The notes under the pieces: model-generated
Told to the model about the DNA's origin: nothing
Databases searched by the model: none
Seen by the model: the letters and a program-made list of their open reading frames with translations, nothing else
Assembly (NCBI GenBank): GCA_964016885.1
Contig: OZ024747.1
Coordinates: 48,360,001 to 48,424,000, forward strand
DNA length: 64,000 nucleotides
Direction of reading: 5' to 3'
DNA from: Eledone cirrhosa
Taxonomy: Eukaryota
Shown: positions 1-64,000 of the stretch, piece by piece
Layout: each line of letters opens with the position of its first letter
How positions within the stretch are numbered: position 1 is the stretch's first letter
Made by a program: the position numbers and the translations under genes

Positions 1-1555
1 GGTCTGCTCTCACCACGTCCGCCCATATTTTTCGTGGTCTTCCTCTACTACGGCTTCCCACTACTGGGATTTCTTGGCACTCCTTTACCCAGCGGTCATC
101 CTCCATGCGCATCACATGTCCATACCATCGCAGTCTTCTTTCCCGCACACTACAACTTATCCCTCTTATACACAGTTTCTCTCTCATCTCGTCTATGCCT
201 GGTCGTTCACGCACATTGACATTGCACATTCAACGGAGCATGCTTTCCTCATTTCTCTCCAGCCGTCGCATATTCTCTGCAATTGCTGCCCATATCTCAC
301 AACCATGCAGCATCGTGCATCTCACACAGGCATCATATAACCGGCCTTTCGTACACAGGGAGAAACCCTTCTTTGTCAACAGAGGAAGCAGCTCCCTAAA
401 CTTCTTCCAGTCCGTCCTTATTCTAGATACAACTCCCTTGATAATCAGATCACCTAGGTACCGGAAGCTATCAACCACTTCTATAGAACCCACCTGCATT
501 TGAAAAATGTGTCGATCACTGTGACTTCTACTGTCACATTTCCCTGTACATCTACTGTATATGTAGTTTTCCCTACCTGTTAATTTGCCTGCTATCCCAC
601 TACATCTCTCCTGTATCCAAGATCTTCTTTGCGTACATTTTATAGAATTTATGCCAGCTCCTTTTCTACATATCGAACATGGTCATTTCCCTGATGGAAT
701 CAGAGTTTTGTATTATTTTCTACTTATCAACACTTTTGTCTTAGCTAGGTTCACTCTCAGTCCCCTGATTCCAACTACTGTTTTCATAGCCATTCTCTAG
801 CTCCTCTATTGACTCTGCTATAAGTACTAGATCGTCAGCACAGAGAGGTTTCCATGAGCAGCCAGTCTTAAATTGCTCTGTCATGGCTTGGAGGACTATA
901 ATGAACAAGAGCGGGCTGAGGACCGAACCCAGATGTAAACCTACTTGTAGCTGGAATTCCTCACTAAACTCCATACCTACTCTCACTTTACTGACAGCAC
1001 CCCTGTACATAGCTTGCACTGTCCTCACAAGTCATTCCTCTACATCTAGTTTCCTTAGGGACAACCAGATGACAGATCGGGGTATCCTATGAAAGGCCTT
1101 CTCTAGGTCAACAAAAGTATAGTGGCTTATTCTTCTCTAAGAACCTCTCTTGTAGTTGTCTCACTAAGAAGAGGGCATCTATTGTACTTTTCCCAGGCAC
1201 AAAAGCAAACTGCATCTCATCTAATTTGACCTTTTCTTTAATTAGTTGTGCTAATATTCTTTCCGCCACTTTCATAACCTGATCCATCAGTTTTATGCCC
1301 CTATAATTGCTCCTCTCCAGAGCATCCCTTTACCTTTGTAGCAATTTATGAGAATACTGCGGCCTTACCATTTTTCATTTCCTTAATTGCCTCTTGGAAT
1401 CTATGGTCAACAACATCCTGATTTACACTGACACTCTGCCTTGCAATGCGGAACACCGCACGTCTCTGATCTTCCCGTCGCAGAACATTGGCAAACCTCC
1501 TACTCTCAGCCTCCCGCGTGCTAAGTAAACTTGACGTCTAGCTTCTCTTTTATCT
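1..1555 (-). mobile_element. Decayed RTE-clade LINE fragment (RT domain, frameshifted)
   Basis: ORFs 741-1028 (GLHLGSVLSPLLF...LCADDLVLIAES) and 230-499 (VVDSFRYLGD...KGRLYDACVRCTMLHGCEIW); upstream reads FVDLEKAF-like. Confidence 0.9.
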
Positions 1556-2097
1556 GTCTCTACTAATATATATATATATATGATATATTAGGCTCCGTTA
1601 ATTTGTTGAGTTAATTCAAATGTCGAATAAACCTGGCTGCTATTTTTAGTGGTGTGAGTTTGTGAGACACGCTACGTTCAGATACCATGTGCGTTATTAT
1701 ATATACGCACACTATTCAGTTTTTTAATATACTTAGAAGTGACCAGGATACTAATTCTTCACCCACCCATGAGCTAGAATCGGTATTCCTCTTCACAATT
1801 AACTTTGCGAAACAGCAATGCCAAAGCTGTGTGGGTGATTGGTAGTTACCACAATTCCGGTTTGTATTTATTTTCTTGATTTATTCTTAAATTGAGTCTG
1901 GCAAACCCTATTGTCTATAGTTAGTTTTCTTTTCACCTTAGCGAATCTGGTCCCTTACGATTTGAACACATATATGTATATATCTGTACTCGGTTTTCTT
2001 TTATATTCAATTACAATATACGGCTCGGAAAAATCTCTTTCCTAGAACTATTTTATTGTAAGATACTATTTTGAGTTTCTAACTCAATATATACATT

Positions 2098-2142
<45 letters not shown>

Positions 2143-2257
2143 CACACATAGTTTAGTTTTGGAATATTTGTTGATAGAAATTGTTTAAAACTACAAGTGA
2201 AGTCATTCTTTTCCTTTTTTCAAATATACCTAACAGTACCAAGGATTTCACATATTT

Positions 2258-2304
<47 letters not shown>

Positions 2305-2412
2305 AAAGGTAAACAGAAATAACAACACAATCGGTACAGTATATGGAAGGTATATATTAGGTTAACGCTTGATACAGCAGAAAGAGGGTCTTAACGTTTC
2401 GGACGCTAGTCC

Positions 2413-2536
2413 TTTAATATAGAAATGGCTTCTACAGGACTAGAACTGTTTCATTCGGGAGAAATAATCAGGAAGTTCTGATGATTTCTCCCGAATGAAA
2501 CAGTTCTAGTCCCGTAGAAGCCATTTCTATATTAAA
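2413..2536. repeat. Fold-back palindrome carrying a partial hammerhead core
   Basis: Arms of ~57 bp (tttaatatagaaatggcttctac.../...gtagaagccatttctatattaaa); CTGATGA 2478-2484, GAAA 2497-2500, GTC 2509-2511; stem I 5' arm missing. Confidence 0.7.
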
Positions 2537-2604
2537 TATTTATTCTCTGCTTTGTATTGAATACCTTACTTACTGTGGTTACCCCCGATTGAACCCGGGA
2601 TAAA

Positions 2605-2649
<45 letters not shown>

Positions 2650-3681
2650 CTGTGTGAGTGTGTGTGTGTGGGTGTGGGCGTATGTGTGTGTAATCTTTAG
2701 GTTGTTATTCAATACTAATGACATATATATTTATATATATTTTCCGCCCACTTTGTAATATCTGGAATATATGGTAGGAGTGCCACAGTGGCTTTAGACT
2801 GTACACGTACCAATTGATGGAATGGTAATGTGAGAACTATATCTGAATATTCATAGGAATCTCAAATATTGAGATGTTCAACAAAGAGTGAAGTAAGTAA
2901 TGGAGATGAATTGTTTGTATTTTAGAGATTTTAGAGATTTGGTTGTTTCGGTTCTCTGTGCTTTGAGTTCAATATCATATTAAATATATAAAGTATCACT
3001 CCAGGGCAACAGATTGGCAGAATTCTTAAAGAATTATCTGAAAAGGTTATAGATAATCTGAGTATAGATTCCACACCCTTCTGCAAGGAACTGCAGCCGG
3101 CAGATTGTTTCATTAACCGAAAGACCAATGGAAACATACCTTACATGGTCCAATCTGATGATCATAACCTCCTCCTCCTACATCATCATCATCAAAACTG
3201 GTTTCTAATTTTGACACAAGACTAGCAATTTGAAGAGTAGGAGGAAAATCGATTAAATCGACCCCTAGTACTTTATTTTATCGACTCCGTATGGATGAAA
3301 GGCAAAGTTAACCTCAACAAAAATGGAATTATGAAGATATCTGAAGTAATAATTGTGATTGGAAACCGGGCCAGTGTCTCTCAGTTTATCTCTTCCTGTC
3401 ACGTGTGCACTGTTTCACTACAGGATTAATTAGTGAAAATTAATTTGAGGAAGTTTCACGAGAGCAGGGTGTCTATTAGAACCAGTGAACCGTAGATTTG
3501 AGGAAAATAAAATAAAATAAATGATAGAAACACATCGATCAGTATTATCAATAATGTTAAGGATCGATAACATCATTAAAGATCGATAGCACCATTAAAG
3601 ACTAATTAATTTGGGACGGTTAGTTACAACCAATTACCTCTTGAAATTCCATAAGGTTTGATTTCCTTTTTTATTACAAGA

Positions 3682-4035
3682 GTCGATAACATGTAGTACA
3701 GTACCAGTTATGTACTCGGGACGATAAAATGTAGTACCAGTACCAGTTATGGACCAGGGACGATAACATGCAGTACCGGTACCAGTACCAGTCATGTACT
3801 AAGGACGATAAATGTAGTACCAGTACCAGTACCAGTCATGGACTAGGGACGATAAAATATAGTACTAGTACCAGTCATGTACTAGGAACGATAAAATGTA
3901 GTACCAGTACCAGTCATGGACTAGGGACGATAACATGTAGTAACAGTAGCAGCACCAGCCATGGACTAGGGACCTCGTTCCGTTAAAATAAACTACCAGT
4001 CAAGTACTGGGATCGATAAAATCCAGTACCAGTCA
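3682..4035 (+). repeat. Degenerate ~35-bp minisatellite derived from the SINE 3' segment
   Basis: Units like gggacgataaaatgtagtaccagtaccagtcatg(t/g)acta resemble the SINE segment ggggtcgataaaataaagtaccagtaatgtactgg. Confidence 0.7.
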
Positions 4036-4075
4036 TGATATAAAGTGGTCGATATAATCAACTACAGTTATCGTA

Positions 4076-4260
4076 GTGAAGGCGCATGGCTGAGTGGTTA
4101 GAGAATTGGATTCACAATCTTGAGGCTGTGAGTTCGATTCCTGGACCGGGTGATGCGTTATGTCCTTGAGCAAGACACTTTATTTCACGTTGCTCCTTCT
4201 ACCTGGAGTTGCGACCGATAGATAGTACTAGCAACTGGAAAGACCGACGGAAACATTGTT
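4076..4260 (+). mobile_element. tRNA-derived SINE (second family, V-domain-like)
   Basis: A-box tggctgagtgg, B-box gagttcgattcc, then tgtccttgagcaagacacttta; related minus-strand copy at ~53070-53180. Confidence 0.7.
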
Positions 4261-4338
4261 TCCTCGGTCAGATTTGACGAAAGTCGATCGATCCTTTTTT
4301 TTTTACAGCTATCGTTCAGATTCGAGGATTTCTATAAT

Positions 4339-4528
4339 ATAATTGTTTCTACTTTTAGCACAAGGCCAGCAATTATCCCAGTGCATTACTGGTACTTTAT
4401 TTTATCAACCCCGTAAGGATGAAAAGCAAAGTTAACCTCGGCGGGATTTGAACTCAGACCGTAAAGGGACGTAACTATGCTAGAAAACATGGCGTCCGGC
4501 CCTCTACCGATACTGCCAATTCATTCCA
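4339..4528 (-). mobile_element. tRNA-derived SINE, major ~190-bp family
   Basis: Matches many copies in the window; B-box gagttcaaatccc, body gaggttaactttgcctttcatcc, tail gtagaaacaattatt. Confidence 0.85.
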
Positions 4529-4623
4529 CTACGGTTATTATTCGCAAGACAATCTCACTGATAAACAATGGAACGAAATATATTAATAATATACACGTAG
4601 CCCCCCCCCCCATATATTTGCAT

Positions 4624-4706
<83 letters not shown>

Positions 4707-4886
4707 TATATATACACATATATGTCTGTATTTATGTGTGTGTATATATATATATATATATATACACACAAATACAGACATATATGTGTATATATATGAA
4801 TATATATATATATATGTATATTTGCATATACATATATACATATATATATATATATATTCATATATATAGACATATATGTCTGTATT

Positions 4887-4918
<32 letters not shown>

Positions 4919-5261
4919 CACACACATGCACACATATATATACATATATGTATGTGTGTTTATACACACATATGTAAACAACTACTCTTGTTTGAAGGTG
5001 TAATTATAACGAGCGAGACGAGATTCTTTGTATCAAAATAGTAAAAATTCCACCATCTTATATACAGTTTGATCTGGTTGTTGCTGTTTTGTTTGTTGTT
5101 GTTAATATGTGTGTGTGTATATATATATATATAATATATATATATAATATATATATATATATGTATATATATATGTAAGTGTGAGTGTGTATGTGTGTGT
5201 TTGTATACGCAGTCACATATATGTATGTTTATATATGCAGTATATACATATCATTGGGTTT

Positions 5262-5349
<88 letters not shown>

Positions 5350-5529
5350 ATATATAGATTGTGGTTGTGTTGTTGTTGTTGTTGCTGTTGTTGGTTATAA
5401 ACACTTAGCCATGTATTCAGTTTAACACAACGGAACGTGTTTCTATGCTTCACTACATCACTTAAATCTGAACACAAAAATGACAATTACATGCTGAGCA
5501 TTAATAGAAACTTTATCATCATCATCATC

Positions 5530-5707
5530 GTCGTTTCTACTTTTGGCACAAGGCCAGCAATTATCCCAATGTATTACTGGTACTTTATTTTATCGAGCGC
5601 CGTAAGGATGAAAGGCAAAGTTAACCTCGGCGGGATTTGAACTCAGAACGTAAAGGGCCATAACTCTATACCGCAAAGCATGGTGTCTGACGCTCTACCG
5701 ATACTAC
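5530..5707 (-). mobile_element. Major SINE copy
   Basis: Same consensus as 4339-4528. Confidence 0.85.
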
Positions 5708-5713
5708 TAATCC

Positions 5714-5765
<52 letters not shown>

Positions 5766-5925
5766 TGATGATGATAATGGTTTCTTTATTGGCCACAAGG
5801 ACTAACATGATAATGATAATGATAATAATAATATTCATCATCATCATCATCACCTTCATCATTATCACCTTCATCATCATCAAAATCATCATCATCATCA
5901 CCGTCATCATCACCATCATTATCAC

Positions 5926-5960
<35 letters not shown>

Positions 5961-6159
5961 CCATCATCATCACCACCATCATCACCACCATCATCACCAT
6001 CATCATCATCATCATCACCACCATCATCACCATCATCATCACCACCATCATCACCACCATTATCACCACCATCATCATCACCACCATCATCACCGTCATC
6101 ATCACCACCATCATCACCACCATCATCATCATCATCATCACCATCACCATCATCATCAC

Positions 6160-6192
<33 letters not shown>
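5708..6192. repeat. (TAA)n/(CAT)n/(CAC)n trinucleotide tract
   Basis: Direct reading; the poly-M/I ORFs are artefacts. Confidence 0.95.
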
Positions 6193-6859
6193 ATTTAGGA
6201 AGTCAAATATTCCTTCGATTCTTAAATTTTGCTATATAAACAAATGAGATAAGTCAACCGGAAGTTAAACGGAGCAACCAATTTATTGATAACCGGAAGG
6301 AATGAAATTTATTCAACAACAGTATATGAAGCCATTCGGTTGAAACATTCAGGTACATTTGCTGAACAGCAAATAATAGACTCGTTCATTAAGTGGCTCT
6401 TAAAAACCAGTATTACCCACACAAAATAAAATAAATGAGAAAACCCTAAACAAATAATTTTAAGATTAAATAAGAAAAGTAAAATAAAAACAGAAGAAAA
6501 TAAAGAAACTAACAAAAAAACTTATTAAATGGAGACACTATTTGAAGTTATTTTTCAACCGGGAAACAGCAAATTTTTCTGATTTACTCACTCTCTCCTC
6601 TCTTACTCATTCCCCCTTTATCTCTCTCTCTCTCCCTCTCTCTGTATATATATATATATATTTTTTTTTATAAAATATATATATATATATATATATTATA
6701 TTCTTTTTGAATTGAGTTTGAATTATTTTCCCACTTCTTACGTTAACTATTTTTCCATTTTGACGCTATAGCCACTTATATATTATGGAATACTGTTGGC
6801 TTCTTGCTACAATAATTTCTATACTTTTCATTTATATATATTATATATATATATATATG

Positions 6860-6928
<69 letters not shown>

Positions 6929-6929
<1 letters not shown>

Positions 6930-7379
6930 GATATTAAACAAATGGAAACTATATTTATAAAACCATATTTATTTCATTATACATATTTCAGGGATACCAT
7001 ATTAAAAATATGGCATGCCTTCGTCAGATAAAATACAATATATAAACAGTTTTATAAATAATTTTGACGTACCATATTATAAGCGACCATTATATTAGGA
7101 AGCTCTCTGGATAGACAGCTTCCTAATATAATGGTCGCTTATAATATGGTACGTCAAAATTATTTATAAAACTGTTTATATATTGTATTTTATCTGACGA
7201 AGGCATGCCATATTTTTAATATGGTATCCCTGAAATATGTATAATGAAATAAATATGGTTTTATAAATATAGTTTCCATTTGTTTAATATCGTATATCTA
7301 CTCCAAAAACTTGTCGAGTGCTTTATATCAGTTATAAAATATTTACTTGTTGTAACCCAACAATTTTAAATAAAACTTT

Positions 7380-7382
<3 letters not shown>
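6929..7382 (+). mobile_element. (TA)n-embedded palindromic HHR element, family A (Penelope-pLTR/retrozyme-like)
   Basis: ~176-bp matching inverted arms centred at 7110/7111 plus a unique 3' tail 7298-7382; homologous to 47789-48237. Confidence 0.85.
7186..7251 (+). ncRNA. Type I hammerhead ribozyme (mirror copy on minus strand 6970-7035)
   Basis: Stem I TATTTTAT/ATGAAATA; CTGACGA 7194-7200; stem II AGG.C.ATGCCATA/TATGGTAT.C.CCT; GAAA 7232-7235; short stem III; AUA cleavage after 7243. Confidence 0.85.
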
Positions 7383-7449
<67 letters not shown>

Positions 7450-7452
<3 letters not shown>

Positions 7453-7670
7453 CAAAGGAATTGTGGTAAGGAACAAGATGGACCATAACGCACCAGAATA
7501 CTCAATACTTAGGGTAGTAGAGTGGGAAATAGGAAAAAGTATGACCCCGATGGCAGAGCTCAAGCCGTTTCGACGGCTATTTCTGGACTATTTCCGGCTA
7601 TTTCCGTCCAGAAATAGCCAGAAATAGCCATCGAAACGGCTTGAGCTCTGCCGTCGGGGTCGTACTTTTT

Positions 7671-7675
<5 letters not shown>
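7450..7675 (-). mobile_element. (TA)n-embedded fold-back element, hairpin 7529-7675
   Basis: ~60-bp inverted arms with a unique tail at 7450-7528; has cgaaac but no CTGANGA. Confidence 0.65.
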
Positions 7676-7717
<42 letters not shown>

Positions 7718-8309
7718 TATAATTACGTTAAGTCTATACATATATAACGTATATTGATTAAGTTATTCAACTAGATGTATAAAAGTTACTTTTTTGTATA
7801 TGTTTTGTATATAAGTATATATATATATATATATATGTATATACATGTATGTCTGTGTTTATAGGCACATATATTTATGTAGATATATAATATGCATAAG
7901 TATACGTACAACGTTTCTTACGCACACACTCACATACATACATACACACACACATACATATATATTATCATATATACGCACACACACTCACACTTATATG
8001 TACGTATATATATATATATATCTCCAGAGAGGGAGAGAGAGAGAGATGGAATAAGGCGCCAGTATATTTTCTCGACTTTAATATAGTCTGTTGTTTGGTC
8101 TATTAAACTATATCTAAGCTATGTAAGCCAGAGCTGAGCTGCTGCTGCTGATAAATGGTATTTGATGTAATATATCTAATATTGTATATGTCGGCAGAAC
8201 ACTGCCGTTAGATAATCATTCATTGTTTCGTCATTCATTAAATGGGCAGTCACTATTTATTGGTAAAAAGGATTCGTGCTTGAGTGTGCATACACAAACA
8301 CATACACAC

Positions 8310-8384
<75 letters not shown>

Positions 8385-8388
<4 letters not shown>

Positions 8389-8732
8389 AAAGTTAAACAA
8401 GGTTCAATGAATACATCAAAGAATGAGTTTTACAAAAGATTGGATGCACTCAACAGTAAAAAGGTTTTCCAGAGTTATTAATATTAATTCAAAATATTAA
8501 CAACATAGATATTCTTGTGATCAATTATATTTTATTATACATATTTCAGAGGTACTGAGTTAAGTTCAACAGTACGTCCTCATCAGAAAAAATAAGATGA
8601 TGCTTGACATACCCATGCATCATCTTATTTTATCTGATGAGGACGTACTGTTGAACTTAACTCAGTACCTCTGAAATATGTATAATAAAATATAATTGAT
8701 CACAAGAATATCTGTTTTGTTAATATTTTGAA

Positions 8733-8739
<7 letters not shown>
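8385..8739 (-). mobile_element. (TA)n-embedded palindromic HHR element, family B
   Basis: Inverted arms 8481-8603/8617-8739; tail 8385-8440 recurs in reverse at 33305-33364. Confidence 0.85.
8626..8692 (+). ncRNA. Type I hammerhead ribozyme (mirror copy on minus strand 8528-8594)
   Basis: Stem I TATTTTAT/ATAAAATA (8 bp); CTGATGA 8634-8640; stem II GGA.C.GTACTG/CAGTAC.C.TCT; GAAA 8673-8676; AUA cleavage after 8684. Confidence 0.88.
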
Positions 8740-8805
<66 letters not shown>

Positions 8806-8851
8806 GAATGAGTGTGTTTGTGTGTCAGTAGAAAGAAGTGCAGGACCAAAC

Positions 8852-8936
<85 letters not shown>

Positions 8937-8955
8937 CATATATATATCTGTATGT

Positions 8956-9011
<56 letters not shown>

Positions 9012-9377
9012 GTATGTAAGAGGTAGACAGAAATAAAACAAGCGGCATAATATATGAAAGGAATATATTAGTTTAACGCTTGAAATAGCAGGAAGAGGGT
9101 CTTATATATCAAATTGTGTCCTAAACTGTCGAAGTGTGTGTATACGCATGGGTCTCTGTTTATGTCCCGTAACTAAGCATTTATACCAAAAAGATCGCTG
9201 AAATAAATACCAGACTTGAAAAAAATGTACCTGGGACGATATGATCGACTAACTCATTCCAAGATCGTGCCCCATCATGGCCGCAGTCTAGTGATTGAAA
9301 CTAGTAAAAGAATAAAATAGTATAAGAATAAACAAATAAACACAATTTTTATTTATTAAATATTTAATTTCAATGTC

Positions 9378-9417
<40 letters not shown>

Positions 9418-9466
9418 TACACCCATACCTCTTACAGCATCTTCCATATCATCATTACTATCAAGA

Positions 9467-9825
9467 GGGTCGGACGTTATGCTTTCACGCATAGAGTTAC
9501 AATTCTGAGTTCAAATCCCGCCGAGGTCAACTTTGCCTTTCATCCTTACGGGGTCGATAAAATAAAGTACCAGTAATGTACTGGGGTAATTGCTGGCCTT
9601 GTGCCAAAAAGTAGAAACAATTATTATCATCAAGAGCGGTGAATTGGCAGTATCGGTAGAGGGTTCGACACCATGCTTTCTAGCATAGTTACGTCCCTTT
9701 ATGGTCTGAGTTCAAATCCCACCGAGGTTAACTTTGCCTTTCATCCTTACGGGGTCGATAAAATAAAGTACCAGTAATGTACTGGGGTAATTGCTGGCCT
9801 TGTGCCAAAAAGTAGAAACAATTAT
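9467..9825 (+). mobile_element. Two tandem major SINE copies
   Basis: Consensus repeated at ~9467-9625 and ~9635-9825. Confidence 0.85.
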
Positions 9826-10028
9826 CATCATTACCACTACCATCCTAATCACCATTAGTAATTATTACCGTCACCATGGTAATCATGATCATTATCATCA
9901 TCAGACCTTAGAAAGAAAAAAAGGGAGCGAAATAATAAAAAAAGATGCTGGCGTCCATTAATAAAACTATATTGTTTTCCACGTTAAATATAAATAAATA
10001 AATATATATAAATATGTATATATATATA

Positions 10029-10082
<54 letters not shown>

Positions 10083-10131
10083 TGTGGTGTGTGTACGTGA
10101 GAGTATATGTTTAAATATTATATATACATAT

Positions 10132-10162
<31 letters not shown>

Positions 10163-10178
10163 ATAAACTTTGAAAGAA

Positions 10179-10217
<39 letters not shown>

Positions 10218-10343
10218 ATATATATATATATGTATGTAATATATATATATATATGTAATATATATATATATATATATGTAATATATATATATATGTATAT
10301 GTAATATATATATATATGTAATATATATATATATGTATGTATA

Positions 10344-10378
<35 letters not shown>

Positions 10379-10915
10379 GTGTACATATGATATATATATA
10401 TATATATGCGTGTGCGTGTATTTATATGTATATATTATATGGGATACAATAATATTTGTTCGAAGTTGTAGCAGACTTGGCGTCTGGTTGAAGAAATCAA
10501 ATTCTCAAAACCATCAAGCTGTGGCGCCAGGTATCAATGATTTGTAATTTGTCTTTAGTCAGGTGTCATAATTCGATCTCCTACCTGTTTAACCAACACA
10601 ATCATTGGTTCCTTATAAAAGCCAGCAAGTTTGGGCAAGGATTTCAGTTGCCAAACGCGAAACTTTGCATTTCTGGTCGTTCTTTCATCTGGTGTATCCA
10701 CAGAAACGGTATGTTTTCAATTTAGTTCTCATCTGTTCTTTCATTGTTTTAGTCATTCCTATTAACCCCCAGTACTTATTGATTCTTTTTTCAAGTTTAC
10801 TACATATTTTGCCGATCTCTTTCTGGTCAATTTCTAAGCTACGAGATAAACAATGACACAAGCGTAAATATAGACACGGACACAAACACACATATCTATC
10901 TACCTACCTACCTAC

Positions 10916-10976
<61 letters not shown>

Positions 10977-11098
10977 CTATTGAGGACTGTATTGTTAATT
11001 TTATATTTGTTATTTGTTTTTTACTCGTTCTTTTATGTAAACTCCCCCCTTTGTATTTGTCCCCTTCTTTTGTGCCCTCGTGGCTAATAAATAGAAAC

Positions 11099-11100
<2 letters not shown>
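10977..11100 (+). mobile_element. Isolated 3' UTR end of the Tx1-like family inside (TATC)n
   Basis: tatgtaaactcccccctttgtatttgtccc...aataaa matches the 3' end of the full element at 16925-16980; TATC repeats on both sides. Confidence 0.8.
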
Positions 11101-11186
<86 letters not shown>

Positions 11187-11436
11187 AACAATCTGTTCTA
11201 CAGTGTGGATGTCATTCACTTCGCACAGAAGTTTTGTTCAAATTTATTGAGGAAATTTTGTGAGTTCAAACTTAATTTTGATACAATTGTGTAGCTTGAC
11301 CCTCCGTCTGAACTGTCAGGCGGTGGGTCAGCTCATCTTTACCCCTCCTAGAGGTGAAAAACCTGTTTTAAAAAATTTTGTGTAAAAAATTTCAATCGTC
11401 TAACAGAAATGTTAAACGCAGCGAACGAAAATAGTT

Positions 11437-13311
11437 GTGGGGGGGACAGCGGTAAGAGTTGTAAGCTCGCACGCTTTAGTCCCCCCTTCCTTCCCAACTA
11501 ACGTCATAGAGAAGGAAGGAAAAATTAAAATAAAAACAGACGAATCTGCGGAGAAAAAAAATGACGAAAACACAAATCTGGACATGGATTCCAACAACGA
11601 AAAAAAAAAATTTGAAAAATTGCATGACAATACTAATAACACAAACAAAGACACAACAAACACAAAAATAACATTTGAAAATAACACCATAACAGAAAGC
11701 AAAGCAGACGACAAGATTTCATTTGCACAGAAAACAAAGAAATCTTTGACTTATATAGCGGAAAATATTTCAGATGTGGCACGAAGGATCACAGACGCCA
11801 AACAATACATAAGTGAAAGAGAGAATGGTATTTTATCGGTAAAAATGCCTCAAGAATTCACCAAAGACATTGAAAGCCGAACGGTCAAGTTTCGGACCAT
11901 CAACAACAGTACAAAAAAACCTGAACAGCCTTCTCAAGCAGATATCAAAACAGTACTCACAGAAGTACTTAATGAAACCACTTTCATAAGAAAAGACAGA
12001 CTGTATGGAAGCCTAGCAATTATCATGAAGAACGAATCGGCGGCAAAAAAATGTGCTTTGTCACCGATTCGTTCGAAAAATTTCACCTTTTATCCATCTT
12101 ATATGGGGAAAAGAACTCAACGCATATGGCTGGATGCAATGATGCCAGATGTGGACTACTGCTGGCTCATAGCTGGCTTCATCGATCCAGTGAATGACAA
12201 CGTGATTTCCATTGGGAAAACCACAGGCAATGCGTTCAGTGGAACAGATATAGAGCTGGTAGTGCAAATGAAGCCTGAACGCATCGCCCAAATACCCGAC
12301 AGAATCCTATTAGAGGACCACGGGTATATAAAAATTAGCGTGGAGGGGAGAAGGCCGTCCTGCCATATCTGTGCAGGCAGAGGGCACCTGAAGGCCGCTT
12401 GTCCCCAACTCAACAAAAAGAAAACCCTGCTACCAACACCAGCTCCACCACCACCACCACCACAACAGATAAACAAACAACAAAACTCAGTCCCACCCAA
12501 CCCGTCCCTCAGTAAAACCACAACACCATCACAACACAAACAGTCACAACACATTACCCCAAAACAAAATACAGGCCCACCCAACCTCTCACTCAATAAA
12601 ACAACACAACCACCGCAGACATAACACACAACACAGTCTAACATAGTGACATCCATCTCCCCCACAAAGAAAACCAACACGGAAACATTACCAGCAAACA
12701 TACCTCTTCCCTCCAACACTGAAGATAACCCAACGAATTCGGAGGAAGAAACGGAGTCCTTCAGACAGATTAAAAGGAAAAAAAGAAAACATGTGCAAAA
12801 CACACAAGGCCAAACAACCCCCACCCAAATCTCAACACAATCCAACAAAACAGGAAACACCCCTCCAGCAACAAACAAAACCAAACCTGCCCCTCCCCTC
12901 TTCGAAACACTCACACCATCCGAAAAAAAGACATTACACTATACTTACATCAACGGAAACAATAATAAATTAAATGAACTCATATACAATAATCCTTCGG
13001 TACAAACCGAAGGTGTAAACTTTGTTTCGTCAGAAAACTACCCACATTTAAAATTAATAAAGATCCCAATGAACCTCTACCAAAAACTAAAAAAAGGATT
13101 TTAAGGAGGACGTAGGACCACCCTCTGTCAAACCCATAAACCGCGTCCTACTAAAAAGCTTTCCCCCTCCCCTTCCCCTCCCCAACACAACTCCAAACAC
13201 CCCAACCCCACCACACACTGACAACCCCACACCACCACAAGACACCCCTTCACCCAACACCCCCGACCCCATGGAAGTCGTGCAACCCGAACCCCGGGAA
13301 GCGGAAAGGTA
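11437..13311 (+). pseudogene. Tx1-like ORF1 (gag-like, CHICAGRGHLKAAC knuckle, P/T-rich tail), disrupted
   Basis: ORFs 11437-12624 and 12646-13104 are in frame across a stop; the tail appears frameshifted up to the TAG near 13311. Confidence 0.8.
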
Positions 13312-13345
13312 GGTCTCTACACTCTCCTTTGGCTCTGCCGCCCAC

Positions 13346-16300
13346 ATGGATGTGTTAAGAGTAGGATGTTTGAATGCACGTGGCCTGGGCTCAACTTGGA
13401 AGCAAGCAAAGCTTCTAAATGACCTCAGGTCATGTAGTATAAATGTAATGGTTATCTGTGAGACTCGAATCAGCGTCGTGCGGCAGCTGGCCCCCACCTT
13501 CGATGACTTTGAGGTGCATGCATCTCTCTGTCAACCTGGAGGTGGGGGTGGGGTTGTCGTACTGCTGCAAAAACACCTGGGTCTTGCCGTACAGGTTGTG
13601 CACTCGGACCCGGAGGGTCGTTTGTTGGTGCTAGACGTTGGCAGTAGTGAAAGTGCGGCCTTGAGACTGGTCGCCGTCTACTCCCCTTTCGGAGCTGAAC
13701 GGCCCGACTTCTTCCAGCGTTTGGAGACTTTTCTGGGAACGTCGCGTTCCCTGCTTCTAGCGGGGGATTGGAATGACATCCTGGATGCACGTTGGGACTA
13801 TGCAGGAGCATGTCCTAATAGAGGGGGGTGTAACAGCCTCAAGGGGTTACTCGACCGTTTTAACTTGGTCGATAGATATCGACTAGATTTTCCAACTGTG
13901 CCAACCTGGACTTGGAGAAACCACAGTGGTCAATCTAGATCGTACTTAGATAGATTCTTAGTTAGAAGTAAGGATAGGGACATATTAAGCTGTCCAGAAA
14001 TGCGCACGGTTGGCTACACGGATCACAAATTAGTGACCTGCGTGGTGAATCTCGAGAAAACACATAGACAGGGTCCCGGTTACTGGAAACTTAATTTGTC
14101 TTTACCGGCAAAAGAGACTTACAGAAACCGGATTAGCAGATTAGTTAAGGAGAGGTTGACGGGTGCAATCGTCAACAACCGATGGTGGGCATCTCTCAAA
14201 AGAGAGATTAGAACAGAATCAATAAATTATAGCAAGATGTTAGCTGCCGATAGGAATAGAAACGAGAAAGAATTAACAGGTAAATTAGAAGAGGCAATCA
14301 AGAGCGAAGATGTGGCCAGAGTGCTGGCATCGAGGACGGCCTTGAACCAGTTTTTCGATGCAAAGCACGAAGGCTGCGTCATTCGAAGTAAAATACGTGC
14401 TCTAGGTAATGAGGGGGCCAAAGCCGTTGGATGGGCCCGCGTGACAGAAGCTAAGAGTGGAAATCGATCCACCATCCGGTCGTTGCAAGACGAAGATGGA
14501 CGGGTGATCCGGGAGCCTAAGCAGATGTGCGAGGCCTTTCAAAGGCACTTTGCCCGATTGTTCGGGGGAGGCGAGGGTCCGGGCGGGGGCGTGGATTTCG
14601 GTCCATACCTCGACGGCCTGCCGCGTCTCTCGTGCGAAGAGTCAGAGTCCTGCGAGGGACCAATCTCGGCTGATGAGATCGGAGATGCGCTGAGCCAATG
14701 CAGCAGACGCAAATCTCCAGGTCTTGATGGTATACCTTACGAATGCCGGTCTTCTTCTCCGAACTCCTCGAAGCGGTCTACTGCAATTGGCAGCAGAACG
14801 GGAGAATTCCTTGTTCTGTAGCCAAAGGCGTAGTCACGCTGGTGAGGAAGGACGAGAACAAGGGGGATAGTATAAATAATTTTCGGCCCATAACCCTGCT
14901 AAACACAGAGTTAAAGATTTTGGCCAAGGTGTTAGCAAAGAGGTTGGCGCTTGTCGTGGGTGGCCTGGTGGGAGATGCGCAGACATGTGCTATCCCATCC
15001 AGGTCCATTCACGATAACCTCCACCTCATGCGAGACATCATAGAGAGGGTTGGCAACAAACCCGGCTTCGGTGGGGCCCTGATCAACTTGGATCAGTCTA
15101 AGGCCTTCGATAGGGTCGACCATGGTTACCTGGATGCGGTGCTAGCGGCGGCTGGGTTCGGTCCTGTTTTCAGAGGCTGGATAACTGCCTTACATAGCAA
15201 CCACATCTGTTCTAGGATCAAGGTGAACGGCTACCTTTCGAAGCCGTTCGAAATCACACGATCCATTTGACAGGGGTGCCCTCTCTCCTCCCTTCTGTAC
15301 GTATTGACTCTCGAGCCTTTACTGAGGAATTTGGAGTTGTTGCAGGGTATTCCCCTGGAACCAGGATTGAGCAAAGCGGTGTCGGCCTACGCCGATGACG
15401 TAACGGTAATGGTATCGACCGACTCGGAGATCGAGGCGATCGGTACCTTACTGGAGGAGTACGAAAGGTTGTCAGGAGCGAAACTGAACCGGGAAAAATC
15501 CATCGGGCTGCAACTCGGAACGTGGAGAGGCAGACCGATGCCTCCTGACGGTGTTGTCGAACACTGGACGGAGGACCCGGTAAAGTTGCTTGGGGTCTGG
15601 TTTGGACCGGACCTCCAGGTGGAAAAGAACTGGAACGAGGTTACGAACAAGGTGTTTGCACTAACCCAGAAATGGGCCAAGTGTAAGCTGTCCCTAAAAG
15701 GCCGGGCGGAGGTGGCGAACATTTACATAGCGTCCGTCACTTACTACCGCCTGACTGTCGTGCCTTGCCCTAAGGAAACACTCACCACCATGGAACGCAT
15801 GCTCTTCCAATTTCTTTGGAAGAAGCGCCCTCCTATGGTGAGAAGATCCATCTGCTGCCAACAACCTTCGAAAGGAGGGCTGGGGATGCCGTGGTTGATG
15901 ATGCGTAGGCACGCATTAAGGCTACGGCACCTACAGGTATTCCTCACTGGTCAACCGGTGTGGGCTCCGTTCGTGAAACGAGCCTTTCCGAGACTCGTCT
16001 CGCTCACCGAGCTACAGTCCTGGGTCAAGCAAAGATCCGGAAAACTGGGAGACTGGCACACTGAGTGTGCTCAGGCGCTCAGGGCTCTCTGGCAAGCGGG
16101 CCAGGCCATCGGTGGAGAATCCACCTCATCATTCTATAGAGGGCTGGTGGCTAGCAGGGGCGATGACACCCTTGGAGAGTCGCTGGACATGGAAGAAGAC
16201 GAACTGGCCAGCCTGTTCGGTAGGACTTTCGGCCCAGGACCAATGGACAACTTCCAGAAGTCACTGGCCTGGCAGTGCTACCGGGGGGCTCTACCCGTTC

Positions 16301-16770
16301 GAGAGAGGCTCTACAGACACGGGCGCCCGGGCAGGGATCCCTCAAAAAAGATTTGCCCTAGATGCGTGCGTCACGAAGAAAGCGTTGCGCACGCATTGGT
16401 GCAATGTCCGGGCGTGGCTGATCTGTGGGGCTACGCCGAACGACTGCTGTCGCGGGTGGCGCCGATTAAATTGACCGCGGAGTCCGTGATGACAATCAAA
16501 CCGCCTCCCCTCTTCACAAAGGAAGCAAAGGCGGTTTTTCTGTGCGTAATAGCCATGTTGAAAGAGGTTGTTTGGTGGACACGATTGAAAGGTCTGAGGT
16601 CAGGCAACTTCCTCTCTGGCCATAGTCTGGTCTACTTCTTCCGATATCACTTCGGAAGAAGGATAAGAATGGAGAGAGAGGTGCTTGGCCGCAGGCAGTT
16701 TTATGAAAGGTGGGTGATAGTGGCGAGAATGGCTCGTGTAAATGGGCCTTCTCTGTATACCATCCTGTAG
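13346..16770 (+). pseudogene. Tx1-like ORF2 (APE-RT-zf), one frameshift and one nonsense codon
   Basis: LNARGL, ICETR, AGDWN, SYLDRF, TDHK (APE); FRPITLLN, LDQSKAFDRV, SI*QGCP (TGA 15268-15270, probably from CGA), AYADD; CPRC...HALVQC; frameshift near 14743. Confidence 0.92.
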
Positions 16771-16980
16771 GTAAAGAAGTAAAGGAGAGGGGAGCACCTT
16801 CTCCATGTGCTCCCCGGGCAAAGGATTGCACACTTTTTCGGGGGTGTGTGCAACCCCCATCACATCCCCTCCCTTTTGAGGTTATTTTCGATTATTTTCA
16901 TGTTATACCCTTTTTACTCGATTATATGTAAACTCCCCCTTTGTATTTGTCCCTTCTTTTTATGCCTTTATGGTAAATAA

Positions 16981-17024
<44 letters not shown>

Positions 17025-17629
17025 CTCTATACACACACACACACATATATATATTTGTGTATTTTCTATGCATGCATCAGTGTAAGTGTGTGTGTGTATG
17101 CGTGCGCGCATGTCTGTATGTGTGTGTATGACTGTATTTGTGTTTAGCTATAATTCGTTTATCGAAAATTGCTTTTCCACAGTGTCGATAACGGTGGCAA
17201 TTATTTTGCTACAATAAACTTTAAAAGAAATCTAATGTTATGGAAAGTCTTTTGAAGCCTATATTCTATAGGGAAATATATATGAATATAAAGTAGAGAA
17301 CATAAACATACTCTATAATCAGTAAGAACCTATTAGAATAAGTAGAGAGTATAATTAGTGAATTGGTCATTTCTAATTAATAAGCAACCTTCGCTGGTTC
17401 CGATGCCCAGACTTCCAATTGTGTGATCAACAGAATAGCTTCTTCGTGAAATTAGGCTCATGGTGGTAGTGTAGAGGATAAATGATGATAGTACAGTACT
17501 ATAATTGAGAAAAATATTCCATACATAGAATTTTTTACCATACTCTAGAAAAACAAATATGCTAACAGACTTATTAAGTTAAAGATAAAAGGAAAGCCCC
17601 CCAAAAAAAATAAAAATAAAAGAAATGAA

Positions 17630-17671
<42 letters not shown>

Positions 17672-17677
<6 letters not shown>

Positions 17678-17948
17678 CATAAGAAACGGAGAATCAGAGT
17701 TTCCAAAAATGGAAACTCTGCTTCGAAAGATCGAGACGTATCTGAGGATCTTGCGATTTCAGAGTCAGGTTCGATCATCGCATCGATCGTGCCTCGAGCT
17801 GGTCGCCAGAGAAACGATTGTAATATGTCTAATAAATTTTAATTCGTCGCAACTCTCATTCTCCGTTTTTTATATGATATTATACTCTGCTCTGTAAGAG
17901 CATCGAGTGCTCAAACGGCCTACCGCATACGGACGCTTTAAGCATCCC

Positions 17949-17950
<2 letters not shown>
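17672..17950 (+). mobile_element. (TA)n-embedded HHR element with a short 5' inverted segment
   Basis: ataacataagaaacggagaatcagagtt (~17674) is inverted relative to aactctcattctccgttttttatatgatat (~17851); flanked by (TA)n. Confidence 0.7.
17734..17830 (+). ncRNA. Type I hammerhead ribozyme with long stem II
   Basis: Stem I AGACGTAT/ATATGTCT; CTGAGGA 17742-17748; stem II TCT.T.GCGA...TCGC.C.AGA; GAAA 17811-17814; stem III ACGATTGT; GUA cleavage after 17822. Confidence 0.82.
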
Positions 17951-18007
<57 letters not shown>

Positions 18008-18162
18008 TAGCATTTTCGTTGTTTTGGTATTGTATGTTTAGGTTTTGCCTACCGCAATTTTCAATTTGTCAAGCTATTTAAACGTATGTTATTACTCTAA
18101 GGACCTATCCTTATTGAGTACTTTGCTACTCATTCAAAGCTTCGATTTTACTAAGCTTGCAC

Positions 18163-18212
<50 letters not shown>

Positions 18213-18742
18213 ACAAACAAGTGAAAAAGAAACAAAAAAAGCTAAAGCCATTTTTTTAAACGGCGACAAAATCTGAAGCCTCTTAAAAAATAACAAAATT
18301 TACAACATAAAAAAAAAAAAAAATTATATATAAAATAAAATTAATGAAACTGAAACGAAAATATAATATATATCTTAAACAAACATTCATAAATATCCCG
18401 AATAAAAATAAGCCCCCCCCCCCCCCCACTAAAAAAAATATAATAACATGTTTAAAATTTGTCGAAAGATAGTAGTAAAAGATTTGGGTATGTATGTACG
18501 GTCCTGTAACTCGTGATAGAGTCTAGGGGCCTCGTATTGACATACAGCGTTTCTTGGACACTAAGCTTAGCGAAGCCCATTCGTCTCCAGGTCTGAGTAC
18601 AGTAGATTTCTTCGAGAGAAAGATAGAAAGTGAGGAAAAGAGAAAGAGATATAGAGGAAGAATCGACCTTTAGTACTAGACTGGTACTTTTTTTTATTGA
18701 TCTCGAAAGGATGAAAGGCAAAGTTGACCTCAGCAGGATTTG

Positions 18743-21700
18743 AACGAATACCATAAAGCATTCCATAACGAATACCATAAAGCATTCCGTAACGAATACC
18801 ATAAAGCATTCCATAACGAATACCATAAAGCATTCCGTAACGAATACCATAAAGCATTCCATAACGAATACCATAAAGCATTCCATAACGAATACCATAA
18901 TGCATTCCATAACGAATACCATAAAGCATTCCGTAACGAATACCATAAAGCATTCCATAACGAATACCATAATGCATTCCATAACGAATACCATAAAGCA
19001 TTCCGTAACGAATACCATAATGCATTCCATAACGAATACCATAAAGCATTCCGTAACGAATACCATAAAGCATTCCATAACGAATACCATAATGCATTCC
19101 ATAACGAATACCATAAAGCATTCCGTAACGAATACCATAAAGCATTCCATAACGAATACCATAATGCATTCCATAACGAATACCATAAAGCATTCTGTAA
19201 CGAATACCATAAAGCATTCCATAACGAATACCATAAAGCATTCCATAACGAATACCATAAAGCATTCCATAACGAATACCATAATGCATTCCATAACGAA
19301 TACCATAATGCATTCCATAACGAATACCATAATGCATTCCATAACGAATACCATAATGCATTCCATAACGAATACCATAAAGCATTCCATAACGAATACC
19401 ATAAAGCATTCCATAACGAATACCATAATGCATTCCATAACGAATACCATAATGCATTCCATAACGAATACCATAAAGCATTCCATAACAAATACCATAA
19501 AGCATTCCATAACGAATACCATAATGCATTCCATAACGAATACCATAAAGCATTCCATAACGAATACCATAATGCATTCCATAACGAATACCATAATGCA
19601 TTCCATAACGAATACCATAATGCATTCCATAACGAATACCATAAAGCATTCCATAACGAATACCATAAAGCATTCCATAACGAATACCATAATGCATTCC
19701 ATAACGAATACCATAATGCATTCCATAACGAATACCATAAAGTATTCCATAACGAATACCATAATGCATTCCATAACGAATACCATAATGCATTCCATAA
19801 CGAATACCATAATGCATTCCATAACGAATACCATAAAGCATTCCATAACGAATACCATAATGCATTCCATAACGAATACCATAATGCATTCCATAACGAA
19901 TACCATAAAGCATTCCATAACGAATACCATAATGCATTCCATAACGAATACCATAATGCATTCCATAACGAATACCATAAAGCATTCCATAACGAATACC
20001 ATAAAGCATTCCATAACGAATACCATAATGCATTCCATAACGAATACCATAATGCATTCCATAACGAATACCATAAAGTATTCCATAACGAATACCATAA
20101 TGCATTCCATAACGAATACCATAATGCATTCCATAACGAATACCATAATGCATTCCATAACGAATACCATAAAGCATTCCATAACGAATACCATAATGCA
20201 TTCCATAACGAATACCATAATGCATTCCATAACGAATACCATAAAGCATTCCATAACGAATACCATAATGCATTCCATAACGAATACCATAAAGCATTCC
20301 ATAACGAATACCATAATGCATTCCATAACGAATACCATAAAGCATTCCATAACGAATACCATAAAGCATTCCATAACGAATACCATAATGCATTCCATAA
20401 CGAATACCATAATGCATTCCATAACGAATACCATAAAGCATTCCATAACGAATACCATAAAGCATTCCATAACGAATACCATAATGCATTCCATAACGAA
20501 TACCATAAAGTATTCCATAACGAATACCATAAAGCATTCCATAACGAATACCATAAAGTATTCCATAACGAATACCATAAAACATTCCATAACGAATACC
20601 ATAAAGTATTCCATAACGAATACCATAAAGTATTCCGTAACGAATACCATAATGCATTCCGTAACGAATACCATAAAGTATTCCATAACGAATACCATAA
20701 AGCATTCCATAACGAATACCATAAAGTATTCCGTAACGAATACCATAAAGTATTCCGTAACGAATACCATAAAGTATTCCGTAACGAATACCATAAAGCA
20801 TTCCATAACGAATACCATAAAGTATTCCATAACGAATACCATAAAGTATTCCATAACGAATACCATAAAGTATTCCGTAACGAATACCATAAAGTATTCC
20901 GTAACGAATACCATAAAGTATTCCATAACGAATACCATAAAGTATTCCGTAACGAATACCATAAAGTATTCCATAACGAATACCATAAAGCATTCCATAA
21001 CGAATACCATAAAGCATTCCGTAACGAATACCATAAAGTATTCCGTAACGAATACCATAAAGCATTCCGTAACGAATACCATAAAGTATTCCATAACGAA
21101 TACCATAAAGTATTCCGTAACGAATACCATAAAGTATTCCATAACGAATACCATAAAGCATTCCGTAACGAATACCATAAAACATTCCGCAACGAATACC
21201 ATAAAACATTCCGTAACGAATACCATAAAGCATTCCGTAACGAATACCATAAAGCATTCCATAACGAATACCATAAAGCATTCCGTAACGAATACCATAA
21301 AGCATTCCATAACGAATACCATAAAGCATTCCGTAACGAATACCATAAAGCATTCCATAACGAATACCATAAAGCATTCCATAACGAATACCATAAAACA
21401 TTCCGCAACGAATACCATAAAACATTCCGTAACGAATACCATAAAGCATTCGGCAACGAATACCATAAAGCATTCCGTAACGAATACCATAAAGCATTCC
21501 GTAACGAATACCATAAAACATTCCGCAACGAATACCATAAAGCATTCCGTAACGAATACCATAAAGCATTCCGCAACGAATACCATAAAGCATTCCGTAA
21601 CGAATACCATAAAGCATTCCGTAACGAATACCATAAAGCATTCCGTAACGAATACCATAAAGCATTCTGTAACGAATACCATAAAGCATTCCGCAATGAA

Positions 21701-22212
21701 TACCATAAAGCATTCCGTAACGAATACCATAAAGCATTCCGTAACGAATACCATAAAGCATTCCATAACGAATACCATAAAGCATTCCGTAACGAATACC
21801 ATAAAGCATTCCATAACGAATACCATAAAGCATTCCGTAACGAATACCATAATGCATTCCATAACGAATACCATAAAGCATTCCGCAACGAATACCATAA
21901 AGCATTCCGTAACGAATACCATAAAGCATTCCGTAACGAATACCATAAAGCATTCCGTAACGAATACCATAAAGCATTCCGTAACGAATACCATAAAGCA
22001 TTCCGCAACGAATACCATAAAGCATTCCATAACGAATACCATAAAGCATTCCATAACGAATACCATAAAGCATTCCGCAACGAATACCATAAAACATTCC
22101 ATAACGAATACCATAAAGCATTCCGTAACGAATACCATAAAGTATTCCATAACGAATACCATAATGCATTCCATAACGAATACCATAAAACATTCCGCAA
22201 CGAATACCATAA
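18743..22212. repeat. 24-bp satellite (AACGAATACCATAAAGCATTCCAT), ~145 copies, expanded inside a SINE
   Basis: Constant 24-bp period; flanks 18660-18742 and 22213-22252 are the two halves of a minus-strand SINE. Confidence 0.95.
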
Positions 22213-22739
22213 ACCATTCGATGTTCTAACGACTCTGCCAATTCACCACCTTAAGAGATTTTAGTACAAAGTACTTAATAGAATTTTCTGAGTTTAGTTA
22301 GAGCATTAAGATCAAAAGCTAATTTAGTAATTGTAGACCGTCTTTACAATTCTATCTTAGGTTGTAATAATTTTGCAGACGATATATTCCCGTATATACT
22401 TACAAACACACATGTTGCTGCAGAGGGTGATACTGGTAATGATGATAAAGAAGATGCTATTGCTGTTGCTGTCGTTTGTAATGTTAACTTTTACATTTAC
22501 ATTGGTATATGTACAGCTGTTGCATCTGCTCTGTATGTATGTATGTATGTATGTATGTATGTATGTATGTATGTATGTATGTATGTATGTATGTATGTAT
22601 GTACATAGACACATATACACATACACGCGCACACACACACACACACATAAAGAGGTTGACTTAAGAAGCACTGGGAAAATTTGAAATGTGTGCTTTCCTA
22701 CGCACATATTTATATACACACACACCCATACACACTCAT

Positions 22740-22823
<84 letters not shown>

Positions 22824-23009
22824 GCACCCAGATATCCTTTTTCACATATACTGTCATATCTGTAATGGTAGACATCTTTAGAACATCTGTAGAACATCTG
22901 GTGACTCAAGACGTTTAATTAGCATACACAATGGGCGTTACTTCTGTAACCAGACACCGGCCACAATACCAGGCTTGCCTCTGTTCAGTCGATTTCCAGG
23001 AAATCTAGA

Positions 23010-23038
23010 TCATGATGACGATAGTGATGATGGTGATG

Positions 23039-23070
<32 letters not shown>

Positions 23071-23371
23071 GATAGAAGTGTTGTAGTTGGTGGGGGTGAC
23101 GATGGTGATGATGATGATGGTGATGATGATGATGATGGTGATGGTGGTGGTGGTGGTGATGATGACGACGGCGATGGTGATGATAGAGGTGTTGTAGTTG
23201 GTGGCGGTGACGATGGTGATGATGATGATGGTGATGATGACGATAGTGGTGGTGATGATGACGACGATGGTGATGATAGAGGTGTTGTAGTTGGTGGCGG
23301 TGATGATGATGATGATGGTGATGATAGAGGTGTTGTAGTTGGTGGCGGTGACGATGGTGATGATGATGATG

Positions 23372-23402
<31 letters not shown>

Positions 23403-23420
23403 TGATGATGATGATGATGC
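23010..23420. repeat. GAT/GGT/GAC trinucleotide tract with internal duplications
   Basis: Direct reading. Confidence 0.9.
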
Positions 23421-23535
23421 TGTTGTTGTTGACATTGGTGATAGTTGCAAATGATTACGACCGACCATCACTAAGCTATGGTGTGTGCCGCTTGAGACAG
23501 CCCTTGAATTTGACCGCACCTCACATACTCAAATA

Positions 23536-23557
23536 TCTATATATATAAAACTGAGGA

Positions 23558-23651
<94 letters not shown>

Positions 23652-23688
23652 TGTGAGTTTGAATCCCTAAAACTCGAGAAGTACCCAC
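23536..23688 (+). mobile_element. 5' fragment of a non-autonomous Helitron
   Basis: TCtatatatataaaactgaggatgtctg...gaatccctaaaactcgagaagtaccca matches 30523-30605. Confidence 0.7.
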
Positions 23689-24285
23689 ATAAACCAAGAA
23701 AAGAGGTATAAGGATTCGTTGAAAGCCCTTTGAAAGACGCTAACATCTCTGCTGATATATGGGAAAGCGTAGCTGCCGATTGTAATAAATGGAGAAAGAC
23801 TGTACATGAGGGGAAAGTTCCTTTTGAAGCATCCCGAATCGCATACGAGAAAGTAAAAAGGGATGCGAGGAAAGGCTGTTACATTTCCAGACAGTGAAGG
23901 TCCTCCTATGACACTGACATGCAGCGTCTGTACGAGATTCTGCCTCAGCAAAGCTGAACTCAAAAGTCATCTTCACAGTCATAAAGTTAGACCAGTGGTT
24001 GACTACCAGGCTGCTGTCGGGGATGCTACTCATCATACCTGTCAAGCATGTGGAAAAGAGTGTAGATCAGCAGGAGGGCTCAAACAACATGCAGAAGTGC
24101 ACGAAGACCAACCACAGCCGGCTATTGCCAGTGAATATTTTTATCATGGTTGCCAACTCTGCAAGACATTTTAGATCATTGGCTGGGCTAAAAAGCCACA
24201 TTCGATCGCAGCACCGTTAATTATTAATATGTGTTTTTTTTTATCGTGCAATGGCCATACTCGATAACGAGGGGGCAGCCATCAT
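23689..24285 (+). mobile_element. 3' end of an RTE/BovB-like LINE with three C2H2-like zinc fingers
   Basis: KPRKRYKDSLK, CSVC...KSHLHSH, CQAC...KQHAEVH, CQLC..SLAGLKSHIRSQH; runs into a TATG-rich tail. Confidence 0.75.
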
Positions 24286-24729
24286 GTATGCATGTATGTA
24301 TGTGTGTGTGTGTGCATGTATGTATGTGTGTGTATGTATGTATTTATCTGTGTATGTATGTATGTGTGTATGTATGTGTATGTATGTATGTGTGTGTGTG
24401 CAGGTATGTATGTATGTATGCCTACAATTAATGTATATACATGAACGACTCAGATTAAAGGCAGTGTGTACCCTACGAGTGTTTACGTAGGAACCTATTG
24501 TTATAATGTTTAATGTGTTTTTCTAGGGGAGGGGGTGGTAACTACGTATTCATACAGTGAGTACTGTAACATGTAGTACTGTAACATGTTTAAACAGACC
24601 AGAGACAATTACATGTTTATTGACAACTCACATCAATGTATATTTTCAACAGATATCTTACACTGTTCACTTCTTTTCTCCTTTCTTTTCTTTCTTTCGT
24701 TCACTTTTTTATTTTTCTCCCCAAGTATT

Positions 24730-25054
24730 TTTTCTCAGAGAGATTCACTCTCAGTCTTCTTGATTCCAACTGCTGTTTCCATAGCCAGAATTTATTCTCT
24801 AGCTCCTCTACTGATTCTGCTATAAGAACCAGATCGTCAGCATAGAGAAGTTCCCATGGACAGCCAGTTTTAAACGCCTTTCTTATAGCTTGGAGGACTA
24901 TAATGAAAAAGAGTGGGCTGAGAACCGAACCCTGATGTACACCTACTTGTATCTGGAATTCCGCACTAAACTCCATTCCTACTCTCATTTTACTGACAGC
25001 ACCTCTGTACATAGCTTGAACTGACCTCACCAGCCATTCCTCTACGCCTAGTTT
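24730..25054 (-). mobile_element. RTE RT fragment (same family as 1-1555)
   Basis: GVHQGSVLSPLFF...WELLYADDLVLIAES. Confidence 0.9.
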
Positions 25055-25215
25055 CTAGTACATCGTTCCTGTGTCAGTGTTGAACAAAAAGGTGACGTGG
25101 TTGCCTTAACACCGTACGGCATAAATCAGGCTGTCCGTTTGTTTACAAACAGACAAAGCGGGCGTTATAATAAACGTCCGCTAAACTGATACGTACATAT
25201 ATATATGTGTACCTG

Positions 25216-25281
<66 letters not shown>

Positions 25282-25708
25282 TGCTACTGTACGTCTGTAT
25301 ACATATATGTATGTACGTATACATACATACTTACATTTAAGTAAGTGCCGTACTAAGAGTGAGAAATGAAATTTCGTTTCATTCTATTACAACTTATCGT
25401 TTTCGGTACGCCTGGCCGACTGAACTCACTCGATATGCAAATTAGGCTGCTCAGCCGTTAATTTTCATAAGGAAAGTATATACTTTTGAACGTTCAACCA
25501 TCTGGCAGAAGGGTATACGGTGCTGATGATAGCTAAGAAGCTTAAAACTAGTACATCGTTCCTGTGTCAGTGTTGAACAAAAAGGTGACGTGGTTGCCTT
25601 AACACCGTACGGCATAAATCAGGCTGTCCGTTTGTTTACAAACGGACAAAGCGGGCGTTATAATAAACGTCCGCTAAACTGATACGTACATATATATATG
25701 TGTACCTG

Positions 25709-25756
<48 letters not shown>

Positions 25757-25867
25757 TGCTACTGTACGTCTGTATACATATATGTATGTACGTATACATA
25801 CATACTTACATTTAAGTAAGTGCCGTACTAAGAGTGAGAAATAAAATTTCGTTTCATTCTATTACAA

Positions 25868-25872
<5 letters not shown>
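25055..25872 (+). mobile_element. Retrozyme-like tandem repeat (~493-bp unit, ~1.6 copies), family C
   Basis: 25055-25397 repeats at 25548-25872; HHR at the unit junction; octamer at 25435-25442; ends in (TA)n. Confidence 0.85.
25517..25559 (+). ncRNA. Minimal type I hammerhead, core mutated (GAAA read as AAAA)
   Basis: Stem I ACGGTG/CATCGT; CTGATGA 25523-25529; stem II AGCT-AAGA-AGCT; palindromic stem III ACTAGT; GUA site. Confidence 0.7.
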
Positions 25873-25904
<32 letters not shown>

Positions 25905-25954
25905 TACGAAGTCTAAGTCAACAGGGTAAAATTGGCTTCGTTTATTCACATTCG

Positions 25955-26013
25955 CTGCTATATATATATTTCAGTGATAGTCATTATTCAACAGCTATGA
26001 CCTCATCAGGCAG
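25955..26013 (-). ncRNA. Type I hammerhead ribozyme
   Basis: Minus strand: CTGC-CTGATGA-GGT.C.ATAG...CTAT.C.ACT-GAAA-TATATATA-TA-GCAG; sits in a (TA)n-flanked element 25900-26270 with short inverted ends (25900-25936/26133-26170). Confidence 0.75.
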
Positions 26014-26264
26014 TTAAATTTAAACAGAAAAAAAAAGGAAAACATGATATTGTAATGGATTTTACCGTGTTAATTCGTTGACATGACCAGCTCCTGAGTG
26101 TATTGTTAGTCCTCTAATGAACTGGAAGATATGCCAATTTTACCCTGTTGACTTACACTTCTTATTTTTACATTACTCCGGAGTAAACAGACCAACTTGC
26201 CCACTTTGTTGAATGCTCCAACCTGCATACTGAGGTGTCGGTAAACAACCAACATAATACTCAA

Positions 26265-26323
<59 letters not shown>

Positions 26324-26555
26324 AGGATATTTTCGAAACAGCGAGTTGGTTTTGAAATTATTAGAAATGTAAGCTATCACCGTATTTTGACTAAAGAAAT
26401 TAAAGAAATTATTTAGCCTGATAGTAGGGTTAAGAACCCTCGGAGAAATGGAAAAATGGGTGATGTGTTGGTATATATATATATAATCAAGGTTTAGCAA
26501 ATAAGAAAAAGTTTCAAAATAAATTTTAAAAAATTAACTTTAATTACTATGGTTA

Positions 26556-26639
26556 CCTTTACCGAATCGGTTTCGAGTCTCAAAAATAAACGGACAGTCC
26601 ATACGGCATCCGTTGCAAAGATAAACTCTCGTCAGAAGG
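26556..26639 (-). ncRNA. Type I hammerhead ribozyme with long stem II
   Basis: Minus strand: CCTT-CTGACGA-GAGTTT...AGACTC-GAAA-CCG ATT CGG-TA-AAGG; GUA site; TA tracts on both sides of the element. Confidence 0.8.
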
Positions 26640-26907
26640 ATCTTTTCACTCGGAGAATATAAAATTCCTGAGTTCAAATTACGAACTGGCGCTATTCAAA
26701 ATTGTTCCCGAGATGAGAATAAATGAAGTGGAAGCAATTCTTTCAAGTGCCGTGTGTAAAGATAGAGGCAGAGGCAGGGAGGCCAGTCTGCTCCCGCTAT
26801 AACTAGCAGCAGTCAGAACGACCAAATTTTTTCTCAACCAAGAGGAGCATAATAATAAAGTATATGTTCCTACACGCACAAGGCGCTTCGTGTAGGAACA
26901 TATACTT

Positions 26908-26981
<74 letters not shown>

Positions 26982-27082
26982 TAAGATCAAAATATATTGA
27001 TTTAAACATATATGATATGTTGATATGTTGATTTAAAACTGCACTATCCACAAGTGTTTTTAACCTTCATATCATGTCCTCC

Positions 27083-27153
27083 TATTTTATCTGATGACAA
27101 CACAAATGTTATTGCATGATGATATTTGTTTTTGAAATGCGCATAATAAAATA
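27083..27153 (+). ncRNA. Type I hammerhead ribozyme
   Basis: Stem I TATTTTAT/ATAAAATA; CTGATGA 27091-27097; stem II ACAAATGT/ATATTTGT (first pair mismatched); GAAA 27134-27137; palindromic stem III ATGCGCAT; element 26972-27280 lies between (TA)n tracts. Confidence 0.8.
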
Positions 27154-27276
27154 CATGGAACTCATTTAACCATCTTTTGATCTTATATATTATGTATACT
27201 CCAGTCCTACAAATTGTAGAGTGCTTCTTATTCGATATCTGCATTGCTTTATTGTACTACAATAAAACTCACCTCC

Positions 27277-27355
<79 letters not shown>

Positions 27356-27384
27356 CATATATATATATATAAACATATATATAT

Positions 27385-27547
27385 ATATGTGTGTGTGTAT
27401 TTTGTGCGCAAGTGCACGCCTAGGAAAGAACCTTGGCAAACGCGAATGAGGCATTTTAAAGCTTAAAGTGTTACAATGAGAGTGAGATCAAATTGCTGAT
27501 CGACGACAACAACAACAACAACAGTAGCAGCCGCAACATCAACAAAA

Positions 27548-27608
<61 letters not shown>

Positions 27609-27908
27609 TTTGTGAGCCCAAGCGTGTGTGTAAATGATCGTATATAGCTGCGTATGTGTATCCTCCTATGTGTCGTGTCTTGTCTCTTTATTCCGATATC
27701 TAAGCAATTGTAGTTGTTATTGTTTTTGTTGATGTTGCTGTTGCGGCTGCTACTGTTGTTGTTGTTGTTGTCGTCGATCAGCAATTTGATCTCACCCTCA
27801 TTGTAACACTTTAAGCTTTAAAATGCCTCATTCGCGTTTGCCAAGGTTCTTTCTTACGCGTGCGTGCACTTGCGCACAAAATACACTCACACACACACAC
27901 ACACATAT
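27385..27908. repeat. Fold-back element with ~170-bp inverted arms and a spacer containing (TA)n
   Basis: gtattttgtgcgcaagtgcacg...aacaaaaaca is inverted at 27721-27885. Confidence 0.85.
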
Positions 27909-27954
27909 ATGTTTAAATAAACATAATATACAAATTTGTTGGTGTACAAATATA

Positions 27955-28006
<52 letters not shown>

Positions 28007-29903
28007 TATAGAGAGAGATATAGTTAGATATATAGAGACACACACATATAAAGATATATGTATGTATGTATGTTTGTATCCATGTATATATATATATATA
28101 TAATATATATATATACTCCCATTCCCTCCCATTAAACACACTGTTAGATTATGACCATTCACCCAAACCTCTTGGTGGTCTGACAGACAAGATTGAAGCT
28201 AATGAGATGAAGACGGTGGCGGTATGGATTTGTAAAAGTAGATTGTTAATAGATTGCACTTAAAGGAACGTAGTATGACCTGCCATTGTTGTCAAACCTC
28301 GAACTGTGTGTGAGGCGTAATATGCCACAGTTCTATAGTGCCTTACACTGTAAAATTCGCTGTTGCTAGTTCGAGTTTTACTCCGAAACTTAGTTACATT
28401 AAAACATAAGACCTTACTGTTATATTGCAACCCTTACTGGCTTTAGAATAGTGTTTATATTTATAAAAAAAACCTGCCATCATACTTTTATGCAAGAACA
28501 ATTGTTAAGTTATGTTTCAACACCACCGTATATCTATTGATTATAAACCGCATGAAACTGTTCACGATTCTATAATAGAAAACTGATTATTTGAATGTGT
28601 TTATCTAAAAACTTTCCATCAAGTCGTTCCAAACATCAGCTTAACCTCTCAAAATGTTTAGATATTTTCAAAATTATTTGAAATGTTTAGGCAGTATTTT
28701 TCATTAGAAATATGGTAAGGAAAGGGTTATATAATTTTACGTAAGAACATTTGTTAAGTTAATAATGAGAAAATTAATTATTTTATTAAATTTCTTCAAA
28801 GTTTTCATTATTTTCAAAATGATTAAAAAATTATGTGTAATGTCTTTCATTAAAAATATGGTAAAGAAAGGGTTAAATCACATACAAACACACTCTGACC
28901 TACATACCGTTACCTGTTAAATGCCCTCTAAACCTAGTTCAAGTATAGATGGAGGATAGTTTCTTAAGCAGACTTTAACTACAAATTAACGGTTAGTAAA
29001 TGTGGTCGACCCACAGACAGGGTGTCTCCTATCTCTACAACTACTACAACGGCCTCTGGTCCTTGAAGTTGGCTTTTCTTTTACTACTTCTCCTTGGATA
29101 CTCCCAGTTCACTCTTCTCCCCTTATCATGTTGCGTCGAATCTCCTCCTCTTGGATCTGCGCTAACTACTACATACAGTCTTTCCTGTCCAGAAAAACAA
29201 CAGCATCAACTTTCCTGGTTTCGGTGGGGCTATGAAGGTCATTTTCTTTGATTTCTTTCGTTTTTCTTTTATCTCGCTAGGGAATTCGTTGACAAGCTTC
29301 TTTTATTTATTTTCTTCGTTTTCTTCATTCAAATGCATTCACACTGGCTGTCTCAGAGACATACAACTATGGCTTATAAAACTTACCTAAGTAAATAGCC
29401 TAGCGCCCTCCAAAGCTTCAAACGCCCCCCCCCCCCTAACGCCCCTTGCTCCAAAACGCTGCGTTGAGAACGTTTGGTCTAGACCTAATAAAAAAATATA
29501 ATAAAATATTTATTTGTCATTGCTCCCGAAAATACTTTCAAGCATGTTTTATAAAATTGGTTTTTGAGATAAGTAGAGGGGCGAGGGAGATGACTATAGT
29601 CGGCAAATAAACCCCCAAATCAATGTTTTATCGACTCTAGAAGTATTAAAAAAAGCGAATCTAGACTCAAAACGCAAAAGCGTTTAATAATAATGGGTAA
29701 CAAACCTATCCTGTCATCCAGTTTTACACAAATTCCCGGGCTTGGGGCACGTTTAGCACGACCATCATGCTGCAAACATTCAAGCCATGTTTCGGTTCGA
29801 GAATTAATTCCTTTCAACAGTTTCGGAAGCCTGAAAAACCTTCCCAACAAGAGGGAAATGTCTCTACGATTGGCTATGTTTTATTATTAATGAATTAATT
29901 AAA

Positions 29904-30096
29904 GGCGGTGGATTGGCAGTATCGGTAGAGAGTCGGACACCATGCTTTGCAGCATAGAGTTACGTCCCTTTATGATCTGAGTTCAAATCCCGCCAAGGTT
30001 AACTTTGCCTTTCATCCTTACGGGGGTCGATGAAATAAAATACCAGTAATATACTGGGTAATTGCTGGCCTTGTGCCAATAGTAGAAACAATTATT
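29904..30096 (+). mobile_element. Full-length major SINE
   Basis: ggcggtggattggcagtatcggtag (A-box)...gagttcaaatccc (B-box)...gtagaaacaattatt. Confidence 0.88.
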
Positions 30097-30522
30097 AATG
30101 AATTAATATAATCGTTAGAACTCTCTCTCTCACACGCGCACACACACACTCATACACACACGCATACACACATAGACACACACATAGACATACACACACA
30201 CACACACACACATATACACATATATACATACAAACATGTGCAAACACACAAAAGTGTAAGTATCAACAAAAATACACGGATAAATACAGACAAACACATA
30301 CATACATATATATATATATGTATGCGTGCGTGGGTGTGTGAGTGAGTATATCTCTCTCTATATATATGTATGCGTGCGTGGGTGTGTGAGTGAGTATATC
30401 TCTCTCTATATATATGTATGAATGTATATATATGAATGCATATATATGTTTATATGTATATATGTATATGTACGTATATATATATCTATATATATATATG
30501 CACGGGCGAATACATATACTTA

Positions 30523-31033
30523 TTTATATATATGAAACTGAGGATGTCTGTCTGTGTGTGTGTATATGTGTGTCTTTGAATCCCTAAAACTCGAGAAGTA
30601 CCCAACCGACTTTTTTCAAACTTTACATGTGTATTACATATGTTTCAGGGAGTGTTATGCACATAAATTCAACTTTTTGATCACCTAGGACCCGCATTAG
30701 GTGAAAAACTGCGTTTTTAAAAGCTTTTAAGGGTTTTTTGAGGCGTTACGTCAGACCGATTTCCTTGAAATTATAACTATGTATTAGTCAGTCTCTTCTT
30801 CATACCGTAAGAAAAGAAAATCCAACTTTTTTATGGCCTAGGGACCGCATTAGGTGAAAACCTGCATTTTTCCTGCTTCATCGAGGAAAATCTTAAAGAT
30901 TATCCAGCCATCAGAGTATTCAGTTTATTTTCTTTACATATTGTTGAGGTATGCAGTTTTTCCACGATTAGGTCTGTTGGCGACCCGCTTTCCAAAATAC
31001 CCTATCCCGTGCAACGCCGGGTACCACTGCTAG
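30523..31033 (+). mobile_element. Non-autonomous Helitron
   Basis: 5' t(c/t)tatatatat(a/g)aaa shared with 23536; 3' GC hairpin cccgtgcaacgccggg followed by CTAG|T at 31030-31034. Confidence 0.75.
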
Positions 31034-31101
<68 letters not shown>

Positions 31102-31349
31102 CTCTCTCTGTCTCTCTCTCTCTCTATATATATCTATATATGTATGTATATATATCAAAATAGATATGGAGTAGCGGATACACTGAACTACTGTCTGATT
31201 TACAGGAAACCGTTGTATCTCAGTTTACCAAAACTGAAATTAACGAACATCAATGCTAGTCTATGTGTATATGTTTGCCTACATATCTGTGTGTGAGCTT
31301 TCTTTTTGCTTCCCTTGCGTATTGATGCACATGTATGTATGCATATATC

Positions 31350-31460
<111 letters not shown>

Positions 31461-31592
31461 AATACATTTTAAAATAACTGCTCATTCATATTTCTGTTAT
31501 AAATACCAGCAATAAATATTTTCATTCTACTTCTGCATTGAATACGTTTTCTCTTCTCTGTACAAGCACACACACACACACACACACGGGCG

Positions 31593-31692
<100 letters not shown>

Positions 31693-31975
31693 AATGGCTA
31701 AATAACGTAAATAAAGTATATATGTAAATACAGTATATATATATATATATATATAATTAAGTTAAAAATGTACATCCACATATGTATACTGAAATACTAG
31801 TATGCATATGAATACACACACGTATACATATGTAGATGTACCAAGTTTTTCACTGGTCACTTTACTGTGAGTGTCCAGCTATTCTGTATGTAAACACACA
31901 GACAAACCGGTTTTTAGAGTCATACTGGTTTTTGAGGAAACACCTTTCCTCTATTCTCCAGAAAGCCAGACAAGG

Positions 31976-32020
31976 AATATTGAACTAGTTTCGTTGTTGT
32001 TACAACTCATCAGCAATATT
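31976..32020 (-). ncRNA. Minimal type I hammerhead ribozyme
   Basis: AATATTG-CTGATGA-GTTG TAACAA CAAC-GAAA-CTAG-TT-CAATATT on the minus strand. Confidence 0.9.
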
Positions 32021-32459
32021 TACCTATCTTCCGGCCTTTCTGGAGAATCGTAAAAGCACATATCGTTATATGCTTTTTCTATGAAAATTAGTAGTGGGCA
32101 GACTAATTTGCATAGAGTGTGAGTACGTACCGGTTCAACGGAGACGATAAAAACAAATAACGAAACGAAATTAAATTTCGTTTCGTTTGTAACTCACTTT
32201 TGTATGACTGACGCTTAAACAATTAAGTTAAAAATGTACATCCACATATGTATACTGAAATACTAGTATGCATATGAATACACACACGTATACATATGTA
32301 GATGTACCAAGTTTTTCACTGGTCACTTTACTGTGAGTGTCCAGCTATTCTGTATGTAAACACACAGACAAACCGGTTTTTAGAGTCATACTGGTTTTTG
32401 AGGAAACACCTTTCCTCTATTCTCCAGAAAGCCAGACAAGAAAGGCCGGAAGATAGGTA

Positions 32460-32504
32460 AATATTGCTGATGAGATGTAACAACATCGAAACTAGTTCAA
32501 TATT
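32460..32504 (+). ncRNA. Minimal type I hammerhead ribozyme, compensatory stem II variant
   Basis: AATATTG-CTGATGA-GATG TAACAA CATC-GAAA-CTAG-TT-CAATATT. Confidence 0.9.
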
Positions 32505-32925
32505 CCTTGTCTGGCTTTCTGGAGAATAGAGGAAAGGTGTTTCCTCAAAAACCAGTATGACTCTAAAAACCGGTTTGTCTGTGTGTTTACATACAGAATA
32601 GCTGGACACTCACAGTAAAGTGACCAGTGAAAAACTTGGTACATCTACATATGTATACGTGTGTGTATTCATATGCATACTAGTATTTCAGTATACATAT
32701 GTGGATGTACATTTTTAACTTAATTGTTTAAGCGTCAGTCATACAAAAGTGAGTTACAAACGAAACGAAATTTAATTTCGTTTCGTTATTTGTTTTTATC
32801 GTCTCCGTTGAACCGGTACGTACTCACACTCTATGCAAATTAGTCTGCCCACTACTAATTTTCATAGAAAAAGCATATAACGATATGTGCTTTTACGATT
32901 CTCCAGAAAGGCCGGAAGATAGGTA

Positions 32926-32970
32926 AATATTGCTGATGAGTTGTAACAACAACGAAACTAGTTCAATATT
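32926..32970 (+). ncRNA. Minimal type I hammerhead ribozyme
   Basis: AATATTG-CTGATGA-GTTG TAACAA CAAC-GAAA-CTAG-TT-CAATATT; GUU cleavage after 32963. Confidence 0.9.
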
Positions 32971-33258
32971 CCTTGTCTGGCTTTCTGGAGAATAGAGGAA
33001 AGGTGTTTCCTCAAAAACCAGTATGACTCTAAAAACCGGTTTGTCTGTGTGTTTACATACAGAATAGCTGGACACTCACAGTAAAGTGACCAGTGAAAAA
33101 CTTGGTACATCTACATATGTATACGTGTGTGTATTCATATGCATACTAGTATTTCAGTATACATATGTGGATGTACATTTTTAACTTAATTGTTTAAGCG
33201 TCGGTCATACAAAAGTGAGTTACAAACGAAACGAAATTTAATTTCGTTTCGTTATTTG

Positions 33259-33307
<49 letters not shown>

Positions 33308-33361
33308 CATTCTATTGTAAAACTCATTCTTTGATGTATTCATTGAACCTTGTTTAACTTT

Positions 33362-33449
<88 letters not shown>

Positions 33450-33944
33450 TGTATATGTGTGTATGCGTCTGAGTGTGTATGTGAGTGAGTGTGTGTATGG
33501 ATGTGAGTGAGTGTGTGTGTATGTGAGTGAGTGTGTGTGTATGTGAGTGAGTGTGTGTGTATATGAGTGAGTGCGTGTGTGTATGTGAGGGAGTGTGTGT
33601 GTATGTGAGTGAGTGTGTGTGTGTGGGCCCATTTTCAAGGATTTTCTTGTTCTCTTTTCTGCAGTCTTTCATTGGTCCAGTCAACCAGTCAACCACTCAA
33701 CCAATACCTCATCAGCCATCAATTCATTCAACTACCACGCCACTCAAACATACATCCTTTCATTTAACTAACCAGCTGACTCAACGGTGAGTGATATTAT
33801 TGTTTAACGGGATATATGAGTGGTAAATGAAATCTTTCAAACCCACAATCACTGACAAAATCATTTTAATACAGTTATAAGTTAAATCTCAATGGCCACA
33901 ATTTTGCAGGTCGGAGTCTATCTATCTAAGTATCTATCTATCTT

Positions 33945-34074
33945 TGTTATATTTTATATTTTTATATTTTTATATTTTGTTATTGCCTTTTTATTGAGGA
34001 CGCCTTTTTATGTAAACTCCCCCCCATTGTACTTGTCCCACTCTTTGATGCCCTGGTGGCAAATAAAAAGAAAG

Positions 34075-34077
<3 letters not shown>
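33945..34077 (+). mobile_element. Isolated Tx1-family 3' UTR end inside (TATC)n
   Basis: tatgtaaactcccccccattgtacttgtccc...aaataaaaagaaagtt followed by (TATC)n. Confidence 0.8.
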
Positions 34078-34165
<88 letters not shown>

Positions 34166-34166
<1 letters not shown>

Positions 34167-35620
34167 GTACTGACTCTCGAGCCATTACTGCAGAAGTTGG
34201 AGTTGTTGCAGGGCATCCCGATTGAACCAGGACTGCGGAAAGCAGCGTCGGCCTATGCCGACGACGTAACCGTAATGGTGTCGAAAACCTCGGACATCGG
34301 GGTAATCGGCAACCATTTACAGGAATACAAAACGTTGACAGGAGCATGACTAAACCCAAACAAGTCTATCGGTTTGCAGCTCGGCACATGGAGAGGCAAA
34401 CCCATGCCTTCCGACAGTGTCGTTGGACGCTGGACAGAAGGACCGGTGAAATTGCTTGGGGTCTGGTTTGGTCCAGACCTCCAGGTGGACAAGAACTGGG
34501 ACGAGGTCACGGCGAAGGTGTTTGCACTCACCCAGAAGTGGGCTGAGTGTAAACTCTCCTTGAAAGGTCGAGCGGAGGTGGCGAACACTTACATAGCGTC
34601 CGTCATCTACTACCGCTTGACAGTTGTGCCTTGTCCCCGCGAATACCTCACCAAAATGGAACGCCTACTCTTCAAGTTCCTCTGGAAGAAACAGGCTCCA
34701 TTGGTGAGGAGATCCATCTGCTGTCAACACCCTTCTAACGGAGGGCTGGGCATGCCGTGGCTGATGATGCTGAAACACGAGCTGAGGCTACGCCATCTCC
34801 AGGTATTCCTGACCGGCAAACCGGTGTGGCAGTCGTTTGTGAGACAAGCTCTCCCACAACTCGTCTGACTAATAGAGCTGCTGTCCTGGGTCAAGCGAAG
34901 ACCGAAAATGGGTGCCTGGAACCTCGAGTGCCTACAGGCGCTCACAGCCCTCTACCAAGCGGAAACGGCAATCAACGGAGACTCTATAGGGGATTAGTGG
35001 AGGATAAATGCGACGACGTTTTCGGGGAAACTCTAGACATCGAGGAGGACGAACTGACCAGTCTGTTCGGGAGGACTTTCTGTCCAGGGCCTATGGATAA
35101 CTTCCAGAGGTCTCTGGCCTGGCAGTGCTACCGAGGAGCTCTACTAGTTCGAGACAAAATCTACAGGCACGGACGCCCTGGCAGAGATCCTGCCAAAAAG
35201 ACCTGTCCAAGATGCGAGAAGGACATCGAAACCGTTCTGCACGCAATTGTTCAGTGCCCAGGGGTGACCTACCTGTGGAATTATGTCGAACAGCTACTGT
35301 CACGCGTGGGACGCCACCCAGTTGCCAGCCGAGTCCATCGTGAGGATCACCCCGCCGCCTTCATTTAAGAATGAAGGAGAGGCGGTTTTCCTCTGTCTGG
35401 TGGCTATGGCGAAAGAGGTAATATGGTGGACGAGGTTAAAAGGACTGAGAGCAAACACCTTTCTCTCCGGACAACAAATTAGCCCCTTCTTTAAGTACCA
35501 CTTCAGAAGGAAGGTGAGAGTGGAGAGAGAGGTGCTACACCCCAGTAAATTCGCTAAAATGTGGGTGAATGTAGCGAAAATGGCCTGAGTGAATGGGCCT
35601 TCTCTGTATATAAACCTGTA
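34166..35620 (+). mobile_element. 5'-truncated, decayed Tx1-like ORF2 copy (related subfamily)
   Basis: SAYADDVTVMVS, LGVWFGPDLQV, GGLGMPWL, CPRC...HAIVQC; collinear with 15297-16770; starts directly after (TATC)n. Confidence 0.92.
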
Positions 35621-35975
35621 CGAAATGGAAATTGCTTCGTTAAGAATATTGTTTATTCCTGTACTGTCATAACTTCTATCATCTCCTAAACCTATATTGG
35701 CTCTACTTCGAATAGTTTTAAGACAAGGTATAATTCCCATATTCATACTTTCAAAAATTCTAAGCTTAAGCATGCGACCACATTGTCTAGTTTTATATCA
35801 TATTTGAAGAACAATAATACACCTTATAGCCTGATCTGGAAGGTGATTGCCAAAACTTCACCCTATAAACCTCCCAATAAAATTTGAACCTTTGCCTTCT
35901 TGAGTCTCATATAATTATTTTTTCTAAACTAAATTTATGAAATAGAAAATCTGAAATCTTTCGACCTGTCCTCAT
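35621..35975 (+). pseudogene. Penelope-like GIY-YIG endonuclease C-terminal remnant
   Basis: Hand translation: NGNCFVKNIVYSCTV...*TYIGSTSNSFKTRYNSHIHTF...LIWKVIAKTSPYKPPNKI / LCLLESHII...*NRKSEIF / TCPH, with stops and frameshifts. Confidence 0.85.
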
Positions 35976-37282
35976 ATAAATCTCCATTCTTTTCACTATT
36001 TTAGACTTACTAACTAATTGATATCAATGTAGATTTGATACCTTCTTTTTTTTCAGTACCACTAGTCAGTGTATAATAATTATTTAAAGTTCTTTAGTTT
36101 TGCAATCATTAACCCTGGAAATTTTCTATTTTTCCTTACTAAATCTATATTAACTCTCCCATATATAGAATATCTTACTTGAAATACCTCCCCTTTATTT
36201 TGAAACCGTATTTATTTAAAGGATTAATTTTCAAATTCCATGCTAAATTGGATGATTTGTACTGTTAATGGTGTGTGACTTTATCTCCTTTATTGAACTA
36301 TGTGGTGCTTTGGATGATGTATCTTGAGTGCCTCACTGATAATACTTCCATCTATATTGGATTTTTTCACTTTTTTTACTTTGAAGGCTTGATTGTTGTA
36401 TTTATTTCCTCCGCACAATATTAACTCCTTTGGACGTTTCGAAAAAATTGTTATTATGAATGACTTATGTGGTCGAACTTATAGTCTTGCACCTGTCTGT
36501 AATCCCTGGATGTGCTACACGTGCATCTAACCCTTTTAAAATATATTTTTGGAGTGTATTTTTAAAATATATTTTAAAAATATATATTTGAAATACATAT
36601 TTTCCCACTGTCTCCTATTATTAACTTTCTTAACTGTTTATGATATATGACTTTCACTCTATTTATCTTATATGAAACCGCATGTTTTAAAAAAACTTTT
36701 ATTGCATTTATTATCTGCTCCTATTTTTCATATGTTTTTCCGCCTCAGTTACCTTATATAAATTTTAATGTTTGCGCTTATCTAACCTCCCACGTTATGC
36801 ATCCTCTTAATGTTCTTGTCACAAAGTTTGATTTTATATTTGTGTTTAACTTTTGTTAATAACTCCGATGATTCCGGTCTTTTGAAACGTTTGAAAGATT
36901 AAACACTCATTGATTGTCATTTACATTGTATATATGTATGTATGTTTCGTTGTCCTTTTTAGAACTTTTCATGAAATATACATATATATATATACTACAA
37001 AAAAGAAAAGAAATATCAAGTGAATGTGTGTGTGTGTTGCGTGCGCCCCCCATACATATATGTATGTGGCTGTGTGTATTTGTATATATATATATGCATT
37101 TAGATTTTTTCAATTTTACCCACAACTCTCACATTTACACTATTACAATATATTTAAAAATTGTGGGTTTTTTTAAAACTCCGATATAATACCAGGTCTA
37201 TAATCACTGAGGGTCCCTATCATGCAGTGGTACTATCAGTAATCAGTAATCTCAGACTCATAAGCTAGACTAGACTCTATAT

Positions 37283-37772
37283 CAGGGGTCAGCAACTCTC
37301 AGCCCGCGGGCCACATCCGGCCCGCCAACAGGTTTCAATCTTAGGCAAAGCGATCCATGAAAAACTGCTCTGAATTATTTTGGATTAGAAAACCGACTAG
37401 AGAAACGTTTAGCCACAAGACTTAGCCAAACGTAATTTTTTGCATGACAGTAACAATCAATCAAACTCAGACAGATAGAATCTCATTAAACAATTTACCA
37501 TTTCTGCTTGTGTTTTATTTGTTTTAAGGAATGTCATTTAAGTAATATCACATAAAATTCATTGTTCTTCTTTAAATCCCTGGATTAAGGTAGCTACTGG
37601 GCAGAACAGTCTGAGTTTGAGCAAATTTATTATATTTTGGAATTATAGCCCGCCGACGAGATACTGCATAGCTATGTGGCCCGCCGACGAGATACTGCAT
37701 AACTATGTGGCCCGCCGATGAGACACTGCATAGCAATATGGCCTGCACACCCCAAAAGGTTGCCGACCCTTG
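37283..37772. mobile_element. hAT-like (Charlie-type) MITE
   Basis: TIRs CAGGGGTCAGCAAC / GTTGCCGACCCTTG; 8-bp TSD ctctatat/ctctatag; internal 31-bp repeat x3. Confidence 0.85.
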
Positions 37773-38049
37773 CTCTATAGCCTAGTTATGGCTACTAGTC
37801 TTGGATATGGGCAGCTCTGATATAAAAACCTGAGGCTTCTGAGGTTTTGGGTCTTGTCATTCTATATATCACACTAATGAAATCTTCTGTGGTCAAGAAG
37901 TGGAGATAGTTTTGTGCAAGCTATATGCACTCAAAATATTTTCAACTGCACAGGTACTTCTTGTACAATACAGGCTCAATGAACACCAGTCATATGGTTG
38001 GCAGTAAACCTTGAAATGCTTTTAAAAATATTTTGAAATGTCTCAAACA

Positions 38050-40800
38050 AAATTAGTAAATGGCAATAAAGACCTGGGAACAACAGGTGAACAAATCTTG
38101 CTCGACAGGTGTCCCAACATGCTGCAGGTTAAGCCCGGTTATTATTCTATTATTGCAGTCAACTGACAACACTCTAAAAAATTTAAACTTCCTATGAAGC
38201 TTGCTTGCTGGAATGTGCGTACTCTGGTAGATGACAATTTGACACAAAGACAAGAGAGACGAACTACATTGATTGCTCATGAGTTGAAAAGATAGTCATT
38301 GAATATAATAGCTCTCTCTGAAACACGCCTACGGATTGGCACCTCATTGATTATATCTTAGTTAAAAAATGTAATACGAAAGACGTATGTAGTGTGCGCT
38401 CAATGAGAGGAGCAGAGTGCTGGAATGATCATAGACTAACCAGGATCAAACTTAATTTAACTATAACACTCTGGGACTAAAGTACCAAAGAAATTTAATG
38501 TGACAAAGTTCAGATCTTTCGATGATCTCCACAATTTTCGTAGTGCATTGGATATCACACTTGACTCGAGCAGCCCTTAGGACATTTTAAGACAAAAGTA
38601 TTTCAAGCAGCATCTGTATCAGTGGGTGTGAGATCAAGGAGGTCTAATGGCTGGTTTACAGATAGCAACCCCGAAATATGTGATTTACTTAGGAACAAAC
38701 AAAATATTTGTCAAAAACTTCTTTTTCAATAAATCAATCCTAATTGTGATATATCTTATAAGCAACTAAAAAGAAAAGTGAAAAATGCTCTGAGAAATAT
38801 TAAGCAGCAGGGGTGGCACAACAAAGTCAAACAAGCACAAGAAGCAATAGATCGCGAGGACACAAAGGTATTTTTCTCCTTCATTAAGGAAGTGTATGGT
38901 CCACAATCCTCCTCAGTAGCACCTGTAGGAACTGCAGATGGCCAGTCACTCTTGACTGATATTGTCTCCATTTAGAACCGCTGAGTAGAACACTTCTCTG
39001 AACTTCTTAACAGGCCCTCTAATGTTAGCATAAACATTATCGAATCAATGAAAATCTACCTAATTGTAAATGAAATGGCATCCGAACCAAATAGAAATGA
39101 CATTGCTTCTACTGTACAAAAATTAAACAACAATAAATCTCCTGGCCTGGATGGTATTAATCCGAAGGTTCTCTAGTATGGAGGTGAGAAAAGGGTGGAA
39201 TATTTACACATTGTAATACAACATTGTTGGAGGAAGGAGGAAGTACCACAAGACTGGGTTGATGCTATACTGGTCACCCTTTTCAAATCTGGTGCCAAAG
39301 ACCAATGTAGTAATTTTAGGGGCATTTCCCTATTGTCTGTTTTCGACAACGTTCTAGCACGTGTCATTTTGGAATGGCTTAATAAGTCCATAGTGCCGTG
39401 TGTCGTATCAGAGTCACAATGTGGTTTTTGTACGAAAAGAGGCACTAATGATATGATCTTCACAGTCAGACAACTGCAAGAAAAATGTATTGAACAGAAC
39501 CTTGTCATCTACCACTGTTTTGTCAATCTCAGTAACGCGTTCGATACCGTTAATAGAAATTCCCTGTGGTTGGTTCCGTCGAAATTTGGATGCCCTCAAA
39601 AGTTTGTGAATTTATTGAAAGCTCTCCACAAAGGCACGAAAGCCAGAGTTAACTTTGCAGGTACACCCCCTGAGCCTTTTGCAGTAGAAATTGGGGTGAA
39701 ACAAGGAGACCTTGATGCATCCACTCTCTTTGCGATATATTTTGCTGCCATGCTCTATCGTGTTTTCCAGAACCACAATTAAGGGGTGTATCCTACAACA
39801 AGAAATGTCTTCAATCTAGCACGAATGAAATTTAAGACTAAAGTGTTCACCTCACTAATAAGAGATCTTCTGTATGCCAACGACCGTCACCTTGCCAGTC
39901 ATATCGAGAATGGTTTGCAAATATTGATCTCTGCATTTAATTCGGCATGTGATATATTTGGTTTGACCTTAAACCTAAAGAAAACTAGGTTTATATCAAT
40001 CTGCCTCTGGCCAAGTTGTGCACAAACCGAAAATATATGTGAGGAGTAAACTTCTTAAGGTTGTTGAATCATTCATATATCTTGGAAGCACAATAAGTAA
40101 AGATGGAACATTGGATCCAGAAATATCTCTAAGGATTCAAAAGACAGCAAAATATTTTGGTAATCGAGAGTCTCGGGTTTGGTTACAAAGGTATCAAGAT
40201 GGAAACAAATATTTCCGTTTATAGAGCTGTTGTGTTATCTTCCCTTTTGTACTCATCTGAAACTTGAAAATATGCATCAGACTCCTGGAATGATTCCACA
40301 AAAAATATTTACGTCAAATTCTAAAAATAAAATGGAATTCATTCACTCCTGACTCTTATGTTTTAGCTGCGTCTGCTATTTGTTCCATCCAGGCAATAAT
40401 TCTAAAAAAACAACTGTGGTGGTCTGGACATATGGTCATGGTTGACGAACGTATCCCCAAGCAACTATTTTATGGGGGACTTGCTCAGAGTAAAAGGAAG
40501 CAAGCCAAAGAAGGGTTTCAAGGATGAATTGAGGGAGAACTTGAAGAATGTAGGAATCAATAAAAAAAACCCTGGAAAGACTTGCAGTGGATCGCTCTAT
40601 TTGGTGCTCAAAAATATGGGACGGTGTGAAAACGTTTGAGCAAAATAGATTAATGCAAGTAAATATTAAGAAGAATATAAGGAAAAAATAACCAATAAGT
40701 GAATACGAAATTAATGGGACTTTTTCTAATTATACAGTTTGTGGCAAAGTCTGCGTGTCAGAAGCTGGATTTCAATCTCACACGAGAGCACACAATAGGA
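38050..40800 (+). mobile_element. Decayed, internally deleted RTE/BovB-like LINE
   Basis: MKLACWNVRTL (~38193), ALSETR, KSPGLDGI, NFRGISLLS, GVKQG, DLLYAND, FIYLGS, RIPKQLFYG, terminal VCGKVC..HTRAH. Confidence 0.9.
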
Positions 40801-40806
40801 CACTTC

Positions 40807-43062
40807 CTACTGACATTTCTTGAGCAGAAAGGACAAGGGGTTTAATGACAGGATAAATAGTAGCACAGAAAGACTGTCTCCTTGAAATATACCCCTGTGA
40901 TATTCTATTTTATCAGTGAAAATAGATTCCTCCTTCTCTGTTTTTAACTTTAGGATAGTAGCCCAAGAAGAAGGCAGCTTCTCTATGGCTCTGATAATAA
41001 TGACTGGGACTTTAGCAAGTCGGAGGGCTTCTATCATCCAAGAGTGGGGAACAGAATCAAAAGCTTTCCTGTAGTCCAGCCAGACTGTAGCCATATTCCT
41101 CCTAAGTTGTCGCACCTCCGACATCGCAGTTTTGTTGATTAGGAGTTGTTCAGCACATCCCCAAATCCCTTTCTTTCCAGCTGCTTGTTCATCTGTGATG
41201 ATGTTATTATTTTCTCAGTGATCTTGGAGAAATAGGTTCAGGCATGCTGTATACATCTTATACATTAGGTTCTGGCATGCAATGGGTCGGTAGTTTTTTG
41301 TCCAGTGGTTGTCTTTGTTCTTTGTGCTAATGTCAACGATTCTGGTATAAGTGTATCTCCCTTGAGAACTTGTTAGTAGAGATTGATAAAATACATCCGA
41401 TAGAATATCAGTTTTTTGTACCAGTAGCCGACAATCAAGTCTCTTCGTGGTGTTTTCTTATCTTGGAGTTTTCCTATCACAGTCTCAAGGGTATCCTCAT
41501 TTATTTCGTATGTTTTTGTTGGAGTGTATGAGCAATAGTTCTTTTGGATTTCTTTGAAATTCTTCTTTTCACCCCATATTTTTCTCCAAAAGGAATGTAT
41601 GTCTTTCTGGGATGGGGCCTCAGCGACACTTATTATTTTACCCTTCATATATCTATAGACTGATGTTTAATTTCGTCTGAATCTCTTATTAATTATTTTT
41701 CTTTTAGCCACTCTCTTCTGGTATTGAAATTTCTCGCTGACAACTCTCAATTCTTTGAGGGTGATTAGCTTATGTTGAAGAGTTTTGGTTGTATTGTCAC
41801 CAAACATCGTTTCTATTTTATTTTTCACTCTTTGATGGTGAGGAGGGAAGTTTATGTTTTCGTTTGCATGTAAAGAGCATTGTCACATATCCTATGGTTT
41901 TTCGTAGGTCAGCAGACTTTTTTTCTATTTTAGTAATATATGATGATATTTTTGCTGGTGTTTTGTTCTTGTTAATATCTCTGCTATCACTGAGATAATG
42001 TTTTACTGTCGTTGCTAAACAGGCGTTGATTTGCCAAAAGTTTGGGGTTTTAATTCGTCGTAAATATTCAACCCCAATGTCATCTATAGCACGTAAGATT
42101 TCATTATTTGGTTTTATTTTGTTCAAATACCGCCGAGGTTAACTTTGCCTTTCATCCATACAGAGGTCGGTAAAATAAAGTACCAGTAATGTACTGGGTA
42201 ATTGCTGGCCTTGTGCCAAAAGTAGAAACAATTATTTGGTTTTATTTTGTTTAATATTGTTGATTTAATATTGTTGATTTAATATTGTTGATTTATCACG
42301 TTCCGCAAGAGAAATGTTTATGCATGAATTGATTTCTCTCTGGAAGATTTTGTTGAGGGGAAATTTAAATTTCTTGATTATTATTATCGATAGTGTTTTC
42401 CACACCAGTCGAGGCAGACTAAGATAGTACACGTGGTGTAAAATTTCTTACCGGCATAGTTGTTTCAAGTGACTTCGATCTGGCTGCTGGGGAGTCTAAT
42501 AGCATGTGTTGTTGATTCCATGTTTGTTCTGGGGTCTTACAATTAATAATATTTATGTTATTTTTACGTTCAACAAACGTCGTTTGTTGGCGTAATGGTT
42601 TTGTTGTGAAATGATTTAGCTCTGGATGTATTTCGTCCCAGTGTAGCTTCATTCTGTTCATATGGTCAACGGAGGGATTTTCTTTCGCCATTTTATAACA
42701 ATTAAATAAACCATCATAAAGTTCGTAACTCCAAGAGAAATCCGATTTTTAATTTCAGTTTCTTCTGTAACTACAACTAAATAAATTTTGCTTTTCTTCG
42801 GTAAATTATTCTCGTTAGTTGTGTTCGGTAAATTGCTGTTGTTAATGTTGTGTTTTTAGCAAATTCTTGTAAAATGAATTTAGTATTTAGTCATATATCT
42901 CTACGAATATGAATAAAAGGTGTCTTCAGTTGATATAGTTGAAAGAATATCCAGTTATTCAACATGACTGGTAGTTGTAGTATTACTGTCGGAGATAGTA
43001 TTCATCTTAAATTTAATGAATAGTCTCCCACGCCAAAATCTGCGACTGATCGCGTTGACTTT
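40807..43062 (-). mobile_element. Decayed R4/Dong-like non-LTR element, 3'-truncated
   Basis: WLDYRKAFDSVPHSW, GIFQGDSLS, NYRPIAC, N-terminal RMKLHWDEIHP; no APE domain seen; 5' end abuts (CATA)n. Confidence 0.75.
42124..42230 (+). mobile_element. 5'-truncated major SINE with target-site duplication
   Basis: attatttggttttattttgtt duplicated at 42103-42123 and 42231-42251. Confidence 0.85.
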
Positions 43063-43428
43063 TATGTATGTATGTATGTATGTATGTATGTATGTATGTA
43101 TGTATGTATGTATGTATGTATGTATGTATGTATGTATGTATGTATGTATGTATGTGTGTGTGTGTGTGTGTATGTTTATGTACTTGTTTCAAAACACACA
43201 GACGCAGATATATCAGTTACCATATATCACCCACCCACATGCGGATGTATCAATATATCCCTACATCAACACAAATTGATGCAATTATATAAAGACACTG
43301 TGAAGGCACTTGCATATATACACATATGTATGCACATACTTATGTATGTATGTATGTATGTATGTATGTATGTATGTATGTATGTATGTATGTATGTATG
43401 TATGTATGTATGTATGTATGCATGTATG

Positions 43429-43478
<50 letters not shown>

Positions 43479-43514
43479 TATAATTGAAAAAGTGGATAAC
43501 GATATTTTGTTATC

Positions 43515-43575
<61 letters not shown>

Positions 43576-43580
43576 CATAT

Positions 43581-43613
<33 letters not shown>

Positions 43614-43876
43614 TGTATAGACACTGTCTTTCAAACACTCAACCACATGTTTCTTTCTAGCCACCCAGTTTTGCTTGCGCGCAAATATACCCGTGCATAC
43701 ATACACACACACGCTATCACATACTCAAACGTACACACACCCGTGCATACATACACACACACGCTATCACATACTCAAACGTACACACACTCATGTATGT
43801 ACATTTGCATACACATTCCTCATGAGAGCTAATGTCTCTTTTTCTTTCTTCCTCTTCTCCCATCCCCTTATACCTC

Positions 43877-43879
<3 letters not shown>

Positions 43880-43926
<47 letters not shown>

Positions 43927-44009
43927 CACCCATATACATACATATACATATAAACACATACATGCACTTGACACATTCATACATACACACCTATGCATAT
44001 ATACATATA

Positions 44010-44077
<68 letters not shown>

Positions 44078-44111
44078 GTATGTATATATATATAATATAT
44101 ATATATATATG

Positions 44112-44167
<56 letters not shown>

Positions 44168-44242
44168 CACACACACACACACACACACACATTTATATAT
44201 ATATATATACACATATATGTATATATACATATATATACATAC

Positions 44243-44322
<80 letters not shown>

Positions 44323-44434
44323 ATAAGCATATATATACATATGTATATATAGAGGGTGGGTTGTAAGTCGGTGTCTATATATGTATGTATGTGTAGTATG
44401 TGTGCTTGTACGTATGATATGATGTATGTGCATG

Positions 44435-44471
<37 letters not shown>

Positions 44472-44528
44472 ATATATATATATACATGTATATATATATA
44501 AATATATGTATATATATATATATACATG

Positions 44529-44584
<56 letters not shown>

Positions 44585-44605
44585 CATGTATATATATATA
44601 TATAT

Positions 44606-44661
<56 letters not shown>

Positions 44662-44684
44662 ATATATATATACATGTATATATA

Positions 44685-44774
<90 letters not shown>

Positions 44775-44800
44775 TACATATATATATATACATACATACA
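43880..44800. repeat. Long interrupted (TA)n/(CA)n tract
   Basis: Direct reading. Confidence 0.95.
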
Positions 44801-45329
44801 TCATACGTACAAGCATACATACTACCCATATTTACATATATTGACACCGACTTATAACCCACCCCCTCCCACTTATTCTATCAGCCCCACCATATGCACA
44901 CCCTAAAAAAAAAAAAAAACAGGCGGCAGGCATTAATCAGCCGTTACACACCCTTTCCATGCGGTTTACCCTCATATTTCTGGCCTATTTCTCAGTCAAA
45001 GCTAAATGACAATTGTGGAAAGATGGGAAAATAACTCCCCTCACCCTATCCACCTTATTTAGTCTATACTGTGTAGTATGATATATGTGATGTGAGTAGC
45101 CAGGCCAGACATGAGAGAGGGGTGAGTGGTAGGTGGTGGGGCCCAGTTGCTACCAGCCCAGGATTTTGAAAGTGGAGCATACTCGCCTCAAGCTCTAGTT
45201 CTTATATTATGTTCTATTATTTTTAAGTACATCTACACTACGTTTACACGTATAACCCACATATAAATCATGTGCATTTAACGCTGATTACTAAAATACT
45301 TAAGGAGCAATTTAAATACATTTCACATT

Positions 45330-45549
45330 CGATTTGGCAGAATCGGTAGAGCATCAGACACCACACTTTGCAACATCACTTTGTAATGACCCTTTACGTC
45401 TTGAGTTCAAATCCCGCTGAATTTCATCCTTACAGGATCGATAAAATAAAGTACCAGTCACGCACTGGGGTCGATTTAATCGACTTTCCCCTCCCCCAAA
45501 ATTGCTGGCCTTGTGCCTATACCAGAAACCATTATTATTTTTATTATTA
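45330..45549 (+). mobile_element. Older SINE copy (longer 3' variant)
   Basis: ttggcagaatcggtag...gagttcaaatccc...aaattgctggccttgtgcc. Confidence 0.75.
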
Positions 45550-46785
45550 TTTGTACAGTGATGATCTTCTTAACACTGGATCATTTAATTGACCCCCTAT
45601 CAAGTTATGTAACCTCAGATAGACAGTACTTTCTGCTATGTGTGTATATGTATGTGTTGGGGTACATTAGAGTAGGTGAGAGAGGGGTTTATAGGTTGGA
45701 GTCTGTATATGTACATATGTGGGTGCTTGAGCGCGTGGTTAGCCCACTAGGAGTGAGATATCCCTAGTTCTAGGAGAAGGAAAACTCTGATTTAAAATCT
45801 GCGAGTCGATGGCAGCCAGTAATGATATGTTTTTCTTTTTGGATACCTGTAACAACAACAACAGCAACAACAAAAATGAGTTTACAATAGATATAACAAA
45901 AATTTTCTTCGAGCCAGGCCTCTAGTTTTAGGAGGATCCATCTAGTGTCTGGGTGGAATGGGGACCCCTAAAACATTGATGTTGACCTTCTGAGTAAGCA
46001 AAAAAAAAAAAAAAAAAAAAAAAAAGAAATACAGCAGCAACGTAAACAACAACAACAACAACAATAGCAACTCACCACCACTACTACTGACATAAAAACA
46101 ACGTATTTACTGCTATAAAAACAACGTATTTACAATGACAGTAAAGAGTTTGTCTTTTAAGTTCTTCTGAAGGAAAGGAAGAATCTCATCTTATTTAATT
46201 TGTTAACAGCAGTGCCCCAATGGAGACTATTGTCTGAGTGAGTTAACTACGTGTAGAAAATAACGTGAACAATGCCCCCCAGTCAGTAATCGTAAGCGTT
46301 AAAACTTCACCTCATGAATCTTACATATTATCTCTTATCTTTTCCATCCCACTATTGTGTTTCTTGACAGTATGGGTTACAAACAGCCTCGGTTCTTCAA
46401 TGGAACTGTAGTTGTTATTCCTGCCATTCCTCATATTATTTTTCAAAGTGTTATTATAATTTTCTTAAGGGAATGGATACACAGTCTGAGTTTAAGTTCA
46501 TTTATAATAGCATATTGACAATAGAAATAAAAAGGAAAAGGGGAAAAATGGAGACGAGAAAATCCTTAGCTGAACAGTATAGCTCAGTTGATCCTTCCTT
46601 ATAGACAAGAGGGCGACAGCATTACTTTGGAGTGCAGCCAGAGTTAACCATCGCATCATCCATTCCACCTTGCGGAGTTGCTTCCTCAAGCGTGATGCTC
46701 TCATCCCAAATTGGCGGGGGAAAACGGTAATTTGAGGACCGAGGAGGAGAGTGGAGGTCTGAATGGTGACCGGAACAACAAGGAA

Positions 46786-46899
46786 TCAGTCAGTCAATGC
46801 TTGATATTCGATCATCATCCGATCATCTGTATTGTAGGCAGCGCCGCCCAGGTTTGAGGCCGAAGCGATGAGATTGACACCAGAGAAAGTATCACATTT
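46786..46899 (-). CDS. Candidate terminal exon of an unidentified host gene
   Basis: Acceptor tttcattttag| then KCDTFSGVNLIASASNLGGAAYNTDDRMMIEYQALTD*; non-repetitive and GC-richer than its surroundings; no homology recognised. Confidence 0.35.
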   Translation of the reverse strand, partial: KCDTFSGVNLIASASNLGGAAYNTDDRMMIEYQALTD

Positions 46900-47144
46900 C
46901 TAAAATGAAATTTTTGACATATATAGCTGTTATAATATATCTGGCATGGTCAGAGACTAAATCCTAAAGGCCAACTCGTTGATTAGCCCCAGGCCAGCCC
47001 CGAATCGAACGAGCAGACCCAGGAACAAAGGCATTCCAGTCCAACCACGACTACCACTTTTAGTGTATGTAAAACTACATTTAAATGGTGCAAAGATAAT
47101 GACGGTTTCTAACTGACAACTTTGAGTAATATATCTCATAATCC

Positions 47145-47330
47145 TAATAACTGTTTCTACTTTTGGCACAAGGCCAGTAATTACCCAGTACATTACTGGT
47201 ACTTTATTTTATCGACCCCGTAAGGATGAAAGGCAAAGTGAACCTCGGCGAGATTTGAACTCAGACCGTAAAGGGACGTAACTATGCATCAAAGCATGGC
47301 GCCCGACTCTCTACCGATATTGCCAATCCT
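47145..47330 (-). mobile_element. Major SINE copy
   Basis: Consensus match. Confidence 0.85.
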
Positions 47331-47788
47331 AATAACATGTGACAAAGATGGACATATGAATTATAGGTATAGTTCATCTGGCAGATGTCCATACAATTAC
47401 CGTCTACTCAATTTCAGTCTTAAGACAAGGTTGACCTCAGCAGGATAAGAATTCAGAAAGAGCCAGAATAAATACCATAAAGCATTCTATCCGTCGTTCT
47501 AACGACTCTGCCAAATCGCCGCCGCCAGTTTTGTTTGAAGGAAAGACAAAGGCCGATATATCTTGGCACTAATCAGGTGTTTCCTTTCAAATGTAAAGAT
47601 ATAGCAAGGCATTGTGTCCTACGTCCTAACAATTCCGTCAACTCCACACAATACACTGGTTCCTTATTGATCAACCCCGAAAGGGTGAAAGCAAACTTGA
47701 AATCAGACTGTAGAGAGCTAGAAGAAACAACGCAAAACGTTTTTTCAATGCTCTAATGATTCTGCGAGAATATATATATATTTATATA

Positions 47789-48237
47789 CGATATTAATAA
47801 ATGGAAACTATATTTATAAAACCATATTTATTTCATTATATATATTTCAGGGATACCAAATTAAATTATGGTATGCCTTCATCAGACAAAATACAATATA
47901 TAACAGTTTTACAAATAAGCGTTGACGTACCCTATTAAAATACAACCATTGTTTTTGGAAGTAATCCGGATTACTTCCAAAAACAATGGTTGTATTTTAA
48001 TAGGGTACGTCAACGCTTATTTGTAAAACTGTTATATATTGTATTTTGTCTGATGAAGGCATACCATAATTTAATTTGGTATCCCTGAAATATATATAAT
48101 GAAATAAATATGGTTTTATAAATATAGTTTCCATTTATTAATATCGTATATCTACTCCAAATACTTGTCGAGTGCTTTATATCAGTTATAAAAATATTTA
48201 CTTGTTGTATCCCAACAATTTTAAATAGAACTTTTGC
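47789..48237 (+). mobile_element. Palindromic HHR element, family A (second copy)
   Basis: Spacer-less palindrome centred at tcc|gga 47967/47968, arms ~179 bp, 3' tail matches 7298-7382. Confidence 0.9.
48042..48106 (+). ncRNA. Type I hammerhead ribozyme (mirror copy on minus strand 47829-47893)
   Basis: TATTTTGT-CTGATGA-AGG.C.ATACCA...TGGTAT.C.CCT-GAAA-TATATA-TA-ATGAAATA. Confidence 0.85.
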
Positions 48238-48438
48238 ATATATATTTATATATATATATTGAGGCTAGTTTGCATAATTGCAAACGAATAGAATGTTATT
48301 ATTAATATTCGAAAAACTCAGATTACATTTATTGTATTCAGCCATGTAGAGCGAAAAAAGTTTTCTTTTTTATTTGAATTTGGCAAAGCCGGCCATTTAT
48401 CGCTCGTATACAGGAAACTGACTGGCCAGTCTGCTGAT

Positions 48439-48512
48439 ATGCAAATCTGGCTGATCAGTGGATCTGCTAATATGCAGATCTGACTGATCAGTCAGTTTGC
48501 TAATATGCAAAT
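48439..48512 (+). promoter_or_regulatory. Octamer cluster (ATGCAAAT x2, ATGCAGAT x1), putative snRNA-type enhancer
   Basis: Positions 48439, 48472 and 48505 at 33-bp spacing; function inferred only. Confidence 0.5.
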
Positions 48513-48588
48513 CAGGCCGATCAGTCACTGTGTAGGTTTGAAATTAGCATATATTTTCACTAGCTCTGACAGTTGGCAGGTGAACAGT

Positions 48589-48638
48589 GAGCTGTACTGA
48601 TGAAGGGTGATACCCAGAAACATTAGTGTCTGCAGTTC
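48589..48638 (+). ncRNA. Type I hammerhead ribozyme
   Basis: GAGCTGTA-CTGATGA-A GGGT GAT ACCC A-GAAA-CA TTAG TG-TC-TGCAGTTC; GUC site after 48630; first stem II pair is A.A. Confidence 0.8.
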
Positions 48639-48805
48639 TGTTTACATGCCAACACAAGAGCAAGAATGGAGAGTTCCTTCTACTGACATGGCTATAAAAT
48701 TGAGGCTAGTTTGCATAATTGCAAACGAATCGAATGTTATTATTAATATTCGAAAAACTCAGATTACATTTATTGTATTCAGCCATGTAGAGCGAAAAAA
48801 GTTTT

Positions 48806-48878
<73 letters not shown>

Positions 48879-49111
48879 CTTAGAGCAAACATCACGAGCG
48901 CTCTATCTCAAAATTATTTTTGAAAAGCATTAGAAATGCGCAACCGGTAAAAACTTAAAATTAAAACTGAATACTAACCAATACTTATTACTAATTTATA
49001 CTTATTCCTAATTAAACTATTTTTCACTGGGAAAATTTGTCAGCATTTTCTTTTCCTTTTACTAATATATCACAACTCGTGTGTTACACCTCTATTTTTT
49101 TAAATATATAT

Positions 49112-49260
<149 letters not shown>

Positions 49261-50628
49261 AATATATATATATTTGTATTTATATATATAAATACTGCTG
49301 TTCTTATTCAGATTAGTAAACAATAAATATGAAGATATGTTTTTTTTCTCATAATTATTTCAAAATATTTATATTTTATAAAAAAAAAATCAAAATTGTA
49401 ATGATAATAGAATTTAGAAATGAATATCTGTCAATCTTGAAGCACCTTAGGGTAAACAATATTCATTGCGTAATTTCTTTGTTGGTGTCCAATTGAATAA
49501 ATTGTTGTTACTCACTCACACACATACACTCTCACATACATATACTAAAACAGACACATACAGACATACATTCACGCAGACACACGCATAGCTGTTCACC
49601 TAATTTTTTTTGTCAGTCGTCACATATGTATATGTATGTGTGTTTAATTCTCTGTATGTGTAGATGTGTGTGTGTGTTTAATTCTGTAATGTACGTAACG
49701 AACTCGCAAACACACACACACTCACAGACACATACACACTCTTATACAAAATGTGACGTGGTGGTGGTGGTGGTTTACTAAAGTTGACTATAGAAATACT
49801 AATTTAGATAAAATGTTATATTGTTTTAATCCAAATGAAAATAAAAATTACACGTTGACACTCCCGGGGTATAATACCTTGTAAAATTTGATTTGATTTG
49901 GTCGAGCCGTTTGAGAGACAAATAATTGTATATATACTAGCAAAAAACCCCACCATTTGACTGGTTTTCTGCTAGCATGTATAGTGCGCATATTGATATT
50001 ATAAGCAAATATATATGCATGTAGATATGATAGGTCAAATGAAATCATAATTGACAATATGCACAGAAATTGAACAAAGTCTGTGTTACACTCTCTTCTG
50101 TAATTAGTAACGTAATCCATGATACATTTAAAAAAAGACGATATTATATATAAACTGCATATATAATAAACTAAAATGTTATGGAAACGAAAAAGTAGAA
50201 AATTAGCGACCTAAATATAAACCTTATATAATGATGCAAATAGATGAACATTTATATAAGCGATGTAATAAATGTTATAATATAACGGACGCTAACCGGA
50301 AGTTTTGACATTTGAAAATTTTAAAGAAATGAATCTTAAAATAAGCAATAGTTTATATATAAGAATATTTATGTTTAATCAAGAGCTACAAAATTTAGTA
50401 CATAAATTACATAATTGTTTCTACGTTTGACACAAGGCCAACAATTACCCAGTGCATTACTGGTACTTTATTTCATCGACCCCGTAAGGATGATAAATTA
50501 CATAATTACATAAATTACATAATTACATAAATTACATAATATTCATTCATTATTTATTCAAAGAAATCCAGCTTATTTTACTAACGGGATAAAAAAAATA
50601 TAAAACTGACGCTGTCCCGCACTCCTCC

Positions 50629-51330
<702 letters not shown>

Positions 51331-51386
51331 ACAAATGTATGACAAAAATCTTTCTCCTTAGATACACTCCATCTTCACCCGAAATC

Positions 51387-51562
51387 TTAAACAATAAATG
51401 TCAAGGGCACAGCAACTGCCAGCGGTATATGAGGTGGAGGCAAGGATGGAAGCTGGTGGTTGTGGTGGTAGAGGTGAGATAGTGTCACCAGCTGGCTCTT
51501 GATTTCAGTCACGTGAATGAGTGACGACATCTGACGGCACTGTTTCAAGTCATGCAGACATC
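51387..51562 (-). CDS. Candidate exon of an unidentified host gene
   Basis: Acceptor ttttcttttcag| then (G)[24 protein letters not shown]...; possible donor ctg|gtgaca. Confidence 0.3.
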
Positions 51563-51787
51563 CTGAAAAGAAAAACATATTAAAAAAAAAAAAATCAATG
51601 ATATTAGGGAAGAAGCACTTGAGCGATTGTTTGACAACAAACGACAGCAACGACAACAACAACAATAACGTCAACAATAACAACAACAATAACAATATTT
51701 ATGGCAACAATAATAACAACAGCAATAACCCCTTCAACTATAAAAAAACAACAGAACAAACACTAACATTAACAATAATATCAGCTT

Positions 51788-52511
51788 TAATAATTGTTTC
51801 TACTTTTGGCACAAGGCCAGCAATTACCCAGTGTATTACTGGTACTTTATTTTATTCACCCCGTAAGGATGAAAGGTAAAGTTAACCTTGGCGGGATTTG
51901 AACTCAGAATGGCAAGGGCCGTAACTCTATGCGTCAAAGCATGGCGCCCGACCCTCTACTGATACTGCCAATCCACCGGTTTCTGATTTAGGCACAAGGC
52001 CAGACAATTTTTTTTGTAGCTGGGGGGAGGGGAGGGGCGATTAAATCGACACCAGTGCGTGAATGGTACTTTATTTTATCGATCCCGTTAGGATGAAAGG
52101 TACAGCTAACACCCGCAGGATTTGAGCTCTGAATGTAAAGGACCATAACACAATGCTTTAATGCATGTTGTCCGACGCTCTACCGATACTGCCAACCCAC
52201 CGCCCTTATAAACTTCAAAAATAACATCAACATTGGATCATATTAACCCCTATTCTTTCACGTTTTCGGGCTCCTTCTGACTCTTGAATCTTTCAACTCC
52301 ACTACTAAAAAAAAAAAAAAAATAATAATTGTTTCTACTTTTGGCACAAGGCCAGCAATTATCCCAGTGCATTACTGGTACTTTATTTTATAGAACCCGT
52401 AAGGATGAAAGGCAAAGTTAACCTCGGCGGGATTTGAACTCAGAGTGACAAGGGCCGCAACTCTATGCGTCAAAGCATGGCGTCCGACCCTCTACCGATA
52501 CTGCCAATCCA
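51788..52511 (-). mobile_element. Cluster of three SINE copies
   Basis: ~51788-51978, ~51978-52205 and ~52322-52511 match the consensus. Confidence 0.85.
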
Positions 52512-53189
52512 CAGCACAATAAAACAAAAATAATAATAATAATAATTGACCATCCCTGCGGAACCCTCTATGGTTAAGCCCAGTCAACCTTATGAATAAT
52601 ACGACCCTGCATAAAAACAATAGCAACAGTAATAACATCAACAATAACGACAATAACGACATCATCAGCACTAACAATATCATGATCATGATCATAATCA
52701 TCATCATCAATAACAACAGCATCAACACCAACAATATCAACGACATCATCATCAATACCATCAACAGCAACAACACCAATAATATATTGTAGCCTGCCAC
52801 ACCCCCTCCCCACTGCATTGGCCATGAATGACCATGGGCTTGCACCCAGAAAATTCCCCTCCCGGGCCGAAACCAAAGTAAGGTGGTTTTTTTTGTGTGG
52901 AAGACCAGCAGTCACCCATGCATGTCAGTCTCCTCTCTCCACGTCACCAATGTTGTCCAAGGTAAAGGCAATGACCTATGCAGCTGGCACTAGCAATACC
53001 AGTGGTATTAGCGACATCTTCATCACGGGTACATCTCGTTGTTGTCAGCTGAACGAACAGGATCAACGGGAAATAAAGTGTCTTGCTCAAGGATGCAAGG
53101 TACCGCCCAGTTCGGGAATCGAACTCACAACCTCATGATTGTGAGCCTAACTCTCAAACCACTAAGTCACGTACCTTCAATTCACCAAT

Positions 53190-53624
53190 AACAATCATCA
53201 TCAACAGTATCAAAACGCCAGCAATCACAATAATTCGACCACCACAACACACACCACTAACAATGACAATAACATTAACAACAACATCAACAATACCAAT
53301 AAACAATACCACCAACACAACCACCCTAAACACAACCCCTACCACCAACATCAACAACATCAACACCACAACCACCACCACCATTACCACCATCACCACC
53401 AACACCACCACCACCTCTAACAACAACCTAAACAACACCAACAACTACAACACAAACAACACCAACAACAACAGCAACAGCAACACCACCACCAACAACA
53501 ACACCAACAACAACAGCAACAGCAACAACACCAGCAACAACAACACCACCACCAAGAACACCAGCAACAATACCACCACCACCACCACCACCACCACCAC
53601 CAACACCCCCAACAACAACAACAG

Positions 53625-53656
<32 letters not shown>

Positions 53657-54200
53657 GCAACATCAACATCAACAATATCAACAACAATATCAACAACAAC
53701 ATCAACAACACCACCACCACCACCAACAACACCAACAACACCAACAAACAACACCAACAACACCACCACCACCACCAACAACAACACCAACAACACCAAC
53801 AAACTACACCAACAACACCACCACCTCCAACAACACCAACAACAACACCAACAACACCACCACCTCCAACAACACCACCACCAACAACAACAACAGCAAC
53901 AAATAACACCACCAACAACAACATCACCACCAACAACAACAACAGCAATACCACCACCACCACCAACAACAACACCAACAAATAACACCACCACCAACAA
54001 CGACACCACCAACAACACCAACTAACAACACCACAACCACCACCAACACAACAACAACACCACCAACACCACCACCACCACCAACACAACAACAACACCA
54101 CCAACACCACCACCACCACCAACAACAACACCACCACCTCCAACACCACCACCACCAACAACAACAACAACAACAACACCAACAAATAACACCAACAACA
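53190..54200. repeat. CAA/CAC trinucleotide tract
   Basis: Direct reading. Confidence 0.95.
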
Positions 54201-54589
54201 ATGGTCTCAAGAGAATGGTAGATTCCATTATGATTGGAACTTCTTCAACATTTTCTTTAAATTATTTCTTGATTATTCCTTTCTTTGCAATTCTTTGTTT
54301 GTTTGTTTCTTTCTTATTTATTTATTTATTTATTTATTGCTGTTCATATCACGTCAACAAGTTTGCAACACTACACGCCCATACATAAGGCTTCTAAGTT
54401 GTCGAACGACCTTCTAGAAGCAGTAGTTATACACGTTACCGACATGAAAATGGAAGGATATATTAAATAATGTAGTCCATGATATATGGCAGGATGGTCA
54501 TGGATGAAAGGCCTTTGATCAGACAGAAGTCTGCTCAATCAGATTTGGCATTGAGCTAAACAACAGCTCAATCTATATATAAATGAAAA

Positions 54590-54920
54590 TAGACCTCCGT
54601 CGGTTTCGGTGATTACTGTTTTAGTTGGTCGATCAACGGAACAATCTGTACGTGCAAGTGGCTGAGTATCTCACAGACATATGTACCTTTAATGTAATAC
54701 TTTGGGAATTTAGAGCGAAACATTGTGTGACGAAGCTGGCTTTTTTAGATTGCAAGTATAATCCATCTGATTGGATTCCATACAGATTCCTTCCACCTAT
54801 TTTCACTCACAACGATTGGACCGAGATATAGTAAAGGCACTTGTCTAAGGTGTCACACAGTGAGATTGAACCCGGAACCTTATACTTACAAAGCGAAATT
54901 CTTAATCATTCCGCCATGCC
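54590..54920 (-). mobile_element. tRNA-derived SINE (third family)
   Basis: Minus strand ggcatggcggaatgattaag...gggttcaatctc (A/B boxes) and a body with gatcaacggaaca. Confidence 0.6.
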
Positions 54921-54989
54921 TCAGTCAATTCCTATATGTCAAACCCTCAATGTTGCAGCAGTAACTCAACTGTCTCAACTGTTGAGCCC

Positions 54990-56892
54990 CGTTGTTGACC
55001 AAACAATATCTCCCTCAAAACTAGAATCAGAATAATATTCCAGTCTCGAGGCATGGATACATTGAAGCTCCGACGTCTGGTAACTGACTTGGTAGACACC
55101 CGCAAAATTATTAACCACCTTCCCAACAACGAGCCTGAGCACCTCTTTGAATTCCACATGTCTAAACCCGTGAACATGCTTACAAAGTCAGAAAACATTA
55201 CAGCTCCCATAACTTTTGGAAACATATTTACACGCTCAGAGTTGCTGAAGCATAGAACAAACTACCTGCATCAGTTGTTAGCTGTTGAGACAATGCATCC
55301 CTCAAAACTTCCATAGAACAAACTACCTGCATCAGTTGTTAGCTGTCGGGACACTGCATCCCTCAAAACTTCCATAGAACAAACTACCTGCATCAGTTGT
55401 TAGCTGTCGAGACAATGCATCCCTCAAAACTTCTATAGAACAAACTACCTGCATCAGTTGTTAGCTGTCGGGGCACTGCATCCCTCAAAACTTCCATAGA
55501 ACAAACTACCTGCATCAGTTGTTAGCTGTCGGGACACTGCATCCTTCAAAACTTCCATAGAACAAACTACCTGCATCAGTTGTTAGCTGTCGAGACACTG
55601 CATCCTTCAAAACTTCCATAGAACAAACTACCTGCATCAGTTGTTAGCTGTCGGAACACTGCATCCTTTAAAACTTCCATAGAACAAACTACCTGCATCA
55701 GTTGTTAGCTGTCGGGACACTACATCCTTCAAAACTTTCATAGAACAAACTACCTGCATCAGTTGTTAGCTGTCGGGACACTGCATCCTTCAACACTTCC
55801 ATAGAACAAACTACCTGCATCAGTTGTTAGCTGTCGAGACAATGCATCCCTCAAAACTTCTATAGAACAAACTACCTGCATCAGTTGTTAGCTGTCGGGA
55901 CACTGCATCCTTCAAAACTTCCATAGAACAAACTACCTGCATCAGTTGTTAGCTGTCGGGACACTGCATCCTTTAAAACTTCCATAGAACAAACTACCTG
56001 CATCAGTTGTTAGCTGTCGGGACACTGCATCCTTCAAAAGATCCATAGAACAAACTACCTGCATCAGTTGTTAGCTGTCGGGACACTGCATCCTTCAAAA
56101 CTTCCATAGAACAAACTACCTGCATCAGTTGTTAGCTGTCGGGACACTACATCCTTCAAAACTTCCATAGAACAAACTACCTGCATCAGTTGTTAGCTGT
56201 CGGGACACTGCATCCTTCAAAACTTCCATAGAACAAACTACCTGCATCAGTTGTTAGCTGTCGGGACACTACATCCTTCAAAACTTCCATAGAACAAACT
56301 ACCTGCATCAGTTGTTAGCTGTCGGGACACTGCATCCTTCAAAACTTCCATAGAACAAACTACCTGCATCAGTTGTTAGCTGTCGGGACACTACATCCTT
56401 CAAAACTTCCATAGAACAAACTACCTGCATCAGTTGTTAGCTGTCGGGACACTGCATCCTTCAACACTTCCATAGAACAAACTACCTGCATCAGTTGTTA
56501 GCTGTCGAGACACTGCATCCTTCAAAACTTCCATAGAACAAACTACCTGCATCAGTTGTTAGCTGTCGGGACACTGCATCCTTCAACACTTCCATAGAAC
56601 AAACTACCTTCATCAGTTGTTAGCTGTCGAGACGCTGCATCCTTCAAAACGTCCATAGAACAAACTACCTGCATCAGTTGTTAGCTGTCGAGACGCTGCA
56701 TCCTTCAAAACGTCCATGCTTCCCGAAATTCGCGAACACTACACCTGATATTCCGCCTCCATACACACAAAGGCATGCATTTGTGTGTACATCATGACTC
56801 ATACATTGTTCACTTTACTGACATTTGTACAGGCACCTTTGATGAGTTGTAGTGCATCTGAGCATTGTAAACAATAATTTTCATTATTATTT
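54990..56892 (+). mobile_element. CR1-like LINE 3' end containing a tandem expansion
   Basis: TLKLRRLVTDLVDTRKII...LFEF / RVAEA*NKLPASVVSCRDTASFK-like terminus; tail ending aataattttcattattatt. Confidence 0.7.
55251..56714. repeat. 61-bp tandem repeat, ~24 copies
   Basis: catagaacaaactacctgcatcagttgttagctgtcgggacactgcatccttcaaaacttc. Confidence 0.95.
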
Positions 56893-57294
56893 AACACTTT
56901 CGCCACCATATTTATTATGAAAGACACTGCCTATGATTTTCAAATCATTTCGAAAAGAATCAAACTTTGGAAGTATTTAATAATATAACTAACATTTTCA
57001 TTATTAAGCTGGCGTAGAGCAGTGGATTGGCAGTAGTAGTAGTGCGTCGGACAAAATGCTTTGTAATGTTTAGTTACGATCCTTTACGTTGTGAGTTCAA
57101 ATCCCACCGAATTCAGCTTTGTCCTTCGATACTTCTGGAGTTGGAAAATAAAGTAACACTTAAGTAATGAGGTCGATATGATAGACTTTCCTCTCTCCAC
57201 ATATCAATGGTTTGGGGCTGTTTTATTATGGCAATGGACACAGCAGCGGCAGCTATGGTTACAAAACAAGTAGTAGTAGTAGTAGTAGTAGTAA

Positions 57295-57327
<33 letters not shown>

Positions 57328-57391
57328 TAGTAGTAGTAACAGTGGCAGTACAAATATAGACGTTGTAAGAGGGGTTAAGGGTCATTGAAGC

Positions 57392-59510
57392 TGTTACAGT
57401 AACTGTTACAGTTACTGTAACAGTAACTGTAACAGTTACTGTTATACTTACAGTTACTGTTACAGTTACTGTTACAGTTACTGTAACAGTAACTGTAACA
57501 GTAACAGTTACTGTTATACTTACAGTTACTGTTACAATTACTGTTACAGTTACTGTAACTGTAACAGTAACTGTAAGTATAACAGTTACTGTTACAGTAA
57601 CTGTAACAGTAACTGTAACAGTAACTGTTATAGTTACTGTAACTGTAACAGTTACTGTTACAGTAACTGTAACAGTTACTGTTACAGTTACTGTAACTGT
57701 AACAGTTACTGTTACAGTAACTGTAACAGTTACTGTTATACTTACAGTTACTGTTACAGTAACTGTAACAGTAACTGTAACAGTAACTGTAACAGTAACT
57801 GTAACAGTAACTGTAACAGTTACTGTAACAGTAACTGTTACAGTAACTGTAACAGTAACTGTAACAGTAACTGTAACAGTTACTGTAACAGTAACTGTAA
57901 CAGTTACTGTTACAGTAACTGTAACAGTTACTGTAACTGTAACAGTTACTGTTATACTTACAGTTACTGTTACAGTTACTGTAACTGTAACAGTTACTGT
58001 TACAGTTACTGTTACAGTAACTGTTACAGTTACAGTAACTGTAACAGTAATTGTAACAGTAACTGTAAGTATAACAGTAACTGTTACAGTTACTGTTACA
58101 GTAACTGTTACAGTTACTGTAACTGTAACAGTTACTGTTACAGTAACTGTAACAGTAACTGTTACAGTTACTGTTACAGTTACAGTAACTGTAACAGTAA
58201 CAGTAACAGTAACTGTAACAGTAACTGTAACAGTAACTGTAACAGTAACTGTAACAGTTACTGTAACAGTAACTGTTACAGTTACTGTAACTGTAACAGT
58301 TACTGTTACAGTAACTGTAACAGTTACTGTTACAGTTACTGTTACAGTTACTGTTACAGTTACTGTTACAGTTACTGTAACAGTAACTGTAACAGTTACT
58401 GTTACAGTAACTGTAACAGTAACTGTAACAATAACTGTAACAGTTACTGTAACAGTAACTGTTACAGTAACTGTAACAGTAACTGTAACAGTAACTGTAA
58501 CAGTTACTGTAACAGTAACTGTAACAGTTACTGTTACAGTAACTGTAACAGTTACTGTTATACTTACAGTTACTGTTACAGTTACTGTAACTGTAACAGT
58601 TACTGTTACAGTTACTGTTACAGTAACTGTTACAGTTACAGTAACTGTAACAGTAATTGTAACAGTAACTGTAAGTATAACAGTAACTGTTACAGTTACT
58701 GTTACAGTAACTGTTACTGTTACAGTTACTGTTACTGTTACTGTTACAGTTACTGTAACAGTAACAGTAACTGTAACAGTAACTGTTACAGTTACTGTTA
58801 CAGTTACAGTAACTGTAACAGTAACAGTAACAGTAACTGTAACAGTAACTGTAACAGTAACTGTAACAGTAACTGTAACAGTTACTGTAACAGTAACTGT
58901 TACAGTTACTGTTACAGTAACTGTAACAGTAACTGTAACAGTAACTGTAACAGTAACTGTTACAGTTACTGTAACTGTAACAGTTACTGTTACAGTAACT
59001 GTAACAGTTACTGTTATACTTACAGTTACTGTTACAGTAACTGTAACAGTAACTGTAACAATAACTGTAACAGTTACTGTAACAGTAACTGTTACAGTAA
59101 CTGTAACAGTAACTGTAACAGTAACTGTAACAGTTACTGTAACAGTAACTGTAACAGTTACTGTTACAGTAACTGTAACAGTTACTGTAACTGTAACAGT
59201 TACTGTTATACTTACAGTTACTGTTACAGTTACTGTAACTGTAACAGTTACTGTTACAGTTACTGTTACAGTAACTGTTACTGTTACAGTTACTGTTACT
59301 GTTACTGTTACAGTTACTGTAACTGTAACAGTAACTGTGACAGTTACTGTTACAGTTACTGTTACTGTTACAGTTACTGTAACAGTAACTGTTACAGTTA
59401 CAGTAACTGTAACAGTTACTGTTACAGTAACTGTAACAGTAACAGTAACAGTAACAGTAACTGTAACAGTAACTGTTACAGTTATAGTTACTGTTCCTGT
59501 TACTGTTACT
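57392..59510. repeat. Self-complementary hexamer satellite (GTWACW)n, ~2.1 kb
   Basis: Mixture of gtaact/gttaca/gttact/gtaaca; same consensus on both strands. Confidence 0.95.
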
Positions 59511-60369
59511 GCTACTTTTATTGCTGGTGTTGTTATTGTTGTCATGTGGAGAGGTAGGAGGGACGAAACAATCCAATGTCCTTGAAAAATACTACAAGAA
59601 TACATACAACATACACATATACATACATATATACACATACGTACATGCGACATACAATTATATATTCAACATACATACACATACATACGACATACGTACT
59701 CATACCTACAACATACATACATACATACAACATACACACGTACATACATACAACATATACATATACGAACATACAACTAACATATACGTACGTACATACA
59801 ACATACATATACGTACATACATACAGCACACATATATACATACAACATACATACATACATACATGCAACATCCATGCAACATACACGTACATACATACAT
59901 ATACATATGTTCATACATACATACATACATAAATACATACATACATTCTATCATACATACATATATACATACATTACTGCATGGTGGCTGCCAACTCCTT
60001 TTCGAGTACGGCCACAACTTTATATCCATGTAGGAGAACCCTTACCGATGCGCTGAACGAGTGTGACTTTTTAGTCCAGCCAGCGACTTGAAAACTCTGG
60101 TACAAAGACTACACTTGTGACAATTATTGACACATAGTGCTGGGCCCATGGTACCATGTGACGACAAGTGCAGAGAGATCTCCAGATATAAAGCAATGCC
60201 TGTGCCGTGAAGCTTTTATAGTGAGCAAAGGCACTGCACAAAGCCAGTCCCACTCTCTTAACCAAGATGATATTTACCAAAAAGAAGGACAAGTCAACAT
60301 TATTGGATACCATCATTGGATACCATATATGCATATATAGATGCATACATAAAATCTTCCATACATACA

Positions 60370-60482
60370 TAATAATTGTTTCTACTTTAGGCACAAGGCC
60401 AGCAATTATCCCAGTGTATTACTGGTACTTTATTTTATCGACCCCGTAAAGATGAAAGACAAAGTTAACCTCGGCGGGATTT
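60370..60482 (-). mobile_element. Truncated major SINE
   Basis: Consensus 3' half. Confidence 0.8.
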
Positions 60483-60484
60483 TG

Positions 60485-61210
60485 ATGACTATAATGATAA
60501 TGGTGGTGATGTTGATGATGATAATTATGGTGGTGATGGTGGTGATGATGGTGACGTTGAGGATGATAATTATGGTGGTGGTGTGGTGGTGCTGGTGATG
60601 ATGGTGATGATGATGATAATGATAGTGGTGGTGGTGGTGATAGTGATGATGATAATTATGGTGGTGTTGATGTTGATGATGATAATTATAGTGGTGGTGA
60701 TGATGGTGGTGGTGGTGGTGATGGTAATGATAATTATGGTGGTGGTGGTGGTGATGATAATTATGGTAGTGGTGGTGGTGGTGGTGGTGGTGATGGTGGT
60801 GGTGATGATGATAATTATAGTGGTGGTGGTGATGGTGATGATGATGATAATTATAGTGGTGGTGGTGGTGGTGATGTTGATGATGATAATTATAGTGGTG
60901 GTGGTGGTGATGGTGATGATGATGATAATTATAGTGGTGGCAATGGTGGTGATGTTGATGATGATAATTATAGTGGTGGTGGTGGTGGTGGTGATGATAA
61001 TTATGGTGGTGGTGGTGGTGGTGGTGGTGGTGGTGGTGGTGATGGTGGTGATGATAATTATAGTGGTGATGATGGTGATGTTGAAGATGATAATTATAGT
61101 GGTGGTGGTGATGGTGGTGGTGATGATAATTATAGTGTAGGAGGAGGTGGTGGTGGTGGTGGTGGTGATGACGACTATAATGATAACGGTGGTGATGGTG
61201 GTGATGGTAA
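60485..61210. repeat. GGT/GAT/TAA trinucleotide-derived minisatellite
   Basis: Direct reading. Confidence 0.9.
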
Positions 61211-61439
61211 TAACAAACAAAACACAGCCCGGGGATGATTCACACATATACCAGATTCACTGGCCTCATTTGAAGTTATATCTCCTAAAGGTTCCTGAGG
61301 TATTTCAATGATAGGGGCCCTCGTATCTCGAAAAGCAATGTGAAATGAAGTTTGTTGCTGAAGAACACAACATGTTGGTATGGAATCCACGACCTTATGA
61401 TCGTGAAACCATCATCCGAACATATAGGACATGCTCCTT

Positions 61440-61728
61440 GTACTTGTACTTGTACTTGGGTCGACATTCACCCTGGGCGGGTTGAGCCGGCTTCTTCCCT
61501 TGTCCTGACGGCATCCAGAACCATGGCAGCCCACGCACGACGGTCCCAGGCTAGGTCACTGGAGATAGCGAGCCAGTCACGGTTCCATCGGCGCAGGCCG
61601 ATCACCTGCGGACCTGAGAGTTCGGAGAGGTCCTCCTTGATCGTCGTTGCCCAGGTCTTCAGCTGCCCGCCAACGCGCTTGAGCCAGTTAGGGAGAGGAG
61701 GTGGGAGGAGAATATCGCGGATCAGCTC
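61440..61728 (-). mobile_element. Young 5'-truncated RTE-clade LINE end with (CAAGTA)n tail and 11-bp TSD
   Basis: Open frame ELIRDILLPPPLPNWLKRVGGQLKTWATTIKEDL...DRRAWAAMV...STRPG*; acatgctcctt at 61429-61439 and 61729-61739. Confidence 0.85.
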
Positions 61729-62259
61729 ACATGCTCCTTCACTGAAGGGGATACATATTGAGCAAAAGGGGGGCGTAAATATTCTTTAATTGGTCACAAG
61801 GGCCCACGATTTGGACCGAAGTAGAAAGGAGAATACATGGTGGTGATGTTGGTGGGGTGGTGGTGGCAGTGGTAGTTGTGCTGGTGGTAGTGGTGATGTT
61901 AGTGATGGTGGTGGTGGTGGTGGTGATAGTGGTGGTGGTAGTGATAGCGGTGGTGGTGATGTCAGTGATGGTGGTGGTAGTGGTGGTGATGGTGATGTTA
62001 GTGATGGTGGTGGTAGTGGTGATGATGGTGGTGGTGTTGTTGGTGATGTTAGTGATAGTGGTGGTGGTGGTGGTGGTAGTGGTGATGTTGAATATGGTTG
62101 TGGTGTTGGTGGTGATGTTAGTGATGGTGTTGGTGGTGGTGGTGCTGTTAGTGATGGTGGTGGTAGAGGTGGTGATGGTGGCAGTGGTTTCGATAGAGCA
62201 GTTGTGGTAGTGATTGGTACCGTTAGTGTTATAACGACAGGCGAAGGTGAAGTGCTGGT

Positions 62260-62650
62260 TAAAGTGGGGTAGAGTTGGGTAAGTTGGGTTAGGGTTGGGC
62301 AAAGTGGGGTAGGGTTGAGTTAGGGTTGGGCAAAGTGGAGTAGATTTCGGTAAGGTGGGGTAGGGTTGTGGAAAGTGGGGTGGGTTGGGAAAAGTGGGTA
62401 GGTTTGGGTAAGTTGGGGTAGGGTTGGGCAAAGTGGAAAGGGTTGGGCAAAGTGGGGTAGGTTTAGGTAAGTTGGGGTAAGGGTTGGGCAAAGTGGAAAG
62501 GGTTGGGCAAAGTGGGTAGGTTTGGGTAAGTTGGGGTAAGGTTGGGCAAAGTGGGGTAGGGTTGGGTAAGGTGGCGTAGGGTTGGAAAATTGGGGTATGG
62601 TTGGGTAAGGTGGCGTAGGGTTGGGCAAAGATGGGGTAGGGTTGCCTAAG
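62260..62650 (+). repeat. G-rich ~20-bp degenerate minisatellite (gggttgggcaaagtggggta)
   Basis: Dense GGG runs. Confidence 0.85.
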
Positions 62651-62874
62651 TTATTGAGGGTACAGTAAGTTAAGATATTATTAAGGATAGGATAAATAAA
62701 TTAGGGATGAAAATTGTTGCAGATTTCGAGACTGATTTTTACGTCTGGACGAAAAAGGCGTTGGCCATGTAGAGTTGCTGGGCGGTGGCAACAACAGCAA
62801 CAACAGCAACAATAACAACGATAATAATAATAATAAAATAATAAAATATGAGAAAAGAAATGACGTGAGAGAGT

Positions 62875-63074
62875 NNNNNNNNNNNNNNNNNNNNNNNNNN
62901 NNNNNNNNNNNNNNNNNNNNNNNNNNNNNNNNNNNNNNNNNNNNNNNNNNNNNNNNNNNNNNNNNNNNNNNNNNNNNNNNNNNNNNNNNNNNNNNNNNNN
63001 NNNNNNNNNNNNNNNNNNNNNNNNNNNNNNNNNNNNNNNNNNNNNNNNNNNNNNNNNNNNNNNNNNNNNNNNNN
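62875..63074. other. Assembly gap (200 N)
   Basis: N run. Confidence 1.
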
Positions 63075-63154
63075 AATTGTTTATTCCGACGACCGATTTT
63101 GACGTCGTAGATTGCACGTATACATACACACACACACACACATACACACACACA

Positions 63155-63230
<76 letters not shown>

Positions 63231-63673
63231 CATACAAATACGTGTTTTGCAACGGGTCACATTGTGGCTCAATGAAAAGTTAAATTAAATAATCAGAGCT
63301 ATATATCATAAAACATGTCTATAGAATCACCAGATAAAATATATACCATTTCCTCTCCCAATTAGCATAATCAACTATATAAAAAATCGAATAGACCAGG
63401 CTATAAAAATCGAATAGACCAAGCTATAAGAATAAGGCTTCTATGAAGAAATCCCCAACAAATAACCGAAACTAGCCCTTCGCGTCGGCTGCGACGGAAT
63501 ATTTATCGAATATTTCGACAGCGAAATCGCCCAGATATACAGTTAATTAAACAGAATTAGGTGTAAAATAAACTAGGAGAAAAGATATATATATATATAT
63601 ATACATATATATACATACACACATACATACATACATGCATACATACATACATACAAAACCAGCGAGAACAGAT

Positions 63674-63849
63674 TAATTGTTTCTACGTTTGGCACAAGGT
63701 CACCAATTACCCCAATGCATTACTGGTACTTTATTTTCTACACCCCGTCAAAGTTAACCTCGGCGGGATTCGAACTCAGAACGTAAAGGGCCATAACTCT
63801 ATGCTGCAAAGCATGGTGTCTGACGCTCTACCGATACTGCCATTCCACC
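63674..63849 (-). mobile_element. Major SINE copy
   Basis: Consensus match with an internal deletion. Confidence 0.85.
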
Positions 63850-64000
63850 TATTAGTGAGAACAGAATAATAACGGACATCTGTTTCGAAGCCTTCAGCTT
63901 TTTACCCAGATTATAAATTCACATTTATATCGATAATTATAGGAACACTTGGCTATGTTAATAAAAATCTACGTGATAATCTAGAAAGTGTTTTCAGGCA

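Follow-up and report, generated by a model that had tools for sequence, protein, structure and literature searches.

Head-to-head pLTR palindromes of a Hydra-clade Penelope-like element in Eledone cirrhosa: a probable outcome of twin priming at two fixed start sites

A 64,000-nucleotide stretch of the Eledone cirrhosa genome (the window) contains two palindromes whose arms match within each locus and differ between loci, and the question was how such structures are made. A preliminary description had reported that the two loci are homologous but differ at many sites and at their centres, that the 48-kb copy has no spacer and that both left arms stop at the same internal cgTATAT, which merges with the flanking TA tract; each of these points was upheld. 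Alignment of locus A with locus B detected 87.7% identity across 471 columns. The perfect inverted arms of locus A (6924-7104 and 7117-7297) were 181 bp each, with the outer 5 bp being TA tract, and enclosed a centre of 12 nt, while those of locus B (47784-47967 and 47968-48151) were 184 bp each with zero spacer. At both loci, the left arm stopped at ...ATATCG|TATAT (end1, taken as position 0) and was followed by (TA)n, and the right arm extended 90 to 91 nt past end1 to ...TTTTGC|ATATAT (end2). The apparent spacer of locus A consisted of element sequence, with the left arm being 5 nt longer at its 5' side than the right arm and with one substitution. The centre of locus B was a natural 8-bp palindrome of the element that was unchanged in copies reading through this point (Table 1). 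Both palindromes were confirmed as real features. When copies were compared genome-wide, the joints differed from locus to locus, the outer ends were fixed and the flanks were distinct. Raw Illumina RAD-seq reads of two other samples were examined on a full-length copy (L031), and 6,326 and 7,491 TA-flanked loose ends were detected at end1, together with strand-switch joints inside the pLTR that were present in both runs (e.g., 7763-7902 and 7792-7887). Thousands of read loose ends with mixed flanks were also observed at L031:7681-7682, ∼20 nt inside the tail end, and possibly mark an alternative downstream start site of other subfamilies.

Table 1. Positions of the features of the two palindromes within the window
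Feature	Positions	Strand	Remarks
(TA)n target tract, left of locus A	6870..6928 (start approximate)	no strand	
Locus A (L128) inverted tail-less pLTR arm, subfamily A	6929..7113	minus	element positions -184 to 0
Locus A direct pLTR arm, subfamily A	7113..7292	plus	element positions -179 to 0
Locus A type I hammerhead-like motif	7181..7255	plus	sequence and fold
Locus A 90-nt tail, end1 to end2 (...TTTTGC)	7293..7382	plus	
(TA)n target tract, right of locus A	7383..7451	no strand	
Locus B (L190) inverted tail-less pLTR arm, subfamily B	47789..47971	minus	positions -182 to 0
8-bp palindrome ATCCGGAT common to both locus B arms	47964..47971		
Locus B direct pLTR arm, subfamily B	47964..48146	plus	positions -182 to 0
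Locus B type I hammerhead-like motif	48037..48110	plus	core CTGATGA 48050-48056, GAAA 48087
Locus B 91-nt tail, then short TA tract	48147..48237	plus	

Each palindrome comprised an inverted tail-less pLTR copy lying head-to-head with a copy bearing the 90-nt tail, inside (TA)n. This is the Penelope-type inverted pLTR structure, to which the preliminary description had rightly likened it, and motif content identified both palindromes as short 5'-truncated insertions of a Penelope-like retroelement of the Hydra clade. The full-length copy L031 (subfamily A) consisted of a pLTR with tail, an ORF, a 1.9-kb 3' UTR and a second pLTR stopping at end1, and its tail ran on into the ORF leader, linking pLTR and tail to the ORF. 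Tandem or inverted pLTRs with an optional tail, as in EN+ Penelope-like elements, were thus seen both in this copy and at the 62 inverted junctions described below. The ORF (7614-5391), which contained one stop and one frameshift, had a YRDD RT core and a C-terminal NVVY...NYVG and was assigned by these motifs as an RT with a C-terminal GIY-YIG-type endonuclease, both in a single ORF. Pfam searches produced zero matches in three pieces of the L031 ORF and zero in L034, and a weak GIY-YIG match (E 0.043) in the homolog P0007.

Several features of L031 were those of the Hydra clade (Craig et al. 2021, PMC8557442), a group of EN+ Penelope-like elements whose endonuclease is C-terminal. The DKG-to-DKT change was present (VKSDKTNNLY), as were the CxCX5C linker ahead of the endonuclease (CNCRNKSNC) and the CxxC and CxH motifs flanking the conserved E and N (CDLCVEE...LNLRSNLFSCCRH); CCHH was absent, and there was no CxxC between the halves of the GIY-YIG core. 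The N-terminal motif RIRWRAFHF had RWR instead of the RWK of the clade, a conservative K-to-R change, and homologs carried both forms. No insertion-in-fingers domain was apparent; counted by eye, the segment between the first catalytic D and MG had 64 residues here and 65 in Hydra-1_Obim, a Hydra family from Octopus bimaculoides included in the PMC8557442 supplement. Five short motifs of the window element had no match in a text search of that supplement, pointing to a family other than Hydra-1_Obim. The element was inserted in (TA)n, with ATATAT directly following 101 of 108 tail ends (repeated places counted), in a host genome that is 3.0 Gb and TA-rich. Hydra elements are described as generally <3 kb (PMC8557442), and the unit of pLTR, tail, RT/GIY-YIG-type ORF and 3' UTR exceeded this norm at ∼4.3 kb because of its long 3' UTR. 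The sole named protein relative was from Argonauta hians (41% identity). An initial assignment to Naiad was abandoned because the endonuclease proved to be C-terminal; Naiad/Chlamys elements have an N-terminal endonuclease and no canonical hammerhead, and a hammerhead core was present here. A foldback or MITE DNA transposon with fixed symmetric TIRs was ruled out by the asymmetric ends, the varied centres and the RT ORF in long copies. The palindromes represent a new family of a known clade with an already published architecture.

The hammerhead criterion of EN+ Penelope-like elements was assessed by sequence, and CTGANGA-stem II-GAAA with stem I was present in both subfamilies. The locus A motif comprised stem I (7181-7191 and 7244-7255), the core CTGACGA (7194-7200), stem II, GAAA at 7232 and a minimal stem III, with cleavage predicted after 7243, and the left arm carried an antisense copy with its core at 7027 on the minus strand. 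Folding recovered stems I and II at locus A (z -2.05), and the fold was weaker at locus B (z -0.51), where cleavage is predicted after 48098. An Rfam scan of 6800-7500 detected zero hammerheads, the sole matches being hairpin-driven miRNA matches below the gathering score. Few arms ended at the predicted cut site, near -49.

Other repeats were observed in the window. A second hammerhead-bearing palindrome in (TA)n was present at 8385-8739. It had arms at 8481-8739 (94%), was extended by ∼95 nt on one side and appears by its sequence to be another Hydra-like family of the same tailed/tail-less design. A further (TA)n-embedded palindrome, likewise extended on one side, was located at 7452-7675, and a hammerhead core was not found in it; related copies flank several loci of the window family (e.g., L023). 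A 1.4-kb inverted repeat (97%) at 31755-33265 contained three cores of a different hammerhead type (CTGATGAG...GAAAC) and may represent tandem and inverted pLTRs of a further Penelope-like or retrozyme-like family (for retrozyme background, see the preprint 10.64898/2026.07.22.740005). A lone hammerhead core resembling the Hydra type was located at 26009 on the minus strand. The window also held a frameshifted LINE-like element (11416-16770) with ORF1 and, by motif, an APE-type endonuclease and RT, a related fragment (34350-35368) and long tandem arrays of 12-bp and 6-bp types (18599-22200 and 57376-59530).

In order to compare arms, copies were collected from the genome with the arms of each locus. 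The subfamily A search produced 795 candidates and the subfamily B search 1,340; the best 40 of 795 and the best 40 of 1,340 were scored, and these were 98 to 100% identical to their queries. Loci A and B are accordingly assigned to two subfamilies on sequence grounds, with the difference between them being subfamily divergence, and since the loci belong to different subfamilies, the 12% A/B difference is uninformative on arm pairing. Among 58 subfamily B places, 22 were read as 3.2-kb rather than 6-kb loci and 18 were left out. Copies L129 to L132, L136 and L176 on C18 had shared flanks and a complex tandem-inverted structure, and copies L184 to L186 on C2 were evenly spaced; both clusters look like segmental duplicates, and all but one or two copies per cluster were excluded from counts.

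Arms paired by locus within both subfamilies. Over 160 bp, there were 0.77 differing sites within a locus (13 loci) versus 1.51 between loci in subfamily A (permutation p 0.0005) and 1.47 (15 loci) versus 2.98 in subfamily B (0 of 20,000 permutations). At lineage-marking sites, the same haplotype was present on both arms in 22 of 23 subfamily A pairs (shuffled mean 6.5, maximum 14) and in 15 of 19 subfamily B pairs (shuffled mean 5.4, maximum 12), with the other 4 of 19 differing at one haplotype site. The match held for arms that were kilobases apart (L156, L160 and L206). Of 34 locus-private changes, 28 were on one arm only and 6 were on both arms. As haplotypes were paired by locus and private changes were mostly one-armed, the two arms derive from a single source template at insertion and have mutated separately since then. 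These patterns argue against steady conversion, which appears unnecessary to explain the likeness of the arms, and are compatible with occasional conversion. Hence, of the two origins offered in the preliminary description, the making of the palindrome anew at each insertion was borne out by locus-specific junctions and shared haplotypes, and the maintenance of homogeneous arms by conversion was not supported.

The geometry of insertion was examined in a junction survey of 95 loci, obtained from 120 after exclusion of 25 same-place repeats or segmental duplicates. There was no called junction in 26 loci, and 71 head-to-head junctions were called in the remaining 69. Of these junctions, 62 were tailed/tail-less, 2 tailed/tailed and 2 tail-less/tail-less, with one end uncalled in the last 5. 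The surveyed loci were top-scoring matches, many of them retrieved with a tail-bearing query, and polarity was therefore rechecked with position-ordered pattern matches on C1. A head-to-head tail-less partner was present within 9 kb of 18 of 31 tailed arms, whereas in the lists of 100 tail-less and 100 tailed arms, like-with-like arrangements were limited to one pair each, with 7 to 9 kb between the partners. Across loci, the centres and junctions varied, and the outer ends were fixed at end1 and end2. The junctions themselves had 2- to 8-nt overlaps or short locally templated inserts.

The 5' extents of the two arms were counted by hand in the 62 tailed/tail-less junctions. In 17, the tail-less arm exceeded the tailed arm by >20 nt, and in 18 the reverse held; the two were within 20 nt in 26 and 1 was ambiguous. 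Gaps of >500 nt occurred in both directions, the tail-less arm being longer in six loci (L100, L160, L182, L187, L205 and L206) and the tailed arm in five (L137, L145, L156, L158 and L195); central deletion after insertion could be another way for either arm to become shorter. In some loci the tailed partner consisted of tail only, starting at -5 to +7, i.e., within 7 nt of end1, in four of them (L109, L182, L214 and L216) and at +41 in L188 and L223. Resolution by TA microhomology, as previously suggested, held in that TA microhomology was found at both outer ends, but TA runs inside the arms at -131, -115 and -56 (7 to 9 nt, versus 5 nt at end1) were bypassed. Because these longer runs go unused, end1 behaves like a programmed start rather than a site at which resolution happens by chance. 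Three loci (L144, L154 and L196) had a short inverted patch that fell short of end1 and was joined to a non-TA flank, as snap-back would yield. An inverted 82-bp piece from the ORF start with a TA tract alongside was observed at L134:775-856 and may reflect infrequent priming at a third site, located downstream of the tail.

Tail-less ends were more numerous than tailed ones. Exact-pattern counts genome-wide detected 4,764 tail-less ends in TA (end1+TA) versus 1,669 tailed arms, part of this excess being accounted for by tail variants, as further subfamilies with other tail starts exist. In a sample of 20 tail-less ends without an exact-pattern partner, an inversion was present within 600 bp in 9, flank with no partner in 3, and 8 ran past the sequence examined. 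The excess of tail-less ends and the three partnerless cases suggest that many insertions use one priming only.

The length of ∼180 bp pointed to a 5' hotspot. Among 45 partner arms that had not been picked by the query, hand-counted from the junction survey, 22 ended at -190 to -165, and in the unbiased C1 set the end1-to-end1 span was ≤375 bp in 9 of 18 cases, 5 of which were at 350 to 375 bp. For subfamily B, the exact zero-spacer centre on the 8-bp palindrome was found at 20 loci genome-wide, and 28 arms broke at -185 versus 112 reading through. The break fell on the A of TCACT; this motif was conserved in the other subfamilies observed and has been termed Inr-like in Adineta pLTRs. A G preceded the -185 break in 9 of 28 arms (p ∼0.03 against an assumed 16%), a weak cap-like enrichment. 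A transcript driven by the pLTR promoter probably has its capped 5' end at position ∼-186 (TC|ACT), where 5'-pLTR-primed cDNAs would run off; a strong pause site at this position would fit as well.

The structure, the fixed outer ends, the polarity, the common source haplotype of the arms and the independent 5' extents are best explained if one RNA is primed twice at two fixed sites, one per target end, with the products joined by microhomology, and we consider this twin priming probable. The element protein would cut both strands of the (TA)n tract, and each freed 3' end would pair with a short TA run on one shared RNA and prime reverse transcription, one end at the upstream end1 (ATCG|TATAT) and the other 90 nt downstream at end2 (TTGC|ATATAT). 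Both cDNAs would then extend 5' independently. The downstream cDNA may stall where the upstream hybrid starts, as in L1 twin priming, and leave a tail-only partner, or it may displace the upstream cDNA, so that the pLTR is duplicated; tail-only partners within 7 nt of end1 would be expected from such stalling on the same RNA. The two like-sense cDNA ends would be joined head-to-head via the 2- to 8-nt microhomology or short templated inserts. In most short palindromes, both cDNAs would stop near -186, and in subfamily B, where the self-complementary 8-mer is 3 nt from the stop, two identical strands could anneal to form a zero-spacer palindrome. The wider proposal that inversion and one-sided tail are a single programmed event, consisting of dual-end priming, strand displacement and run-off at the capped 5' end with a solo head-to-head pLTR as the commonest product, has in our judgment an even chance of being correct.

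The relative extents of the two arms also bear on the other routes to a head-to-head pair. Snap-back, favored in the preliminary description, in which an end2-primed cDNA would fold over and serve as its own template before being joined to the left TA tract via microhomology at end1, is documented for R2 insertions, often after full-length cDNA (PMC11371274). It would account for identical arms and for the tailed/tail-less polarity, and the 18 of 62 junctions with the tail-less arm within the tailed one and the 26 near-symmetric junctions agree with it, as do the three short inverted patches, which look like its products. With this route, the tail-less arm should be contained in the tailed arm, yet in 17 of 62 junctions it reached beyond, by >500 nt in six, and the six tail-only partners had little or no overlap. 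The longer inner TA runs would have been met earlier than end1 and were unused, and a zero-nt loop on an 8-mer should be harder to produce by folding than by annealing of two strands. Snap-back is thus contradicted as the general route, and we regard it as improbable. Self-priming on an antisense RNA template, put forward for head-to-head Penelope repeats in the Discussion of PMC3846280, permits identical arms, longer tail-less arms and tail-only partners. The tailed arm should then lie within the 5' range of the folded arm, but it was the longer one in 18 of 62 junctions and by >500 nt in five. Neither route yields both extents, because each demands the opposite nesting. Antisense self-priming also leaves unexplained the two fixed outer ends, which match start sites on sense RNA in vitro, and it appears very improbable.

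Independent extents, and duplication without strand displacement, would also result if twin priming took place on two separate RNAs, both derived from one active source copy and kept together by a protein dimer. A dimer is predicted for the PAc protein (PMC11167929), and a few arm pairs were discordant. Against two RNAs, the tail-only partners stopping within 7 nt of end1 suggest collision on a single molecule, equal RNAs offer no cause for the strict end1/end2 polarity and 37 of 42 pairs shared a haplotype despite several source lineages; this variant is unlikely. Palindromes are prone to gene conversion or hairpin repair and to fold-back during assembly, and 6 of the 34 locus-private variants were on both arms. 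An origin of the pattern in either process is nevertheless hardly credible, as 28 of 34 private variants were one-armed and haplotypes matched in arms kilobases apart, while fixed ends with varied junctions and unique flanks are unlike artefact products and raw reads from two other samples carried both the TA-flanked ends at end1 and the pLTR strand-switch joints.

Twin priming of one RNA, if true, would replace the published self-priming with a single event that ties together tail, inversion and microsatellite targeting. The value added here is a testable mechanism derived from genome copies: the thousands of ends and the young, 98 to 100% identical copies are sufficient for comparing insertion models, and they give sharp predictions, directly testable in an existing in vitro system, that each target end uses its own start site, that a single RNA is copied, that the 5' extents are independent and that run-off occurs near -186. 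Long perfect palindromes are also steadily added to the Eledone cirrhosa genome by this family. In L1, the internal priming point is variable and the segments are non-overlapping, unlike the window family, in which both start points would be fixed and the segments mostly overlap, resulting in a palindrome. The likeness to the twin-priming model for L1 inversions (Ostertag and Kazazian 2001, summarised in PMC10760644) lies in a second priming event at the target, the joining of two cDNAs through microhomology and the 5' inversion. A literature search, with older subscription papers outside its scope, detected no study that had invoked twin priming for the inverted repeats of Penelope elements.

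Among Penelope-like elements, the window family resembles the Hydra clade in DKT, CxCX5C, the CxxC/CxH pair around E and N, the lack of CCHH and IFD, the pLTR hammerhead and the (TA)n target, and it is unlike that clade in RWR for RWK, in the length of its unit and in the thousands of ends in its host genome. Inverted tail-less pLTRs, palindromic junctions and a one-sided tail have already been described (PMC3846280, PMC8557442), and how these elements form tandem and inverted repeats and favor microsatellites is presented as unresolved by the authors of PMC8557442. Adineta Pen2a_Av (PMC3846280) similarly has a direct pLTR copy that meets an inverted, 5'-shortened one head-to-head at a palindromic junction, and a tail at a single end. 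The tail of the window element is 90 nt versus 30 to 40 nt in the Penelope elements described in these sources, no target-site duplication is readable inside its (TA)n, unlike in described inverted pLTRs, and its data favor twin priming over the self-priming proposed in PMC3846280. The PAc protein (Poseidon, Anolis) cuts and extends both strands in vitro, with two start sites bounding the tail (Frangieh et al. 2024, PMC11167929). These start sites are reported there as neither strand-specific nor homologous to the cut DNA, which counts against the strict polarity and TA homology proposed for the window family. The window family would share with PAc two internal start sites delimiting the tail, extension of both target strands and an uncleaved RNA template, and would be unlike it in using start sites that are TA-homologous to the target, one per end.

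Follow-up and report, generated by a model that had tools for sequence, protein, structure and literature searches.

How does a non-coding tandem repeat that carries hammerhead ribozymes come to lie within a TA microsatellite as two arms pointing away from each other? This question is raised by a locus near the middle of a 64,000-nucleotide stretch of the Eledone cirrhosa genome (contig OZ024747.1; the whole stretch is hereafter termed the window). The preliminary description of this DNA reported an inverted array of 466-bp units with three hammerheads, in which about 1.5 minus-sense and about 1.8 plus-sense units join 5'-to-5' near position 32440 and each 3' end passes into (TA)n, and our analysis recovered each of these features (Table 1). 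With unit positions numbered from the first base past the predicted cut (u1 = 32498), the period is 466 nt in both arms; the short-end arm runs from u9 to u466 and then from u1 to u228, the long-end arm comprises u408-466, u1-466 and u1-302, and the two are ~100% complementary over 694 nt, their joint falling between both strands of the extended stem I. The 466-nt unit has no coding frame and no reverse transcriptase (RT) or GIY-YIG frame, its longest ATG frame being 50 aa; it folds with a z score of -11.8 (0 of 100 shuffles folded as well), and the GC content of window positions 32001-33000 is 0.36. At u335-342 (window 32832-32839, 33298-equivalent) it holds the octamer motif ATGCAAAT. This motif is retained in a 62% identical sister family and, since it is mutated in a young expanding haplotype, is probably not essential.

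Table 1. Coordinates of the features of the inverted array (window positions) and of two related fusions (locus positions)
Feature	Position	Strand	Remarks
Left (TA)n target tract	31734..31754	none
Short-end arm	31755..32440	minus	686 nt, 1.47 units; 5' end u9, 3' end u228 (31755) at TA
Type I hammerhead 3	31976..32020	minus	core 32013; stem I 7 bp, stem II 5 bp, ACTAGT stem III, GUU triplet
5'-to-5' arm joint	32439..32440	none	2-nt microhomology
Long-end arm	32439..33265	plus	827 nt, 1.77 units; 5' end u408, 3' end u302 (33265) at TA
5'-most 59 nt of plus arm	32439..32497	plus	other haplotype's compensatory stem II pair (32475, 32486)
Type I hammerhead 1	32460..32504	plus	core 32467; predicted cut after 32497
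Full 466-nt unit, cut to cut	32498..32963	plus	non-coding, strongly folded
Type I hammerhead 2	32926..32970	plus	core 32933; predicted cut after 32963
Tail u229-302, between the fixed 3' ends	33192..33265	plus	contains a 13-bp hairpin (33225-33253)
Right (TA)n target tract	33266..33305	none
Retrozyme-PLE fusions	L113:2920-5390; L147:4017-4265		template switch or deletion

All three hammerheads share the 7-bp stem I and the ACTAGT palindrome noted earlier, and the predicted plus-strand cuts are indeed spaced by 466 nt. Stem I continues via internal loops to about 30 bp, and stem II consists of 5 bp and a 4-nt loop, with a G-C pair immediately past the core. The Rfam model Hammerhead_HH9 matched 3 of 3 hammerheads (E values of 4.8e-7 to 1.1e-6) at 36.5-37.7 bits, under its gathering score of 52; Rfam matches to miRNAs and sRNAs were of low complexity and far under threshold, and were discarded. 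The label "minimal" given to these ribozymes had to be abandoned because of the dimensions of stem II. According to PMC4209133 (cited, like the other papers below, for the accessible portion of its text), the minimal form has a helix II of 7-8 bp, a helix I of 4-5 bp and an extra unpaired base before helix II, while the canonical metazoan type I ribozyme has a helix I of ~6 bp, a helix II of ~4 bp and a helix III of 1-2 bp with a palindromic loop, completed as a dimer, and a tertiary contact between loops 1 and 2. With a helix II of 5 bp, a helix I of 7 bp and no extra base before helix II, the window ribozyme is, as judged from its helices, a canonical metazoan type I hammerhead. Two copies were predicted to co-fold through the ACTAGT palindrome, in agreement with the earlier statement that such hammerheads act as dimers in tandem transcripts, and the ribozyme is predicted to cut in dimeric form, releasing unit-length RNA. 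A caution comes from Xenopus, where of nine predicted retrozymes only one proved able to cleave in vitro (bioRxiv 10.64898/2026.07.22.740005).

The pattern of variation indicates selection on the ribozyme. Of the 309 hammerheads found in 119 loci, 294 have a fully paired stem II, in one of three versions connected by a compensatory swap at u444/u455, and the catalytic core is free of recurrent alleles among those listed (86 alleles, each in at least 2 of 71 loci). Predicted pairs are broken by 17 recurrent alleles, where the null expectation averaged 30.4 (0 of 2000 permutations), the fold used being that predicted from one family member. Singleton variants are hardly depleted in the ribozyme (0.33% vs 0.41%). 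The cleavage triplet, at u466, is GUU in the youngest subfamily, which includes the window locus, and GUC in older subfamilies.

The insert is one of thousands of young copies dispersed through a microsatellite-rich genome of 3.0 Gb. A search with the unit returned 201 matches, drawn from 40 of 512 candidates; those of full length were 98-100% identical, and subfamilies range down to ~88% identity. Exact patterns for the two hammerhead haplotypes occurred 5,113 and 4,010 times, and exact joints between the long end and TA 1,908 times; those between the short end and TA numbered 415 on the forward strand, to which this count was confined as overlapping matches inflate the reverse counts. Reversed-pattern controls gave 0 in every case. 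Across loci the unit measures 466-470 nt, with 1-31 units per locus. A search of 50,697 phage records for the family gave no match. The window also carries, at 25055-25870, a sister retrozyme family that is 62-64% identical to the unit and has a 493-nt period, a degenerate hammerhead core, the same ACTAGT palindrome and an expanded (TA)n inside the unit; it ends in TA at the long-end-equivalent position and occurs in L091 and L092 too. Large minisatellites occupy 18743-22219 (24-bp period), 55251-56717 (61 bp) and 57391-59482 (12 bp).

Of the 119 loci analysed for their insertion anatomy, 39 had been selected as the best matches to the unit and 80 through a single end pattern (a TA joint); L119, a segmental duplicate, was excluded, and in L101, L143, L057 and L060 the unrelated extra arms were left out of account. 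The preliminary description had proposed to check copy number and permuted endpoints. Copies number in the thousands and their 5' ends are scattered over the unit, but the 3' ends are not permuted, being fixed at two unit positions, u~228-233 ("short") and u~302 ("long"), with a tail of 69-74 nt between them. Among the 118 loci, 83 combined a short with a long end, 1 (L102, the sole true case) had two short ends and 0 had two long ends, while the others were one-ended (n = 24), odd (n = 6) or cut off (n = 4). Hence, 83 of the 84 loci with both ends typed are of the mixed kind, 11 of these 83 having a mini arm. Loci picked by their long end (n = 57) comprised 42 mixed and 0 long-plus-long cases and, when loci were anchored on one end, mixed pairs accounted for 42/42 and 15/15 of those in which the second end was typed. 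On contig C1 (0-145.6 Mb), pairing 100 long and 45 short ends by coordinates only gave, for outward pairs of 10 kb or less, 20 mixed, 1 short-plus-short and 1 long-plus-long pair, the last being two separate insertions.

The recurrence of this asymmetric design bears directly on the fear that the inversion is an assembly fold-back or, alternatively, a DNA-level inverted duplication. The almost complete complementarity of the arms fits such an origin, and the sequence used is that of the assembly. However, the outer ends and flanks differ between the arms, the joint is off-centre and the arms show two haplotype differences. More than 9,100 exact hammerhead cores exist genome-wide and, because 83 loci of the assembly show this design, with joints that differ, we rule this origin out, regarding it as hardly credible; the locus is not a fold-back.

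The arms of a locus meet in various ways, 32 of 71 joints overlapping by 1-8 nt and the others being blunt or containing filler, and short and long arms are of similar length (medians 467 and 531, respectively; P = 0.96). Except for 16 boundaries, all outer boundaries in the 119 loci lie within 25 nt of TA, a figure that is partly built in by the 80 loci picked by their TA-joint pattern. Target-site duplications were seen in 13 of 61 loci versus 8-13 in shuffled pairs, that is, without excess, TA tracts masking such duplications. No LTR layout was present in the 119 loci. One locus, L145, is one-armed and has an identical non-TA sequence of ~45 nt on both flanks, resembling a long target duplication.

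Could a LINE enzyme of the L1/Tx1-like kind have produced the inversion by twin priming? Remnants of APE-RT LINEs exist in the window and the microhomology at joints would suit such a process. Twin priming, however, yields one fixed 3' end and an internal, variable second end, whereas here both outer ends are fixed, poly(A) is absent and the pattern is like that of local Penelope-like elements (PLEs); we therefore regard a LINE origin as very improbable. The broken LINE copies, with APE endonuclease, RT and zf-RVT domains, lie at 13313-16770, 34038-35618 and 39177-39782.

Inversion together with fixed ends is a known signature of Penelope-like retrotransposition, a connection absent from the preliminary description. 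According to PMC8557442, PLE insertions are truncated at the 5' end and partially tandem, include an inverted copy and bear a tail on one side only. In experiments with a purified PLE, both strands of AT-rich DNA were cut and extended, and synthesis began at two internal sites of the RNA, which delimit the tail; ribozyme cleavage was dispensable, and an anole PLE preferred unprocessed RNA in vitro (PMC11167929). The genome studied here contains 10,595 GIY-YIG candidates, with frames combining RT and GIY-YIG of up to 938 aa, a CxxC linker and copies 97-98% identical. We call these PLEs Neptune-type on the basis of the CxxC linker as described in PMC8557442, and not of a tree. Two RT plus GIY-YIG families end in TA and have long and short ends of their own, 65 and ~40 nt apart, and two-armed copies of both families have one long and one short end each. 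The local Neptune-type PLEs bear degenerate hammerhead cores with an ACCGGT palindrome. The 938-aa open frame (L081:3809-6622, minus strand) belongs to a young PLE family with a 65-nt tail and 97-98% amino-acid identity among copies, and its protein is a candidate active enzyme. Two tiny two-armed elements (L049 and L099) consist solely of the end region of the L087 family, with long and short ends, and window 48878-49294 matches the end region of the L087/L095 Neptune-type family. Short elements with hammerhead-like motifs are found at window 6929-7382, 8400-8740 and 27000-27280, the first two being inverted pairs; they match the PLE-containing loci L085, L067/L078 and L086.

A closer kinship with PLEs is conceivable: instead of an independent retrozyme, the units would be pLTRs that had come loose from an autonomous PLE and were passively copied in cis as its 5'-truncated ends. 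Indeed, hammerheads and tails are present in pLTRs, to which the retrozymes of Xenopus show homology (bioRxiv 10.64898/2026.07.22.740005), and our screen, which found no pLTR homologous to the unit, covered 40 GIY-YIG loci of the 10,595 candidates. Nevertheless, in 0 of 119 loci did a unit run upstream into a PLE reading frame, and the units are joined directly unit to unit, in up to 31 copies, which makes this origin unlikely. As for a partner PLE, the search by pLTR homology returned, in the 40 loci, only low-complexity matches, one copy of the window family inserted in L091 and a 62-64% identical sister retrozyme. In two of the 119 loci (L113 and L147), a retrozyme arm is fused directly, without TA, to one Neptune-type family, and L147 pairs two long ends; these fusions were not retained as proof of a partner, as a deletion between neighbours would also explain them.

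Overall, we consider it probable that an animal non-LTR retrozyme is represented here by a young copy, which the reverse transcriptase and GIY-YIG endonuclease of an autonomous PLE likely wrote into the TA microsatellite. In the mechanism that we propose, (i) the GIY-YIG endonuclease would cut both strands of the TA tract, (ii) each freed DNA 3' end would act as primer at an internal site of the RNA, u~228-233 for one end and u~302 for the other, (iii) both primings would use the same RNA or RNAs of one source, (iv) both cDNAs would extend past the site of ribozyme cleavage and terminate at varying positions, (v) the cDNA ends would be joined via microhomology or short filler, and (vi) the tandem arms might later grow or be shuffled through unequal exchange. 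Against this explanation count the 30 of 118 loci in which the second end is unrecognisable or odd, the short-plus-short locus L102, a tail longer than that of published PLEs, target-site duplications no commoner than in controls, the GUU triplet of the youngest subfamily, the weak depletion of singletons in the ribozyme and the absence of a homologous pLTR from the 40 GIY-YIG loci.

Which RNA served as template is a separate matter. Diagnostic sites differ by 0.9% between the arms of one locus versus 27.7% between loci (n = 58), and in 8 of these 58 loci both arms carry an allele absent from every other locus; the arms of a locus thus share a haplotype and would therefore derive from one RNA or one source array. 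An apparent enrichment of 5' ends at the cut site (18 vs 6.9) disappeared after exact end extension (3/186 vs 1.6 expected), with 11 ends in u1-20 versus 8.0 expected. Because 5' ends are not piled up there, the template would have been continuous across the cut site, being either a circularised monomer or an uncleaved multimeric transcript, each of which we place a little short of an even chance. The 5' ends are enriched at u205-240 (28/191 vs ~15), an interval chosen after looking at the data; a return to the priming site accounts for the excess no better than the hairpins located there.

The first possibility is that a PLE enzyme at both DNA ends went repeatedly round one 466-nt RNA circle formed by self-cleavage and re-ligation. 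In the youngest long loci both arms are uniform, 18/18, 24/24 and 6/6 complete units being free of substitutions; 47 distinct majority haplotypes occur among 56 loci; a private allele is fixed in all units of 9 of 61 loci, spanning both arms in 5; and the shared minor alleles of old long arrays recur periodically within a single arm, the pattern predicted for later duplication. The absence of 5'-end enrichment at the cut site points the same way, and in coral, mussel and axolotl the RNA of retrozymes is predominantly circular (PMC7229834). On the other hand, haplotypes switch within an arm in the window locus, L031, L138, L204 and L198, and L198 has 7 minor alleles common to both arms. In the window, the haplotype 444A+455T, known in other loci, is present in the 59 nt at the 5' end of the plus arm but not in the other two hammerheads, and one homogeneous 466-nt circle therefore cannot explain the whole insert. 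Accordingly, of the earlier proposal of a recent insertion from a rolling or circular template, the youth of the insert and its making from RNA stand, but not a homogeneous circle as its only source. Moreover, a homogeneous 468-nt haplotype occupies 7 loci, one with 17+8 copies, meaning that a long linear source exists, and the argument that homogeneous arrays could not stem from a linear source fails. The loci of this haplotype are long, with 1, 6, 8, 25, 2 and 8 copies besides the ascertained 19, versus a median of 2 copies in 27 position-ordered loci, which fits inheritance of length from the source array. The in vitro preference of the anole PLE (PMC11167929) also speaks against a circle.

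These same observations favour the second possibility, a multi-unit transcript of an existing array that was never cleaved, the ribozyme being dispensable for insertion. Arrays are mosaic, with alleles in both arms in L198 and, for 7 alleles, in 5 other loci; array length is linked to lineage; and PLEs offer a precedent (PMC11167929). Yet minor alleles are seldom common to both arms, the unit order of the arms in L198 and L041 could not be matched at any one offset, and selection on the ribozyme would be left unexplained. Partly shared alleles, of which 62 were spread over 20 of 75 loci (vs 1.2 expected), do not refute a circle, as in long arrays most of them are periodic and lie in one arm only; haplotype switches were not enriched at the cut site (1/14 vs 0.76). 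Circle and uncleaved multimer are thus about evenly balanced, each falling just below the halfway mark in our estimation. The fullest version of the circle, in which a dimeric Penelope enzyme rolling-circle-copies one ribozyme-made RNA circle from both TA-cut ends, with starts ~70 nt apart, is offered tentatively and on balance is doubtful. Each insertion would then be a back-to-back pair of concatemers copied from one molecule, a second circle being entered only occasionally.

In the accessible literature, both the way in which retrozymes re-enter the genome and the reason for the inverted, one-tailed insertions of PLEs are open. In the present family, the substrate is small and non-coding, is represented by thousands of nearly identical copies and has two mapped start sites, one per DNA end (83/84), and candidate young Neptune-type enzymes are encoded in the same genome, so that mobilisation by PLEs is testable in vitro, as are double-ended priming and the choice between circle and multimer as template. 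If double-ended rolling-circle copying were true, the family would provide genomic evidence for target-primed reverse transcription that is double-ended and templated by circular RNA, and would explain the tandem arrays of retrozymes together with the inverted, one-tailed structure of PLEs.

Among known systems, the nearest are the animal non-LTR retrozymes, which PMC7229834 (Cervera and de la Pena 2020) defines, showing their circles and naming PLEs as likely mobilisers, and which Li, Clavereau and Pollet (2026; bioRxiv 10.64898/2026.07.22.740005) tie to pLTRs. Like the window family, they are non-coding tandems of a few hundred nucleotides and low GC, with one type I hammerhead per unit and thousands of dispersed copies, and they coexist with PLEs, named as likely mobilisers in both papers; correspondingly, we found a type I hammerhead in each tandem unit, dispersed multimers, absence of coding capacity and a GC content below 50%. 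The unit, at 466-470 nt, is just over the 150-450 bp given in PMC7229834 and within the 51-972 bp of the 2026 preprint. Animal non-LTR retrozymes also have no LTR/PBS/PPT layout, and their target-site duplication, where there is one, exceeds 4 bp. For such retrozymes the accessible portions of these two papers describe neither the two-armed inversion nor the two fixed 3' ends nor the (TA)n targeting of the window family; in the window family, cleavage is predicted and circles are putative. In Xenopus, 24 of 57 retrozyme families match transposable elements, nearly all PLEs, whereas the window family had no pLTR homologue in the 40 loci. The literature covered, with few subscription journals and no supplements, describes no two-armed long/short rule for a retrozyme, and the accessible text of PMC11722881 and PMC9977147 adds nothing further on such a layout.

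Plant LTR retrozymes (as presented in PMC7229834 and the preprint) are likewise non-autonomous and hammerhead-bearing, with a strongly folded unit RNA, but have a type III hammerhead, LTRs, PBS/PPT, a 4-bp target-site duplication and Gypsy machinery; the window family has neither their LTR layout nor their type III ribozyme. In its mode of insertion the window family resembles the EN+ Neptune-type PLEs (Craig et al. 2021, PMC8557442; Frangieh et al. 2024, PMC11167929), with which it shares fixed 3' ends, variable 5' truncation and partial tandems, an inverted 5'-joined copy (84 of 118 loci having two outward typed ends), a tail at one end (83 of 84 loci), two RT start sites and an AT-rich or microsatellite target, the last owing in part to the choice of loci by TA joints. 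It differs from them in that the unit contains no RT plus GIY-YIG frame, as an autonomous PLE would, and in its whole-unit tandems of up to 31 copies; its tail of 69-74 nt compares with 30-40 nt for the published PLE tail and 65 nt in a local PLE family, and its hammerhead is canonical, in contrast to the degenerate, ACCGGT-bearing cores of the local Neptune-type PLEs. The N-terminal EN+ clades, in the accessible text of PMC8557442, are without canonical hammerheads, whereas the window family has one. The Chlamys MRC1-type elements of the same paper are, like the window family, non-autonomous dependants of PLEs with head-to-tail multicopy insertions, although their 3' end resembles that of the autonomous partner. 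The element class and its link to PLEs have thus already been proposed in print, and the gain from the present family is not a new class but mechanistic detail on how such elements are inserted.

What the first reader, a model, noticed from the sequence alone, without database searches (positions are those of the whole stretch)
48258..48814. Family E: terminally redundant 441-bp unit with a GUC hammerhead and triple octamer repeats
Seen: a ~115-bp direct repeat at both ends, an internal HHR whose stem I can extend (GTGAACAG/CTGTTTAC), and insertion beside family A in the same TA tract. Inference: a permuted ~1.26-mer, as expected from copying a circular RNA.
Basis: partly seen in the sequence, partly recalled or inferred. 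Interest (0 to 1): 0.7.

Follow-up and report, generated by a model that had tools for sequence, protein, structure and literature searches.

The report
Penelope-spread hammerhead repeat with built-in promoter
This is one old copy of a protein-free jumping repeat present in well over a thousand copies; its ends match the way Penelope-type retrotransposons likely paste DNA, its three short repeats resemble the host's small-RNA gene promoters, and its copies often stop where the predicted self-cutting RNA would cut.

Summary
The 116-bp direct repeat, 441-bp unit, GUC hammerhead and shared TA tract are real. The element is one of more than 1,300 dispersed, ORF-less copies, about 5% decayed. The copies are not random circular permutations. 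Their 3' ends sit at two sites about 36-41 bp apart in (TA)n, their 5' ends vary, and most insertions are tail-out inversions with one short and one long end (45 of 60). That is the Penelope-like (PLE) signature, so the terminal repeat is a partial tandem. A circular RNA is neither shown nor excluded, and this single-ribozyme copy cannot make one. The scan already noted PLE ends and U6-type promoters in sister families here.

The parts
48258..48814 (+). Family E insertion: 1.26 units of a 441-bp unit (u1 = 48258), single arm, 5'-truncated at u1, 3' end at the long site u116, flanked by (TA)n on both sides
48258..48373 (+). Upstream partial repeat (pseudo-LTR-like), u1-116; shares the private u10 A allele with the downstream repeat
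48417..48525 (+). Three near-palindromic 33-bp modules (octamer + GATCAGT), which can also fold as a 109-nt hairpin; module number varies (1 and 2 in the two units of L124)
48505..48512 (+). Proximal octamer ATGCAAAT, placed like the host U6 element at -76 to -78 (promoter role inferred)
48521..48525 (+). TCAGT box, placed like the host U1/U2 element at -56 to -58 (role inferred, noticed post hoc)
48550..48554 (+). TATA-like box, 45 nt after the octamer start (U6: 46-50)
48578..48583 (+). Predicted transcription start (u321-326), at the 5' strand of hammerhead stem I; no 5'-end pile-up here
48575..48650 (+). Type I hammerhead: core 48597-48603 and 48617-48620, A.A at the base of stem II, self-complementary stem III, predicted cut 48630|48631
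48631..48647 (+). u374-390: zone where family 5' ends pile up, with a sharp edge at the predicted cut site
48699..48814 (+). Downstream repeat, u1-116; holds the short 3' site (u75/80 = 48773/48778), the 36-41 bp tail and the long 3' site (u99-116), which overlaps a T4-C-T6 run
48238..48259 (.). TA tract shared with the long arm of family A
48812..48876 (.). (TA)32 tract at the 3' junction

Best explanation
This is a decayed copy of a high-copy, ORF-less hammerhead repeat with Penelope-type insertion ends, likely copied in trans by a Penelope-like retrotransposon and likely transcribed from its own snRNA-type promoter. Shown: the family, two fixed 3' sites a tail apart, variable and inverted 5' ends, (TA)n targets, promoter-like boxes at host U6/U1/U2 spacing, and a pile-up of 5' ends at the predicted cut site. 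Inferred: transcription starts near u321-326 and reads on through more than one unit of a source locus. A slow hammerhead cuts part of the RNA at u373|374. A PLE protein nicks (TA)n on both strands and starts reverse transcription inside the RNA at u75/80 on one strand and u99-116 on the other. The enzyme falls off at cut 5' ends in about a quarter of cases and otherwise runs on through uncut multimers or religated circles. Running past one full unit gives the partial tandem seen here and, in the longest copies, restores a promoter in front of two ribozymes.
For: 3' ends: 41 at u75, 30 at u80, 27 at u116 among 194 arms of 106 insertions. Of 60 tail-out inversions, 45 have one short and one long end (45 of 48 classifiable, p=7e-11); the replicate gives 21 of 39 (21 of 22 classifiable). 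(TA)>=4 lies at 123 of 150 and 87 of 95 3' junctions. PMC8557442 (passages) lists 5' truncation, partial tandems, inverted 5' copies, a 30-40 bp tail and (TA)n bias as PLE features. PMC11167929 (parts 1-2 of 4) shows two internal RT start sites a tail apart and extension of both strands in vitro. 5' ends at u371-379: 15 in 749 nt at risk vs 42 in 10,710 in the flanks, p=3e-6, best of 313 windows; replicate 7 in 475, p=0.002. Other TGCA palindromes and the larger hairpin show no pile-up. Promoter: octamer at -76 to -78 in 7 of 12 U6 loci, TATA at -28 to -30 in 12 of 12, TCAGT at -56 to -58 in 27 of 27 U1/U2 loci. Octamer-TATA-core occurs 31,489 times vs 9 in the reversed control, in at least five families among the first 100 rows. 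RT + GIY-YIG ORFs exist in this genome.
Against: No autonomous partner was found: none of 20 PLE 3' regions (about seven families) resembles E beyond shuffles. The pile-up is broad (u372-390), with more ends at u388 (9) than at u374 (7), and in the replicate the best window was u380-388; a stall in stem I could contribute. The core is non-canonical (A.A instead of G10.1-C11.1) and the inactive fold is 6.8 kcal/mol more stable. There is no 5'-end excess at the predicted start (6 in 1,208 nt). A T6 run inside the unit would stop a typical Pol III transcript (terminator rule recalled). The promoter count rests on a few high-copy families that may share ancestry, and the snRNA loci are largely array paralogues.
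Confidence: 0.75

Rival explanations
1. All copies come from rolling reverse transcription of a monomeric circular RNA, with fixed internal priming sites.
For: 126 of 178 arms cross the cut site. Tandem repeats within an arm share polymorphic alleles more than chance, 68-85% vs 40-73%, permutation p<=0.001 at five columns. There are no fixed 5'-vs-3' repeat differences in 275 columns. 36 of 41 two-core arms extend upstream of the predicted start while long source arrays are almost absent. Circles are shown for coral, mussel and axolotl retrozymes (PMC7229834, parts 2-4 of 6).
Against: 9 of 52 repeat pairs differ G/T at u415 vs 1.5% background, p=7e-8. Several differ at linked sites, and L124 has units with different module numbers. 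The pile-up at the cut site needs linear 5' ends. Lengths are capped near two units.
Confidence: 0.2
2. Templates were only linear read-through transcripts of tandem source arrays that have since been lost; no circle was involved.
For: Sister families keep arrays of 30 consecutive units. Adjacent units of an array would be similar but not identical, as observed. Unprocessed RNA is the main PLE substrate in vitro (PMC11167929).
Against: No E array was found: the 31 two-motif loci reach at most 810 bp and 1 of 419 arms exceeds two units, although the assembly resolves other arrays. The array search was exact-match only.
Confidence: 0.35
3. The unit is the 3' UTR/pseudo-LTR of an autonomous PLE and these are merely its truncated ends.
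For: Same end anatomy as autonomous PLEs; preprint 10.64898/2026.07.22.740005 (part 1 and passages) derives retrozymes from PLE pLTRs.
Against: Long arms cycle back into the unit instead of entering an ORF. The longest ATG ORF in the unit is 32 aa. In 50 GIY-YIG loci E appears only in two, apart from the ORF ends.
Confidence: 0.06
4. The 5'-end pile-up is a structural stall or a fold-back artefact, and the ribozyme is dead.
For: The pile-up covers the whole 3' strand of stem I and peaks at two short palindromes, TGCA at u374 and CATG at u388. The core is non-canonical.
Against: Three other TGCA sites give 3 ends in 1,604 nt at risk, CATG at u430 gives 6 in 1,488, and the 109-nt hairpin region stays at background. 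The excess stops abruptly at u372-374, with 4 ends in u360-371 vs 52 in u372-390.
Confidence: 0.25

Closest known systems
Metazoan non-LTR retrozymes (Cervera & de la Pena 2020, PMC7229834, parts 2-4 of 6 read; Li, Clavereau & Pollet 2026, 10.64898/2026.07.22.740005, part 1 and passages)
   Same: ORF-less, low-GC unit in the 150-450 bp range, with a type I hammerhead, highly self-paired RNA, no PBS/PPT, co-existing with PLEs.
   Different: Almost no arrays of two or more full units; dispersed sub-dimer insertions with PLE tails and inversions; A.A at the base of stem II; internal snRNA-type boxes; circular RNA not shown.
Penelope-like elements and their non-autonomous derivatives (PMC8557442, passages; PMC11167929, parts 1-2 of 4; PMC4209133, passages)
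   Same: 5' truncation, partial tandems, inverted 5' copy, 30-40 bp tail, (TA)n targets, type I hammerhead with a self-complementary helix III.
   Different: No ORF; no 3' similarity to any sampled autonomous family. Genomic 5' ends pile up at the hammerhead site, whereas PMC11167929 found no RNA-seq reads ending there for PAc.
Newt satellite 2 and Schistosoma hammerhead satellites (seen only as citations in PMC2220036 and PMC6765202; the primary paper PMC308520 was not held)
   Same: Repeat unit that carries its own promoter (snRNA-type Pol II in newt, Pol III in schistosome) upstream of a hammerhead, so that a tandem is needed to propagate.
   Different: Here the boxes match both the host U6 geometry and the U1/U2 TCAGT box, the module is triplicated, and the family is dispersed rather than satellite-like.

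Membership tests
Metazoan non-LTR retrozyme | Type I hammerhead in each unit | tested here: met
   Core and three stems present and the family majority; non-canonical A.A at 10.1/11.1; no Rfam hit
Metazoan non-LTR retrozyme | Non-coding unit of about 150-450 bp, no LTR/PBS/PPT | tested here: met
   441 bp; longest ATG ORF 32 aa; no fixed 5' end. PBS/PPT not searched separately
Metazoan non-LTR retrozyme | Tandem repeats with at least two consecutive ribozyme-bearing units | tested here: inconclusive
   41 arms hold two cores, but only 1 of 419 arms reaches two full units; this copy has one ribozyme
Metazoan non-LTR retrozyme | Self-cleavage in vitro | not testable with these tools
   Only an indirect genomic footprint
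Metazoan non-LTR retrozyme | Expressed as a circular RNA | not testable with these tools
   Needs RNA data that resolve ends or RNase R resistance
Non-autonomous Penelope-like element | 5' truncation and partial tandems (pLTR) | tested here: met
Non-autonomous Penelope-like element | Inverted 5'-truncated copy at the 5' end | tested here: met
   60 of 106 and 39 of 72 insertions are two-arm tail-out inversions
Non-autonomous Penelope-like element | 30-40 bp tail at one end (two RT start sites) | tested here: met
   u75/80 vs u99-116; 45 of 60 and 21 of 39 pairs short+long
Non-autonomous Penelope-like element | Microsatellite/AT-rich target bias | tested here: met
   123 of 150; 87 of 95
Non-autonomous Penelope-like element | 3' similarity to an autonomous PLE partner | tested here: inconclusive
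   None in 20 3' regions and 50 GIY-YIG loci out of 150 scored of 10,595 candidates
LTR element / LTR retrozyme / MITE | Fixed 5' and 3' ends with terminal repeats of constant length | tested here: not met
   5' ends spread over the whole unit; repeat length varies from none to about 370 bp
U6-type (type 3) snRNA promoter | Upstream element and TATA at host U6 spacing | tested here: met
   Octamer to TATA 45 nt in E, 43-45 in three sisters, 46-50 in host U6
U6-type (type 3) snRNA promoter | Drives transcription from the predicted start | not testable with these tools
   Needs 5' RACE or a reporter; no 5'-end excess at u316-326

The most novel reading that the evidence does not exclude
The genomic copies are a fossil record of the whole cycle. 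A hybrid snRNA promoter (U6 octamer/TATA plus the U1/U2 TCAGT box, triplicated) fires at the start of hammerhead stem I. The non-canonical A.A hammerhead cuts the template in vivo, leaving the 5'-end pile-up that was not seen in RNA-seq for an autonomous PLE. Religated circles let the PLE enzyme run past the start site and rebuild the upstream promoter, which would explain why such elements need a circle or a tandem at all.
Probability: 0.3. Interest if true: 0.72.

Novelty: new variant of a known kind. Interest (0 to 1): 0.48.

Why it matters
The papers read here propose, but do not show, that PLEs mobilise animal retrozymes. They leave open how retrozymes are transcribed and whether PLE-type hammerheads cut their templates in vivo. 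This family gives countable genomic evidence on all three questions: PLE ends, promoter boxes at host snRNA spacing, and 5' ends at the cut site. It also gives exact predictions (start u321-326, cut u373|374, RT starts u75/80 and u99-116) that are simple to test. The element class itself is known and this copy is old, so the gain is mechanistic rather than a new kind of system.

Tried and rejected
Rfam: no hit at gathering score in the window; only hairpin-type chance hits at E<=10. RNA evidence: no RNA holder listed. The five listed runs are of unrecorded kind and were laid as contigs; they show nothing on expression, strand, ends or circularity. One contig of run X5 (depth 644) carries a mutated core, but the run kind is unknown. 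Pfam PF26215 is not in the library, so PF01541 was used. Partner search: no similarity to 20 PLE 3' regions. Covariation: copies decay roughly evenly (about 5% non-majority), so there is no useful covariation. The u386/387 variants keep stem pairing but may partly be CpG decay, so they are not counted as support. TSD: not discernible in (TA)n. The low folding z-score (-11) partly follows from near-palindromic modules; the 240-nt part without them still gives z=-6.3. An absolute length ceiling below two units was rejected because of L124. A Pol III-terminated short transcript as the only template was rejected because most arms run upstream through the T6 run. Segmental duplicates were dropped (L012, L038, L098, L195, L196; also L330, L351) but not. 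Literature searches that found no description of this family or of a U6-type retrozyme promoter. The library lacks most subscription papers; PMC308520 was not held; no supplements or repeat databases were seen, and these may already list the family.

Full report
Observation. Positions are given in unit coordinates, u1 = 48258. The 116-nt direct repeat (99%, spacing 441) is there. So are three 33-bp repeats, with two exact octamers and one variant. The base of stem II is A.A, and this is the family majority. PMC4209133 (passages) calls G10.1-C11.1 highly conserved, while PMC7229834 reports an axolotl ribozyme with U.U there that still cuts slowly. The inactive fold is 6.8 kcal/mol more stable, and stem III is self-complementary, so a dimer fold is possible. 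Rfam finds no hammerhead. Family A's long arm ends in the TA tract where E begins.

Family. Exact motif counts are 1,304, 1,930 and 321 against zero controls, which are lower bounds. Copies carry about 5% non-majority letters, so the family is old. The unit has no ORF above 32 aa.

Ends. I mapped 194 arms in 106 insertions from the first motif hits on contig C1 (119 loci) and 120 arms in 72 further loci as a replicate. 3' ends cluster at u75/80 and u99-116 (164 of 194 in u66-119), also in the hammerhead-anchored subset (25 of 30), and mostly run into (TA)n (123 of 150; 87 of 95). 5' ends are spread. Sixty of 106 and 39 of 72 insertions are tail-out inversions, and 45 of 60 and 21 of 39 of these pair a short with a long end. 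These are the PLE features listed in PMC8557442 and explained in PMC11167929 by two internal RT start sites and extension of both strands. The window copy is a single arm from the long site that stopped after 557 nt. Its terminal repeat is therefore a partial tandem, not an LTR and not a random permutation.

Footprint at the cut site. Among 145 arms with a canonical 3' end in motif-anchored loci, 5' ends per nucleotide at risk are 0.020 at u371-379 against 0.004 in the flanks (p=3e-6, window chosen from ribozyme geometry, best of 313). The replicate gives 0.015 vs 0.003 (p=0.002) but a stronger peak at u386-390. Pooled, 52 of 178 arms that reach u390 stop in u372-390, 4 stop in u360-371, and 126 cross the site. 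Other TGCA and CATG palindromes and the larger hairpin show no such excess. Self-cleavage of part of the templates is the simplest reading, but a stall in stem I is not excluded. My searches found no report of such a footprint, and PMC11167929 failed to find reads ending at the site for PAc.

Circle or not. All 31 loci with two exact motifs at unit spacing were examined, and none exceeds 810 bp. One of 419 distinct arms in 265 loci passes two units (L124), although the assembly resolves other arrays. Tandem repeats in one arm share polymorphic alleles more than chance, there are no fixed upstream/downstream differences, and this copy's 1% allele at u10 is in both repeats. Yet 9 of 52 pairs differ at u415, far above the 1.5% background and far below the 49% of random pairing. 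So templates were partly homogeneous (a circle or a uniform array) and partly mixed (multimers or template switches). A single monomer circle cannot explain everything. This copy, with one ribozyme, could not release a monomer.

The octamers. Host U6 loci carry ATGC(A/T)AAT at -76 to -78 (7 of 12) and TATA at -28 to -30 (12 of 12). Host U1/U2 loci carry TCAGT at -56 to -58 (27 of 27; largely array paralogues). In E the last module has the octamer at u248, TCAGT at u264 and TATA at u293. All three point to a start at u321-326, the 5' strand of stem I. Octamer-TATA-core occurs 31,489 times genome-wide against 9 in the control, in at least five families; three sister families examined lack the TCAGT box. 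The one-module unit of L124 keeps an octamer upstream of its ribozyme. Against a plain Pol III reading, a T6 run lies inside the unit and most arms run through it, and 5' ends do not pile up at the predicted start. Of 41 two-core arms, 36 begin upstream of the predicted start and 13 reach the octamer. Copying past one unit can thus rebuild a promoter in front of two ribozymes (inference). Newt satellite 2 is the precedent, seen here only as a citation.

Partner. RT + GIY-YIG ORFs of up to 938 aa are present (a 1,096-aa ORF hit RVT_1 only). None of 20 3' regions resembles E, so the partner is unidentified.

Earlier notes. I reached the promoter reading. Notes read report the same for sister families of this genome. 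They are unchecked AI notes and are not counted as support.

Verdict. A retrozyme-like, non-autonomous PLE family: a variant of a known kind that lacks arrays, has a triplicated promoter-like module and leaves a countable footprint at its predicted cleavage site. Circular RNA, cleavage and promoter activity are untested. Interest 0.48.

Noticed in passing
window 47128-47330; L021, L044, L045, L060, L065, L094, L098, L113, L119, L120, L122, L129, L131, L136: A tRNA-type SINE (class recalled) inserts again and again at u40/41 of family E, always in the same orientation and with variable target duplications: 19 of 22 interrupted-arm rows (some duplicates) resume at u41. It looks like an (ATT)n target hot spot.
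   Followed up: partly
window 47784-48240 and 6910-7404: Family A is also a tail-out inverted hammerhead element: a perfect 184-bp palindrome, one arm about 90 bp longer, TA at both ends.
   Followed up: partly
window 32013, 32467, 32933, 25435; L273, L287-L298: Sister hammerhead families with the same octamer-TATA spacing; the 466-bp and about 484-bp ones form young tandem arrays (30 consecutive units listed).
   Followed up: partly
L213, L214, L216, L222, L223 3' UTRs: An autonomous PLE family has two CCAAT boxes and a TATA upstream of a hammerhead with U.U at the base of stem II; base mismatches at this position recur in several families here.
   Followed up: no
L210:4009-6822, L211:1788-4319, L212:975-4262: Long open ORFs (938, 844 and 1,096 aa) at GIY-YIG hits, possible recently active PLEs.
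   Followed up: no
L257-L268, L230-L256: Host snRNA promoters are unusual: an octamer-like box at -76 in U6 and TCAGT at -57 plus TATA-like runs in U1/U2.
   Followed up: partly
window 13313-16770: Broken LINE with APE, RT and zf-RVT matches.
   Followed up: no
window 18743-22219, 55251-56717, 57391-59482: Minisatellite arrays of 24, 61 and 12 bp; a 24-bp-like unit also appears at about 47466-47490.
   Followed up: no
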